From an uncultured Marinilabiliales bacterium (GTDB lineage Bacteria; Bacteroidota; Bacteroidia; Bacteroidales; BM523), in assembly GCA_938004395.1 (NCBI GenBank), contig CALKWC010000042.1, forward strand, positions 1-54,829: DNA of 54,829 bases, given 5' to 3'. Made by a program: the position numbers and the translations under genes. The notes below the pieces were generated by a model. That model worked only from the letters and a program-made list of their open reading frames with translations. It was not told the DNA's origin and made no database searches. Shown here in pieces: positions 1 through 54,829 of the stretch; positions within the stretch are counted from its first letter, which is position 1; every line of letters starts with the position of its first letter.

Positions 1-1
1 C

Positions 2-2023
2 TACAGCAATGTATTTGATAAAAAACCTAAAACAGTTCCGGTTGATAAGGTTGTTTCTGTCATTAAAAGCGATAAGCTAAAATCCAGTATTGAGCAAATA
101 AGAACCTCAAAGGATAAAAAAAGTATTGAACAACTAAAAAAGAAGCTCCCGGCCGTAACTGTTTCAGGTATTTTTGTAAACGGTCACAAATCAAGTGATA
201 TACAAAAACACTCAGGGCTAATTCAAATAGACATTGACAAAAAGGACAATCCTGAAATAAATGGCATTTCAAGCAGTTTAAAGAATGATCCTTATACATG
301 TGTGCAATTCGCCAGTCCATCTGGAGGGATTAAAGTGTTTGCCAGAATACCGGAAAACACAAAAGAACACACCATACTTTTTACAAAGCTTGAAGCCTAC
401 TATAAAAACAGATACGGTATTTCAATTGATAAAAAATGCAAGGATATTGGGCGTCTTTGCTTTTTATCCTACGATCCTGAAATTTACTACAACAATAATG
501 CTTCATCATTTTATCCTGGTAAAAGTGTATCACAAGACGTTGAAAAAGTTCTGTCTATCATTGAGAAAAACAAAATTGATATTACTCAAGACTATCAATC
601 CTGGTTAAAAATCGGATTTGCTTTCTCAAGCGAGTTTGGCGAAAGTGGTAGGCTTTTGTTTCACCGGGTAAGCAAATTTTATACTGGCTATAATATACAA
701 GATTGCAATATTCAGTATGACAAGTGCTTGAATGGGAACAAAGAGGGAGCTAGTATAAAATCATTTTTTCAGATAGCTAAAGATCACAAAATTGATATTT
801 CACCGGCTGAAAATACAAATACAGATAAATCCAATGAAAACAAAGATTCAATTATTGGTATTACAGTATTTCATCAGGCTGAAGCTTATCTATCAAAAAA
901 ATATAATTTCAGGAGAAACATTGTAGCAAATAGAATTGAATACAAGGAAAAAGACGGAAATCATTTTACCGAATTGATAATAGACAACTTATTCATTGAG
1001 CTACAAAAAAAAGGGATTAAAATAGCCTTAAACAACCTTGAATCTCTTTTCAGATCAAGCTATATAAAAGACTTCGACCCCTTAATTGGCTATTTTACAA
1101 ACCTACCTGCTTGGGATGGTGTAGATCACATAGCAAATTTTGCAAGCTATGTAAATGCAAAAGACAAAGAAAGGTTTGTACATCATTTTAAGAAATGGCT
1201 TGCCCGTTCTGTTAAAACAGCGATTGACCCAAATTTTTTCAACAAACAGGCTTTTATTCTTGTTGGCGTTGGTGAACAAAACCAAAATAGTGGAAAAACA
1301 ACCTGGTGTCGTTTCCTGTGCCCTAAGCCCCTTAAAAACTATATCAAAGAAAATCTAGGCACTGACAAGGATAGTAGAATAAACCTGGCTCAAAACTTTA
1401 TCATTAATCTGGATGAACTTGCCAGTTTATATGCGAAAGAAGTTAATGCGCTTAAATCATACTTTTCAATATCTCAAATTAAGGAACGTCTTCCCTATGG
1501 CAAAATAAATGTACAATTTCCAAGGCGTTGCAGTTTTGTAGGAAGTACAAATAATTCTGAATTTTTAAATGATGAAACCGGATCCGTCAGGTGGCTAACT
1601 TTTGAAATAGAATCTATAAACTGGGCATATTCAAAAGAAATTGATATTGACAAGGTTTATTCTCAGGCAGTACACCTGTTAAATGACCCTGATTTTGAAT
1701 ACAACCTAACAATTGAGGAGCAAAAAGAAAACGATCTAATTAATAAGAAGCACCAACTTTTATCAGAAGAACATGAGCTCATTCAGAAATACTTTGAACC
1801 AAGCGAAAAGGGAATGCCAGAATCTAAATTTATGACTGCCACTGACATTATGAAGATAATACAGGATGAAACTGGTCATACATTTAAACTCAGTCATGTA
1901 AAAGTAGGCAAAGCCTTAAAATTTCTGGGCTTTATTCAAAGTCAATCATATAATGATAACGGATATCAGATCAAAGGATATTATATAAAACCAAAAACCG
2001 AGAATTCGGGCAAACCTTTTTAA
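2..2023 (+). CDS. VapE/VirE-family P-loop NTPase with a BT4734-like primase-type N-terminal domain; 5' end truncated by the window edge
   Basis: The frame of ORF 302..2023 stays open back to base 2 (YSNVFDKKPKTVPVDKV...IQIDIDKKDNPEI...FASPSGGIKVFARIP). It has a Walker A-like GEQNQNSGKTT and a Walker B-like IINLDEL. This architecture is typical of replication proteins of Bacteroidota integrative elements. Confidence 0.7.
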   Translation, partial: YSNVFDKKPKTVPVDKVVSVIKSDKLKSSIEQIRTSKDKKSIEQLKKKLPAVTVSGIFVNGHKSSDIQKHSGLIQIDIDKKDNPEINGISSSLKNDPYTCVQFASPSGGIKVFARIPENTKEHTILFTKLEAYYKNRYGISIDKKCKDIGRLCFLSYDPEIYYNNNASSFYPGKSVSQDVEKVLSIIEKNKIDITQDYQSWLKIGFAFSSEFGESGRLLFHRVSKFYTGYNIQDCNIQYDKCLNGNKEGASIKSFFQIAKDHKIDISPAENTNTDKSNENKDSIIGITVFHQAEAYLSKKYNFRRNIVANRIEYKEKDGNHFTELIIDNLFIELQKKGIKIALNNLESLFRSSYIKDFDPLIGYFTNLPAWDGVDHIANFASYVNAKDKERFVHHFKKWLARSVKTAIDPNFFNKQAFILVGVGEQNQNSGKTTWCRFLCPKPLKNYIKENLGTDKDSRINLAQNFIINLDELASLYAKEVNALKSYFSISQIKERLPYGKINVQFPRRCSFVGSTNNSEFLNDETGSVRWLTFEIESINWAYSKEIDIDKVYSQAVHLLNDPDFEYNLTIEEQKENDLINKKHQLLSEEHELIQKYFEPSEKGMPESKFMTATDIMKIIQDETGHTFKLSHVKVGKALKFLGFIQSQSYNDNGYQIKGYYIKPKTENSGKPF

Positions 2024-2024
2024 T

Positions 2025-2318
2025 ATGGATCAGGAAATAAGAAAACTAAAAAAGGAATTGACAGCCGCTAAGAAGAAAAACAAAGAGCTTCAAAAAAACC
2101 TAGAACTAAAGACCAATTCAAAAATTGAATTTTGCTTCACAGCTCAGGAGTTAGAATTCATGGTTGAGTCTGTTATTGATAAAACGCTTTCTATCTATGA
2201 TCAGCTTTCATTTAAAGACATTGATCTGAAAATTCAAAACAATGAGCTGGTGAAACATTTTAACGAACAGATACAAATTGGTAATAAAATAGTAAGTAAA
2301 CTAAGGTTTACTGATTAA
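2025..2318 (+). CDS. Hypothetical coiled-coil protein (element-borne)
   Basis: The ATG lies 1 nt after the upstream stop. The N-terminus is K/E-rich and helical (IRKLKKELTAAKKKNKELQKNLE). No recognisable family. Confidence 0.5.
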   Translation: MDQEIRKLKKELTAAKKKNKELQKNLELKTNSKIEFCFTAQELEFMVESVIDKTLSIYDQLSFKDIDLKIQNNELVKHFNEQIQIGNKIVSKLRFTD

Positions 2319-2400
2319 ATAAACGGTCTATAACAGTTACAACCAGTATATAAATTCAGTCAAAATGCAGTAAATAGCTAACCCCTTAAACCTTATAATT

Positions 2401-2817
2401 ATGCTAAACAAGAATTGTACAGTATGCGGAAAAGAGTTCGATCAGCCCAGAAAAAACAAATTATACTGTTCCGACTCATGCAAACAGAAAGCTCACACAC
2501 TAAACAAGAAAAGACTAGAAAATGAACTTTTAGGCGAATCGAAACAAGAAAGAATTAAGGAGCCATTATACTCTTTCAAATTTTCAGAATTCCAGGCAAC
2601 TAAAGATATAATCAATACAATAGAGACATTTTGCTTTGTAAGAAAAAATATTGTTGGAAATTTCAACCCTATATACTTCAAAGAATATGTTGAAGCATTG
2701 CAACGTAATGGATTCTTTGATGAACTAGAATGGGAGGAGAGCAAATTAAATAAGGAATACAACCAATTCAAATTGATGTATCATAGTGGATTGGTCAAAA
2801 TAGAATTTGAAGATTAG
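2401..2817 (+). CDS. Hypothetical zinc-ribbon protein (element-borne)
   Basis: N-terminal CxxC...CxxxC motif (CTVCGKEF...YCSDSCKQKAH). It is followed by two hairpins, the second being a strong terminator. Confidence 0.55.
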   Translation: MLNKNCTVCGKEFDQPRKNKLYCSDSCKQKAHTLNKKRLENELLGESKQERIKEPLYSFKFSEFQATKDIINTIETFCFVRKNIVGNFNPIYFKEYVEALQRNGFFDELEWEESKLNKEYNQFKLMYHSGLVKIEFED

Positions 2818-2856
2818 TTTTCTGGGATTCCCCATTGGGGAATTTGCTTTCATGCC

Positions 2857-2888
2857 GGAGGGGAGTCTAGTACTTCCCTCCTTTTTTT
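2857..2888 (+). terminator. Rho-independent terminator
   Basis: ggaggggag (2857-2865) pairs with cttccctcc (2873-2881): 9 bp with one G-U and a 7-nt loop, followed by TTTTTTT (2882-2888). A second small hairpin, attcccc/ggggaat, sits at 2827-2843. Confidence 0.7.
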
Positions 2889-2920
2889 ATGTTCCTAACC
2901 GTTTCAGTGAAACTGGTTTT

Positions 2921-3175
2921 TTTATCTTACTTCCTTACTTCATCTACACAAACCACAATAATATAAATGTATATGTTGATATTTACTATCTTACTTCATT
3001 CTTACTTTGTTCTTACTTCCTACTTCATAACAAAGTAAGATAAAGTAAGAACATTTTAGCAGTATTATTTATCTTACTTCGTTTTATTTGCCTAATTATA
3101 TGGCACATACAAGCAAATGAAGTAAGGAAGTAGGGAAGTAGGTAGAAAAACAAACTTCTGAAAAAATTTCAGAAA
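2921..3175. repeat. Iteron-like field of CTTACTT heptamers (direct and inverted copies) with nested inverted repeats
   Basis: CTTACTT occurs at 2926, 2934, 2990, 3001, 3012 and 3073. The reverse complement AAGTAAG occurs at 3033, 3043 and 3120, with degenerate gaagtag copies at 3127-3145. There is a 12-bp inverted repeat, tcttactttgtt (3000-3011) / aacaaagtaaga (3029-3040), and a further one, ttctgaaa/tttcagaa, at about 3156-3174. Confidence 0.6.
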
Positions 3176-3228
3176 AATGGGTTATATTTTTTGATTTTGG
3201 GTATTAACTAATATATAGCTGAACAATT

Positions 3229-4074
3229 ATGACTATTCGTAAATGGTATTCGATTAATATTGACAAGGAAAGACAAGCCAGATACCTTGAAAAATTCGCA
3301 ATTATTACAATTTCGTTAGGTGTTGGATTTATTGTACTGTTTCTTGGTATGTTTTTGTATCAAAGGCAACTAAACTTTTTCCAACCAATTGATACATCAG
3401 TATGGGGGCAGTTTGGGGATTTGTTCGGTGGTGTCATCGGTTCGTTATGGGCATTTGCAGGTGTGGCACTTTTTTACCTTGCATTGCATGAACAAAGAAA
3501 AGAGCTCAAAACAACACAAGGCATATTAGAAAATGAGGTAGAAGCATTAAATAATCAAAAAAAGGAAGCAGAATTATCAAATAAGCTAATTCTTGAACAG
3601 CAGAAAACACAGCGATTACAGCAGTTTGATAATGCTTATTTTAGTTTACTGCAAATACTTAATACTATTACCGACAAAATCACTTATGAAGAAGAAGAAG
3701 AAAGGAGATCCGGAAAAAGCGCAATGAAATTATATAAAAAAGATTTCTACACGATTTTTAGAAACCATGATGGGAATGAGATAGACAAGAGGACATCCTA
3801 TTTCAGATTTAATGAAAAAAATGGACACAATTACAATCATCAACATGAATTAATAACAGAAATTGTCTATTTCATAGACGCAAATGATCAGTATAATGAA
3901 ATATTTGGGAAGGATTACTACATATCAATTCTCACATCTACACTATCACAAGATGAATTGATTTTATATTACTATTATGTGAAATATGAAAAAAAGACCA
4001 TAATGAATATTATTAGAGAATTGAAAGTTTTTCATAAGCTTTCACCTGGTTTGCTTGCTTATCAAAATGATTGA
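3229..4074 (+). CDS. Membrane protein resembling the putative phage abortive-infection family (putAbiC-like)
   Basis: It has two N-terminal TM segments, with WGQFGDLFGGVIGSLWAFAGVALFYLALHEQ. A coiled coil follows, then a C-terminal region with YISILTSTLSQDELILYYYY. This pattern matches my recollection of Pfam putAbiC. Confidence 0.45.
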   Translation: MTIRKWYSINIDKERQARYLEKFAIITISLGVGFIVLFLGMFLYQRQLNFFQPIDTSVWGQFGDLFGGVIGSLWAFAGVALFYLALHEQRKELKTTQGILENEVEALNNQKKEAELSNKLILEQQKTQRLQQFDNAYFSLLQILNTITDKITYEEEEERRSGKSAMKLYKKDFYTIFRNHDGNEIDKRTSYFRFNEKNGHNYNHQHELITEIVYFIDANDQYNEIFGKDYYISILTSTLSQDELILYYYYVKYEKKTIMNIIRELKVFHKLSPGLLAYQND

Positions 4075-4267
4075 TTTTATATAACGTAGTATCTATTTTT
4101 AATAGTGACTGCATCTTAAATTGTTATTGTTTGCTTCTATTTTCGATGATGACTATATCTTTTTTTTATACCGAGAACATAATATATAGTTACACTATCA
4201 GTATGCATTCTTGTTTTTTTAAAACTAAAAATATAATATTGCAAGCGATAATCTGAAAAGGATTGAT

Positions 4268-4825
4268 TTGGAACCGAATATTATTGGATATCACAGTAAT
4301 ACAGAAGACAAAGCTAACAAATTCGTTAATAATGGTGAGTTAGCAATATCACCAGATACTTATTATTTAGGAAAGGGAATGTATTTCTGGGATAACATTG
4401 GAAATGCAGAGTATTGGGCAGCCGAGAAAATTAGGAAGTCGAAAAAAGAGAAAAAGCCAATTGACAAAGTTTTGATTTGTAGAGCTAACGTTATTTTAAA
4501 AGAACCAATATTAGATTTAACTGACTCGTTGACTATTGAGGATCTGAAAGAATTATGGATTAGTTATTGTGAGAAGAAAAAGGAAACAAAAAAGCGACAA
4601 CTATTAGGAACAATCATTGATATTCTGATGGATTTTTTTCCAGTACTACAAGAAATGAAGGTTTCTAAGTGTCACGGGGACTATTCTCACCATAAAATGG
4701 CATATTTTCTTGACAAATACGTTGAAAAGTTGTATATTACAAACAACATAAAAACAATTTATTGCGTTAGATGTAAAACTAGAATCGCAGATCAGAGAAT
4801 TTTTGACACTATTTTATCAAAATAA
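4268..4825 (+). CDS. Candidate PARP-like / DUF3990-like ADP-ribosyltransferase-fold protein (putative toxin); TTG start
   Basis: It has an N-terminal IIGYHSN and then LGKGMYFWDNIGNAEYWA, which resembles the PARP GKGIYFAD...SANY segment. A later YVEKLYITN strand resembles PARP YNEYIVY. The candidate triad is H9/Y39/E153. It is the first gene of a three-gene operon. Confidence 0.45.
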   Translation: MEPNIIGYHSNTEDKANKFVNNGELAISPDTYYLGKGMYFWDNIGNAEYWAAEKIRKSKKEKKPIDKVLICRANVILKEPILDLTDSLTIEDLKELWISYCEKKKETKKRQLLGTIIDILMDFFPVLQEMKVSKCHGDYSHHKMAYFLDKYVEKLYITNNIKTIYCVRCKTRIADQRIFDTILSK

Positions 4826-4847
4826 TAATTATATATATATTTGAACC

Positions 4848-5141
4848 ATGAAAAGTCATGATTTGTTGCGAAAAGCATTGGAAGAGTTGGATAACATGTC
4901 TCAAGAAGAGGTTCAGGCAAGAAGCGAAGAGCTTGGCATAGTTATTCCAGAGGAGCCAAAAATATCAGAATTGATGAGTAATTTTGTTTTTGATTTGAAA
5001 GGCTTCTTCAAAGAAATTGTTAATTCTAAACATACTTGGTATGATAATGAATTTTCAAAACGACAAAGTATTTCAGTAAAACAACCAAAAATGAGCCACA
5101 GTAAAGTGGCTCATTCTTTTTATACTCCAATCTTTTCATAA
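4848..5141 (+). CDS. Small acidic helical protein, candidate antitoxin with an aromatic C-terminal tail
   Basis: 97 aa, starting 22 nt after the upstream stop and ending 1 nt before the SecB-like gene. The N-terminal half is acidic. The C-terminal segment is ...KHTWYDNEFSKRQ...SFYTPIFS. Confidence 0.4.
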   Translation: MKSHDLLRKALEELDNMSQEEVQARSEELGIVIPEEPKISELMSNFVFDLKGFFKEIVNSKHTWYDNEFSKRQSISVKQPKMSHSKVAHSFYTPIFS

Positions 5142-5142
5142 T

Positions 5143-5550
5143 ATGAGCGAAAAATCAGGATTTCAATTTGAAGATTATGTTATTAGAAAATCTGTATTCA
5201 TAATAAATGGAAAATCAGACAAACACTATGAAACAAAAATAAATCCTAGTGGTATTATTCATAAGAATAAAAAGCAATTTCAACTCTCACTAGATATTAT
5301 TGTGTCTGATAAGGATGAAAATCATTTCATAAATATTGAATCAGTTGCACTATTTACTTATAAAGGTGATATACAAAAAATATGGGATTATTTTCTAACT
5401 AATGCACCTGCTATATTATTCCCGTATCTAAGAGCATATATATCTTCTTTAACAGCCTTATCAGGAACTGATACAATAATACTACCCACAATGAATTTAA
5501 CTGGTTTAAAACAGGTATTAGAAGAAAACATACAGTTAATTGAAGAATAA
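5143..5550 (+). CDS. SecB-like chaperone
   Basis: NAPAILFPYLRAYISSLTALSGTDTIILPTMNL matches the conserved SecB segment (E. coli [32 protein letters not shown], recalled from memory). The size of 135 aa and the N-terminal FQFEDYVIRKSVF strand are also SecB-like. Confidence 0.7.
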   Translation: MSEKSGFQFEDYVIRKSVFIINGKSDKHYETKINPSGIIHKNKKQFQLSLDIIVSDKDENHFINIESVALFTYKGDIQKIWDYFLTNAPAILFPYLRAYISSLTALSGTDTIILPTMNLTGLKQVLEENIQLIEE

Positions 5551-5556
5551 TATAAT

Positions 5557-6708
5557 TCATTTATCCCACTTCCTCATTTCCTTTTCTTTAAGCTCTCGTT
5601 CAATACTAGCATAAATCTGGGTTGTTCTCAAGTCGGTATGTCCTAGCAACTTTGAAAGCACCTCTATAGGAATACCAAGCGAAATCCCGTTTGTTGCAAA
5701 AGTATGCCTGGCACAATGAAAGCTTATTGATTTTTTTATTCCTACAGCTGTCATAATGTCCTTTATGTACCTGTTTGTAGGTTGATTGCTCAGGACTTTA
5801 AATACTTTCATTTCCGGGATCTTGTCATCCTGATCCGGGAGAAGCTCCATTGCTTTATTTACAATCGGAATTTCAACAAGCTTGCCCGTCTTGTGCATAT
5901 CAATTCTAATATAATTGTGATCAATATGTTTATATTTCAAATCGTAAACATCATGATATCGCAGACCCGTATAGCAGGAAAACAGAAAATATCTAAGTAC
6001 ATTTTTTTGTCCCGTCTTTATAGATCCGGACCGGTAAAGCTTCATTAATGTATCAAGCTCCTGCATGGATAAATATTGCCTGTTTCCCTCAATTTTACCA
6101 ATATGATAATTTTTAAAAGGATTCTCTTTTACTAGGTTTGCTGTTATGGCTTTGTTAATTACCTGTTTTATGAATGATAACGACTTCTTAATGGTATTGC
6201 TGTTGTTTTTCAATTTAGCAATCATATAGTGTTCATATGCCTTTATGAAGTTGATATCGATATCATCAAATGACAAGCGAGGACGAAACTTTTTAAGCTT
6301 TGAAATTTGTGTATTATATGTCCTGATAGTACCATCTGAAAATTTAGCTTGCAGCTGAGGTATTTCAGATTCGATAAATTCATAAAAAGAATTGTACAGG
6401 CTATAGCTGGTTTTAAACCTCCTTAAAAATTCCTCGAAAGAAATACTTTTACCCTCTACGGTCATTTTAAACAGAATATCGTTTGCTTTCGTTTCAAACA
6501 GGTCTATCATTCTGTTTTTGTGTAAATATTGCGGATCTGTTCTTCTGATTCTGCAATTTGTAGGATTCCAACAGTTTAGCTTCGTACTTATATTCAAACT
6601 GATGTCCTTTTTTCTCCGGTTTATTATTATTCTGATATATATCGGATGTGTATTATCCGATTTTTTATAATCTTGCCTAAGAAATACTATAACTGTAGGT
6701 GTCATTCG
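5557..6708 (-). CDS. int: Tyrosine recombinase / integrase (Bacteroidota Arm-DNA-binding + SAM-like + catalytic domains)
   Basis: C-terminal HCARHTFAT...LLGHTDLRTTQIYA, and YTGLRYHDV. The N-terminal MTPTVIVFLRQDYKKSDNTHPIYIRIIINRRK is arm-binding-like. The maximal ORF reaches 6786, but its first 26 codons look non-coding, so the start is placed at 6708. Confidence 0.85.
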   Translation of the reverse strand, partial: RMTPTVIVFLRQDYKKSDNTHPIYIRIIINRRKKDISLNISTKLNCWNPTNCRIRRTDPQYLHKNRMIDLFETKANDILFKMTVEGKSISFEEFLRRFKTSYSLYNSFYEFIESEIPQLQAKFSDGTIRTYNTQISKLKKFRPRLSFDDIDINFIKAYEHYMIAKLKNNSNTIKKSLSFIKQVINKAITANLVKENPFKNYHIGKIEGNRQYLSMQELDTLMKLYRSGSIKTGQKNVLRYFLFSCYTGLRYHDVYDLKYKHIDHNYIRIDMHKTGKLVEIPIVNKAMELLPDQDDKIPEMKVFKVLSNQPTNRYIKDIMTAVGIKKSISFHCARHTFATNGISLGIPIEVLSKLLGHTDLRTTQIYASIERELKEKEMRKWDK

Positions 6709-6799
6709 TTCAATTTCTCTGTGAAGCCATTGTGAAACATTTTGGTAAAAATAATGAAATTTTACGTTAAACGAAATTAAACGCAATCTTTTGAAATAC

Positions 6800-6839
6800 C
6801 TAAAAACAAAAAGGATTGAAACAAATTATTTCAATCCTT
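6800..6839 (-). terminator. Hairpin plus T-run downstream of tRNA-Cys
   Basis: A perfect 11-bp inverted repeat, aaggattgaaa (6811-6821) / tttcaatcctt (6829-6839). On the minus strand it is followed by tttttgttttt. Confidence 0.6.
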
Positions 6840-6848
6840 CAACATTCT

Positions 6849-6922
6849 TGGAGGTCAGTGGCGGATTCGAACCGCCGTAGCTGGTTTTGCAGACCAGAGC
6901 CTAGCCACTCGGCCAACTGACC
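6849..6922 (-). tRNA. tRNA-Cys (anticodon GCA), CCA encoded
   Basis: The minus strand reads GGTCAGTTGGCCGAGTGGCTAGGCTCTGGTCTGCAAAACCAGCTACGGCGGTTCGAATCCGCCACTGACCTCCA. The acceptor stem is GGTCAGT/ACTGACC. The anticodon stem is CTGGT/ACCAG with loop CTGCAAA. The T arm is GGCGG-TTCGAATC-CCGCC. Confidence 0.9.
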
Positions 6923-6941
6923 ATTTTTACAGAATGGAAGG

Positions 6942-6949
6942 CAAAGATA
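6942..6949 (-). promoter_or_regulatory. Bacteroidota -7 box (TAnnTTTG) upstream of tRNA-Cys
   Basis: The minus strand reads TATCTTTG, about 20 nt upstream of the tRNA 5' end. Confidence 0.4.
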
Positions 6950-6988
6950 ATCGTATATTTTTTTTCTACAAAATACTTGAGCAATTTG

Positions 6989-7348
6989 TTAACGGAATGT
7001 TCGGCTGTCTGTTATACTAAAGGCTTTGGCTTTGCCTCCAATGGGCGGTGCACATTTCGAAATTTTTATTTCAATCATCTGCATATTTTCAAACTCAACC
7101 GATAGCCTGTTAATGATTCTTCTTGCCAGATGTTCAAGTAGTTGTGCCCGTATTTGCATTTCTCTTTTAATAATTTCGTATGCTTTTGAGTAGTCCAGGG
7201 CATCTTCCAACTGGTCCGATTTTGCAGCCTTTTCTATGTCGAGCTCAATTGTTAAGTCAACCAGAAATTTATTCCCGGAAAGCTGTTCTTCTTCGTAAAT
7301 GCCATGGAAGGCATGAAATTCCATTTCTTCAATCTGGAGTGTTGCCAT
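6989..7348 (-). CDS. folB: Dihydroneopterin aldolase
   Basis: MEFHAFHGIYEEEQLSGNKFLVDLTIELD...ALDYSKAYEII, at the typical size of 119 aa. Confidence 0.8.
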   Translation of the reverse strand: MATLQIEEMEFHAFHGIYEEEQLSGNKFLVDLTIELDIEKAAKSDQLEDALDYSKAYEIIKREMQIRAQLLEHLARRIINRLSVEFENMQMIEIKISKCAPPIGGKAKAFSITDSRTFR

Positions 7349-7425
7349 AGTTGATAAATTTTATCTAAAATACGTTTTTCCTTTGAATAGGGAATTTTTA
7401 ATTCTTTATAAGTGATTATTTAAGT

Positions 7426-7433
7426 TATTTTTG
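7426..7433 (+). promoter_or_regulatory. TAnnTTTG -7 box upstream of glnS
   Basis: TATTTTTG lies 20 nt upstream of the ATG at 7453. Confidence 0.45.
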
Positions 7434-7452
7434 CAGGGTAAAACTAATTCTT

Positions 7453-9138
7453 ATGGAAGAAAAGGCCACAAAATCGTTGAATTTTATCGAAGAAATTGTA
7501 GAAAAGGATTTGGAATCCGGGAAAGTAAAATCTGTTGTTACGCGTTTCCCGCCTGAACCCAATGGTTACTTGCATATTGGACATGCAAAGGCCATATGCC
7601 TTGATTTTGGACTTGCAGAAAAGTACAAGGGAAAATGCAACCTTCGCTTCGATGATACCAATCCGGTAAAAGAGGATGTTGAATATATCGATTCTATCAA
7701 AGAAGATATTCAGTGGTTGGGTTTTTCATGGGGTGACAGGGAGTATTATGCATCCGATTATTTTGGAAAGCTGATGGATTTTGCCATTGAGCTGATCAGG
7801 AGAGGATTGGCCTATGTTGATGACCAGACATCCGAAGAAATTGCGCAGCAAAAAGGAACGCCAACTGAAGCTGGTAAGGAGAGCCCTTTCAGAAACAGAT
7901 CTGTGGAAGAAAACCTTGATTTGTTTCAAAGAATGAATGCAGGAGAATTTGACGAAGGTTGCCGTGTGTTGCGTGCAAAAATAGATATGACCTCTTCTAA
8001 TATGCATTTGCGCGATCCGATTATTTATAGAATTATCAAAAGATCACATCACAGAACCGGTGATAAGTGGAACGTATATCCCATGTATGATTTTGCACAT
8101 GGTCAGAGCGATTATTTTGAGGGAGTTACGCATTCCTGTTGTACGCTTGAATTTATTCCGCACCGTCCTTTATACAATTGGTTGGTGGATCAGCTTAAAG
8201 AAGGAGAATATCGACCCAATCAATATGAATTTAATCGCCTGAACCTTACTTATACAGTTATGAGTAAGCGAAAGCTTTTGCAACTGGTTGAAGAGAAATA
8301 TGTGGATGGTTGGGACGATCCAAGGATGCCTACCATTTCCGGTTTGAGAAGAAGAGGTTATACCTCGGATTCGATTCGTAATTTTGTGGATACCATTGGT
8401 TATACGAAATATCTTGCTCTGAACGACTTTGGTTTGCTTGAAAATGCTGTGCGCGAAGATCTCAATAAAACAGCCACAAGGGTAATGGGGGTGCTGGATC
8501 CTGTAAAACTAATCATCACAAATTATCCTGAAGGTCAGGTTGAAGAACTGGAGACAGTAAACAACCCGGAAAAGCCTGAGGAAGGATCAAGAAACATTCC
8601 ATTTTCACGGGAGTTGTACATAGAGCGTAATGATTTTATGGAAGATCCACCAAAGAAATTTTTCCGATTGGGACCGGGTAGAGAAGTACGTCTTAAGTCT
8701 GCATATATTATCAAATGTGAAGACTTTAAAAAGAATGAAGAAACAGGTGAAATTGAAGAAATATACTGTACTTACGATCCGGAAACAAAAAGTGGATCAG
8801 GTATAAGCAGAAAAGTAAAAGGAACACTCCATTGGGTATCTTCTGAGCATGCCTTTGATGCAGAAGTTAAGCTGTACGATCGCTTGTTTACAGATGAAAA
8901 TCCGGATGGGCACAAAGACAAAAGCTTTTTGGATTTCCTGAATACGGATTCTTTAAAGATATTGAAAGGATGCAAGCTTGAACCCGGTTTAAAGGATGCA
9001 AAACCTGGTGATCGATTCCAATTTACCCGCTTGGGTTATTTTACAGTAGACAAAAAAGATTTTATACAAGGCAAGCCGGTTTTTGTAAGAACGGTAACCC
9101 TGAAAGATTCCTGGGCTAAGTTATCAAAGAAGCAGTAA
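7453..9138 (+). CDS. glnS: Glutamine--tRNA ligase
   Basis: Class I HIGH motif (NGYLHIGHAKA), a KMSKS-type VMSKRKL, and a C-terminal anticodon-binding domain. 561 aa. Confidence 0.9.
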   Translation: MEEKATKSLNFIEEIVEKDLESGKVKSVVTRFPPEPNGYLHIGHAKAICLDFGLAEKYKGKCNLRFDDTNPVKEDVEYIDSIKEDIQWLGFSWGDREYYASDYFGKLMDFAIELIRRGLAYVDDQTSEEIAQQKGTPTEAGKESPFRNRSVEENLDLFQRMNAGEFDEGCRVLRAKIDMTSSNMHLRDPIIYRIIKRSHHRTGDKWNVYPMYDFAHGQSDYFEGVTHSCCTLEFIPHRPLYNWLVDQLKEGEYRPNQYEFNRLNLTYTVMSKRKLLQLVEEKYVDGWDDPRMPTISGLRRRGYTSDSIRNFVDTIGYTKYLALNDFGLLENAVREDLNKTATRVMGVLDPVKLIITNYPEGQVEELETVNNPEKPEEGSRNIPFSRELYIERNDFMEDPPKKFFRLGPGREVRLKSAYIIKCEDFKKNEETGEIEEIYCTYDPETKSGSGISRKVKGTLHWVSSEHAFDAEVKLYDRLFTDENPDGHKDKSFLDFLNTDSLKILKGCKLEPGLKDAKPGDRFQFTRLGYFTVDKKDFIQGKPVFVRTVTLKDSWAKLSKKQ

Positions 9139-9193
9139 AAGATTGAAGATTGTATTATGGAATATACTTATCTTTACAACAGAAATTGAAAAA

Positions 9194-9613
9194 GGAATGA
9201 ACGAAAATGCCAATCAGGACATAAGGTGGATTCAAAGATTTGTTAGTTTTAAAAAGGCTTTTGATCAACTACAACGTTTCTTGGAATACAAGGAGTTAAA
9301 CGAAATGGAGGCGCAGGGACTAATTAAAGCTTTTGAATATACATATGAGTTAAGCTGGAAGACTTTGCAGGATCTTTTAAAAGAAAAGGGGTATCATGAA
9401 ATTATTGGTCCAAAACCAGTAATTGAACAATGTTTTGCAGATGGTTTGATAAAAAATGGTAAAGCCTGGCTTATTATGCATCAAAGCAGAAATCTTACAA
9501 GTCATACATACGATAAAGAAACTGTTCAGGATATCAATCATGAAATCAGAAACACATTTTTTAACCTTTTTAAAGAACTGCGTGATAAATTAGAAGAGGA
9601 AAGGCAGAAATAA
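9194..9613 (+). CDS. HEPN-type nucleotidyltransferase substrate-binding protein (HI0074 family)
   Basis: WIQRFVSFKKAF..L...., KAFEYTYELSWKTLQDLL, and the Rx4H motif RNLTSH. The ORF track starts at 9143, but the family-typical start is MNENANQ at 9194. Confidence 0.75.
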   Translation, partial: GMNENANQDIRWIQRFVSFKKAFDQLQRFLEYKELNEMEAQGLIKAFEYTYELSWKTLQDLLKEKGYHEIIGPKPVIEQCFADGLIKNGKAWLIMHQSRNLTSHTYDKETVQDINHEIRNTFFNLFKELRDKLEEERQK

Positions 9614-9630
9614 TTCTATAATTAATTCAG

Positions 9631-9948
9631 ATGAGTGATAAAAGTGAATACGGTCTACTGGTTGAAGATTTAGAGTTAATAATTTCAATTCTTGAAAAAA
9701 ATGACCGTATAAAGGAAATAGTTTTATTTGGATCAAGAGCAAAAGGTAATTATTCTGATGGTTCTGATATTGATCTTGCGCTCAAGGGTGATAATTTAGA
9801 ACTGCGCGATCTTACAAATGTTAAAATCGATCTTGATGGTCTTCTGATTCCAAATAAAATCGATTTAGTTATTTTCAACAGAATAACAGAAAAAGCTTTA
9901 ATCGAACATATACAAAGGGTGGGAATAGTCCTTTATAAAAGAGTCTAA
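9631..9948 (+). CDS. Minimal nucleotidyltransferase (MNT), partner of the HEPN protein
   Basis: The GSx10DxD motif is present as LFGSRAKGNYSDGSDIDLAL. 105 aa. Confidence 0.8.
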   Translation: MSDKSEYGLLVEDLELIISILEKNDRIKEIVLFGSRAKGNYSDGSDIDLALKGDNLELRDLTNVKIDLDGLLIPNKIDLVIFNRITEKALIEHIQRVGIVLYKRV

Positions 9949-10034
9949 GGGCTTCATATTAACTAGCAAGGGTTGACCTTGACTCTTAGGGAGTATGATC
10001 ATAAAGCATAAAAAGAACTGAATAATTAATTTGA

Positions 10035-11564
10035 TCAATTAACTCTGTTCAGTATTGCACTTATTCTTTTCAGACTTTCTTCTTTCCCGATAATGCTTAA
10101 AATGTCAAACATATCCGGACCCATGGGCTTGCCAACAATGGCAACTCTTAGATGGGGCATTACCTGACCAAATCCAAGTTCTTGTTTTTCAAGATGATCT
10201 TTGATTTGCTTTTCAATTTCTTCTTTCTGAAATGATTCAATTCCATTGAGAACATCTGCAACATTTTTGATAATTTCAGAAGTATTGTCTTTCCACTTTT
10301 TCTTTAGGAATTTCTCATCGTATTCCTCAGGAGCTTCAAAGAAGAAGAAAGATTGATCCCATAGTTCAGGAATTAATTCAGCCCTTTCTTTTACCATTGA
10401 ACAAATCTTTTCAAGATCAAGTTGATTGTTTTTTACAGCTTTTTGCTCAAGTATTGTTTCCAGTTCTTTAGCCAGGAAAGAATTTTCTTTTTTCTGCATG
10501 TAAGCATGATTGAACCAGCGAGCTTTTTGGGGATCAAATCTTGCACCCGATTTGCTTACTTTTTCAATGGAAAACTCATCCATCAATTCATCCATTGAGA
10601 ACAATTCCTGTTCTGTACCCGGATTCCATCCCAATAATGCCAACATGTTAATAAAGGCTTCGGGAAAATACCCATCTTCCTTATAACCGGCAGATATATC
10701 TCCGGATTTAGGGTCTGTCCATTGCATAGGAAATACAGGAAAACCAAGCTTGTCGCCATCGCGCTTGCTTAATTTGCCATTCCCGCTTGGTTTCAATAAT
10801 AGTGGGAGGTGAGCAAACTCAGGCATTTCGTTTTTCCATCCCAATGCATCATAAAGCTGAACATGTAAAGGTAGGGATGGTAACCATTCTTCACCCCTGA
10901 TAACATGTGATATTTTCATCAGGTAATCATCCACCACATTGGCAAGGTGATAGGTTGGCATTCCATCTGACTTGTACAAAACTTTGTCGTCAAGGGTAGA
11001 GGAATGAAATTTTACATTTCCACGCACAAGGTCATTCATTTCAATGGTCTCATTTTCTGGAGTTTTGAAACGGATAACATAAGGAGTGCCATTTTCAATA
11101 AGCTGAACAACTTCTTGCTTGCTCATGCTTAGTGAGTTTCGCATTTGCAGTCTGATGGATGGATTGTATGAAGTATTGGCAGCCTTTTCTTCTTCCAGCT
11201 TTTTTCTCATCTGATCAAGTTCCTCGGGGCTGTCAAATGCATAATATGCTTTGCCTGCTTCTATTAGCTGCATTGCGTATTCCTTGTATATCTCTTTTCT
11301 TTCCGACTGACGATATGGACCAAAATCACCACCTTGTTCGATTCCTTCGTCTATCTGGATGCCACTCCACTTAAGAGAGTCCATAATATAACGTTCGGCG
11401 CCTTCAACATATCGCGTTTGGTCTGTATCTTCAATTCTAAGGATGAAAGTTCCCTTGTTCTTCTTTGCAAACAGATAATTATATAAGGCTGTTCTGACTC
11501 CACCAATATGCAGAGGTCCTGTTGGACTGGGTGCAAATCTTACTCTTATTTGTGTATGTGACAT
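10035..11564 (-). CDS. gltX: Glutamate--tRNA ligase
   Basis: VRFAPSPTGPLHIGGVRTALYNY (HIGH) and KLSKR (KMSKS). The start is set at MSHTQIRVRF because a TAnnTTTG box lies inside the longer ORF extension. Confidence 0.9.
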   Translation of the reverse strand: MSHTQIRVRFAPSPTGPLHIGGVRTALYNYLFAKKNKGTFILRIEDTDQTRYVEGAERYIMDSLKWSGIQIDEGIEQGGDFGPYRQSERKEIYKEYAMQLIEAGKAYYAFDSPEELDQMRKKLEEEKAANTSYNPSIRLQMRNSLSMSKQEVVQLIENGTPYVIRFKTPENETIEMNDLVRGNVKFHSSTLDDKVLYKSDGMPTYHLANVVDDYLMKISHVIRGEEWLPSLPLHVQLYDALGWKNEMPEFAHLPLLLKPSGNGKLSKRDGDKLGFPVFPMQWTDPKSGDISAGYKEDGYFPEAFINMLALLGWNPGTEQELFSMDELMDEFSIEKVSKSGARFDPQKARWFNHAYMQKKENSFLAKELETILEQKAVKNNQLDLEKICSMVKERAELIPELWDQSFFFFEAPEEYDEKFLKKKWKDNTSEIIKNVADVLNGIESFQKEEIEKQIKDHLEKQELGFGQVMPHLRVAIVGKPMGPDMFDILSIIGKEESLKRISAILNRVN

Positions 11565-11578
11565 ATTATTGTTTTTTG

Positions 11579-11586
11579 CAAAAATA
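11579..11586 (-). promoter_or_regulatory. TAnnTTTG -7 box upstream of gltX
   Basis: The minus strand reads TATTTTTG, about 15 nt upstream of the ATG at 11564. Confidence 0.45.
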
Positions 11587-11618
11587 AAATTTTTAGGCAG
11601 GAATAAGAACAAAATATT

Positions 11619-14600
11619 TTACATCCTGAAACCAATTACCAGTATATCGTCGATTTGTTCTTCGTTTTGTTTCCAGTTTTGGAAATAATCATCCAGTTTT
11701 TTGTGTTGTTCCTCATGTGTTTTGTCTGCTACTTCCAGCAGTACTTTTTTAAATCGCTTGATCATCATTTTTTTACCAAATTCACCACCCATTTGATCCT
11801 GGTACCCATCACTAAAAATGTATATCATATCACCTTCCTTATAAGGAATTTCATTGTCTACATATACCTTTTCAAAGCGTTGTGCTCCTCCAATAGATAC
11901 TTTGGTTCCCTTGTAAACAGTTAGTTCTTGGTTGCTAATTTTATACAATGGGCGCATTGCACCTGCGAATGTAAGTATGTTATTATGATCAATAGAACAC
12001 AAAGCCATATCCATACCATCTGATGAGTCTCCATCTCCTTTCTGGTGGAGAAATCTTATGATTTCCTGGTCGAGGCTGGTAAGGATTTCAGAGGGTGTAA
12101 TATTGTCTTTACTTTCTGTGATCTGTGAAAGGAGATTGCTTCCGACCATGGATAGAAAACCGGCAGGCACACCATGTCCGGTACAGTCAACAGCAGCTAA
12201 GTATTGTGTTTTATTGTGTTTGAAATACCAGTAAAAATCACCCGAAACAATATCTTTAGGTTTGTATAATATGAATAAGTCACTGAAGTATTTACTGATT
12301 TTTTCAACCGGAGGCAGCATTGCTTCTTGTATTCTTCGTGCATATCGCAAGCTGTCAGTAATATCTTTATAGGCTTCCTCAAGACGAATATTTTTTTGCT
12401 CTATTTCATCTTTTTGTTTCAATACTTCAAATGTTCGCTCTTTGACCATGAGGGCAAGCGTATCTTTGGCTTTTTTGAGCTTTCGTGTTCTAAAGCGTAT
12501 GTAGAAAAAGATGCCGGTAATAACGGCCAGAGCTATAAGAGTGTAGAACCATATGGTTTTCCAGAATGGAGCATTGATTACAAATAGAAATCCTGTTGGT
12601 TTCTTGTTCCAGATGCCATAATGATTAGATGCAATAACCTGAAATTCATAATCACCCGGTGGGATATTTGTGTATCTTACATAATTGCTGCTGGTTGGCG
12701 GTGACCATTCTTCTTCAATTCCTTTTAGGCGGTATTTGTATTGAACATTTTCCGGGATGATATAGTCAATACCAATAAACTCAAAAGTCAGATTATTTTG
12801 GTTGAACTGTAATTCAAGCTCATGAGGTAGTTTTATCCATGGAATAACCGAGTCCGTATATTGTTTCCAGTTTACTTCGTTATAATAGAGTTTGATTTTT
12901 GTTATATAGCTTTTGGGAGGGTTGATGCAGGTATTTTCTTCTTTGGGGTCGAAAATGGTAACACCTTCCACGGTTCCAATCCATATTTTTCCGTTTTCAT
13001 CAATGTCAACAGCGTTAGAATTGCATTCAATTCCAAAGAATCCTTCTTTTTTACCATAATATTTTACCTGAGTAAAGTTGCCCGATTCGTCATATTGTAT
13101 CCTGTTTATTCCTTTTTCGGTGCCCACAATTAGATTGTCATCTTTGTCAATTGTTAATAGGTAAATGATATTTGAACACAAACCATCCTTCATTTGGTAG
13201 TTTCTGTATTTTTTGCCATCAAATCGGCTTATTCCGTTATCTGTCCCTACCCATAAAACGCCTTTGCTATCTTCAACTATAGACCCTACACCATTGTCAA
13301 TAAGGCCATTATCTGTTGTGTGGCGCTTTGTTTTTGTCCCATGCTTTACATATCCATCACCTGTTGTAAAGTATATTGAACCTCTGCTGTCTTCATAAAT
13401 ATTCCAGATAATATCATCTTCGAGTTTAAGTTCTTCTGTTATGTCCTCAATTTTACCATTTTTATATTTTGCTGCACCTGACCCATAGGTTCCAATGTAT
13501 AGAGTACTGTCTGAAGCAAGAAGAAGACTCATTGTATAATTTTCCGGCAGACCATCATGAATTGTGTAGGTTTTGAAATTTGCTCCGTCAAAGGAACACA
13601 AACCATAATTGGTTGCAATCCATAGTGTATCATCGAGTCCTTTGCATATTGCATTAATGGAGTTGCTTGCCAGACCATCTTCGGTGTTGAATATTTTTAT
13701 TTTGCCGTTTTTGCGTCGCACCAGTCCCATACCATCTGTGCCAAACCACTGCTCATCCTTTTCTGCAATTACTGCCATTACAAAGTTGTTTACACCTCCA
13801 TTCGCAAAACTTATTTGCTGAAAAGTGAAACCACTGAATATAGAAACGCCTGCTCCATCAGTTCCAATCCATAGATTGTGGTTATTGTCCTCGTATAATT
13901 TATTTACTCTGTTAAATCCAATACCTTGTTGATCCCATATTGTCATAAAATTTTTTCCATCAAAAACATTTACGCCACCAATATCAGTTCCAATCCATAA
14001 TCGCATATTGTTATCCTGTTCAATATCCAGGACATGATTATCGGAAAGGCCGTCTGCTTTAGTATAAAGTTTTTGATTATCAGAGTAGTTCATCAACCCC
14101 TGGTTTAATCCCAGCCAAATCTGATTTTTATGGTCTTCAAATACGGTATTAACTATAAGTGTTTCGTCAATAAGGTTTTTGTGGATATTTTTACCATCAT
14201 ACATTACCAACCTTTCATCACTGGTGAAAAGCCACATCCTGTCAGAAGAATCAATGAACAGATTGTATATTTGAGTGCTTTTCAAGCTGTCGTGTTTGAA
14301 TAATTGCAGACTGTCATTTTTATAAAACCATAATCCATTGTTTCCCGCAAGCCAAATTACTCCATCGCTGCTTTGGTCTATTTCCCAGATGGGAACTCTT
14401 AAGCCATTTTTACCATCAAAACGAATGATAGAATCCCCATTATATGCTGCAAGCCCCATGTTTGTTCCAATCCACATTTTGCCCTTGCCATCATTATGTA
14501 AACTGAGAACGCTGTAGCCAGGAAGGTTTTCTTCTACCGAATAATACCAGGAGTGAATTCCATTATAAACTGTAATGCCTCCTCCATAGGTTGCGATCCA

Positions 14601-14762
14601 CATATTTCCCATGTCATCAGGTTCAATGTCAAAAACCTGAGATTGAGACAGACCTTCTTCCAGTGAATATTGCCTGAAATTGTATTTTTGGGCATTGGAA
14701 CTTTTCCCCAAAAGAAGAGAACAAACTACAACGAAAGAAATGACAAAGCGAAAGAAATACAT
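11619..14762 (-). CDS. Periplasmic two-component-regulator-propeller / Y_Y_Y sensor fused through one TM helix to a SpoIIE (PP2C) phosphatase domain
   Basis: It has a signal peptide and many repeats of the type W(I/L)GT..G(L/I)..(Y/F). A Y_Y_Y-like segment (YKYRLKGIEEEWS) and a TM helix (FYTLIALAVITGIFFYI) follow. The C-terminal part is PP2C-like (SGDFYWY...DCTGHGVPAGF...SDGYQDQ). Confidence 0.8.
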   Translation of the reverse strand: MYFFRFVISFVVVCSLLLGKSSNAQKYNFRQYSLEEGLSQSQVFDIEPDDMGNMWIATYGGGITVYNGIHSWYYSVEENLPGYSVLSLHNDGKGKMWIGTNMGLAAYNGDSIIRFDGKNGLRVPIWEIDQSSDGVIWLAGNNGLWFYKNDSLQLFKHDSLKSTQIYNLFIDSSDRMWLFTSDERLVMYDGKNIHKNLIDETLIVNTVFEDHKNQIWLGLNQGLMNYSDNQKLYTKADGLSDNHVLDIEQDNNMRLWIGTDIGGVNVFDGKNFMTIWDQQGIGFNRVNKLYEDNNHNLWIGTDGAGVSIFSGFTFQQISFANGGVNNFVMAVIAEKDEQWFGTDGMGLVRRKNGKIKIFNTEDGLASNSINAICKGLDDTLWIATNYGLCSFDGANFKTYTIHDGLPENYTMSLLLASDSTLYIGTYGSGAAKYKNGKIEDITEELKLEDDIIWNIYEDSRGSIYFTTGDGYVKHGTKTKRHTTDNGLIDNGVGSIVEDSKGVLWVGTDNGISRFDGKKYRNYQMKDGLCSNIIYLLTIDKDDNLIVGTEKGINRIQYDESGNFTQVKYYGKKEGFFGIECNSNAVDIDENGKIWIGTVEGVTIFDPKEENTCINPPKSYITKIKLYYNEVNWKQYTDSVIPWIKLPHELELQFNQNNLTFEFIGIDYIIPENVQYKYRLKGIEEEWSPPTSSNYVRYTNIPPGDYEFQVIASNHYGIWNKKPTGFLFVINAPFWKTIWFYTLIALAVITGIFFYIRFRTRKLKKAKDTLALMVKERTFEVLKQKDEIEQKNIRLEEAYKDITDSLRYARRIQEAMLPPVEKISKYFSDLFILYKPKDIVSGDFYWYFKHNKTQYLAAVDCTGHGVPAGFLSMVGSNLLSQITESKDNITPSEILTSLDQEIIRFLHQKGDGDSSDGMDMALCSIDHNNILTFAGAMRPLYKISNQELTVYKGTKVSIGGAQRFEKVYVDNEIPYKEGDMIYIFSDGYQDQMGGEFGKKMMIKRFKKVLLEVADKTHEEQHKKLDDYFQNWKQNEEQIDDILVIGFRM

Positions 14763-14902
14763 TTTTTCAAAAATACATTAATCCGAGATAAAAAAAAACG
14801 ACTCATAAATTCTTTGAAAAGATATTTTCGGCTCATAAATCAGTTTTCATATATTTTTCATAAACTTGCAGTAGGGAATGTTTAATTGTAATCTCTGACG
14901 AA

Positions 14903-16051
14903 TTGAATATTTATCTTAGAAAACAACGCTGGAAATTTTTGTTATTTATTGCAGCCGTAATTATTGGTGTAACATCTTTGTGGTACACAAATAAGCTTGT
15001 TAATAAATTGGCTCAGGAGGAACGGAAAAAGGTGGAGCTGTGGGCTGAAGCAACCAAACAGCTTGCCAATATTAATGATCCGAATCTTAATTTTAGTTTT
15101 TTGCTGGAAGTAATTACAACCAATGAGACAGTCCCGGTTATTCTCACAAATGAAAACAATAAAGTTGAGTCGCACAGAAACCTTGACTCGGTTAAAGCAT
15201 TGAATGAAGAATATCTGATGGCACAGCTCGAAATAATGAAGGAAGAGCATGAGCCAATTGAAATTACGCTGGTTAACGGGCATAAGAATTTTATTTATTA
15301 TAAGGATTCCACATTGCTGGTCCAGTTAAGCTATTATCCATATATTCAGCTGGGTGTAATTTTTCTGTTTATTTTGGTTTCGTATTTTGCCTTTAGTGTA
15401 TCAAGAAAAGCCGAACAAAACCAGGTGTGGGTAGGCATGTCAAAAGAGACTGCCCATCAGCTTGGAACACCAATTTCTTCCTTGTTGGCGTGGTTAGAGC
15501 TTCTTAAAATTGAAGGAGTCCGTCAGGATGTGTATCAGGAAGTAGAAAAAGATGTGAAAAGATTGGAAACGATAACAGAAAGATTTTCTAAGATTGGATC
15601 GGCACCCGTATTAAAACCAATTAATATTGTTGAAGTAATTGATAATGCTGTTCAGTATATCAAATCCAGGGCATCAAAAAAAATACAGTTTGTTGTTGAT
15701 CAACCCAACGATGAAATATTGATTCCACTAAATGTAGCGCTTTTCGAATGGGTGATTGAGAACATTTGCAAGAATGCAATTGATGCAATGGATGGTAACG
15801 GAACCATTGAGATAAACGTACAGGATCATACTCAGGTTGTTTATATAGATATTAAAGATACAGGGAAAGGAATTCCAAAATCGAAGTTTAAAACAATTTT
15901 TCAACCTGGATATACAACAAAGGAAAGAGGATGGGGATTAGGCTTGTCACTGACAAAGCGCATTATTGAATCGTATCATTCCGGCAAGGTATTTATTAAA
16001 AGTTCTGAGCTTGGAAAGGGTACTGTTTTTAGAATTGCATTGAAAAGATAA
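14903..16051 (+). CDS. Sensor histidine kinase (two TM segments, HisKA, HATPase_c); TTG start
   Basis: H-box ETAHQLGTPISSL, N-box ENICKNAIDAM, and G-boxes DTGKGI and GWGLGLSL. Confidence 0.8.
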   Translation: MNIYLRKQRWKFLLFIAAVIIGVTSLWYTNKLVNKLAQEERKKVELWAEATKQLANINDPNLNFSFLLEVITTNETVPVILTNENNKVESHRNLDSVKALNEEYLMAQLEIMKEEHEPIEITLVNGHKNFIYYKDSTLLVQLSYYPYIQLGVIFLFILVSYFAFSVSRKAEQNQVWVGMSKETAHQLGTPISSLLAWLELLKIEGVRQDVYQEVEKDVKRLETITERFSKIGSAPVLKPINIVEVIDNAVQYIKSRASKKIQFVVDQPNDEILIPLNVALFEWVIENICKNAIDAMDGNGTIEINVQDHTQVVYIDIKDTGKGIPKSKFKTIFQPGYTTKERGWGLGLSLTKRIIESYHSGKVFIKSSELGKGTVFRIALKR

Positions 16052-16117
16052 TAGGGTATTATTGTAAATATAATGTTATAAAAAAGCACTGTGTTTTTTT
16101 ATTCTGATATAAATTTT

Positions 16118-16125
16118 TACTTTTG
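16118..16125 (+). promoter_or_regulatory. TAnnTTTG -7 box upstream of the yceD-rpmF-plsX-fabH operon
   Basis: TACTTTTG lies 21 nt upstream of the start at 16146. Confidence 0.45.
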
Positions 16126-16145
16126 CACGATTATTTTAACGCGAA

Positions 16146-16700
16146 TTGAGCTACTTGGATCAATACAGAATTTCGCTTTCAGGATTAAAGGAAGGCGCGC
16201 ATGAGTATCGTTTCGATGTAGATGATACGTTCTTTGAGAGTTTTGAGCATTCTGAAATACAGAGAGGAAGTGTCAAAATTGACATTTTACTACATAAGAA
16301 TCCCGGGGGGTATATCCTGGAGTTTTCATTGAGTGGTTTTATTATGGTTCAATGTGACAGATGTCTTGAGCCATTTAACCTGGCTGTTTCATATGAAACA
16401 ATAGCATATGCCAAACTTAATGAGGATGAGGATTATGGTGATGAAGACAGTTTTACCTTAACACCAGGTTGCGATGAACTGGATTTATCACAAATGATAT
16501 TTGACTACATTATTTTAAGTCAACCATTATCTAAAATCCATCCCGACGATGAAAATGGAAACTCAACCTGTAATCAGGAAATGCTTGGAAGACTCAATTC
16601 GCACATGATTGATAATGTTGATGATGTGGATGAAGAGATTGATCCACGTTGGAATGAATTAAAAAAATTAATTAATAATAAGCAAAATGGCACATCCTAA
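16146..16700 (+). CDS. yceD: YceD/DUF177 family protein
   Basis: It sits in the conserved position upstream of rpmF. CDRCLEPF is a CxxC motif. The C-terminus is acidic. TTG start. Confidence 0.7.
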
Positions 16701-16872
16701 AAGAAAAACGTCAAAACAAAGAAGGGATAAAAGAAGGACCCATTACAAAGCAAGTTTACCAACATTGGGTACTTGCTCAAATTGCGGCGCTACTGTGCAA
16801 TACCACAGAGTATGCCCGGATTGTGGATTTTACAGGGGGAAACTTGCTATTGAGAAGGAACTTGCTGTATAG
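16687..16872 (+). CDS. rpmF: 50S ribosomal protein L32
   Basis: [21 protein letters not shown], plus a CxxC...CxxC zinc ribbon. Confidence 0.9.
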
Positions 16873-16887
16873 AGCCTTTAATTTGCA

Positions 16888-17826
16888 ATGAAGATTGGTA
16901 TTGATATAATGGGAGGCGATTTTGCTCCTGAAGCAACTGTGCTCGGAGCAATACAGGCCTGCCAGATATTACAGGATAAAGCCACAATCGTTTTGATTGG
17001 TGATGAAAATGGAATTCATCCAATTTTAAAGCGGGAAGGCTTCGATGTTTCAAGGTTTGAAATTGTTCATACTACTGAAGTTATCAATATGTCTGAGCAT
17101 CCTGCGAAGACTTTTTCAGCAAAACCGGATAGTAGCATTGTTGTTGGATATAATCTTTTGAAAACAGGTGCAATTGATGCATTTACAAGTGCTGGTAATA
17201 CAGGGGCAATGCTTGTTGGAGCCATGTATGTTGTAAAATCAATTGCTGGTGTAATCCGGCCTTGTATAACTGCTACTGTACCCCAGCTGTCTGGAGAGAA
17301 ATCTCTGATTTTGGATGTGGGTATTAATCCTGATTGTAAACCGGATGTTCTTGTCCAGTATGCGATACTTGGATCAATATATATAGAAAATGTCTTTGGG
17401 ATAAAAAATCCCAGGGTAGGTCTTTTGAACAATGGCGAGGAACCAGAAAAGGGAAATCTTTTAACAAAAGCTACGCATGAGATGTTGCTGCATGAATCGA
17501 AGATTAATTTCATTGGGAATGTAGAGGGGAAAGATTTGTATAATGGTACAGCAGATGTAATTGTTTGTGATGGATTTACTGGGAATGTGATTCTAAAACA
17601 GGCAGAATCTTTTTATACTATTGCTAAAGCCAGGAATATTAGTGATGAATATATTGATCTTTTCAATTTTGAAAATTATGGTGGCACGCCGGTCTTGGGT
17701 ATAAATGGCAATGTGTCTATTGGTCATGGAATATCCAATGCCCATGCGATAAAAAATATGATATTACAGGCAAAGGAAGTTGTTGATGTGAGATTATCGG
17801 ATAAAATTAAGGAGGCGTTTAAGTAA
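16888..17826 (+). CDS. plsX: Phosphate acyltransferase PlsX
   Basis: [23 protein letters not shown] and [11 protein letters not shown]. Confidence 0.9.
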
Positions 17827-18824
17827 TGGAAAAAATTAGAGCAGCAATCACAGGTGTGGGAGCATCACTGCCAGATTATATTCTGACAAATGAAGAATTA
17901 GGTAAGATGGTTGATACCACTGATGAGTGGATCATGACCAGAATAGGAATAAAGGAAAGAAGAATTATAAAAGAAAAAGATGAGGGTGCTTCATTTGTGG
18001 GTGCCAAGGCTGTTTCGAATCTTCTTGAAAAAACGGGTACCTCACCAGATGAGGTTGACCTTTTAATCTGTGCAACTGTTACACCTGATATGCAATTCCC
18101 GGCTACTGGAAATATTATTAGCGATAAAGTTGGAATTAAAAATGCATTCAGTTTTGATGTTAATGCAGGTTGTTCAGGATTTTTATATGCTTTAACTACT
18201 GCCAGCAAGTATGTAGAGTCTGGAACTAATAAAAAAGTAGTGGTTGTTGGAGCAGAAAAAATGTCTTCAATTATAGATTATACCGACAGGGCAACTTGTT
18301 GTATCTTTGGTGATGGTGCTGCAGCGGTATTGCTTGAACCAACTACTGAAGAATGTGGTATAATAGATACAAAACTACAATCAGATGGTGTTGGAAGGCA
18401 TCATCTTCATCAGAAAGCTGGAGGATCTGCCAGACCTGCTTCTCATGAAACAGTTGACGCAAGAGAGCATTTTGTCTACCAGGAAGGTCAGCATGTCTTT
18501 AAATGGGCTGTTTCCAACATGGCTGATGTATCTGTAGAAATGATGGAACGCAATGGGATGAAATCAGAAGATCTGACCTGGTTTGTTCCGCATCAGGCAA
18601 ACATGAGAATTATCGAAGCAACAGCCAAAAGAATGGGACTGGACAAGAAACAGGTTATGATCAATATTGAAAAATATGGAAACACAACAGCTGCAACATT
18701 GCCTTTGTGTTTGTATGACTGGGAAAATCAATTGCGAAAGGGTGACAATATTATCCTGGCAACTTTTGGAGCAGGGTTTACTTGGGGTGCAATGTACCTA
18801 AAGTGGGCTTATGATCCTAGGTAG
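17826..18824 (+). CDS. fabH: 3-oxoacyl-ACP synthase III
   Basis: [15 protein letters not shown], active-site NAGCSGF, HQAN, and [10 protein letters not shown]...GAGFTWG. Confidence 0.9.
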
Positions 18825-18827
18825 TGA

Positions 18828-19709
18828 TTAAAAATATGAATGAACGGCAAATCCTGCATTTAGAGATTTGCCGTTTTTTGTTTTTAGTGAAAGATCCATT
18901 ACACGAATGGAGATGTTTTTCGGAAAGCATTTTGTAAAAAGTTTTTTTAACTCATAAGGAGTGTAATCTCCAGAATAAATACTGGCGATAATCAATCCGT
19001 TTTTTTTATCAATCAATTGGTTGATGTTTTCAAGTAAAGCTTCCAAATCTTTTTCAAGCTTCCAGATTTCACCTTTTGGACCTCTTCCAAAATATGGAGG
19101 ATCAAGAATTATACATTGATATTTGTTGCCTCTTCTGATTTCTTTGGACACAAATTTAACAGCATCGTCATGTATCCATCTTATATCAGAAAGATCAGAC
19201 CTGCTCATATTTTCTTTGCCCCAGGTGTTAAGCTTTTTTATGGCTTCAACATGCGTAACATTGCTGCCTGCTGCACTGGCAACCAATGAGGCAATTCCTG
19301 TATATGCAAATAAATTTAGTGTTTTTGGCTTGCTGTGTTTGTTCAGAAAGCTGTACAGTTTGTTCCAGTTCTCAATTTGTTCAGGAAATATGCCAATATG
19401 TTTGAATTCAGTTTTTTGCAGTTCAATATTGATTATTTTTCTTTTTGCAGCTATTTGTACTAACCATTCATTTTTATTCATAGGAACAAATGGTTTCCAA
19501 TAGCCGGATTTATTATCTTTCTCAATAAATTCCGCATGTGCATATTTTTCCCATATATTTAAGCTTGGTAGAATTCCTTTTGCATTTGTTTCTGGACGGA
19601 TAAGTTTAATATCTCCAAATTGCTCCAGCTTTTTGCCATTTCCAAAATCAATAAGATCGTAGCCTGTGAATTTTACTGGTTCGTATTTTTGGTTTTTGGT
19701 TTTTGGCAT
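18828..19709 (-). CDS. Class I SAM-dependent (rRNA-type, RlmI/RlmK-like) methyltransferase
   Basis: LNLFAYTGIASLVASAAG (motif I) and IILDPPYFGRGPKGE (motif IV, DPPY). Confidence 0.7.
   Translation of the reverse strand: MPKTKNQKYEPVKFTGYDLIDFGNGKKLEQFGDIKLIRPETNAKGILPSLNIWEKYAHAEFIEKDNKSGYWKPFVPMNKNEWLVQIAAKRKIINIELQKTEFKHIGIFPEQIENWNKLYSFLNKHSKPKTLNLFAYTGIASLVASAAGSNVTHVEAIKKLNTWGKENMSRSDLSDIRWIHDDAVKFVSKEIRRGNKYQCIILDPPYFGRGPKGEIWKLEKDLEALLENINQLIDKKNGLIIASIYSGDYTPYELKKLFTKCFPKNISIRVMDLSLKTKNGKSLNAGFAVHSYF
18844..18886 (+). terminator. Rho-independent terminator of the fabH operon, embedded in the 3' end of the convergent gene
   Basis: A 10-bp stem, acggcaaatc (18844-18853) / gatttgccgt (18865-18874), followed by tttttgttttt. 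Confidence 0.5.
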
Positions 19710-20020
19710 CCTACTCGTGTTAAATACAATTTACTAGCCCAAATAGATGGTTAAGATTGAATATAGTTTTACCCGAACTAAGTTAATTTATTTTCATACA
19801 ATGAAACAATGAACAGAGAATAAATTATCTAGAGGTCCTTTCTTTATTGAGCTTTCCCACCAAAATTTTCGTTAGGGTTATTGGCCTGTAATACTTGTTT
19901 AGTATGGGAGTTTGCAGTTCAATAAATTGGCTTTTCATTTGCAATTCTAAAATAGCACAATAGACTATTAAGTATTTTATTCCTTTTTGATTAGCTATTT
20001 CATTATAAGCCAATATTTCA

Positions 20021-20028
20021 TACCTTTG
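20021..20028 (+). promoter_or_regulatory. TAnnTTTG -7 box upstream of the SPOR-domain gene
   Basis: TACCTTTG lies about 33 nt upstream of the ATG at 20061. Confidence 0.4.
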
Positions 20029-20060
20029 CTTTAAAGGAGAATATACCTAAAATATTGGCT

Positions 20061-21845
20061 ATGAATAATCAACATCTTATCACCCTTTTGGAAACTGAAA
20101 GCAGAATAATCCTTCCTGATTTTGGAGCTTTTATCGTTAAGCAGGGAGAACAACGATCTATAATCTTTAATGAATTGCTAAAGTTTAATGATGGTTTGAT
20201 TGTAAATTATCTTGTGAAAAGTGAAGGTATAAGCAAGGATGAAGCAGAAGGAAATTTGGCCGCATTTATACAAAAAATTAGTGAAAGACTTTCAGCTGAA
20301 AAGCCATATATAATTGAAAATGTTGGAGTTTTTTATACAGATGATAAAGGTAAAATTCAGTTTGATCAGTATAAAGATAAAGCAGAGAAAAGTAAGTCAG
20401 TAGAAAAAGAAGCATCAAAACCGGAAGAAAAGAAGACAAAGGGAGATAAAAAAACAGAAAAGAAAACTGTTGATCAAGGCACTGATGCTAAACCAAAGGG
20501 TGAAAACATTCAGAAAAAAGATAACAAAAGTGCACCACCGGTTCCACCTCAGACTGAATCAGCTGTAAAACAGGAGAGTAGTAAAGAAACAGACGAGCCG
20601 TTAAAAGAGAAGAAACAGGATGGGAAACCAAAGGATACTAAGGCTTCAAAGGAAAAACAGAACGATAAAAAGGATGAGATAAAAGCAGAAGAGAAAAAGC
20701 CTAAAGTAGATGAAAAGGTTGAAACGGGAAAGCAAAATCAACCAGAAAAGAACGATAAAAAAGAACCTGAAAAACCAAAGGAAAAAATCAAGCCTGAAAA
20801 GTCGGTTGATGGTTCTGTTTCTTCAGAAAATAAGGAGAAGTCAAGCGATAAAAATGAAGTAAAAGAAACAGTCGTTGCTTCAAAAACTGAGAATGAAGAA
20901 AAACCAAAAAAAAAGGACCAAAAGAAACAGGAAAATAATAAACTTGAAAAGAAGGCCGAGGGAAAAGATAAAAAAGAGGTTAAGGCTGAAACTAAGAATA
21001 AGCAAGATAAGGAACTGGAAGATCAAAAAAAGATCGAGGCGAAAAAAGCGCAGGATGCGAAAAAGAAAAAAGAAAAAGAGGAGAAAGAGGCCAAAAAAGA
21101 AGAAGCGCGGAAGAAAAAAACGCAACTGAAAAAAGAAAAGGAACAAAAAAAGAAGGAACTAAGAGAGAAGAAAAAAACAGGTGCTACCAATAAAGAAAAT
21201 ACGGATAAACCAGAACAAAAGAAGAAATCAATGTTATGGCTTTGGTTGCTTCTGGGTATAGGAATCCCGGTAGTCGGGCTGGCTGTTTTTGTGGTACTAA
21301 ATCTTTCTATGGTAATGGGTTTGATTGGCATGTCTCCCGTTGAAGAATATGCTATTGCTGAAATTTCAGAAGAAATCGAAGCCGTAACACAGGATGCGGA
21401 AGTATCGCCAACGCAGGATGCTGTTGCTCCAGTAGATTCAATAGAAGAGGAAAATAATGATACTGCCTCAGAAACCAAAGCAAAGGTAGATGAACCTGAA
21501 AACAATATAGGGACAGAGGAATTAGCTGCTGAGCCAGCAATAGAAGAACCTGAAACTGTTTCCGAACAGGCTGAAGAAACAAAACCCGAAAAGAACGTAA
21601 TTTCACCTGCCCCGGAAAAGGGTAATTATTTTGTTGTTGTAGGATGTTTTGCTCAGAAAGGTATGGCTGATGATTATGTTCAGAAAATAAAATCTCAGGG
21701 ATTTGATGCTCATATTTTTGGAAAAATTGGTAAATATCATGCCATAACAACCGGATCATATTCAAGTATGGCTGAAGCAAATAAGGCTTTGAATAATTTT
21801 AATGCATCTGTAGATCCCGATGGTTGGGTATACCATAAAAAATAG
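20061..21845 (+). CDS. SPOR domain protein with an HU-like N-terminal domain, a long K/E-rich low-complexity linker and one TM helix
   Basis: The N-terminus is LPDFGAFIVKQ...FNELLKFNDG (HU/CCDC81-like). About 270 aa of K/E/P low complexity follow, then the TM helix LWLWLLLGIGIPVVGLAVFVVL. The C-terminal part is YFVVVGCFAQKGMADDYVQKIKSQGFDAHIF (SPOR). Confidence 0.75.
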   Translation: MNNQHLITLLETESRIILPDFGAFIVKQGEQRSIIFNELLKFNDGLIVNYLVKSEGISKDEAEGNLAAFIQKISERLSAEKPYIIENVGVFYTDDKGKIQFDQYKDKAEKSKSVEKEASKPEEKKTKGDKKTEKKTVDQGTDAKPKGENIQKKDNKSAPPVPPQTESAVKQESSKETDEPLKEKKQDGKPKDTKASKEKQNDKKDEIKAEEKKPKVDEKVETGKQNQPEKNDKKEPEKPKEKIKPEKSVDGSVSSENKEKSSDKNEVKETVVASKTENEEKPKKKDQKKQENNKLEKKAEGKDKKEVKAETKNKQDKELEDQKKIEAKKAQDAKKKKEKEEKEAKKEEARKKKTQLKKEKEQKKKELREKKKTGATNKENTDKPEQKKKSMLWLWLLLGIGIPVVGLAVFVVLNLSMVMGLIGMSPVEEYAIAEISEEIEAVTQDAEVSPTQDAVAPVDSIEEENNDTASETKAKVDEPENNIGTEELAAEPAIEEPETVSEQAEETKPEKNVISPAPEKGNYFVVVGCFAQKGMADDYVQKIKSQGFDAHIFGKIGKYHAITTGSYSSMAEANKALNNFNASVDPDGWVYHKK

Positions 21846-21995
21846 CGTTGAAGGGCTTAAAGGAAAAAACTATCAATATGTTAACTGTTGACAATTCAGG
21901 CAATTAAGTCCTTGTTCTTATTGAATGTTAATAATCATTTATTTGAAAGTCTCTGTGGCTGACGTATTTTAGTAAATTAGTATAAAACTAGGTGC

Positions 21996-23438
21996 GTGAA
22001 AAATACAGTGAAAGATCAACTGATTTCTTTGTTTGAAACATGGTCTGGAGTAAAAGCAGCTGAAGTTGTTAAATTGCCTCCAAGTGGTTCATATAGAGAG
22101 TATTACAGGATTTCGGGAGCCGGCAAAAAGGCAATAGGTGCGTATAATGCTGATAAAAAGGAGAATGAATCGTTTATATATTTTACCCGGCATTTCATAA
22201 AGCAGGGACTTAAGGTACCTGAAATATATGCAACAGGTAAAGACAATACAATTTATCTTCTTCAGGATTTAGGAAATACAACGCTTTTTAGTTACCTCTC
22301 CAAGGTGAGAAAAACCAATGAATTCCCTTCTGAGCTCGAAGATATTTATAGTAAAGTATTGGAGGAATTACCAAAGTTCCAGATTTTGGGTGCCAATGAT
22401 ATTGATTATTCTTATGGTTATCCAAGGGCTGCTTTTGACAGACAGAGCATGCTTTGGGATTTGAATTACTTCAAATATTATTTTCTGAAACTGGCAAAAA
22501 TTCATTTTTATGAGCACGATTTAGAGAAAGATTATCATACATTTATTGATTTTCTGCTTGCCGCAGATTGCAATTATTTTCTGTATCGTGATTTTCAGAC
22601 AAGGAATATTATGTTGATGGATGGAGAGCCTTATTTCATAGATTACCAAGGTGGACGAAGAGGTGCTTTGCATTACGATGTTGCTTCTCTTTTGTACCAG
22701 GCAAAGGCCGCTATACCTGAAACAACTCGACAGAAACTGGTAAAACACTATATTTCTGCAGCAAATAAGTTAATGCCTCTCTCTGAGGAGAAGTTTTTTG
22801 AGCATTACTATGGTTATGTATTGATACGAATGCTGCAGGCAATGGGAGCATATGGCTTTAGAGGTTTTTACGAAAGAAAAGAACACTTCTTATCAAGTAT
22901 TCCTTTTGTTATAGATAATATTAAATGGATATTAGAGAATGTTCCATTACCGGTAAAGTTACCTGCATTGGAAAATGTTTTAACACAGATTGTAGAATCA
23001 AAGGAACTGAAAAAGTATGCACCAAAAAAACACAAACCCAATCGGTTAAATGTCTATGTCAGTAGCTTTAGTTACAAAAAAGAATTGCCTGTTGATGATT
23101 CCGGAAATGGAGGGGGTTTTCTTTTTGATTGCAGAGCATTGCCAAATCCAGGTAGGTTTGAAGAATATAAAGATAAAACAGGTCGGGATTCTGAAGTAAT
23201 TGAGTTTTTGCAAAAAGAAGATGCTGTTTTTAAGTTTTTAAACAATGCATATGCAATTGTAGATCAATCCGTCGAAAAATATATTTTAAGAGATTTTTCC
23301 AATCTTTTGGTTGGTTTTGGATGTACAGGTGGCCAGCACAGATCAGTATATTGCGCAGAAATGATGGCAAAACATCTGAAAGAAAAGTATAATGTGAAAA
23401 TTACACTGCATCATATTGTACAAGAAATTAAGGAATAA
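21996..23438 (+). CDS. Aminoglycoside-phosphotransferase-fold sugar kinase (AmgK-like) fused to a RapZ C-terminal-like domain; GTG start
   Basis: The APH-type catalytic region is YRDFQTRNIMLMDGEPYFIDYQG. The C-terminal roughly 130 aa carry FDCRALPNPGR and GCTGGQHRSVY, which are signatures of the RapZ C-terminal domain. Confidence 0.6.
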   Translation: MKNTVKDQLISLFETWSGVKAAEVVKLPPSGSYREYYRISGAGKKAIGAYNADKKENESFIYFTRHFIKQGLKVPEIYATGKDNTIYLLQDLGNTTLFSYLSKVRKTNEFPSELEDIYSKVLEELPKFQILGANDIDYSYGYPRAAFDRQSMLWDLNYFKYYFLKLAKIHFYEHDLEKDYHTFIDFLLAADCNYFLYRDFQTRNIMLMDGEPYFIDYQGGRRGALHYDVASLLYQAKAAIPETTRQKLVKHYISAANKLMPLSEEKFFEHYYGYVLIRMLQAMGAYGFRGFYERKEHFLSSIPFVIDNIKWILENVPLPVKLPALENVLTQIVESKELKKYAPKKHKPNRLNVYVSSFSYKKELPVDDSGNGGGFLFDCRALPNPGRFEEYKDKTGRDSEVIEFLQKEDAVFKFLNNAYAIVDQSVEKYILRDFSNLLVGFGCTGGQHRSVYCAEMMAKHLKEKYNVKITLHHIVQEIKE

Positions 23439-23455
23439 GTGCTAATCGGAAAGTT

Positions 23456-24193
23456 ATGAAAGCAATGATTTTTGCAGCTGGTCTTGGAACACGACTAAGA
23501 CCATATACAAATGACAAGCCCAAAGCGTTGGTTGCAGTTAATGGAACACCAATGCTTGGTTTATTGTTAGGGCTGCTTGAAAGACAGGGGATTGATTTTG
23601 TGGTTATCAATGTTCACCATTATGCAGAAAAAATTGTTGATTATGTGAAAAATTTGAGAAAGAATCTGAAAATGGAAATCCACATATCTGATGAATCTGA
23701 TTTTTTACTGGATACTGGGGGTGGCTTACTGAAGGCGAAGAAATATTTTCTTGAAGGAGAACCTTTTTTGGTTCATAATGTTGATGTTATCTCAGAAATA
23801 AATTTTCAGGAATTATTAAATGAACATCAGAAAAATGGGAATGCTGTAACTTTGGCTGTTAGAAACCGGAAAACATCAAGATACTTTTTGTTCGATTCTT
23901 CTCATCGTCTTTGTGGATGGAAAAACATGAAATCCAATGAGATTAAAATACCATGCCGACCTGAAGGAAAGATGTTTTCATTGGCCTTTAGCGGTATTCA
24001 GATAATTGATCCTTTGATTTTTAATTATATGGATAAACAGGGAAAGTTTTCGATAACAAATTTCTACATAGATTTGGCTGCAAAAGAAAAAATTGGCTGT
24101 TATCGGCACGATGATACCTTTTGGATGGATCTGGGTACCATTGAAAAGCTTGATGAAGCATCAAAATATTTAAAAAGTACAGATTATGAGTAA
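23456..24193 (+). CDS. Sugar-1-phosphate nucleotidyltransferase (MurU-like)
   Basis: MKAMIFAAGLGTRLRPYTNDKPKALV at the N-terminus. It lies immediately downstream of the AmgK-like kinase. Confidence 0.7.
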   Translation: MKAMIFAAGLGTRLRPYTNDKPKALVAVNGTPMLGLLLGLLERQGIDFVVINVHHYAEKIVDYVKNLRKNLKMEIHISDESDFLLDTGGGLLKAKKYFLEGEPFLVHNVDVISEINFQELLNEHQKNGNAVTLAVRNRKTSRYFLFDSSHRLCGWKNMKSNEIKIPCRPEGKMFSLAFSGIQIIDPLIFNYMDKQGKFSITNFYIDLAAKEKIGCYRHDDTFWMDLGTIEKLDEASKYLKSTDYE

Positions 24194-24728
24194 AGAATTA
24201 TCCATTGGAGCAAGAGTTGAGCATCCTGTTTATGGTGAAGGTATAGTTAGCCGTGTAAATTACACCAGCTATGAAATATTTTTTGAAAGAAAAGGAAAGC
24301 TGGATATATCAAAGTCAAACGATGAATTAATCATACTGGAAGAAGGAACTGGTGAAACAGGGAGTTCCAGAGGTCCGGCGTTTTCAGATATGATTGCTGC
24401 AATCGAAGAGGTGCTTGATAAAAACGGCGCATTACAGGAAAAAGTACCCCTTGGATCGAAGTGGGTAGGAGGGAATATGATTTTGCAACCTGGAGAAGAA
24501 GGCTTAAAATCAAAAGAAATTCCTATTGAAACTTTTTTCCACAAAATTGTTATGGTTCGCGATAGACTTCGGGTATTGGAACAAAATATAAATAGTCATT
24601 CCAAATTAGATGATGAAGAAAAAGTAAATCTTCAGCAATATATTACACGGGCATATGGTAGTTTAACATCGTTTAATGTACTGTTTAGCGAGAAGGAGCA
24701 CTATTTCTCCGGTCAGAAGTCTAAATAA
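24186..24728 (+). CDS. Hypothetical protein (small N-terminal tudor/SH3-like beta motif)
   Basis: GARVEHPVYGEGIVSRV motif. It overlaps the upstream gene by 8 nt and the downstream ATG by 1 nt, which suggests translational coupling. Confidence 0.45.
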   Translation: MSKELSIGARVEHPVYGEGIVSRVNYTSYEIFFERKGKLDISKSNDELIILEEGTGETGSSRGPAFSDMIAAIEEVLDKNGALQEKVPLGSKWVGGNMILQPGEEGLKSKEIPIETFFHKIVMVRDRLRVLEQNINSHSKLDDEEKVNLQQYITRAYGSLTSFNVLFSEKEHYFSGQKSK

Positions 24729-25702
24729 TGCAATGTAAGTTTGGTTTAAGGCTTGGTTTGTACTCTTGTTTGCTTTTCCTTATAGCTCAGACTATTGGTG
24801 TGGCGCAGGCTATAAAGGAAATACCTGATTTTGGCAATAATCCCGGCAATCTAAAAGCATATTATTTTTTGTCAGATCAACATTCTTTACAACAAAACAT
24901 ACCAATGGTAGTTGTTTTGCATGGCTGTTCCCAGAATGCAAAAACTGTGGCTAAAGAATCTGGGTGGAATGAACTGGCTGTTCAGTATGGATTTTTTGTT
25001 TTATATCCTGAGCAGAAACGCATAAATAACTCCTCCAATTGTTTTAACTGGTTTCTGGAAAAGGATTTCTCAGGTAAGAAAGGAGAATTGGAATCAATCA
25101 GAAATATGATATATAAAGCGATTGATAGTTTTTCTGTTGATACTTCACGGATATTTGTGTACGGTTTATCGGCCGGGGGTGCTTTATCTGTGGCATTAAT
25201 GGCTAATTATCCCGATTTCTTTCAATCTGGAGCAGTTTTGGCTGCTGGCCCATATTTCTCTGCTACAGGACCTGTTGAAGCCCTGAAGACTATGAGAAAA
25301 CCAAAAAAAATGTTGCCTTGTGAATGGGCCGCTCCCGTTAAGGCGATTAACCCCTCTGCAGATTATCCTGAGTTAATCATAGTACACGGAGAAGAAGATA
25401 AAATGGTAAATATTGGTAATTCTGTGCAGTTGATTAATCAGTGGTCCTGTTTACTGGATATGGATACTATTCCCGATGAGGTTGATACGAATTTTTCAGG
25501 AGTGAAGGAAGTTACGCAGATTCTATATCAAAATATGAATACGAAAAAATCAGTGGTGTTTTACCGGATAAAAGGCCTGGGGCACGCTCTTCCTGTAGAT
25601 CCCGGCTCAGAACCAAAACAGGGCGGTTCCTGTGGCCGATTTTCGAAGGATATCGGTTTCTTTTCTACATATTATATTGCGAAGTATTTTGAGCTTTTTT
25701 AG
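24728..25702 (+). CDS. Secreted PHB-depolymerase-family esterase (LpqC-like alpha/beta hydrolase)
   Basis: It has a signal peptide. Other motifs are VVVLHGCSQNA...GWNELA...YPEQ...NCFNWF and the nucleophile elbow GLSAGGA. Confidence 0.7.
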   Translation: MQCKFGLRLGLYSCLLFLIAQTIGVAQAIKEIPDFGNNPGNLKAYYFLSDQHSLQQNIPMVVVLHGCSQNAKTVAKESGWNELAVQYGFFVLYPEQKRINNSSNCFNWFLEKDFSGKKGELESIRNMIYKAIDSFSVDTSRIFVYGLSAGGALSVALMANYPDFFQSGAVLAAGPYFSATGPVEALKTMRKPKKMLPCEWAAPVKAINPSADYPELIIVHGEEDKMVNIGNSVQLINQWSCLLDMDTIPDEVDTNFSGVKEVTQILYQNMNTKKSVVFYRIKGLGHALPVDPGSEPKQGGSCGRFSKDIGFFSTYYIAKYFELF

Positions 25703-25765
25703 TAAGAGGGATAGCAGTATACAACTACATGTTGTATTTCATATAGAATCTTCCGTAAAAAATGT

Positions 25766-25773
25766 TAAATTTG
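25766..25773 (+). promoter_or_regulatory. TAnnTTTG -7 box upstream of the DUF362 cluster
   Basis: TAAATTTG lies 26 nt upstream of the ATG at 25799. Confidence 0.4.
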
Positions 25774-25798
25774 GTTAACTCCAAAAACAAGCAGAAAT

Positions 25799-26725
25799 AT
25801 GAAAAGAAGAGAATTTTTAAAAAAGGGTATAGCTGCAGGAATTGTAGCAGGTTCAGCACTTACTTTTGATGGTGTAAACAGGCTTTTTGCAGCAAGCTAT
25901 TCACCCGCCGACAAACCATACGATTTGGTTGCCGTAAAAGGTTCATCATCTGCCAACATGTTTGAAAAAGGAATTGCTGAGTTGGGCGGAATGAAAAATT
26001 TTGTCAAACCTGGTCAGAAGGTTGTTGTAAAACCTAATATTGGTTGGGATTGCGTTCCTGAAAGAGCAGCAAATACAAATCCTCAGCTGATAGGAAAGAT
26101 TGTTGAACATTGCATGAATGCAGGAGCTAAAGAGGTTTATGTATTTGATAATACATGCGATAAATGGGAGAAATGCTATACCAATAGCGGAATAGAGAAA
26201 GCGGTAAAAGATGCTGGTGGAAAAACTGTTCCGGGAAATCTTGAAGATTCATACAAAGAAGTTACTATTCCAAAGGGTGTGAAATTAAAAAGTTCAAAAG
26301 TTCATGAGCTGATATTGAACTCAGATGTATTTATCAATGTTCCTATCTTGAAAAGTCATGGTAGTGCACGATTAACCATTGCGATGAAAAATCTTATGGG
26401 AATTGTTTGGAATAGGAGATATTGGCATCTTCATGACCTTCATCAGTGTATCGCAGATTTTGCCACATACAGTAAGCCTCATTTGAATATTGTGGATGCA
26501 TATGCTGTTATGATGGAAAATGGTCCCAGAGGTGTTTCTGTCGATGACGTTCAGATTCTCAAATCTATGATCATATCTCCCGATATTGTTGCTGCAGATA
26601 CTGCTGCTGCCAAGATATTTGGAATTGAGCCCGAAGAAATACAATATATCAAACTGGCTGCTGAAATGGGCGTTGGGAAAATGAAGCTTGAAGATTTGGC
26701 AATCAAGAGAATAAAAATGTCATAA
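25799..26725 (+). CDS. Tat-signal DUF362 domain protein
   Basis: Twin-arginine leader MKRREFLKKGIAAG. The DUF362 core is VVKPNIGW...PILKSHGSARLTIAMKNLMG...DAYAVMMENGP. Confidence 0.7.
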   Translation: MKRREFLKKGIAAGIVAGSALTFDGVNRLFAASYSPADKPYDLVAVKGSSSANMFEKGIAELGGMKNFVKPGQKVVVKPNIGWDCVPERAANTNPQLIGKIVEHCMNAGAKEVYVFDNTCDKWEKCYTNSGIEKAVKDAGGKTVPGNLEDSYKEVTIPKGVKLKSSKVHELILNSDVFINVPILKSHGSARLTIAMKNLMGIVWNRRYWHLHDLHQCIADFATYSKPHLNIVDAYAVMMENGPRGVSVDDVQILKSMIISPDIVAADTAAAKIFGIEPEEIQYIKLAAEMGVGKMKLEDLAIKRIKMS

Positions 26726-26726
26726 G

Positions 26727-28274
26727 GTGAATTTGTCTTTTCTTAAACATGTAAGAAAGGTAGTTTCACTAGCCTTTTTTCTGGTAGTGTTGTATGCCTT
26801 TATTGATTTTTCCGGAAGTCTCGGAACGGGATTGATTTCTGGTACTTTGTATCTGCAGTTTATCCCTTCCTTGATCAAGTTTATATACACACTTAGTTTT
26901 ACATCCATTGGCTTTTTCTTTGTCTTTTTGGTTACATTATTGTTTGGAAGGGTATATTGTTCTTCTGTTTGCCCTTTGGGTACCTTGCAGGATCTTATTA
27001 CTTTTCTATCAAGAAAGACAGGTATCCAAAAACGGCATAAATATAAGAGGCCTGCCAATATTCTAAGATTTGTAATTCTTGGGGCAACAATTGTTTCAGT
27101 CGCTTTTATTTCTCTCTTTTTGGTTTCAATGATAGATCCATACAGTGTTTTTGGGAAAATAGCCTCTTCAATATTTAAACCAGTTTATGTAGGAGCAAAC
27201 AATCTTCTGGCAGCCATATTTAATGGATTTGATTCTTATGTTTTTTATCAAGTAGAGTATAAGGGATTTTCTCTTCCTGTATTTGTTTTTGCTGTTATTT
27301 TCTTAATTGCATTATTGTTTTTAGCTGCAAAACACGGACGTTTGTATTGCAATACAGTTTGCCCTGTGGGAACGCTACTTGGAACAGTATCAAAAGCTTC
27401 TTTGTTTAAGATTCAAATCAGTGAAAGTAAATGTACTTCTTGTGGTTTGTGTGCAAAAGACTGTAAATCAGGCTGTATTGATTTTGTCAATAAACAGATA
27501 GATTTTTCTCGTTGTGTGGCATGCTTTAATTGTTTGTCTTCTTGTCCTTCAAACGGAATTCAGTATAAGTTGGCCTGGAAAAAAAATGAGAAACAGGTAG
27601 AAATCGGGGACGAAGAGAGGAGATCAGTTATTACACAGTCTTTAATGGCAGTTGGTGGAACAATTGGATTGGGCTTGTTGTCTGAATCGGCAAAGGCGTA
27701 TGGTTTAAAACCCCCGGACAGAGCAATAACTCCTCCTGGGTCGAAGGAAAAGGAACGGTTTCATAATACATGTACTGCTTGTCAGTTGTGTATAAGTCAA
27801 TGTCCTACACAGGTGCTGCAGCCATCATATCTTGAATTTGGTTTCATTAATATGGGGCAGCCTAAGATGGATTTTCACAAAAGTTATTGCAATATCAATT
27901 GTACGGTATGTGGTGAGGTTTGCCCGAACGGTGCAATACTACCGTTAACCAAGGAGGAGAAAAAACTGGAGCAAATTGGAATTGCAAAATTTGTTAGAGG
28001 GCGTTGTGTGGTTTTAACTGAACATACCGATTGTGGAGCTTGTTCTGAGCACTGTCCAACTAAAGCAGTGCACATGGTTCCGTATAAGGATGTTTTTATT
28101 CCTGAGGTGGATGAAAGCATTTGTATTGGATGTGGAGCATGTGAGTATGCTTGTCCTACTACACCAAGAAAAGCCATATATGTTGTTGCCAATAGTCTTC
28201 ATAAACAAGCAGAAAAGCCGGTTAATAGAAGCCAAAAGAAGGAATTCGATCCTGAAGAAGATTTTCCATTTTAG
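26727..28274 (+). CDS. Membrane polyferredoxin (NapH/MauN-like TM domain plus multiple 4Fe-4S motifs); GTG start
   Basis: TM-embedded CSSVCPLGTLQD and CNTVCPVGTLLG. There are six CxxCxxC(xxx)CP clusters (CTSCGLCAKDC, CVACFNCLSSCP, CTACQLCISQCP, CTVCGEVCP, CGACSEHCP, CIGCGACEYACP). Confidence 0.8.
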   Translation: MNLSFLKHVRKVVSLAFFLVVLYAFIDFSGSLGTGLISGTLYLQFIPSLIKFIYTLSFTSIGFFFVFLVTLLFGRVYCSSVCPLGTLQDLITFLSRKTGIQKRHKYKRPANILRFVILGATIVSVAFISLFLVSMIDPYSVFGKIASSIFKPVYVGANNLLAAIFNGFDSYVFYQVEYKGFSLPVFVFAVIFLIALLFLAAKHGRLYCNTVCPVGTLLGTVSKASLFKIQISESKCTSCGLCAKDCKSGCIDFVNKQIDFSRCVACFNCLSSCPSNGIQYKLAWKKNEKQVEIGDEERRSVITQSLMAVGGTIGLGLLSESAKAYGLKPPDRAITPPGSKEKERFHNTCTACQLCISQCPTQVLQPSYLEFGFINMGQPKMDFHKSYCNINCTVCGEVCPNGAILPLTKEEKKLEQIGIAKFVRGRCVVLTEHTDCGACSEHCPTKAVHMVPYKDVFIPEVDESICIGCGACEYACPTTPRKAIYVVANSLHKQAEKPVNRSQKKEFDPEEDFPF

Positions 28275-28284
28275 ATTATAAATT

Positions 28285-29231
28285 ATGACTGAAAAAAAAT
28301 TCAATCGCAGAGATTTCATAAAAAAAAGCGCCATTATTGGTTCAGGTGCAGTTCTTGCAAGTTGTGCAGGTCCTTTGAGTTTATTTGGAAAGGAGCCCGA
28401 TATGGCTGTGATTGAGGGTGATAATTATTATAATATCGCATTGAAATCTATTGAAACTTTAGGAGGAATAGAGAAGTTTGTTCCGCAAAATTCTAAAGTG
28501 GGTATACTTATAAATTCAGCCTTCGATGAAAAGGGGGCTTATGTTAGTCCTGATGTTTCGTTGGCAGTGCTTTGGGCTATTCATCAAACCAATCCTAAAG
28601 AAGTGAAGTGCCTTCAGCTAGTTGCTGATGATTATTGGAAACGTGGTAATTATTATGATGATCACATAGAAATAGTTTCTTCTTTAAAACATGTAGAATC
28701 CAATGTTTTTCCAGCTGAGTTCAATGATGATGAGTGGAAATTGATTGACCTTCCAAAGTCTGTTTCACTAAAGAATGCAGAAATTGTAAAAGCAGTGGAA
28801 GAGTGTGATGTTCTTATCAATGTGGCCATCGCTAAGCATCATGCAAGCGCACTTTATACAGGTGCTCTTAAAAACATGATGGGCAATTGTACCTGAAAAC
28901 AAATGTGCGATTTCATCTTGAAGGGCCCGAAAGGAATGACCCGGATTTTCTCGGCCAGTGTATTGCTGATATTAATCTTGTGAGAAAGCCAGATCTGGTA
29001 GTCATGGATGCAACAGAGTTTATTCTAACCAATGGACCTTCTGGTCCTGGAGAGATGAAGAAAGAGAATAAGGTAGTTGCAGGTACAGATATTGTTGCTG
29101 TGGATGCTTATTGTGCAGGATTTCTCGAAAGGGAAGCTGATGAGGTGGCAGCAATTCAAAAAGCTTCAGCCCTGGGACTAGGTAATATCAATTATAAGGA
29201 TTTAAAAATTAAAGAAACAAAAATGGCATGA
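28285..29231 (+). pseudogene. Second Tat-signal DUF362 gene, interrupted by a frameshift near 28884-28890 (ORFs 28285..28896 and 28887..29231)
   Basis: ORF A ends ...HHASALYTGALKNMMGNCT*. ORF B in another frame continues LYLKTNVRFHLEGPERNDPDFLGQCIADINLV...MDATEFILTNGP. Joined, they are colinear with the paralog at 25799 (KNLMGIVWNRRYWHLHDLHQCIADF...VDAYAVMMENGP). Confidence 0.6.
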
Positions 29232-30073
29232 GAGTATTGATTACCACAATTTTGATTGCTCTTTTATTTTCGTTGTATGCACAAGCGCAGAATAAATGGT
29301 TACCAAAGGGTTATGAGTATACAGATAGTGTCTCTGAATTCTCGGGAGACGATTTATTTATGATGATCAATGGAGGTGCTGACTTGTTTCTTGAATATGG
29401 TTTTAAACGAGTTGAATTACACAAAATAAAAAATAGTAAAAGCACTTACCGGATCGAAAAGTACGAAATGACAGACGGAGAAGCTTGTTTTGGGATCTAT
29501 TCTGTTAAGAAGGGTACCGAAGGAAGAGTTGTGGATATAGGGCAGGCTTGTAAGCTAACATCTAAAGCCGCACATATGTACAAAGATAATTTGTATACGG
29601 TTATCAGTAGTGAAAAAGATGGGGCTGGTGATTTGATTATCCTGGCTACAGCCATTGCCAATTCAATAGATACAAGTGCTGAAGTACCTTATCTGGCAAA
29701 AAAGATGGAAATAATATATCCAATTGATCAGGTTCGGTACCTGAAAGGAAATATTGCTTTGAATAATGTCTTGTACCTCCCATCTTCCAATAAGCTTGAT
29801 TTTAATGAAGCAGTAGCAGGAATCGATAGTGTTGGAATGTATTTGGTTATGCAGTTTGAAAACGAACAAAAGGCCATCCGATCTATGGAAAACTGGAATA
29901 GAAAACTGGAAGATAAATATAAGGTGAAAAACAAGAAGTCAAAAGGTACAGAATATTACAGTTTCAAGTACAAAGACAATCAACCTGTTTTTTACGCTAT
30001 TAGCGGTTTGTATCTCGTTTTAAGTTATAAAAAAGAGAAAGAAGATTTTATTGAATTTCTGAATAAGTTTTAA
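29228..30073 (+). CDS. Secreted hypothetical protein (last gene of the DUF362/polyferredoxin cluster)
   Basis: Signal peptide MRVLITTILIALLFSLYAQAQ. A 4-nt ATGA overlap with the upstream ORF. Confidence 0.5.
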   Translation: MRVLITTILIALLFSLYAQAQNKWLPKGYEYTDSVSEFSGDDLFMMINGGADLFLEYGFKRVELHKIKNSKSTYRIEKYEMTDGEACFGIYSVKKGTEGRVVDIGQACKLTSKAAHMYKDNLYTVISSEKDGAGDLIILATAIANSIDTSAEVPYLAKKMEIIYPIDQVRYLKGNIALNNVLYLPSSNKLDFNEAVAGIDSVGMYLVMQFENEQKAIRSMENWNRKLEDKYKVKNKKSKGTEYYSFKYKDNQPVFYAISGLYLVLSYKKEKEDFIEFLNKF

Positions 30074-30294
30074 AAAGAAATGTGCGACATTTTGCGTAAA
30101 ACTTAGCTATGAGAATACTTTCTGTCGCACATTATCTGTTACCTTAGCCTGCTGATACAAATAAAACAAACTGCGTGCCATATTTTGTAATGCTCAGATA
30201 ATTAGATCTTTGAAGTGCTTTGAGCGTTTTGTTATTTCAGGAAAAGGAATACGAATATGAACACAAAGTGTACAATATTGAACATCTAAGTAAA

Positions 30295-30699
30295 ATGCAA
30301 AAGATTATAACTAAATCAACGGATAAAAAAGACGGTCTGTATGATATTACTTCCGAGGTACATGCGTTTGTAATGGAAAGCAAGGTGAAAAGTGGAGTTA
30401 TTCAGGTTTATGTTCAGGGAGCAACTGCTGCCATTATGATACAGGAAAACTGGGATGATTCGGTGCAAAATGATGTGGTTACTCTATTGAACAGGCTAAT
30501 ACCTGCCGGCATATGGGAGCATGATGCTCAGGATAATAATGGAGATTCTCATTTGAAAGCAGGAATCATTGGTCCGGGAGAAACCATACCCATTGTAAAT
30601 GGTAAAGCGGGATTGTCTACATGGCAAAACGTTTTTTTGTGTGAATTTGATGGCCCACGAAGCGAAAGACGTGTTGTGCTTACAATAATAAGTGTTTAG
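30295..30699 (+). CDS. yjbQ: YjbQ/UPF0047 family (secondary thiamine-phosphate synthase-like)
   Basis: DITSEVHAFV...GVIQVYVQGATAAIMIQENWD...DSHLKA. The family-typical start is MQKIITK at 30295; the track ORF starts at a TTG at 30220. Confidence 0.7.
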   Translation: MQKIITKSTDKKDGLYDITSEVHAFVMESKVKSGVIQVYVQGATAAIMIQENWDDSVQNDVVTLLNRLIPAGIWEHDAQDNNGDSHLKAGIIGPGETIPIVNGKAGLSTWQNVFLCEFDGPRSERRVVLTIISV

Positions 30700-33600
30700 T
30701 ATACAATTATCTTTTTACTTACATATTCTTTCTTATTGTTTAAGATGATGTAATAGATGCCTTTACTTCTGCTTTCAATTTCAACAAGATTTCCATTGTG
30801 TTTCCAGGCTACACTTTGACCATAGCTGTTAATTATTTTTACAGTCGTCCATTCTTTTGGAATAAAAAACACACCTTCATTGGGATTTGGATATACTTTC
30901 ATTTCCTGAACTTCAAACTGCTTTCCAGATAGCAATGTATCCATAGTTTCAAAAGCCCATATTTCTGACCACAGCGACGACTGTCCACCGGATTTGCATC
31001 TTATTCTCCAGTAATAACGCGTAAGCGGTTGTAATTGAAACGAAGTATACACAGTGTCATTTGCAAAACTTGTGTATGAATCAGTAAATGTATCTGTTGT
31101 GTCAATTTCAATTTCATATCCTTGTACATATTCGCAAGGATACCAGTGCAAATCTGCAATTAGCGGAAGATTTACTGAGTCGTTTGCTGGTGTTGCCAGA
31201 ATAGGAACAGGTATGGAATCTGTTGTAAAATGCCATGTTTCACTCCATTGAGAATAACTGCTTCCATTGTATAAACTTACCTGCCAGTAATATGTTTTTT
31301 GGTAATCCAGTACTATGGTTTGTATTGAAGTGTCTGCAATATTTCCCTGCTCTGCTGTAGTAAATCCGGCAATGGTATCGTACCTGTATTCATAATAAAT
31401 TGCTTCTGGATGCGAATACCAAACCAGGTTCATGCTTAGAGGGCACATTGTGCTATCGTTTAGTGGAGCTGCAAGAATGGGTGCGCTAACCGAATCAGTC
31501 GTAAATGTCCAAATATCAGACCATTGTGAATAATTTGTTCCGTCAAAAGCTCTCACTTTCCAGTAGTAAAGCGTTGCGTTAGACAGCTCAGTTATTTCTG
31601 CATGCGATTCTCCTATAAAGTCATTGTTTGCATTGTAGAAGGTGTCATTCGTGGCATACATATATTCGTAAAATGTAACATATGGCATGTGTTCCCATTG
31701 TAATACAGTTGTGTCTGAATTTGCATTAATCGCGCCATTGGCAGGGCTTATCAATCCAGGAGCCTGTAAACTGTCGCTAGTAAAATTCCAAACTGCCGAC
31801 CATTCACCATCCATGAAACCCACTGCAGTAGCTTTTACCTTCCAATAGTATTGAGTTGCATATTCTAATCCACTTATTAGCACACTTGTGTCTGCTGATG
31901 TTGTATTTTGAACCGATATTGAAAATGCAGGATCTGTAGAATATGAAATGGTATATTGTTCAGCATTCATTACCGGATACCAATTAAGGAGAATATCATT
32001 GGGCGTACCCGTTGAATCATTTTCAGGGCTGAAAAGAATTGCTTGTTCAAGCTGGTCCTGTTCTGTGTAAAAATCAAATATGTTACTCCAGTTGCTTTCT
32101 GTAAAACCAGTGCTGGTTGCTTTTACTCTCCAGAAATATTGTGTGTTGTAAGCCAGATTATTCAAAATAAGAGAAGTGTCAGATAGTGTGCTATCTTCTA
32201 TTATGCTTGTAAAACCATTATCTGTAGCTATTTCAAATATGTAATTATCTGCATTTAGCACACTGTTCCAAGTAAATGTAAGATTTGAAACAGTGTTTTC
32301 TGTACTATGGTTTATAGGTGCTACCAGGTTTGGAGTATTCAGGTTGTTTGAATAGCTTGTAAATGAAAATATTTCTGACCAGTCTGAATAATTATTTGTA
32401 CCTATGGTTCTTGCTCTCCAGTAATAAGTGGTATTATAATCCAGGTTTGAAAAGCTGTTTACAAATGTATCTGTTGTTATTGTATCTGCCTGGTAAAAAC
32501 CCGCCAGACTGGTAATTTGATATTCATATCCAACAGCATCTGTTACTTCACTCCACACCAATTGGCCTGATAAGTTCACATCAATAGAGGCATTTGCTGG
32601 TGATATCAATGTAGGGGATTCAGGTAAAACGAGAGGTTCAGATCCTGTGCTAAACCATCTTTCAGCCCAAAGACTTGTGTCTACTGCATTTCGTGCACGT
32701 ACGCGCCAGAAATATATAGTATTGGCCACAAGTGCTCCTGTATTATGCTCTGTATCATTGTTGTAGGAGTTTGAATTTATGTAGCTGTTTGTTGTGCTTT
32801 GAAGCGCATTGGTATTGTACATATTACTGGAATCAATTTCAAGATCGTAGTAATCAACTCCGGCATGAGCAAACCAATCCAGTGTAACTCCGGAAACATT
32901 TTGGTCTAATGCTTCATCTGCAGGACTGGAAAGATTGACTATGTCGTAGGTTGTGAATGAGTAAATAGATGACCATTGAGAAGTGTCTACTGCATTAATA
33001 GCCCTAACTTTCCAATGATATGTTTTTCCAAAATATAAGTCTGTGATGTACTCTTCAGTATCGTTATTGTAGCTTGATGAATTAATGTATGTTTCCTGCC
33101 CTGATATTAAGACTGGTGAAGAAAAGTTTTGTGAAGTGTCAAGCTGGTATTCATAAAAATCAACTCCTGCATGTGCATACCAGTCCAGATTAACCCCTGT
33201 ATATTGAGTACTTCCGTTTGTAGGATCTAAGAGGCTTACGTTATCTCTTGTATAAAATGAATAGATATTAGACCAGCCTGTAGTATCGTCAGCAGTTCGT
33301 GCCCTGACTCTCCAATAATATGTTTTGCCAAAATACAGGTCTGAAATGTATGCTTCTGTATCGTTATTATAACTTGATGAGTTAATGTAAGTTGTTTCTC
33401 CTGTAATAAATGCAGGAGAGCTGAAGGATAAAGAAGTATCCAGTTGGTATTCATAATTTGAAACACCAGCAAAAGCATACCAGTCTATTGTGAGGCCTGT
33501 ATATTGATCACTTTGGTTTGCAGGGGAGCTTATGGAAATGATATCACGACTTGTAAAACTATACACTACAGACCAGGAAGAAGTATCAACCGCATTGATT

Positions 33601-34802
33601 GCCCGTACTCTCCATGAATATGTAGTGCCAAACAGGAGGCCTGTAATGTATGCTTCTGTATCATTGTTACTGCTTGATGAATTTATATATACATTTTGGC
33701 CCTGGTCTAGCAATGGAGAGTTAAAGTCGGCTGAAGTATCTATTTGGTATTCATAAAGATCAACACCTTTATGTGCATACCAATCAATAGTTACTGAAGA
33801 AAATTGATCACTCCCATCCGGAGGATCTGCCAGACCGATCATATCTTTTGTCGTAAATGTGTAAACCAGAGACCATTCTGTTGTGTCAACTGTATTTCTT
33901 GCCCTGACACGCCAATAGTAAGTCGTTCCAAAAAACAAATTTGTCAGGTAGCTTTCTGTATCATTGTTATAGCTTGATGAATTATTATATACATTCTCTC
34001 CTGTCATCATATGCGGAGAATTGAAAAGTGGTGTTGTATCCAGCTGATATTCATTAAAATCAGCGTTCTCATAAGCATACCAATCCAATGTTACGCCAGT
34101 GTATTGTTCACTTTCATTTTCAGGAGAAGTTAGGTTAACAATATCTTTTGTTGTAAAATTAGCAATTACTGACCATTCCGATGTATCGTTTGCATTTCTT
34201 GCCCGTACTCTCCAGTAATAGGTTTTTCCATACAGTAGGTTTTCTATATATACCTCAGTATCAGAGTTAATGCTTGAAGAATTGATGTATGTGTTTGTGC
34301 CACTTCTGTATTCTGAGCTGTTGAAATTGCTGGATGTATCAAGTTCATAATCATAATAATAAACACCTGTATGAGAATTCCAGTCAAGTTCTAGTCCCGC
34401 ATAGGTTTCTGCTCCAGGTGAAGGACTTGCAAGAATGATTTGTTCCCTTGTGTTAAAATAATTTGTTGTCCATTCTGATGTGTCTCCTGTGATGTATGCC
34501 CTTACACGATAATGGTAAGTTGTGCCAAATAGAAGGTTAATCGTATCAAAACGTGTGTCGCTATTGCTGCTTGAAGTGTTTATGTATGTTTTTATTTTGG
34601 TAATGAGTAATGGTGAATCAAAAGCAGATGAAGTATCCAGTTGAATTTCGTAAGCTTCACTGCTTGCCACCGCATTCCAGTTTAGGCTTAACCCTGTGTT
34701 GGTTTCTTCTCCGTTTAAAGGATAACTTAGGCTGGGTGGATTCCATGCAAATGCTGTAAAACCTGAAAGCAACAGAATAAATAGGCAAAGATTTTTAATC
34801 AT
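30696..34802 (-). CDS. Giant secreted protein with 13 tandem FN3-like repeats and a T9SS C-terminal sorting domain
   Basis: Signal peptide MIKNLCLFILLLSGFTAFA. There are 7 long and 6 short repeats, each ending in a ...TYYWRVRA...W(S/T)..(W/Y).F.T motif. The CTD is KVYPNPNEGVFFIP...GIYYIILNNKKEYVSKKIIVY. Confidence 0.8.
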   Translation of the reverse strand: MIKNLCLFILLLSGFTAFAWNPPSLSYPLNGEETNTGLSLNWNAVASSEAYEIQLDTSSAFDSPLLITKIKTYINTSSSNSDTRFDTINLLFGTTYHYRVRAYITGDTSEWTTNYFNTREQIILASPSPGAETYAGLELDWNSHTGVYYYDYELDTSSNFNSSEYRSGTNTYINSSSINSDTEVYIENLLYGKTYYWRVRARNANDTSEWSVIANFTTKDIVNLTSPENESEQYTGVTLDWYAYENADFNEYQLDTTPLFNSPHMMTGENVYNNSSSYNNDTESYLTNLFFGTTYYWRVRARNTVDTTEWSLVYTFTTKDMIGLADPPDGSDQFSSVTIDWYAHKGVDLYEYQIDTSADFNSPLLDQGQNVYINSSSSNNDTEAYITGLLFGTTYSWRVRAINAVDTSSWSVVYSFTSRDIISISSPANQSDQYTGLTIDWYAFAGVSNYEYQLDTSLSFSSPAFITGETTYINSSSYNNDTEAYISDLYFGKTYYWRVRARTADDTTGWSNIYSFYTRDNVSLLDPTNGSTQYTGVNLDWYAHAGVDFYEYQLDTSQNFSSPVLISGQETYINSSSYNNDTEEYITDLYFGKTYHWKVRAINAVDTSQWSSIYSFTTYDIVNLSSPADEALDQNVSGVTLDWFAHAGVDYYDLEIDSSNMYNTNALQSTTNSYINSNSYNNDTEHNTGALVANTIYFWRVRARNAVDTSLWAERWFSTGSEPLVLPESPTLISPANASIDVNLSGQLVWSEVTDAVGYEYQITSLAGFYQADTITTDTFVNSFSNLDYNTTYYWRARTIGTNNYSDWSEIFSFTSYSNNLNTPNLVAPINHSTENTVSNLTFTWNSVLNADNYIFEIATDNGFTSIIEDSTLSDTSLILNNLAYNTQYFWRVKATSTGFTESNWSNIFDFYTEQDQLEQAILFSPENDSTGTPNDILLNWYPVMNAEQYTISYSTDPAFSISVQNTTSADTSVLISGLEYATQYYWKVKATAVGFMDGEWSAVWNFTSDSLQAPGLISPANGAINANSDTTVLQWEHMPYVTFYEYMYATNDTFYNANNDFIGESHAEITELSNATLYYWKVRAFDGTNYSQWSDIWTFTTDSVSAPILAAPLNDSTMCPLSMNLVWYSHPEAIYYEYRYDTIAGFTTAEQGNIADTSIQTIVLDYQKTYYWQVSLYNGSSYSQWSETWHFTTDSIPVPILATPANDSVNLPLIADLHWYPCEYVQGYEIEIDTTDTFTDSYTSFANDTVYTSFQLQPLTRYYWRIRCKSGGQSSLWSEIWAFETMDTLLSGKQFEVQEMKVYPNPNEGVFFIPKEWTTVKIINSYGQSVAWKHNGNLVEIESRSKGIYYIILNNKKEYVSKKIIVY
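30935..34745 (-). repeat. Coding tandem repeats (about 270-300 bp units, 13 copies) inside the FN3-like T9SS protein
   Basis: Repeats 2-7 share long identical peptide strings (LDWYAHAGVD.YEYQLDTS..FSSP....G..TYINSSSYNNDTE.YI..L.FGKTY.W.VRA.NAVDTS.WS.IYSFTT.D). Confidence 0.75.
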
Positions 34803-35061
34803 ATTGAAATTGTTTAAGCGACGATGTGTACACAAAGTTAAAACAAAGAGATTTCAAAGACAATAGAGAATCCTCAATGTCAATAAAATTAATGGATTAA
34901 TTTTCATCTAAAAATGTATCTTTTTAACAATATATTTCGTATAAACTTTGATAGGGTTTTTACTTTTTGTTGTGTATAATGAAAAAGGGCATAAAAATTA
35001 TATGCATCAAAGGTAGGTGCAACCTTTTTGAGTGTATTAATGTCATACCATTACGAGTAGC

Positions 35062-35613
35062 ATGCTAGACGAAGCGCAAATAATTGTAAGGTGCAAGAAA
35101 AATGACAAGCGGGCGCAAAAAGATCTATACGATCATTATGCCCCAGTGTTGCTTGGTCTTGCAATGCGTTATGTTTACGATAAAGCGGAAGCAGAGGATA
35201 TTTTGCAGGAAGCTTTTTTGAAGATTTTTATTAAAATAAAGCAATACTCGGGCAAAGGTTCTTTTGAAGGCTGGATGAAGCGCATTGTGATTAATACTGC
35301 AATTGGTAATTTCAGAAAAAACAATAAGCATTATCATCATCATGATATCGTAGACATAAATGAAACCGAAATTGAAAATTATGTGATTTATGATGCTGAT
35401 TTTACCAAGGAAGAGTTGTATTCTGTAATCCGTTCGTTGCCGGAAGGATACAGAATGGTATTTAATCTTTATGCAATAGAAGGGTATAAACACAAAGAAA
35501 TAGCAGAAATGCTAAGTGTAGACATTACAACTTCAAAATCACAGTTTTCCAGAGCAAGAAAATTGATACAGAAAAAATTGTTTGAATTAAGTAAGGAAAA
35601 GGTTACTGCATAA
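35062..35613 (+). CDS. ECF-type RNA polymerase sigma-70 factor
   Basis: Region 2 is DAEDILQEAFLKIF...FEGWMKRIVINTAI. Region 4 is LPEGYRMVFNLYAIEGYKHKEIAEMLSVDITTSKSQFSRARKLI. Confidence 0.85.
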   Translation: MLDEAQIIVRCKKNDKRAQKDLYDHYAPVLLGLAMRYVYDKAEAEDILQEAFLKIFIKIKQYSGKGSFEGWMKRIVINTAIGNFRKNNKHYHHHDIVDINETEIENYVIYDADFTKEELYSVIRSLPEGYRMVFNLYAIEGYKHKEIAEMLSVDITTSKSQFSRARKLIQKKLFELSKEKVTA

Positions 35614-37449
35614 ATGAGAGATAATTTTGACAATATAAATGAAATGTTTGGTGAAGGATTTGACGATTTTCGCGTTGATCCCAGTCCTGGAGTGTGGGAT
35701 TCAATAGAGAAAAAATTAAACAAGAAAGATTTATCAGAATTAAATAAGGAAACTTTCAGGGATTATAAAGTAAACCCATCTGAAGGATTATGGAATACAA
35801 TTGCAAGAAAATTATGGTTACATAATTTCTTCAGATTTACAGCCAATCAATTGAATGTATATTATTTGGTAGGAGTGCTGGTTGTTGTTGCAGGCAGTGT
35901 TTGGTTGTTAAATAACGAAGAGAAGGAGTCCCATAAGGATTTGTTGTTAACAGAAACACAGATTTCTACAGAAGCCAATATAGTAGATGTTGCTGCTTTG
36001 CCTAGTAAGACGGAAGAATCTTTCACTCGTGAATCAAAAGCATCAGCATCTGTTGCCGATAATAAGACCATATCTGAATCTGAATCTCAGATTGTAGATA
36101 TAGAGCAGCCAGTTTCTGAGCAGGCGGAATCAAAAAGTGTTGAGTTTGTAAATCAAGATGATAAATCGGCAAATGTATTTGCAAGGATTCCAAGGGTGGA
36201 AGAGAAACAGCAAAAGCCAGTTGGCCAACTGGCGATGGATAATTCCTCAGAAATTGTGATGAACGAGAAGGTTCAAGGAGTTGTAAATGTGGAAATTACG
36301 CCGGTTGATGTTGATACTGGTTTAACAAGACAGAGTGCTATCCTTGATGAGAACGCAGTTGAAGATGGAAATCGTACCGTCCTGGCTGAAGAACATACAG
36401 TACCTGAGACAAGTGAACCATTAGCCAATACTCAGAATATTGAAAAGGAAAATGTAGCAATACAGTATGCTGAACCTGTTTTTACAGTGTTGGATATAGC
36501 TGAAGCGGAAAAGGATCTTGTTATGGAAGAAGTTGAAATTTCTGCCGGTGACATGGCTATGGTGCCTGATACTGTTGGTCAGAATGCAAAGGGAGAAGAT
36601 TTGTTAAGGGAAACTATGCAGTGGTCACTGACTATGTACAATGTATCTTCAATTACACAGAGTTCAGTGGAAGCAATGAAACCTGAATATAATCTGTATG
36701 CAGATATGCAGGCAGAGGATGAAGATTATGCAATTCAACCTTTTGGTGCTTTTGGCGTACAAATAAATCTAAATCATAAAAATTTCCTATTCAAAGGGGG
36801 GATTCAATATAGTCGCTTTGGCGAAAGGTATCGTTATCGAGTGGATGAAGTGCTTGCATCTGAACATTATGAGTATTCAGAAGGTGGCTATTTTCAGAAT
36901 GACACGGTTTGGATTGTAAATATCGATAGCTTGATTGAAGGCTCTGATTATCAGCAACCATATGTGCAACAAAACTGGGTAGAGACACTGGATAGTAACC
37001 TGGTTACTTCAATGGATACACTGAATATAGGAAATGGAAGTCAGCAAAATGTATACAATTATATTGAAATTCCTTTGTCAGTGGGATATGAGTATAAGAT
37101 GCAACGACTAACCTATTCTCTGAATGGAGGATTAACGGCAGGTTGGTTGATTTCTACTAATGGCCTGACTCGTTCTTTTGATAATTTTGATGAGAACGCA
37201 AGTCTTTCAGATATGAAGAATTATAATAATTTGAGATTGTATGCAACTGCGGGCCTTTCTGCTACTTATTATCTGAATGATAGAATAGGACTTTTTGGAG
37301 AGGCAACGTATAGAATGCCATTGAATTCAGTCTACAATCAAAATGCTTCAATATTAAAGAAAAATAAAAGCTACATGTTGAAGTTAGGAGTAAGAATTAG
37401 TTTGGATAAAGCCCGCCAGTGGGATATGTTTTTTAAATCGTTGAATTAA
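35614..37449 (+). CDS. Membrane protein with an anti-sigma-like N-terminus and a C-terminal outer-membrane beta-barrel-like domain
   Basis: Its ATG abuts the sigma stop. The N-terminal motif is duplicated (FRVDPSPGVWDSIEKKL / YKVNPSEGLWNTIARKL). There is one TM helix. The C-terminal part is beta-rich (YIEIPLSVGYEY, LYATAGLSATYYLNDRIGLFGEATYRMPL). Confidence 0.55.
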   Translation: MRDNFDNINEMFGEGFDDFRVDPSPGVWDSIEKKLNKKDLSELNKETFRDYKVNPSEGLWNTIARKLWLHNFFRFTANQLNVYYLVGVLVVVAGSVWLLNNEEKESHKDLLLTETQISTEANIVDVAALPSKTEESFTRESKASASVADNKTISESESQIVDIEQPVSEQAESKSVEFVNQDDKSANVFARIPRVEEKQQKPVGQLAMDNSSEIVMNEKVQGVVNVEITPVDVDTGLTRQSAILDENAVEDGNRTVLAEEHTVPETSEPLANTQNIEKENVAIQYAEPVFTVLDIAEAEKDLVMEEVEISAGDMAMVPDTVGQNAKGEDLLRETMQWSLTMYNVSSITQSSVEAMKPEYNLYADMQAEDEDYAIQPFGAFGVQINLNHKNFLFKGGIQYSRFGERYRYRVDEVLASEHYEYSEGGYFQNDTVWIVNIDSLIEGSDYQQPYVQQNWVETLDSNLVTSMDTLNIGNGSQQNVYNYIEIPLSVGYEYKMQRLTYSLNGGLTAGWLISTNGLTRSFDNFDENASLSDMKNYNNLRLYATAGLSATYYLNDRIGLFGEATYRMPLNSVYNQNASILKKNKSYMLKLGVRISLDKARQWDMFFKSLN

Positions 37450-37462
37450 AGGGTGGAAATAC

Positions 37463-40400
37463 ATGTTGCGGGTAAGATTATTAATTGCTTTTTTAATTGG
37501 TTTGCTCTTTGGGGAAACATTTGCCCAGAACTTAGAGGTTGAAATTGATATTAGTGATACCATATCATGCAATTGTGTTGGTTATGCAAATCTTAATATT
37601 ATAAATGGCTCCGGGAGCTATTCTTTTATATGGAGCGATGGCGCAGAAAATCAGAATGTTACAAATATGTGCTCAGGTGTCTATTCTGTTACTGTTAGCG
37701 ATCTCGTTTTAATCGAAGATACAATCATAGATTTTTCAATTGTAGATACTTGTGTCAAGATTGGATTTGTTCAAAATGATTCTGTAACATCATGGAATTG
37801 TAATGGATATATTACAGCGATTCCGGAAGGAGGTCAGCCTCCGTATTCATTCCTTTGGTCCAGCGGTGAAACTACACAAAATATTGATGATTTATGTCCG
37901 GGTGAATATTGTGTAAGTGTATATGATTTTGATGGACATATATCGGTAGCTTGTGGTGAAGTAGAAAATTTTATTGATACATCATGTTCAGCTGATTTTT
38001 TCTGGATGCCTGCCGGATCTGCATCTTGTTATGAAACTTGTTTCCAGTTTTTTAATCAAAGTGCAGGTAATGATTATAATCTTACATGGAGTTTTGGGGA
38101 TTCGGTTTTTGCAACATCTGAAACGCCCATCTTTTCTTTTACCAACTATGGAACACCAACTGTTTGCCTAACAATTGAAACATCTACTTGTATAGATTCA
38201 ACATGCATGATAATACCAGTTGATTCATGTAATATTCAGTTAGATACCATAGTTGGGCATGTTTCTGTTTTTGGGGATTGCAATGGTTTTGTTGATTTAA
38301 GTTATCAAAATGCAACACAACCGGTAGACTTGCAATGGAGCAATGGCTCACAAGATCAGAATCTTACCAATTTATGTGCAGGCACTTATTGTGTAACCCT
38401 AACAGATGCTTTTGCCTGTAAGGATTCAGTATGCGTGGAAGTTGTTCAACCACAGGATACAAATTGTCAGGCTGCTTTCGAAATAAACAGGGTAGCATTG
38501 AAAGATTTTGAGTTTGTCGATGTTTCGCCTTCTTCTAACATTGTATCCTGGGATTGGAATTTTGGTGACAATAGTTCTTCCGCTGTACAAAATCCGGTTC
38601 ATACTTATTCAAACCTTGGTGATTACCAGGCATGTTTGATTATTGAAACGGAAACGGGTTGTGTGGATACTGCTTGTGAAAATATTCATATCGACACCTG
38701 TCTGCTATCTCTGAATACAAATTATCAGCATGTAAGTTGTCATGGAATGTGTGATGGAACCGTGATGTTAATTCCCGTGAATGGAGAGGCTCCTTATGTT
38801 TATGAATGGCAGTCTCCTGGAAGTTATTCTAATCAAAATCTGCATTCTCAGTTATGTGCCGGCACTTATCAGGCAACCGTAACAGATTCTTATTTTTGCA
38901 CTGCCACAAGTGTTGTATACATAGATCAGCCAGATTCTTTAGTCGTAACATCTGTTGAAACACCGGCAAGCTGTCAGGGCATTTGTAATGGTACAATAGA
39001 CTTGAATGTTAGTGGGGGAACACCTCCATATGCATATTATGTTTTTGAATTGGATGATTATGTTCAGAATCCAATAGAGAATTTATGTCCGGGACACTAT
39101 TCTTTAATGGTTAGTGATAATAACCTGTGTGCCGTAATGGGAGCGGTATCTATAGAAATGCCGCCTGTGGAAATGATTTTTGATAATATCGATGTTGATG
39201 ATATAAGTTGCTGGCTGGGTTGTGATGGTGCTGTACATATCTCCGTTGCAGGAGGTAGTACACCGTATGCATATCTGTGGAGTAATGGGGAAACAACAAC
39301 AGGAATCGACAGCTTATGTTTTAATCAGTACAATTATAATGTAACTGTTACAGATGATAATGGTTGTTTTATTGATACAACCATTATTGTTAGTCAACCT
39401 CCTCCAATTAATGTTTCATTGAGTAAACAGGATTTATCTTGTTATGAAATATGTAATGGAACAGCCCAAGGAACAGCATCAGGAGGCACTTTCCCATATT
39501 CTTTTGAATGGTCAAATGGAGAAGAAGGTACAAGCATTTCAAATTTATGTTCTGGTCAGTATGTAGCAACAGTTACCGATGCAAATCTTTGTACTGCAAC
39601 AGAGAATATAGTTCTGAATGAACCCGATAGCTTGTATGCTTTGTTTTCTGATATTCAGGAACCGAAATGTTATCAGTCTTGTGATGGATTAATAAATACA
39701 CTTGTACAGGGAGGTACAACACCGTATTCTTATGAGTGGGTTACAGGAGAAACAAGCATGAGTAGAGATAGTTTGTGTGCAGGCAACTATAGGGTTACGG
39801 TTACGGATGCTATGGGATGTACAGATGTATTAATTGTCGGGCTGTCAAGTCCGGAAAATTTGGATATCACAATGAGCAGTTCTCAAGAAAGTGAATATGG
39901 ATTGTGTGATGGAGTAGCACTTGTTGATGTATCAGGTGGAACAGCTCCATATTCGTACTCCTGGAATACAGGTGATTCATCAATGAGTATTGATAACTTA
40001 TGTTCAGGAATGTATTTTTTAACCGTTACAGATATAAATGCATGCACTGAGGAGGATTCTGTTTATTTACCAGAACCTGTATCATATAATCTATCGGGGA
40101 GGGTTTTTGCCGGAACAAATGTACTGCCTGAAGGCGTTGCAATATTATACAGACAAACAGATGTAGATGACTATGTTGCACAGGACTGGTGCAATATTTT
40201 CAATGGCAATTATTCTTTTCTCCATCTTGGAATGGGTGATTACCTGGTGTATGCTATTCCTCATTTCGATGTTGTATTGCAGACTCCAATTTATTTGCCT
40301 ACATATTTTGGAAATAAATGCTTCTGGCAAAATGCAGAATTAATAAACTTAACAGATCACAACACTGATGTGGATATTTTCCTTAAGAAATATGATCCTA

Positions 40401-41026
40401 TTTTTTATGGTTCCGGACAAATTACAGGACGGGTTCTATATGATAACCCGGCATATTATGAGGATGATATTTATAATACAAATTGGTTTGGAAGTAAGGC
40501 TGGAAAGTCTGGAAACGGTGCGAAAAATGTTCCGGTATTACTTCTGAGTGATAGCAATGTTCCTTATACATTTACATTGGCTGGGGAAGAGGGGCAGTTT
40601 GTCTTTAATTCAGTACCATACCAGTTGTATAAAATTTATCCTGAGAAGGCAGGATATACTACATATCCAGTATCGGTTGAAGTATATGAAGATGAGCCTT
40701 TGTCTGATAGTACCATTTATTCCATTACTGAAGATCAGATTGCTACATCATTAATAGAGTCCAGACTGGTTAGTCAGACAAACATTCAAATTTATCCCAA
40801 TCCTGTTCAGGAAAGAGTATACATTGATGCAAGAAATATGCATACAGACCATTTAACCGTAAAGTTATTTAATGAGTTGGGTATGTTATTGGATGCAACT
40901 TCATTTAATGGCGAACAAATACTGGAATTTTCCATGAAACAGCATGCTGCAGGCATTTATACATTACACGTTTCTGATGAAAATAGTGGCCGGATTCTGC
41001 AGATCAGTAAAATCATTCATTATTAA
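37463..41026 (+). CDS. Large T9SS-secreted adhesin-like protein with SprB-type Cys repeats and PKD domains
   Basis: It has at least 9 repeats of the type C.G.C(D/N)G...V.GG..PY.Y.WS.GE......LC.G.Y.VTVTD...C. PKD-like segments include WSFGD and WNFGDNSSS..NPVHTYSNLGDY. The CTD is IQIYPNPVQERVYID...GIYTLHVSDENSG. Confidence 0.8.
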   Translation: MLRVRLLIAFLIGLLFGETFAQNLEVEIDISDTISCNCVGYANLNIINGSGSYSFIWSDGAENQNVTNMCSGVYSVTVSDLVLIEDTIIDFSIVDTCVKIGFVQNDSVTSWNCNGYITAIPEGGQPPYSFLWSSGETTQNIDDLCPGEYCVSVYDFDGHISVACGEVENFIDTSCSADFFWMPAGSASCYETCFQFFNQSAGNDYNLTWSFGDSVFATSETPIFSFTNYGTPTVCLTIETSTCIDSTCMIIPVDSCNIQLDTIVGHVSVFGDCNGFVDLSYQNATQPVDLQWSNGSQDQNLTNLCAGTYCVTLTDAFACKDSVCVEVVQPQDTNCQAAFEINRVALKDFEFVDVSPSSNIVSWDWNFGDNSSSAVQNPVHTYSNLGDYQACLIIETETGCVDTACENIHIDTCLLSLNTNYQHVSCHGMCDGTVMLIPVNGEAPYVYEWQSPGSYSNQNLHSQLCAGTYQATVTDSYFCTATSVVYIDQPDSLVVTSVETPASCQGICNGTIDLNVSGGTPPYAYYVFELDDYVQNPIENLCPGHYSLMVSDNNLCAVMGAVSIEMPPVEMIFDNIDVDDISCWLGCDGAVHISVAGGSTPYAYLWSNGETTTGIDSLCFNQYNYNVTVTDDNGCFIDTTIIVSQPPPINVSLSKQDLSCYEICNGTAQGTASGGTFPYSFEWSNGEEGTSISNLCSGQYVATVTDANLCTATENIVLNEPDSLYALFSDIQEPKCYQSCDGLINTLVQGGTTPYSYEWVTGETSMSRDSLCAGNYRVTVTDAMGCTDVLIVGLSSPENLDITMSSSQESEYGLCDGVALVDVSGGTAPYSYSWNTGDSSMSIDNLCSGMYFLTVTDINACTEEDSVYLPEPVSYNLSGRVFAGTNVLPEGVAILYRQTDVDDYVAQDWCNIFNGNYSFLHLGMGDYLVYAIPHFDVVLQTPIYLPTYFGNKCFWQNAELINLTDHNTDVDIFLKKYDPIFYGSGQITGRVLYDNPAYYEDDIYNTNWFGSKAGKSGNGAKNVPVLLLSDSNVPYTFTLAGEEGQFVFNSVPYQLYKIYPEKAGYTTYPVSVEVYEDEPLSDSTIYSITEDQIATSLIESRLVSQTNIQIYPNPVQERVYIDARNMHTDHLTVKLFNELGMLLDATSFNGEQILEFSMKQHAAGIYTLHVSDENSGRILQISKIIHY

Positions 41027-41246
41027 TTTTTGCAAAGTATTTTTATTGTTGGCATAAAACTTGCAAAGTTATTTGCAACCATTTGGCTGGATTCCCAGTC
41101 TATAACTTAGAGCCTATGAAACGAATATTTTTAATACGGTTTGTTTTGCCAGCAGTAACAGTTATTCTTTCTATACTGATAATTATAGTAAGCTGGGGTT
41201 TGTTAAATAGCTTTCTTGGCTAAGCAGGATATATTTTCGATTCTTT

Positions 41247-42827
41247 TTAATATAATTTTTGCTGATACAGACATTTACTGGGCATTCCTTTTTCAATATC
41301 ACTGTAAAGAAAATATATATACTCGTTGTTGATCTGAATTTTTTGAATGTTCCGGAATGTTATTTTAAAGGGGGCTTTTAATTTTCCTGTTTCCAGGTCA
41401 ATTTCTGTGATTTCAGAATACCATTCGTATTTAAAATGTGTATACACCTTTTGCGTTTTTGTATCCTGATATAGAATATTTTGCCATTCTTCCTTTTTGT
41501 GATACGTTATTGGTATATTCTTGATGAGAATGCCATTGGAGTTATAAATTTCTATTTTATCCTGAATATGATTAAATATAAGAACCTGGTCTTCATAGAT
41601 CATCAGGGGAGCATAAATTGGGTTATAGTGTATCGTTTTTTCTTCTTTATTTTTATTATAACGGACTTTTTCGCGTAGGTCTCCAATATCAATATCTGCC
41701 ATTGAACCCCTTGTTTCCAAGTATTGTGTTTTTACAAAATCCGGGTTGTCTTTGTATAACAATAGTTGAAGAGTATCTTTAATTTGTCGAAATGTATTTT
41801 CTTTATTATCATACGGGTTTATTACGATGTATTCAACGCTTAGTCTTGCAGGGCCGTAGTAATAGTAGTAGTATTTACCGCTTGGCCCAATTGCAGCACA
41901 GGGTTTTATAAGCCTGTTTACAGCATCTGGTTTTGTTGGATTGATGCTTATTTTATCGGAGTCTAGATTGATTTTGTAGGGTCGATAATATGTAATGAGG
42001 TGTAAATCGTTTGCACAATCCTTATATGTTCCAATGGGTGTTCCGGGAATTCGCTTTGATGTTATAAATTCTTCATCTGCATTAACCATGAAAAGGGAGG
42101 CCTTGGATTGTCTGTTTTCAAAAACAGTTAGCACTAGTTTGTCATTAGTAACTTCATAATCATGTATCTGAAAGTTTTTTTTACCAAATGCGATTCTGGG
42201 CATGCCGAAAATGGAAACTTCTTTAAGGTTGGTTATTTTCATCTCCATTTCAACATCAAAACTGAAATCTTTGGTTGTGTAAATTATAGCCGATTCGTTT
42301 TCGTAACTAACATGACTGTAGTTGATGATAATTTTTTCTCCTTTTTCGTTTACTTTAAGTTTTAGTGTGTAATTCCCATAATTATCACTTGTTGTTCCAA
42401 TATATGTTCCTGCAACATTAATATTTGAATTGATTACAGGAAGTCCTGTTTCTTCATCGGTAATTTTCCCACGAATGGTAATGAATTTTTTAATAACCTT
42501 TTTAGGCTTAATAATGATTTTATTGTCTCGCTCTATGTATTCTATCCCATATTTTATATCTTATAACAAATAATTCAGAAAATATTTGACGGTTTCTTTT
42601 TTTTTGTCAAGGTGTACCTGCTGCTCAGGATTGATTTTATAGTTGCTATAAGAAAAAGTAAAATTTCCCTGTTTACCAATCTCGTCCAGAATGGCACCAA
42701 GGCTTCCGTTCATTATTTTTACTTTTACTTTCTTGTTTAATAGCGAAATTTGACCATTTGTCTTAAAAGAAGCAGAAAGTACTGTGAACAGAATTAAAAA
42801 AACATAGATTGGGTGCTTACTTAGCAT
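41247..42827 (-). pseudogene. STN-like + CarboxypepD_reg-like + unknown C-terminal domain protein, interrupted by one in-frame TAA (42561-42563)
   Basis: ORFs 42561..42827 and 41247..42248 are in the same frame. The stretch 42249-42560 is open in that frame (DIKYGIEYIERDNKIIIKPKKVIKKFITIRGKITDEETGLPVINSNINVAGTYIGTTSDNYGNYTLKL...). The stop falls inside the STN-like domain. The start overlaps the fecR stop by 7 nt. Confidence 0.6.
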
Positions 42828-43741
42828 GGTTCACCTGTAATAATCACAGTGTTTCCCTGATAATTATATTCAATATTCAATATTAGTTTAAATTCGTTCA
42901 ATACTTCTTCAAAGCTTTGATCTTTGTATGTAGAGTTTATGGTACAGTTTCCTACTCCCTGATCATTTAGTATAATTTCTTTACCATAAAATTCAGAGAT
43001 AGCTTTAATGACATCTCTAAAAGGTGTTCTCTCAAAAATAAGGGTATTTGTTTTCCAGGCCAGGAAATTTTTGTTGGTATTGGGTTCGCTTTTTATTTTG
43101 TTGGATTGTTCCTGAAATACACCTTTATATCCGGCTTTAAGAAGTTTTGTTTTTTGATTTTCTTTTTCTTTTTGAGCCAGTATCACTTTGCCAGTAACAA
43201 CTGTAACTTCTGTTTCTTCCGGAGTTTGTTTAACATTGAATGAAGTTCCCAAAACCTTGATTTCGGCATTCCCACTATTGATAATAAAAGGAGAATCAGG
43301 ATTTTTTGTAACATCAAAAAAAGCTTCACCTATGAGCGTTACTTCTCTTTTTGGGAACTTCTGATTAAAAGTAAGTTTGCTGTTTTTATTGAGCCAAACT
43401 GTAGTGTTGTCAGGTAGCGTGACTTTTGATTTTGTAACGGTAGTGGTTGCAATTTCCTTATATACGGGTTCGTTATTGATAATTTTACTTAAAATAAAAG
43501 AAAGGCCTGCAAGTATAACGATTGTAGCTGCTATTAACCACCATTTTTTATGGTTGAAATCCTTGTTTGGTTGCGAAAATTCTTTTTCCAGTTTTTTTAC
43601 AATTTTCTCTCCTTTTTGATAGAATGGAATGGAATTATGTTCTTCGTTAAAAACAGAACGTTCAAGAAGAGGCGCATTTTCTTTGAACAATTTTTCATCC
43701 GAAAGAGAAGACTTTCGCAGAAGGTCATCTAGTTCATTCAT
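42821..43741 (-). CDS. FecR-family anti-sigma / transmembrane sensor
   Basis: One TM helix (WWLIAATIVILAGLSFIL). The FecR core is TLPDNTTVWLNKNSKLTF...REVTLIGEAFFDVTK...FIINSGNAEIKVLGTSFNV. A C-terminal DUF4974-like part is present. The probable start MNELDD gives an ATGA overlap with the sigma gene. Confidence 0.8.
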   Translation of the reverse strand: MNELDDLLRKSSLSDEKLFKENAPLLERSVFNEEHNSIPFYQKGEKIVKKLEKEFSQPNKDFNHKKWWLIAATIVILAGLSFILSKIINNEPVYKEIATTTVTKSKVTLPDNTTVWLNKNSKLTFNQKFPKREVTLIGEAFFDVTKNPDSPFIINSGNAEIKVLGTSFNVKQTPEETEVTVVTGKVILAQKEKENQKTKLLKAGYKGVFQEQSNKIKSEPNTNKNFLAWKTNTLIFERTPFRDVIKAISEFYGKEIILNDQGVGNCTINSTYKDQSFEEVLNEFKLILNIEYNYQGNTVIITGEPC

Positions 43742-44415
43742 GTTTTTATTTTCTTCGTTTTGCATTGATCTTTCTGGTTTGCTTTAATTTTATTATTGAG
43801 CAGGTCTATAAGCTTTTTTCTTAACCTCTGATGATATACTTTGAGCTGGTTTTCGGGTTTGTCTATGTACTCGCTTATTTGTTTGTATGGAGTACCATGA
43901 CTTCTTTGTATCAACAAGATTCTTTCCCAGGGCTCCATCTCATCCAATACCTCTCTTAAAAGAATTGTCATTGTGCTTTCAGAATCATCCTCATCATCAG
44001 TATTTTGTTGTTCAGTGATTTGTTTTTGAACGAGGCGCTCTGTTCTTAGGTTTGGATTTTCTCCTGATTCATCAAAAAGTAGCTCATTAAAAGGTATTGT
44101 TTGGAACCTTTCACGTATTCTTTTTTTCTTGTTGTAATAGTTGTTAACCCCGTTACAAAACAGTACAAAAATAAAGCTCCTGAATTTTGCTTCATTTTCA
44201 AAACTATATTTGCTTATTGAGTTCATAATTTTGTACAGAGTCTGGTAAACAATATCCCAGGCTTCATCATCTGACAGATTCCATGATTTCATGGCATAAT
44301 TAAAGAATTTCTTGCCATACCTTTCATAAAGAACCCTCACACCGTCATTGGGCTTGTCCTGTATGATTCTATAAGTTTCTATGTTTTTATAACTTGGTTT
44401 CACTCTCGTTAACAA
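43738..44415 (-). CDS. ECF-like sigma-70 family factor with an acidic insert; TTG start
   Basis: Region 2-like DDEAWDIVYQTLYKI. Region 4-like LDEMEPWERILLIQRSHGTPYKQISEYIDKPENQLKVYHQRLRKKL. It is coupled to fecR. Confidence 0.7.
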   Translation of the reverse strand: MLTRVKPSYKNIETYRIIQDKPNDGVRVLYERYGKKFFNYAMKSWNLSDDEAWDIVYQTLYKIMNSISKYSFENEAKFRSFIFVLFCNGVNNYYNKKKRIRERFQTIPFNELLFDESGENPNLRTERLVQKQITEQQNTDDEDDSESTMTILLREVLDEMEPWERILLIQRSHGTPYKQISEYIDKPENQLKVYHQRLRKKLIDLLNNKIKANQKDQCKTKKIKT

Positions 44416-44502
44416 AATATGGTAACAAAAAGATACTTCTTTTAGATATGAAAAGAAAATGAACGAAAAATTATCTGTTAGAACACTTTCAATTTGTTAA
44501 TT

Positions 44503-46329
44503 CTATTGTGAAGATTTATTATGTAGCAATTGATTTCTTAATTCATATTGTATTTTGGTGCAATCCGGATTTGGATATATTTCATGTATTTCTTTCATGT
44601 TAACATAAATTGGTTTGGCTGTCTGCTGATTTTCTTTTCCATCGCGTAAGATATCAATAATTACTTCTTTATCTGATTTTGGGTTGAGTATGAGTTCAAA
44701 CAGTTCTTTGTAATTGCTTTCTTTTAATTCTTGCTGGTCGATAGAGAGAATTATATCTCCATTCATAAGACCAAAAGCATTTTCATCTTTTTTCGAATCT
44801 TTAGCAATAAATAATTCTTTTTCTGTGTCATAAGAAAAATACATATCCCCAAACCAAAGAACTTTTTTAATTTCTTCAGGTTTATATATCCATCCAATTT
44901 TGTTAAATATGGTATCGTATTGAACTGCCTGATCACCAATAATATGGTTATCAATGAATTTTTTTACCTGCTTATTTGTTTTTTCCTCAATCTTTGTAAA
45001 CAGATTATCATCATCAAAAGGATGATTCTTGTATTCTTCATATAGTTCCATCAGCAAATCTGATAAGCTGTACTTTCCCTGGCTTCCTTCTTGAATCAGG
45101 ATGTCCATGCAAAAGGCATATAATGCACCCTTTGTATATACCGTTCTGTATTTTCCCGAAAAGTCTTTTGTAAGAACTTTGGTACTCATCTCAGTCATTG
45201 AAAAGGCTGAATGCTTGGATGTATTTACAATTCGCAAACGGGTATCCATGATGAAGTCATCAGTTGTTTTTAGATTATTGTGAAGCATTAGCAAGCCGGA
45301 AAGATATTCAATCACCCCCTCGTAGAGCCATAAATGCTTCGACATTTTAGGATAATTGTAGTTGAAATTATGAATTTCTTTACTGTGAAGAGAAATGGGT
45401 GTAATTATATGCAGAAATTCATGGAGGATTACTCTTTGCAAGTTGTCTCTAAGCTGGAGTGTATCAATTTCTTCAGGAAAAAAGTAGAAGGATGAGTTTT
45501 TATGTTCTAATGCACCCATCCTGCCATTGCTGATGTTTGAGTCTTGCTTTCCCGTCATAAAAAGAAGAAAGCTATATTCCTGCATGGGGAAAGAGTCTGT
45601 AAACAATTCAAAGGAAGCTTTTAATAAGGGTTTTGTTATATCTGCTACTTGCGAAGCATTGTTTATTCTGTTTCTCGAATAAACTGAAAAGAAAAACCGT
45701 GTGTTTCTTAATTGAAATGAAATTGTATCTGGAATGCAGTAAAGCACAGGATTGTCAATTAATTCTGCATATGATTTTGTATTGATCTGATCTTGATTTT
45801 TTGCTCGTGTAATTGGTGCGGAAGTACTACCATATATTGGCGTTTTTTTATGTATGGTAATTTCATACGGGCTTTTACGGAAAGTATCAAAGTAACCGAT
45901 AACAGCATGAAAATTGATGAGGAAAACAGAATCATCTTCAAAATTGGTTCCACTGGTTTCCAGGATATAATCAGATTTGTCATGATTATCCCAGGTATCA
46001 GAAATCGTGTAAGTTATTTTGTGAAGTTTATCTGCATTTTGTATCAGGAATCCTGATTTTTCATCCAACCTGCTCGTTGATAACTCATTTAGCTGATTGT
46101 CAAAGGCCTTGAAATTATCAATATAATGAATGAACTTTTTTGATGCATATGAACCGGGAATTACCATTGGAATATAGTAAATTGTGGAAACGCTATCTAA
46201 ATGTGGAACCACAACAGACACTTCCAGTTTGTCTTTTGGAGAGCTTGATAAGGTAAGGTCTGCTTCAATTTTCTGACCAATGGCTGATATTGAAATCAGT
46301 AGAAATATTATTAATATTTTTCCTTTCAT
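44503..46329 (-). CDS. Secreted M61-like metallopeptidase with a C-terminal PDZ domain
   Basis: Signal peptide. The HExxH motif is present as VILHEFLHII, followed by E in LWLYEGVIEY. The PDZ-like part is GLMNGDIILSIDQQEL. Confidence 0.65.
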   Translation of the reverse strand: MKGKILIIFLLISISAIGQKIEADLTLSSSPKDKLEVSVVVPHLDSVSTIYYIPMVIPGSYASKKFIHYIDNFKAFDNQLNELSTSRLDEKSGFLIQNADKLHKITYTISDTWDNHDKSDYILETSGTNFEDDSVFLINFHAVIGYFDTFRKSPYEITIHKKTPIYGSTSAPITRAKNQDQINTKSYAELIDNPVLYCIPDTISFQLRNTRFFFSVYSRNRINNASQVADITKPLLKASFELFTDSFPMQEYSFLLFMTGKQDSNISNGRMGALEHKNSSFYFFPEEIDTLQLRDNLQRVILHEFLHIITPISLHSKEIHNFNYNYPKMSKHLWLYEGVIEYLSGLLMLHNNLKTTDDFIMDTRLRIVNTSKHSAFSMTEMSTKVLTKDFSGKYRTVYTKGALYAFCMDILIQEGSQGKYSLSDLLMELYEEYKNHPFDDDNLFTKIEEKTNKQVKKFIDNHIIGDQAVQYDTIFNKIGWIYKPEEIKKVLWFGDMYFSYDTEKELFIAKDSKKDENAFGLMNGDIILSIDQQELKESNYKELFELILNPKSDKEVIIDILRDGKENQQTAKPIYVNMKEIHEIYPNPDCTKIQYELRNQLLHNKSSQ

Positions 46330-46418
46330 TAGAGCAATCTAAAGTACAATAAAACCCTTATATGTGTATGTGTTAAGTGCAGATTGTTTGCATGCATATC
46401 ATTTACTTTATTTTTCAG

Positions 46419-46426
46419 TATATTTG
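46419..46426 (+). promoter_or_regulatory. TAnnTTTG -7 box upstream of mrp
   Basis: TATATTTG lies about 37 nt upstream of the ATG at 46463. Confidence 0.4.
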
Positions 46427-46462
46427 TGATTAAGTTTAAATTAAATTAAATAAAAATAACAA

Positions 46463-47524
46463 ATGCAGGCAGATAAAAATGCAATAATAGAGCACTTAAA
46501 GAGAGTTGTGCATCCCGACAAAAAGCAAGACATAATAAGTCTTGGAATGGTAGATGTTGATTTCTTGGAAGGAAAAGTAGTTCTGACTTTGCGTTTTGAT
46601 AAACGCAGTGATCCTTTTACAAAAGCTATTGGTAAAGCTTGTGAAAGGGTTTTGAAGGAAGATTTGGGAATCCGAGAAGAAATTGAAATAAAAATTATTA
46701 TGCCGGAAGCGCCTCCTCCAAAAGACGTTAGTTTATCTGGTGTTAAAAATATTTTACTTGTAGCCAGTGGTAAAGGTGGAGTAGGTAAATCAACAGTTGC
46801 ATCAAATCTTGCAGTTTCATTGGCTGGTTCAGGAAAGAAAGTAGGTTTGCTGGATGCGGATATTTTTGGCCCTTCAGTTCCGAAAATGTTTGCTACCGAA
46901 AAGTATGCTCCAGAGGTTGTTGAAAAGGATGGAAAGCATATGATTGTGCCGGTTGAGAAGTATGGTGTTAAGCTTTTGAGTATTGGATATTTTGTAAAAG
47001 CTGAAGATGCAACCATATGGAGAGGACCAATGGCTTCGGGAGCGTTAAAGCAGTTATTGTTCGATGCAATTTGGGGAGAGTTGGATTATTTGATAATAGA
47101 TTTACCACCAGGAACCAGCGATATTCATCTGACTGTAGCACAGGAAACAAAAGTGGATGGTGCCGTAATTGTCAGCACACCACAGGCAGTTGCTTTGGCC
47201 GATGTAGTTAAAGGAATCAATATGTTTAAGAACGAGAACATCAGCATACCCGTATTGGGAGTTATTGAAAATATGTCCTGGTTCACTCCTGAAGAACTTC
47301 CAGATAATAAATATTACCTTTTTGGTAAAGGTGGTTGTAAAAATTATGCGGAAGCAAATGATATTGAATTGCTGGGACAGGTTCCTATTATCCAGTCTGT
47401 AAGAGAGGATGGCGATCAGGGTAGTCCTAGTGTGCTTGGAAATAAAATCATATCCGATATATTTAAAAGCATGGCTGCTAAGATTGAACATCAGTTACAT
47501 TTAAGTAAGCTAAAATCAATTTAA
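46463..47524 (+). CDS. mrp: Mrp/NBP35 (ApbC) iron-sulfur cluster carrier ATPase
   Basis: An N-terminal DUF59-like segment, the deviant Walker A VASGKGGVGKSTVASNLA, and IIDLPPGTSD. Confidence 0.85.
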   Translation: MQADKNAIIEHLKRVVHPDKKQDIISLGMVDVDFLEGKVVLTLRFDKRSDPFTKAIGKACERVLKEDLGIREEIEIKIIMPEAPPPKDVSLSGVKNILLVASGKGGVGKSTVASNLAVSLAGSGKKVGLLDADIFGPSVPKMFATEKYAPEVVEKDGKHMIVPVEKYGVKLLSIGYFVKAEDATIWRGPMASGALKQLLFDAIWGELDYLIIDLPPGTSDIHLTVAQETKVDGAVIVSTPQAVALADVVKGINMFKNENISIPVLGVIENMSWFTPEELPDNKYYLFGKGGCKNYAEANDIELLGQVPIIQSVREDGDQGSPSVLGNKIISDIFKSMAAKIEHQLHLSKLKSI

Positions 47525-47528
47525 TATC

Positions 47529-47536
47529 TATTTTTG
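47529..47536 (+). promoter_or_regulatory. TAnnTTTG -7 box upstream of the nifU-like gene
   Basis: TATTTTTG lies 17 nt upstream of the ATG at 47553. Confidence 0.4.
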
Positions 47537-47552
47537 TATAAAATTTGAAAAG

Positions 47553-47795
47553 ATGACAAACGAAGAAGTAAAACAAAAGGTAGTAGATGCATTAAATCAA
47601 GTGAAACCGTATCTTCAAGCTGATGGTGGAGATATCGAGCTGGTTGAAATTACAGATGATCTTGTTGTGAAAGTTGAATTGCAGGGTGCTTGTGGTTCTT
47701 GCCCGTTTTCAATCCAGACATTAAAAAATGGAGTTGAACAGGCAGTTAAAAGAGAAGTTCCGCAGATTAAAGAGGTAGTTGCAGTAAATTTGTAG
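47553..47795 (+). CDS. NifU C-terminal domain (Nfu-type) Fe-S assembly protein
   Basis: PYLQADGGDIELVEI...VKVELQGACGSCP. Confidence 0.8.
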   Translation: MTNEEVKQKVVDALNQVKPYLQADGGDIELVEITDDLVVKVELQGACGSCPFSIQTLKNGVEQAVKREVPQIKEVVAVNL

Positions 47796-47868
47796 CTCAA
47801 TCTAATGCTTCAATTTGTGTGAGAATTTGATTTTTAAATTCTTACATTAAATTTATGATATCATAAAA

Positions 47869-47876
47869 TAATTTTG
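47869..47876 (+). promoter_or_regulatory. TAnnTTTG -7 box upstream of porW/sprE
   Basis: TAATTTTG lies 27 nt upstream of the ATG at 47903. Confidence 0.4.
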
Positions 47877-47902
47877 CATTTTCAGAGTTTACTAAACTGA
47901 AT

Positions 47903-50590
47903 ATGTTGCAATATAGGGCCCATATACATATTAAACTTATAGTTTTTTTCGCACTGGTGGTAATGCTGGGTTGTACAACACAAAAAAATACTGTTGTAAC
48001 AAGAACCTATCATAATATTACTTCGCATTACAATGCTTACTTCAATGGTTATGAAAGTTTAAAAGCAGGTGTAAAGAAAATAGAGAAAAATGTACCGGAC
48101 AATTATTCTCTAATGCTTCCGGTTTTTAAGCATAGTTCTACAGAAGCTGCCAGTAGTGTTGTGGGGGAGATGGATAAGGCAATTAAAAAGGCCTCCAAGG
48201 TCATAACCATGCATTCAATTACCGTTAAGCCAAAGCGAAGGAGGGGTGAGAAAACAGAAGCTCAGGAGGCTTTTTACAATAGAAAAGAATACTGTAACTG
48301 GGTAGATGACAGCCACCTAATGATGGGTAATGCGCATTTTTATAAGCATGATTATTTTCTGGCAGCACAGAGTTATGTTTACATAATTCAGCAGTATTCA
48401 GATATGAGTACCAAATATGATGGTCTTGTCTGGCTTGCCAGAACATATATTGAGCAAAAGAATTTTAGGAGAGCGAAAGAGTTATTGGATCAGATAGAAG
48501 CCGAAAAGGAGTTCCCTAAAAGGTTAACCAATGCATTTGCAACAACTTATGCTGATTTTTACATGAAGCAGAAAAAGTATTCAGATGCCATACCAATGCT
48601 TGAACTTGCCATAAAAACTTCAAGGAAGAAAGTAGAAAGAGCCAGATATAAGTATATTTTGGCTCAAATTAATCAACAATTGGGTAACTCCGTTGAAGCT
48701 TCAAGATTATACGCGGATGTTGTTCGTTTGAATCCAAATTATGAGATGGCATTCAGCGCTAAGATTAACAGGGCTACTTCTTACGATGCAGGGGCTGGAG
48801 ATAGTCGTGAAATCAGGAAGCAATTGAATAAAATGCTGAAAGATGATAAAAACATCGAATATCAAGATCAGATCTATTATGCTTTAGCTAAAATCAATGA
48901 AAAAGAGAACAATGAAAAAGAAGCCATTGAATACTATAAACTTTCTGCAGAGAAAAGTATGGCCAATGCAGATCAGCAGGCACTAACATATATGGCGTTG
49001 GGTGATATCTATTTTTCCCGTCCCGATTATATTCTTTCGCAGGCATATTACGATAGCTGCTTATCTGTTCTTAATGCTGAGCATCCACGTTATGAAAATC
49101 TAAAACTTTTATCTGGTAACCTTACCGAGTTGGTTGGATATATAACAACCGTTGAGCGAGAAGATAGCCTTCAGAAAGTCGCAGCAATGGATGATAGAGC
49201 TCGAAATACAATGATTGATAAAATTATTGAAGAGCTTAAGGAAGAAGAGCGAAGAGTTAAAGAGATGGAACAGCAACGAAGAATGAATGCTGCTATGTTT
49301 GAACAGGATTCAAGAATGAACAGGGGAAGCTCAACAGGAGGAGGAGGGAAATGGTATTTTTATAATCCACAGGCTGTTGCACTTGGAAAGACACAGTTTG
49401 CCAATAAGTGGGGTACGCGAAAGTTGGCTGATAATTGGAGACGTAAGAATAAATCAGTAGTAGACTTTGGCCTGGGTGATGAAGAAATGGCCAATGCAGA
49501 TTCCACTGCAGAAGACAGGGTGGAAGATAACAAAACAAGGGAGTATTACTTGCAGGATTTACCATTGACAGATTCTGCTGTTGCTGTATCCAATGAAAGC
49601 ATAAAGAAAGCTTTGTATAAGTTAGGATTAGCCTACAAAGAAAAACTTAAAGATTACCCTAAAGCTATAGAGGCTTATAAAACTTTGAATAAGCGGTTTC
49701 CGGGAAGTGAGTATGAGCTTTATGCTTACTATGATATTTACAGCTTGTATGTTTTATTGGATGATCAGTCAAATGCAGATAAGTATAAGGCATTGATTAT
49801 AAGCAAGTATCCCGACAGTAAATATGCTTTGATATTGAAAAACCCTGATTATTTAAAGAATCTTGCTGAAAATCAAAACAAAGCGCAAAAGTTTTACGAA
49901 GAGACATATGCACAGTATAAAAACAACAATTATGCCGAGGTAATATCGAAGGTAAACCAAGCAGATACAGCTTTTGCCGGTAGTGAGCTTATGCCAAAGT
50001 TCCTGTTCTTGAGAGCATTGTCAACAGGTGAGATGGGCGATACTTCAAAGGTAAAGGCGCAGTTAAAATATTTATTAAAAGAATACCCGGGTAGTGAAGT
50101 TAAAGAGCCGGCCAGCGACATTTTGGCTGTTTTAACCAAAGGAGAGGTTTCGGAAGCTACAGGAACAGAAATCGTAAATGAGGATGAAATTGTTGAGGAA
50201 GCAGAGGAGATATATTCTTACAATGAAAAGCAAAGCCATTTTTATATTGTTATCGCTGATGGTAAGCAAGTCGATATAAATCGCTTGAAATTTAACATTG
50301 CAAATTTCAATATTGATAATTATAGCATGATTGACTTTAATGTTAGTGCTATCGTTTTGGATAAGGACGTTCAGATGATTACTGTTAAGAGCTTTGATAA
50401 TGCAACGCAAGCGGTGAACTATTTCAATGCAATCAAGGACAATAGTCAGGTCTATGCAAACATAAATTCAGACAACTACGACCATTTTGTGATATCGTCT
50501 GATAATTATGCTGCCTTCTATAAAGACAAGGATATAAATAAATACCTGAAATATTTTATAAAGCATTATCTGGAATCTTCAGGTAAATAG
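47903..50590 (+). CDS. porW: TPR lipoprotein, likely the T9SS component PorW/SprE
   Basis: Lipoprotein leader ...VVMLGC. The segment TTQKNTVVTRTYHNITSHYNAYFNG is characteristic of SprE/PorW N-termini (from memory). Multiple TPR-like repeats. 895 aa. Confidence 0.6.
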   Translation: MLQYRAHIHIKLIVFFALVVMLGCTTQKNTVVTRTYHNITSHYNAYFNGYESLKAGVKKIEKNVPDNYSLMLPVFKHSSTEAASSVVGEMDKAIKKASKVITMHSITVKPKRRRGEKTEAQEAFYNRKEYCNWVDDSHLMMGNAHFYKHDYFLAAQSYVYIIQQYSDMSTKYDGLVWLARTYIEQKNFRRAKELLDQIEAEKEFPKRLTNAFATTYADFYMKQKKYSDAIPMLELAIKTSRKKVERARYKYILAQINQQLGNSVEASRLYADVVRLNPNYEMAFSAKINRATSYDAGAGDSREIRKQLNKMLKDDKNIEYQDQIYYALAKINEKENNEKEAIEYYKLSAEKSMANADQQALTYMALGDIYFSRPDYILSQAYYDSCLSVLNAEHPRYENLKLLSGNLTELVGYITTVEREDSLQKVAAMDDRARNTMIDKIIEELKEEERRVKEMEQQRRMNAAMFEQDSRMNRGSSTGGGGKWYFYNPQAVALGKTQFANKWGTRKLADNWRRKNKSVVDFGLGDEEMANADSTAEDRVEDNKTREYYLQDLPLTDSAVAVSNESIKKALYKLGLAYKEKLKDYPKAIEAYKTLNKRFPGSEYELYAYYDIYSLYVLLDDQSNADKYKALIISKYPDSKYALILKNPDYLKNLAENQNKAQKFYEETYAQYKNNNYAEVISKVNQADTAFAGSELMPKFLFLRALSTGEMGDTSKVKAQLKYLLKEYPGSEVKEPASDILAVLTKGEVSEATGTEIVNEDEIVEEAEEIYSYNEKQSHFYIVIADGKQVDINRLKFNIANFNIDNYSMIDFNVSAIVLDKDVQMITVKSFDNATQAVNYFNAIKDNSQVYANINSDNYDHFVISSDNYAAFYKDKDINKYLKYFIKHYLESSGK

Positions 50591-50603
50591 TTAATCAAAC
50601 AAT

Positions 50604-52160
50604 ATGGACAATATTAGGATTCTCTGGACAGATGATGAAATTGATCTTCTGAAGCCACACATATTATTTCTTGAGAACAAGGGATATACTGTTGATACTG
50701 CCAGCAATGGTGATGATGCCATTGAGTTGGTGAAAAGCAATTCATTTGATCTTATCTTTTTGGATGAAAATATGCCCGGTAAAAGTGGTCTGGAGATATT
50801 ACGCGAAATCAAAAGTATTTTTCCGAGTATTCCCATTGTAATGATTACCAAAAGTGAGGCTGAAGATATTATGGAAGCAGCCATTGGAAGTCAGATTGCT
50901 GATTATCTGATTAAGCCTGTTAATCCCAACCAGATTCTGCTTACCATTAAAAAGAATATTGATCACCAGCGGTTGGTGACGAAAAAGAACACTGCAGATT
51001 ACCAGGCTGAATTTGGAAAGATTGGCATGGATATTAGCTATGCAAATAGTTGGCAGGATTGGATAGATATTTACAAAAAGGTTACCTACTGGGAACTGGA
51101 AATGGATAAATCCAATGAGAATGCTATGGATGAGGTGCTGAAGATGCAAAAGACAGAGGCCAATAATTCTTTTTTTCGCTATATAAGTAAAAACTATTTC
51201 AATTGGTTTGAGGGTGAAGGTGAAGATACACCGTTGCTGTCCCCCAATGTTTTCCGAAAAAAAGTATTTCCTTCTCTTAATCGTGGTGAGAAAACATTTG
51301 TGATCGTAATCGATAACTTAAGGTTTGATCAGTGGAAAGTGATTCAACCCCTTATAAGAGATTTTTTTTACATGGAGGAGGAAGATTTGTTTTGTAGCAT
51401 TTTACCCACTGCTACACAATACGCAAGGAACGCTATGTTTGCAGGTTTGATGCCTGCAGAAATTCATAAAATGTATCCGGATTTGTGGGTTGATGAAGAT
51501 GCAGAAGGAAGCAAAAACAGCAATGAAGAAGCCTTGCTGGAAAAGCAGCTTAAGCGATTCAATATCAACAAGAAATTTCATTACGATAAAATAAAGCACA
51601 ATTGGGAGGGTAAAAAGATTGTGGATAACCTGACCAACATTATTCACAATGATCTGACAGTCCTTGTATATAATTTTGTTGATATGCTTTCGCATGCAAG
51701 AACAGAATTGCAGATGATCAGAGAGCTTGCCAGCGATGAATCTGCATATCGTTCTCTTACCTTATCATGGTTCAGGCATTCACCTTTGCTGGATTTACTA
51801 AAAAAACTATCAGACCAGAATGTAAAAGTGATTATAACTACAGATCATGGTATGGTGAAGGTTCATAATCCAATAAAAGTTGTGGGTGACAGGAATACTA
51901 CCACCAACCTAAGATATAAGCAGGGTAAAAGTTTAAATTATAAACCAAAAGAAGTTTTTGAGGTTACAGATCCTGCCAAAGCCCATTTGCCAAAAACAAA
52001 TATTAGCTCTTCGTATATTTTTGCTACGGGTGAAGACTTTTTTGCCTATCCAAATAATTTCAACCATTATGTAAAGTATTATCGTGATACATTTCAGCAC
52101 GGCGGAATTTCAATGGAAGAAATGCTTATTCCTGTGATTACTTTAAAGTCAAAAAAGTAA
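50604..52160 (+). CDS. porX: Response-regulator receiver fused to a PglZ/alkaline-phosphatase-superfamily domain (PorX-type T9SS regulator)
   Basis: The receiver is ILWTDDEIDLLKP...DLIFLDENMPGKSG...IKP. The PglZ part is VIVIDNLRFDQW...TDHG. Confidence 0.75.
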   Translation: MDNIRILWTDDEIDLLKPHILFLENKGYTVDTASNGDDAIELVKSNSFDLIFLDENMPGKSGLEILREIKSIFPSIPIVMITKSEAEDIMEAAIGSQIADYLIKPVNPNQILLTIKKNIDHQRLVTKKNTADYQAEFGKIGMDISYANSWQDWIDIYKKVTYWELEMDKSNENAMDEVLKMQKTEANNSFFRYISKNYFNWFEGEGEDTPLLSPNVFRKKVFPSLNRGEKTFVIVIDNLRFDQWKVIQPLIRDFFYMEEEDLFCSILPTATQYARNAMFAGLMPAEIHKMYPDLWVDEDAEGSKNSNEEALLEKQLKRFNINKKFHYDKIKHNWEGKKIVDNLTNIIHNDLTVLVYNFVDMLSHARTELQMIRELASDESAYRSLTLSWFRHSPLLDLLKKLSDQNVKVIITTDHGMVKVHNPIKVVGDRNTTTNLRYKQGKSLNYKPKEVFEVTDPAKAHLPKTNISSSYIFATGEDFFAYPNNFNHYVKYYRDTFQHGGISMEEMLIPVITLKSKK

Positions 52161-52161
52161 A

Positions 52162-52590
52162 ATGTTTCAGAAAAGAATAGAGAGAACAATTACTGGAATT
52201 GATGATTTACCTGCTTTGGCAGAGGAAATATTGAAAACTTTTGGAGTACAAAATATTTTCTTGTTTCATGCTGAAATGGGTGCAGGAAAAACTACTCTGA
52301 TTAAATATTTGTGTGTAGAACTCGATGTTGTTGATGAGGTTACAAGCCCCACTTTTGCGATAGTTAATGAATATTCAACAAAAAATGCAGGATCAATTTA
52401 TCATATGGATATGTATAGAATAAAAGATGTTGATGAGGCTTTGCAAACGGGCGTTTTTGAACTGTTAAACGGGAATGAGATTTGTTTTATTGAATGGCCT
52501 GAATTAATTGAAGATTACATAGAAACTGAGGTTGTGAACATAAAAATTACCATAGAAAATTCTGGCAAAAGAATGATTACAATTTGGTAA
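52162..52590 (+). CDS. tsaE: tRNA t6A37 threonylcarbamoyltransferase complex ATPase TsaE
   Basis: GAGKTTLIK and SPTFAIVNEY...HMDMYR. Confidence 0.85.
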   Translation: MFQKRIERTITGIDDLPALAEEILKTFGVQNIFLFHAEMGAGKTTLIKYLCVELDVVDEVTSPTFAIVNEYSTKNAGSIYHMDMYRIKDVDEALQTGVFELLNGNEICFIEWPELIEDYIETEVVNIKITIENSGKRMITIW

Positions 52591-52638
52591 CTTTTTACAT
52601 TAATTTTTCGTATAAAAGGCTTTATAAAATATACAAAC

Positions 52639-53865
52639 ATGGTATCATTCGGATCTGCATCAACAAATTTCTCATTGGGTAACCCAGAAAAGCTTCTTCC
52701 ACAGGAGGAAATGCTTGAAGTTGGAAAGAAACATCAAGAATTGAGCATTGCTATCTTAAAGGAATCTACGAGCAATGAGAATAGAATACCCTTGACTCCC
52801 TTGGCTGTTGATTTGCTGGTAAATAATGGACATAGTGTGTATATTGAAGGTGATGCCGGTAAATGTGCAAATTTTCAAGATCGTGACTATTCTGAAGCGG
52901 GAGCTCAGGTATTATTCGACAAGGAGGAATTGTTAAAAAAGGATATCATAATAAAGGTCTCTTCCCTAACCGAGGAAGAAATAGAGTTGATGCCAGGTAA
53001 ACAAATTATTTTCACTGTTTTACATCCTCACAATAGAACACAAAAATATTTTAGAAGTTTAATGCAGAAACGAATAACTGCAATGGCTTTTGAATACTTG
53101 AAAGATCAGTTTGGTAATCATCAGATTGTTCGTTCTATGAGTGAGATTTCCGGTACGACATCAGTGCTTATTGCTGCAGAATATTTAAGCAATGTTCATA
53201 ATGGAAAAGGTGAAATGTTGGGTGGTATAACAGGGGTTACACCTACTGAAGTGGTTGTTCTGGGATCTGGCACTGCTGCAGAATATGCAATCAAAACAGC
53301 CATAGGCCTGGGTGCCCGCGTTAAAGTATTTGACACAGATACCCATAGGTTAAGGCAGTTGCAACAAAAAATAGGATTCAGACTGTATACATCTATTTTG
53401 TTGCCCAAGGTAGTGGACAAAGCATTGAGATCTGCCGATGTGGTTATCGGGGCATTTCAGAATATTAACGGTAAGCATAGCTTTATTGTTACGGAAGAGA
53501 TGGTTCAGAAAATGAAAATGAACTCTGTTATCATTGATATTGATATAGATCGGGGAGGAACATTTGAAACATCTAAGCTAACAACTCATAGTAATCCTGT
53601 TTTTATAGAGCATGGTGTAATACATTACTGTGTGCCGAATATTGCTTCACGAGTAGCAAGAACGGCTTCATATGCATTGAGTAATATCATTACTCCGGTT
53701 ATACTGGATATTGGTTTTTGTGGAGGAATTAAACAATTGATAAAGGAAAGTGTTGGCGTAAGAAGCAGTGTGTACCTTTTTAATGGAATTCTAACCAATA
53801 ACTATGTGGGTGAATTGCATGATATTTCTTCAAAGGATATTGATTTGCTATTGGCAGCATTTTAA
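52639..53865 (+). CDS. Alanine dehydrogenase / PNT-family NAD-binding dehydrogenase
   Basis: NENRIPLTP and the Rossmann motif VVVLGSGTAAEYAIKTAIGLGARVKVFD. The start is uncertain; an alternative M is at 52711. Confidence 0.65.
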   Translation: MVSFGSASTNFSLGNPEKLLPQEEMLEVGKKHQELSIAILKESTSNENRIPLTPLAVDLLVNNGHSVYIEGDAGKCANFQDRDYSEAGAQVLFDKEELLKKDIIIKVSSLTEEEIELMPGKQIIFTVLHPHNRTQKYFRSLMQKRITAMAFEYLKDQFGNHQIVRSMSEISGTTSVLIAAEYLSNVHNGKGEMLGGITGVTPTEVVVLGSGTAAEYAIKTAIGLGARVKVFDTDTHRLRQLQQKIGFRLYTSILLPKVVDKALRSADVVIGAFQNINGKHSFIVTEEMVQKMKMNSVIIDIDIDRGGTFETSKLTTHSNPVFIEHGVIHYCVPNIASRVARTASYALSNIITPVILDIGFCGGIKQLIKESVGVRSSVYLFNGILTNNYVGELHDISSKDIDLLLAAF

Positions 53866-54188
53866 CTAATTTCTTTGTTAGGATTCCAGAATACTTTTTC
53901 GAAATTTACAACCTGATTGTTTTCTATTGTAATTCCCTCTGATTCAAGTAGCTCTTGCATGGTTTTATCATTAGGAAAATGATTTTTTCCGCTTAGTATA
54001 CCGTTTCTGTTTACCACCCTGTGAGCCGGAATATAACCTTCGTTAAACTGGCAGTTGTTTAATGCCCAACCTACAACTCTGGCGGAGCTTTTTGTTCCAA
54101 GATATTCAGCTATGGCTCCGTATGTACTAACTCGTCCTTCGGGTATTAATTTGGTTATCCTGTAAACTTTCGTAAAAAAGTTCTTCAT
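53862..54188 (-). CDS. Alkyltransferase-like (Atl) protein: MGMT DNA-binding domain with the active-site Cys replaced by Ala
   Basis: IPEGRVSTYGAIAEYLG...ARVVGWAL...IPAHRVVNRNG, where the canonical motif is PCHRV. 108 aa with no N-terminal domain. Confidence 0.7.
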   Translation of the reverse strand: MKNFFTKVYRITKLIPEGRVSTYGAIAEYLGTKSSARVVGWALNNCQFNEGYIPAHRVVNRNGILSGKNHFPNDKTMQELLESEGITIENNQVVNFEKVFWNPNKEIS

Positions 54189-54829
54189 TAATTTTGGGAT
54201 TTTGTAATTCCTTGTTTGTTTTGAGCTGAAACTTGAGATAGGTTATGTTTTTTCCGTTTTTCAGGAAGAAAGTTTCGTAAAAAGTTCTGATTGACAGGGC
54301 GTCGCTGTGTAGTTCTTCTGCGTATATATTATCGCTGGAATAAAGAAGTGGCAAGTTGTTTTCTTTGATTACTTCAAGTGTATATTTGTGCAAAAATAAA
54401 CTGTCTGTCTTCAGATGAACAATTCCTTCAGGTGTGAGAAATTGCTTATATCGATTTAAAAAGGCAGCACCCGAAAGTCGTTTTTTTTCTCTTCTTTTTT
54501 TCATTTGGGGATCAGGGAAAGTTATCCAGATCTCATCTATCTCATTTTCTGCAAAGAAACTATTTATAAATTCAATTCGCGTTCTAAGGAAAGCAGCATT
54601 TTCAATCTTGCTCTCGTTTGCTGTTTTAGCTCCTTTCCACATTCGGGCTCCTTTAATATCAATTCCAATGAAATTTTTTTTCGGAAACCTTTTTGCCAGA
54701 CCAACGGTATATTCCCCTTTCCCGCAACCCAATTCCAGAGTAATAGGATTGCTATTGTGAAACACAGGAGAGCACCATTTGCCTTTGAGATGGAAATCTT
54801 TGTTTAAAACATCTTTGTATTCAGGTTGA
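54127..54829 (-). CDS. trmB: tRNA (guanine46-N7)-methyltransferase; 5' end runs off the window
   Basis: LELGCGKGEYTVGLA...NFIGIDIKG and WITFPDPQMKKRREKKR. The frame stays open upstream of the GTG at 54765 to the window edge (QPEYKDVLNKDFHLKGKW...). Confidence 0.8.
   Translation of the reverse strand, partial: QPEYKDVLNKDFHLKGKWCSPVFHNSNPITLELGCGKGEYTVGLAKRFPKKNFIGIDIKGARMWKGAKTANESKIENAAFLRTRIEFINSFFAENEIDEIWITFPDPQMKKRREKKRLSGAAFLNRYKQFLTPEGIVHLKTDSLFLHKYTLEVIKENNLPLLYSSDNIYAEELHSDALSIRTFYETFFLKNGKNITYLKFQLKTNKELQNPKINEELFYESLQDNQINTRRTS

Follow-up and report, generated by a model that had tools for sequence, protein, structure and literature searches.

A likely CmdTAC (PD-T4-9) family toxin-antitoxin-chaperone operon on an integrative element of a Marinilabiliales bacterium

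CmdTAC (PD-T4-9) was first described in 2022 in E. coli (PMC9519451), and its toxin, CmdT, was characterized in 2024 as an enzyme that ADP-ribosylates mRNA (PMC11618068; bioRxiv 10.1101/2024.02.24.581848). In E. coli, the toxin modifies the N6-adenine in GA of single-stranded RNA, which blocks translation and provides an abortive infection defense triggered by a capsid protein. A SecB-like chaperone and a labile antitoxin hold the toxin in check, and the three proteins form a T:A:C complex with a 1:1:4 composition. Two CmdTAC systems have been studied experimentally; both are anti-phage and both are triggered by phage structural proteins. The same tripartite logic is found in the classical toxin-antitoxin-chaperone (TAC) systems (HigB1-HigA1-Rv1957, or SecB-TA, of M. 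tuberculosis; HigBAC and MqsRAC of E. coli), where a SecB-like chaperone protects the antitoxin via a C-terminal aromatic chaperone-addiction region. However, the toxins of the classical systems are RNases (HigB, MqsR, HicA) and their antitoxins present HTH or other canonical antitoxin folds, unlike the predicted ADP-ribosyltransferase and the small antitoxin described below.

We analyzed a 54,829-nt stretch of DNA (hereafter, the window) from a metagenome-assembled genome of Marinilabiliales (Bacteroidota). The ORF list of the window confirmed three ORFs on the same strand, with gaps of 22 nt between ORF1 and ORF2 and 1 nt between ORF2 and ORF3:

4075..4267, + strand: AT-rich intergenic region of 193 nt, presumed promoter region (from the sequence)
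4268..4825, + strand: cmdT-like toxin gene (ORF1), 185 aa, TTG start, predicted H-Y-type ADP-ribosyltransferase
4848..5141, + strand: cmdA-like antitoxin gene (ORF2), 97 aa, between the toxin and chaperone genes
5143..5550, + strand: cmdC-like SecB-type chaperone gene (ORF3), 135 aa

Positions 4268-5550 very probably constitute a T-A-C operon of the CmdTAC (PD-T4-9) family, carried as cargo by an element at a tRNA-Cys gene. Two calling rules have been published for this family: the first requires CmdT and CmdC matches within two genes, and the second a CmdT homologue, then another ORF, then a SecB-like gene in third place. Applied with PADLOC models rather than DefenseFinder models, both rules call this locus. 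The E. coli locus, located through the authors' primer CD9, was used as a positive control and scored 321, 128 and 202 bits on the PADLOC A, B and C models, respectively.

The locus shares its T-A-C gene order with the CmdTAC system of E. coli (ECOR22, O112ab:H26; PMC9519451, PMC11618068, bioRxiv 10.1101/2024.02.24.581848), and the proteins are 185, 97 and 135 aa long here versus 190-192, 77 and 129 aa in E. coli. Both systems present a homologous toxin with the same His and catalytic Tyr and the motifs G-x-Y-F-W and L-D-L, a homologous SecB-like chaperone, and a small antitoxin with predicted N-terminal helices and a probably disordered tail. Both are also located on mobile elements: a P2-like prophage hotspot in E. 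coli and an integrative element at tRNA-Cys in this genome. In contrast to the E. coli system, the toxin is recognizable at the profile level only, the antitoxin is unrelated in sequence and lacks the Ala-Ala ClpX degron, Lys or Arg appears to take the place of the invariant Gln164 of the toxin, a conserved hairpin with a T-run is found at the antitoxin/chaperone junction (in the Bacteroidota subclade), and the host belongs to a different phylum.

Homologues were found for both ORF1 and ORF3, and the order toxin, small ORF and SecB-like gene recurs in independent genomes and is conserved across phyla, which indicates that the three ORFs did not arise by chance. A word-indexed search with ORF1 recovered only nine close homologues and an exhaustive profile scan was needed to reveal the clade, yielding 812 cluster representatives (E ≤ 1e-3); the ORF3 search returned 34 homologues. 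This large toxin clade, with the signature G-x-G-M-Y-F-W-D-N, spans Bacteroidota, Spirochaetota and many Firmicutes. The original prediction had proposed that synteny between ORF1 homologues and SecB-like genes be checked: of 67 species-level loci, 53 carry a SecB-like ORF shortly after the toxin homologue, and a middle ORF was detected in 41 of those 53. The TTG codon is the sole start of ORF1 that retains H9, and the homologues start at the same position. The peptides IIGYHSN, LGKGMYFWDNIGNAEYWA and YVEKLYITNNIKTIYCV were found in ORF1 and the peptide NAPAILFPYLRAYISSLTALSGTDTIILPTMNL in ORF3. No promoter was identified upstream of the operon with a scan that does not cover Bacteroidota promoters; it returned weak sigma-70-like matches only and is uninformative in a Bacteroidota genome.

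These results agree with the prediction of a TAC operon with a SecB-like third gene. The further suggestion that its toxin would be of a class new to TAC systems has been superseded by the publications on CmdTAC (PD-T4-9; PMC9519451; PMC11618068; bioRxiv 10.1101/2024.02.24.581848): a chaperone-controlled toxin-antitoxin system with an ADP-ribosyltransferase toxin is already established, and nothing in this locus is therefore categorically new. Our analysis adds a divergent, intact CmdTAC, located on an integrative element of Marinilabiliales, in a phylum where this system was previously unstudied. It departs from the E. coli paradigm at the degron, in the hairpin at the antitoxin/chaperone junction and at the position of Gln164, and these differences could reveal how the turnover of the antitoxin and the chemistry of the toxin are adjusted in TAC systems.

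By analogy with the E. coli system, a tetramer of the ORF3 chaperone would hold the aromatic, disordered tail of ORF2, and the antitoxin held in this manner would fold and neutralize the toxin. Upon phage infection, an abundant structural protein of the phage would compete for the chaperone, leading to the loss of the antitoxin. The freed toxin would then spend NAD+ to ADP-ribosylate single-stranded mRNA, so that translation would stop and the infection would abort. An effector acting by NAD+ depletion had also been proposed, but the published mechanism of CmdTAC is a different one.

The operon is the cargo of a small integrative element, with tRNA-Cys as the probable integration site. The surrounding features are as follows:

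302..2023, + strand: primase/VapE-type replication protein of the element (Pfam VapE-like 1.1e-35, PriCT_2, BT4734-like_N)
3229..4074, + strand: membrane protein with a weak AbiC-like C-terminus (putAbiC 20.6 bits; phrog_8999)
5557..6786, - strand: tyrosine integrase (Pfam Phage_integrase 1.6e-22, Phage_int_SAM_5, Arm-DNA-bind_5)
6849..6922, - strand: tRNA-Cys (ARAGORN; Rfam tRNA 62 bits)

GC-content is 29-34% to the left of tRNA-Cys and 36-41% to its right. No second att copy of the 3' end of tRNA-Cys was found within the window; the element extends past the left end of the contig and its left boundary lies beyond the contig. The flanking genes had been predicted to be an integrase and a putAbiC-like gene. 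The integrase is clear, whereas the assignment of the other gene is borderline: its product scores below the Pfam putAbiC cutoff (20.6 versus 22 bits) and matches phrog_8999 over its full length (E = 1.7e-14). It possibly represents a second defense gene on the same element.

This genomic context bears on the role of the module. The operon and the integrase are directly adjacent and convergent, with stop codons 6 nt apart, and the related loci likewise adjoin integrases, IS elements and prophage genes. TAC systems were also originally described without reference to phage. These observations would fit an addiction cassette that would chiefly stabilize the element through post-segregational killing rather than abort phage infections. 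We consider this reading rather unlikely: phage defense with phage structural proteins as triggers is the role found for both CmdTAC systems studied experimentally, a possible Abi-like gene is adjacent, and the roles in addiction and defense are compatible with each other.

We further analyzed the toxin. ORF1 matches the PADLOC model PD-T4-9_A (E = 8.2e-8), with a match limited to residues 15-122, and scores 25 bits on our own CmdT HMM, which represents 119 sequences of the E. coli type; this HMM matches nine of nine members of the ORF1 family (17-35 bits). Comparing the ORF1 and CmdT families with hhalign yielded probabilities of 97.3-98.2% (E = 2e-11 to 4e-13; 151-182 columns), whereas BLASTP finds marginal pairwise similarity between ORF1 and E. 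coli CmdT (E = 0.01). The AF2 model of ORF1 (pLDDT 84.8; pTM 0.80) most resembles H-Y-type ADP-ribosyltransferases, as originally predicted: the top 36 PDB matches of Foldseek are PARP, NatT, diphtheria toxin (DT), tankyrase and exotoxin A (ExoA), including PARP1/2 (TM about 0.45, with probabilities reaching 1.0) and PARP10. The E-values of these matches are modest and none is ≤ 1e-3 (best E = 1.6e-3; TM = 0.46). A similarly modest match has been reported for E. coli CmdT, which superimposes on ExoA with an r.m.s.d. of 6.9 A. Foldseek matches in the viral library are PolyVal ART and PARP-domain proteins. Sequence searches of the PDB with each of the three proteins and with the clade profile returned nothing relevant and no solved structure of the CmdT family.

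When compared to the H-Y-[E/D/Q] ADP-ribosyltransferases (PARP1/2/10, exotoxin A, diphtheria toxin, DarT), ORF1 matches in fold and in its His and Tyr NAD+-binding positions. Its GKGMYFWD strand also matches the G-K-G-I-Y-F-A-D strand of PARP, as the original prediction had noted. However, ORF1 is not a member of these families at the sequence level, its catalytic Glu is not identifiable, it is much smaller, it contains a helical insert (residues 87-128) and it belongs to a different partner system. The Pfam PARP catalytic domain (PF00644) does not match ORF1, and its relative P0180 reaches 14.9 bits versus a cutoff of 26.7. According to the model, the resemblance to PARP is at the fold level only. 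An assignment to DUF3990 (PF13151) had also been suggested and does not hold: ORF1 presents no match to any Pfam family, including DUF3990 at E ≤ 1, and its relative P0008 scores 17 bits versus a gathering score of 32.2.

The proposed catalytic triad H9-Y39-E153 was only partly recovered. H9 and Y39 are invariant across 137/137 members of the clade and align respectively with H9 and Y41 of CmdT (118-119/119 E. coli-type sequences); the Y41A mutant of CmdT loses both defense and toxicity (PMC11618068). Other invariant positions common to the clade and CmdT are G-x-Y-F-W, L-D-L and K134. We rejected E153 as a catalytic residue: Glu is found in one of nine close homologues, the column consists mostly of gaps in the wider clade, and the residue sits in a loop with pLDDT < 50 (low-confidence loop 140-159). 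Based on the family profiles and the structural model, ORF1 is a CmdT homologue, predicted to adopt the fold of an ADP-ribosyltransferase, in which the His and Tyr typical of the NAD+ pocket are conserved.

Several positions suggest that the catalysis or the target of ORF1 could differ from those of E. coli CmdT. Gln164 of CmdT (119/119) aligns with or beside K162, a position occupied by Lys in 91/137 and by Arg in 37/137 members of the clade, or alternatively falling beside an insertion. In addition, the clade alignments present no conserved E/D/Q where the predicted beta5-like strand (163-167) begins, and D137 of E. coli-type CmdT (114/119) is aligned with Gly. These differences would be expected if ORF1 were a CmdT homologue with a diverged chemistry or target, acting as a NADase or on another base, nucleic acid or protein. 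We find this unlikely, because the alignment around Gln164 is unstable (two runs differ by two columns) and follows the low-confidence loop, and because the third catalytic residue of CmdT itself is not established. Moreover, PARPs of the H-Y-hydrophobic type are active enzymes that modify RNA, PARP10 being one example, and the His and the Tyr show full conservation, as does the aromatic pocket.

ORF2 is a small antitoxin-position protein of the CmdTAC-like family: it scores 20.5 bits on an HMM trained on 28 ORFs that occupy the antitoxin position at other loci, relative to a maximum of 7.7 bits across 200 shuffled sequences. ORF2 and E. coli CmdA gave no BLAST alignment, ORF2 has no match to PADLOC PD-T4-9_B, and E. 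coli CmdA reaches 0.2 bits on the HMM of the clade antitoxins. The authors of CmdTAC left CmdA out of their homologue calling as too variable, and the missing homology to CmdA thus does not decide the membership of the locus. The single-sequence AF2 model, a weak type of evidence, presents helices at residues 3-15 and 19-29 (pLDDT 71-82), has a pLDDT of 43-60 elsewhere and leaves the last 24 residues free of secondary structure. All 10 aromatic residues are within positions 46-97. The helices and the aromatic C-terminal tail thus correspond to the original description of ORF2; its acidic character applies to the N-terminal half (pI 4.5), and the C-terminal half is basic (pI 9.7). The model suggests that the C-terminal half is probably disordered, and this aromatic-rich half is a candidate chaperone-addiction region.

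The C-terminus of ORF2 (...VAHSFYTPIFS) does not contain the ssrA-like Ala-Ala ClpX degron, which is needed for the toxicity of CmdTA in E. coli. Among the antitoxin-position ORFs of related loci, 28/37 end with AA and 4/37 with VA, and the antitoxins of the Bacteroidota subclade end with ALSF or ALSY. The replacement of the Ala-Ala degron by ...ALSF might point to another route of antitoxin decay, and HigA of E. coli, which lacks an Ala-Ala or Val-Ala degron and is ClpXP-independent, offers a precedent.

The same end of the antitoxin gene overlaps an RNA feature:

5090..5115, + strand: perfect 10-bp hairpin with a T-run, terminator- or attenuator-like (terminator scan)

This hairpin is located in the last codons of ORF2, 28 nt upstream of the ORF3 start, with an RNA fold of -18.2 kcal/mol (z = -3.5). 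It is conserved with compensatory changes in six relatives of the Bacteroidota subclade and is not present at the remaining related loci outside this subclade; one locus (L075) was left out of the comparison since a different sequence stands at the 3' end of its antitoxin gene and its contig stops at that point. No known Rfam family was found at the hairpin. In the Bacteroidota subclade, the 3' arm and the T-run of the hairpin code for the conserved ...ALSF end. The position of the hairpin between the antitoxin and chaperone genes suggests that the ratio of toxin-antitoxin to chaperone might be set at the RNA level. We tentatively raise the somewhat doubtful possibility that the Bacteroidota subclade is a mechanistic variant of CmdTAC, defined by the exchange of the degron for ALSF, the covarying junction hairpin and Lys/Arg in place of Gln. 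If so, Lys/Arg at this position could mean another catalytic strategy or another target.

ORF2 has also lost the stop codon of its closest relatives, resulting in a six-residue extension past the conserved ...SF, and several related loci present truncated toxins or no chaperone. Although this could point to a decaying, non-functional TAC remnant, we regard such a scenario as very improbable: the three ORFs are full length relative to their families and remain tightly spaced, ORF1 retains all the residues that are invariant in the toxin clade, and the chaperone matches its model from end to end.

Finally, the sequence of ORF3 matches the PADLOC model PD-T4-9_C (PDLC04072) over its full length (E = 2.2e-30; 103.5 bits). 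A housekeeping SecB export chaperone that is only incidentally adjacent, as the GenBank name "protein export chaperone SecB" and a Pfam SecB score just over the cutoff (27.4 versus 26 bits) might suggest, is extremely unlikely given that ORF3 reaches at best 23.9 bits on the NCBIfam housekeeping secB equivalogs (cutoffs of 102.8-223), lies on a low-GC mobile element and shares its arrangement with 53/67 loci across phyla. Judging from these profile scores, and in line with the original prediction, ORF3 is a CmdC-type SecB-like chaperone and not the housekeeping SecB; it is 31% identical to E. coli CmdC (E = 1e-12).

The three genes were recovered on the forward strand exactly where the original prediction had placed them, with gaps of 22 nt (ORF1-ORF2) and 1 nt (ORF2-ORF3), and all the peptides it had quoted are present:

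4268-4825, +, ORF1 (toxin), 185 aa, TTG start
4848-5141, +, ORF2 (antitoxin), 97 aa
5143-5550, +, ORF3 (SecB-like chaperone), 135 aa

H9 of ORF1 is kept only with the TTG start, and the homologues start at the same position. That these genes form a toxin-antitoxin-chaperone (TAC) module had been correctly deduced from the sequence alone. The further claim of a new toxin class for TAC systems fails because ORF1-ORF2-ORF3 is a divergent member of a published anti-phage family, CmdTAC (PD-T4-9 in PADLOC).

The mechanism of E. coli CmdTAC was established in a 2024 Nature paper (PMC11618068). CmdT, a diphtheria-toxin-type ADP-ribosyltransferase (ART), is inactivated by the mutation Y41A. The antitoxin CmdA consists of a pair of N-terminal helices followed by a disordered C-terminus with LAA at its end, and CmdC is a SecB-like tetramer. 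Freshly synthesised T4 capsid protein titrates CmdC, ClpP then degrades CmdA, and CmdT ADP-ribosylates single-stranded RNA on the N6 of adenines within GA dinucleotides, so that translation is blocked (PMC11618068). A second E. coli CmdTAC, studied in a companion preprint, led to the same conclusions; there, changing the C-terminal Ala-Ala of CmdA to Asp-Asp abolished CmdTA toxicity (bioRxiv 10.1101/2024.02.24.581848).

Neither ORF1 nor ORF2 matched Pfam. In the PADLOC defence-system library, residues 15-122 of ORF1 matched PD-T4-9_A (E = 8.2e-8) and the whole of ORF3 matched PD-T4-9_C (E = 2.2e-30; 103.5 bits). To locate a reference E. coli locus (L006), we searched complete E. coli genomes for the authors' primer CD9, whose sequence bridges the cmdT/cmdA junction. 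This locus lies in a P2-like prophage hotspot, and its proteins (192, 77 and 129 aa) served as a positive control, with scores of 321 (PADLOC model A), 128 (B) and 202 bits (C). Pairwise BLAST against the E. coli proteins was clear for ORF3 (31% identity to CmdC; E = 1e-12), marginal for ORF1 (E = 0.01 to CmdT) and gave no alignment of ORF2 with CmdA; we therefore compared profiles. All nine ORF1-family members were hit (17-35 bits) by an HMM trained on 119 E. coli-type CmdT homologues, and hhalign of the two family alignments returned a probability of 97.3-98.2%, with E-values of 2e-11 in local mode and 4e-13 in global mode over 182 columns. In the joint alignment (CmdT numbered as in the paper, two residues shorter than the RefSeq start according to primer CD7), H9, Y39 and K134 of ORF1 correspond to H9, the catalytic Y41 and K134 of CmdT, and G-M-Y-F-W-D and I-L-D-L to G-Y-Y-F-W-T-D and L-L-D-L. 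Variation at these positions is absent or rare in both families, and H9 and Y39, proposed earlier as the His and Tyr of the candidate triad, hold up. Three candidate peculiarities mark the module: the degron, a junction hairpin and the Gln164 position.

ORF3 passed the Pfam SecB cutoff narrowly (27.4 bits; cutoff 26). A housekeeping SecB was rejected: the NCBIfam secB equivalogs gave at most 24 bits (cutoffs 103-223) against 103.5 bits for the PADLOC chaperone model.

An exhaustive profile scan put the toxin clade at 812 cluster representatives (E ≤ 1e-3), of which 205 remain at E ≤ 1e-10; nearly all are of about 170-200 aa, and the E. coli-type CmdT HMM also matched each of the 128 full-length representatives tested. 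Scanning species-representative genomes for G-x-G-M-Y-F-W-D identified 66 loci in Bacteroidota, Spirochaetota, Lachnospiraceae, lactobacilli, Streptococcus mitis/oralis, Staphylococcus, Enterococcus, Sumerlaeota, Leptotrichia and one archaeal MAG. Of 67 loci whose sequence continues for 800 nt or more past the toxin, 53 present a same-strand SecB-like ORF just downstream, and the middle ORF was found in 41 of these 53 under strict criteria. Truncated toxins, or weak matches of ~205 aa scoring ~50 bits, account for most of the exceptions. Five weak matches carrying the motif with no SecB-like gene downstream (about 187-205 aa; 47-61 bits) come from L065, L067, L069 and L070 (Chitinophagaceae, Edaphocola, Balneolales and Bacteroidia MAGs) and L072 (a Methanomassiliicoccaceae archaeon), and these may represent a separate subfamily working without a chaperone.

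Relatives of the module occur within or next to genes for prophage lysis and morphogenesis. In locus L003, a holin and an endolysin (2008-2924) lie beside its T-A-C genes (4001-5269), the E. coli module sits between P2-like replication and portal genes, and ORF1 and ORF3 also match the phage protein families phrog_14664 and phrog_21664. Carriage by phages or prophages is therefore common in both subfamilies. The L003 toxin homologue (P0008; 4001-4555) weakly matched the PADLOC candidate defence proteins PDC-M13A and PDC-M13B (E from 1e-3 to 2e-4), which hints that other ART-like candidate systems are distantly related.

The structure model of ORF1 (pLDDT 84.8; pTM 0.80) is confident except for the loop 140-159. 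We found no sequence-level relative in the PDB; Foldseek against it returned almost purely ART domains of the H-Y clade, as expected for the predicted ART-fold toxin. PARP2 and PARP1 ranked first (lowest E 1.6e-3; highest probability 1.0; TM ~0.45), followed by PARP10, NatT, diphtheria toxin, tankyrase and exotoxin A. PolyVal ART and PARP-domain proteins matched the model in a viral structure library. These scores are modest, as for E. coli CmdT itself, which was compared to exotoxin A at an r.m.s.d. of 6.9 Å in the original paper.

The third residue of the proposed triad, E153, must be abandoned: only one of nine close homologues has a Glu there, most of the 137 sequences in the clade have a gap in that column, and the residue sits in a stretch with pLDDT below 50. 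It aligns with E155 of CmdT, 73% conserved in the E. coli subfamily and not in the window's clade. Gln164, invariant in all 119 E. coli-type CmdT sequences, begins the strand Q-L-C-V-F. The catalytic Glu/Gln of ARTs normally lies at the start of the corresponding strand. From this topology and the strand order in the model, we infer that Gln164 probably occupies the catalytic place. At or beside it, the window's clade has a conserved Lys/Arg (128/137; K in 91, R in 37), two MAFFT runs differing by two columns; the window residue is K162 (~4751-4753), in a locally unstable alignment. Asp137 (114/119 E. coli-type CmdT) is Gly in the window's clade, where the local alignment is also unstable.

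ORF2 had been described as acidic with an aromatic C-terminal tail. Its N-terminal half is indeed acidic (pI 4.5) and all ten aromatic residues fall in the C-terminal half, which is itself basic (pI 9.7). ORF2 scored 20.5 bits on an HMM of 28 antitoxin-position ORFs from other loci, close relatives left out (200 shuffles: at most 7.7, mean 2.5), the matching part being the N-terminal motif LL.KALEEL.NMS.EEV. AF2, run on the single sequence, gave helices at 3-15 and 19-29 (pLDDT 71-82) and low confidence thereafter, weak evidence that ORF2 may resemble CmdA as published. E. coli CmdA showed no detectable relationship to the clade's antitoxin HMM (0.2 bits), which agrees with its omission from homologue calling by the CmdTAC authors.

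Ala-Ala ends 28 of 37 antitoxin-position ORFs and Val-Ala four more, both resembling ClpX degrons, so this degron logic is widespread. In its Bacteroidota relatives ORF2 ends in ALSF or ALSY. The window's ORF2 ends in VAHSFYTPIFS (C-terminus at 5128-5141); there the relatives' stop was lost (TAA to TAT), adding the six residues YTPIFS. E. coli HigA (HigBAC) sets a precedent for TAC antitoxins that lack this degron: it ends in Leu-Pro and does not depend on ClpXP.

A perfect 10-bp hairpin (5090-5115) followed by a T-run to 5125 lies inside the last codons of ORF2. It recurs in six relatives of the Bacteroidota subclade, with three different stem sequences and a varying peptide:

L001, ~4821-4850
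L005, ~1214-1245
L007, ~988-1020
L012, ~4811-4845
L073, ~1527-1552
L074, ~948-973

When the seven sequences are aligned, pairing holds in 92.9% of cells, and both sides have changed in three pairs. Neither this pairing nor this covariation was reached in any of 500 shuffles; slid controls gave 30-51%. The hairpin is absent from the other 46 loci, E. coli included, and matched no Rfam family. In the relatives, its 3' arm and the T-run encode the conserved V-A-L-S-F-stop. Between cmdA and cmdC, the hairpin may act as a terminator or attenuator; alternatively, it could be a stability element, setting the ratio of toxin-antitoxin to chaperone.

The surroundings of the operon contain the following features:

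302-2023, VapE/PriCT primase-helicase
2401-2817, zinc-ribbon ORF
3229-4074, +, AbiC-like gene, 281 aa, N-terminal hydrophobic segments, upstream of the operon
5557-6786, -, tyrosine integrase, downstream of and convergent with the operon
6849-6922, -, tRNA-Cys, abutting the integrase
9143-9613, +, NTase_sub_bind (HEPN-like) gene, Pfam 128 bits
9631-9948, +, Polbeta/NTP_transf_2 minimal nucleotidyltransferase gene, 70 bits

The window spans an entire contig of a Marinilabiliales MAG. The operon is cargo of an integrative element running off the left end of the contig, as indicated by the tRNA-Cys and integrase, the VapE/PriCT gene and a GC step (29-34% over 1-6848 versus 36-41% beyond). No second att copy was found within the contig. 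The upstream gene, predicted as putAbiC-like, aligned from end to end with phage family phrog_8999 (E = 1.7e-14), while its C-terminal putAbiC match stayed under the Pfam cutoff (20.6 bits; cutoff 22). With it, the element may carry a second abortive-infection gene. Between it and the zinc-ribbon ORF lie three to four copies of the iteron-like direct repeat TTATCTTACTTCCT (2918-3083; 84-100% identical; spacing 61-86 nt), which could be the element's replication or regulatory site. Outside the island, the neighbouring genes at 9143-9613 and 9631-9948 are a toxin-antitoxin pair of the HEPN/MNT type.
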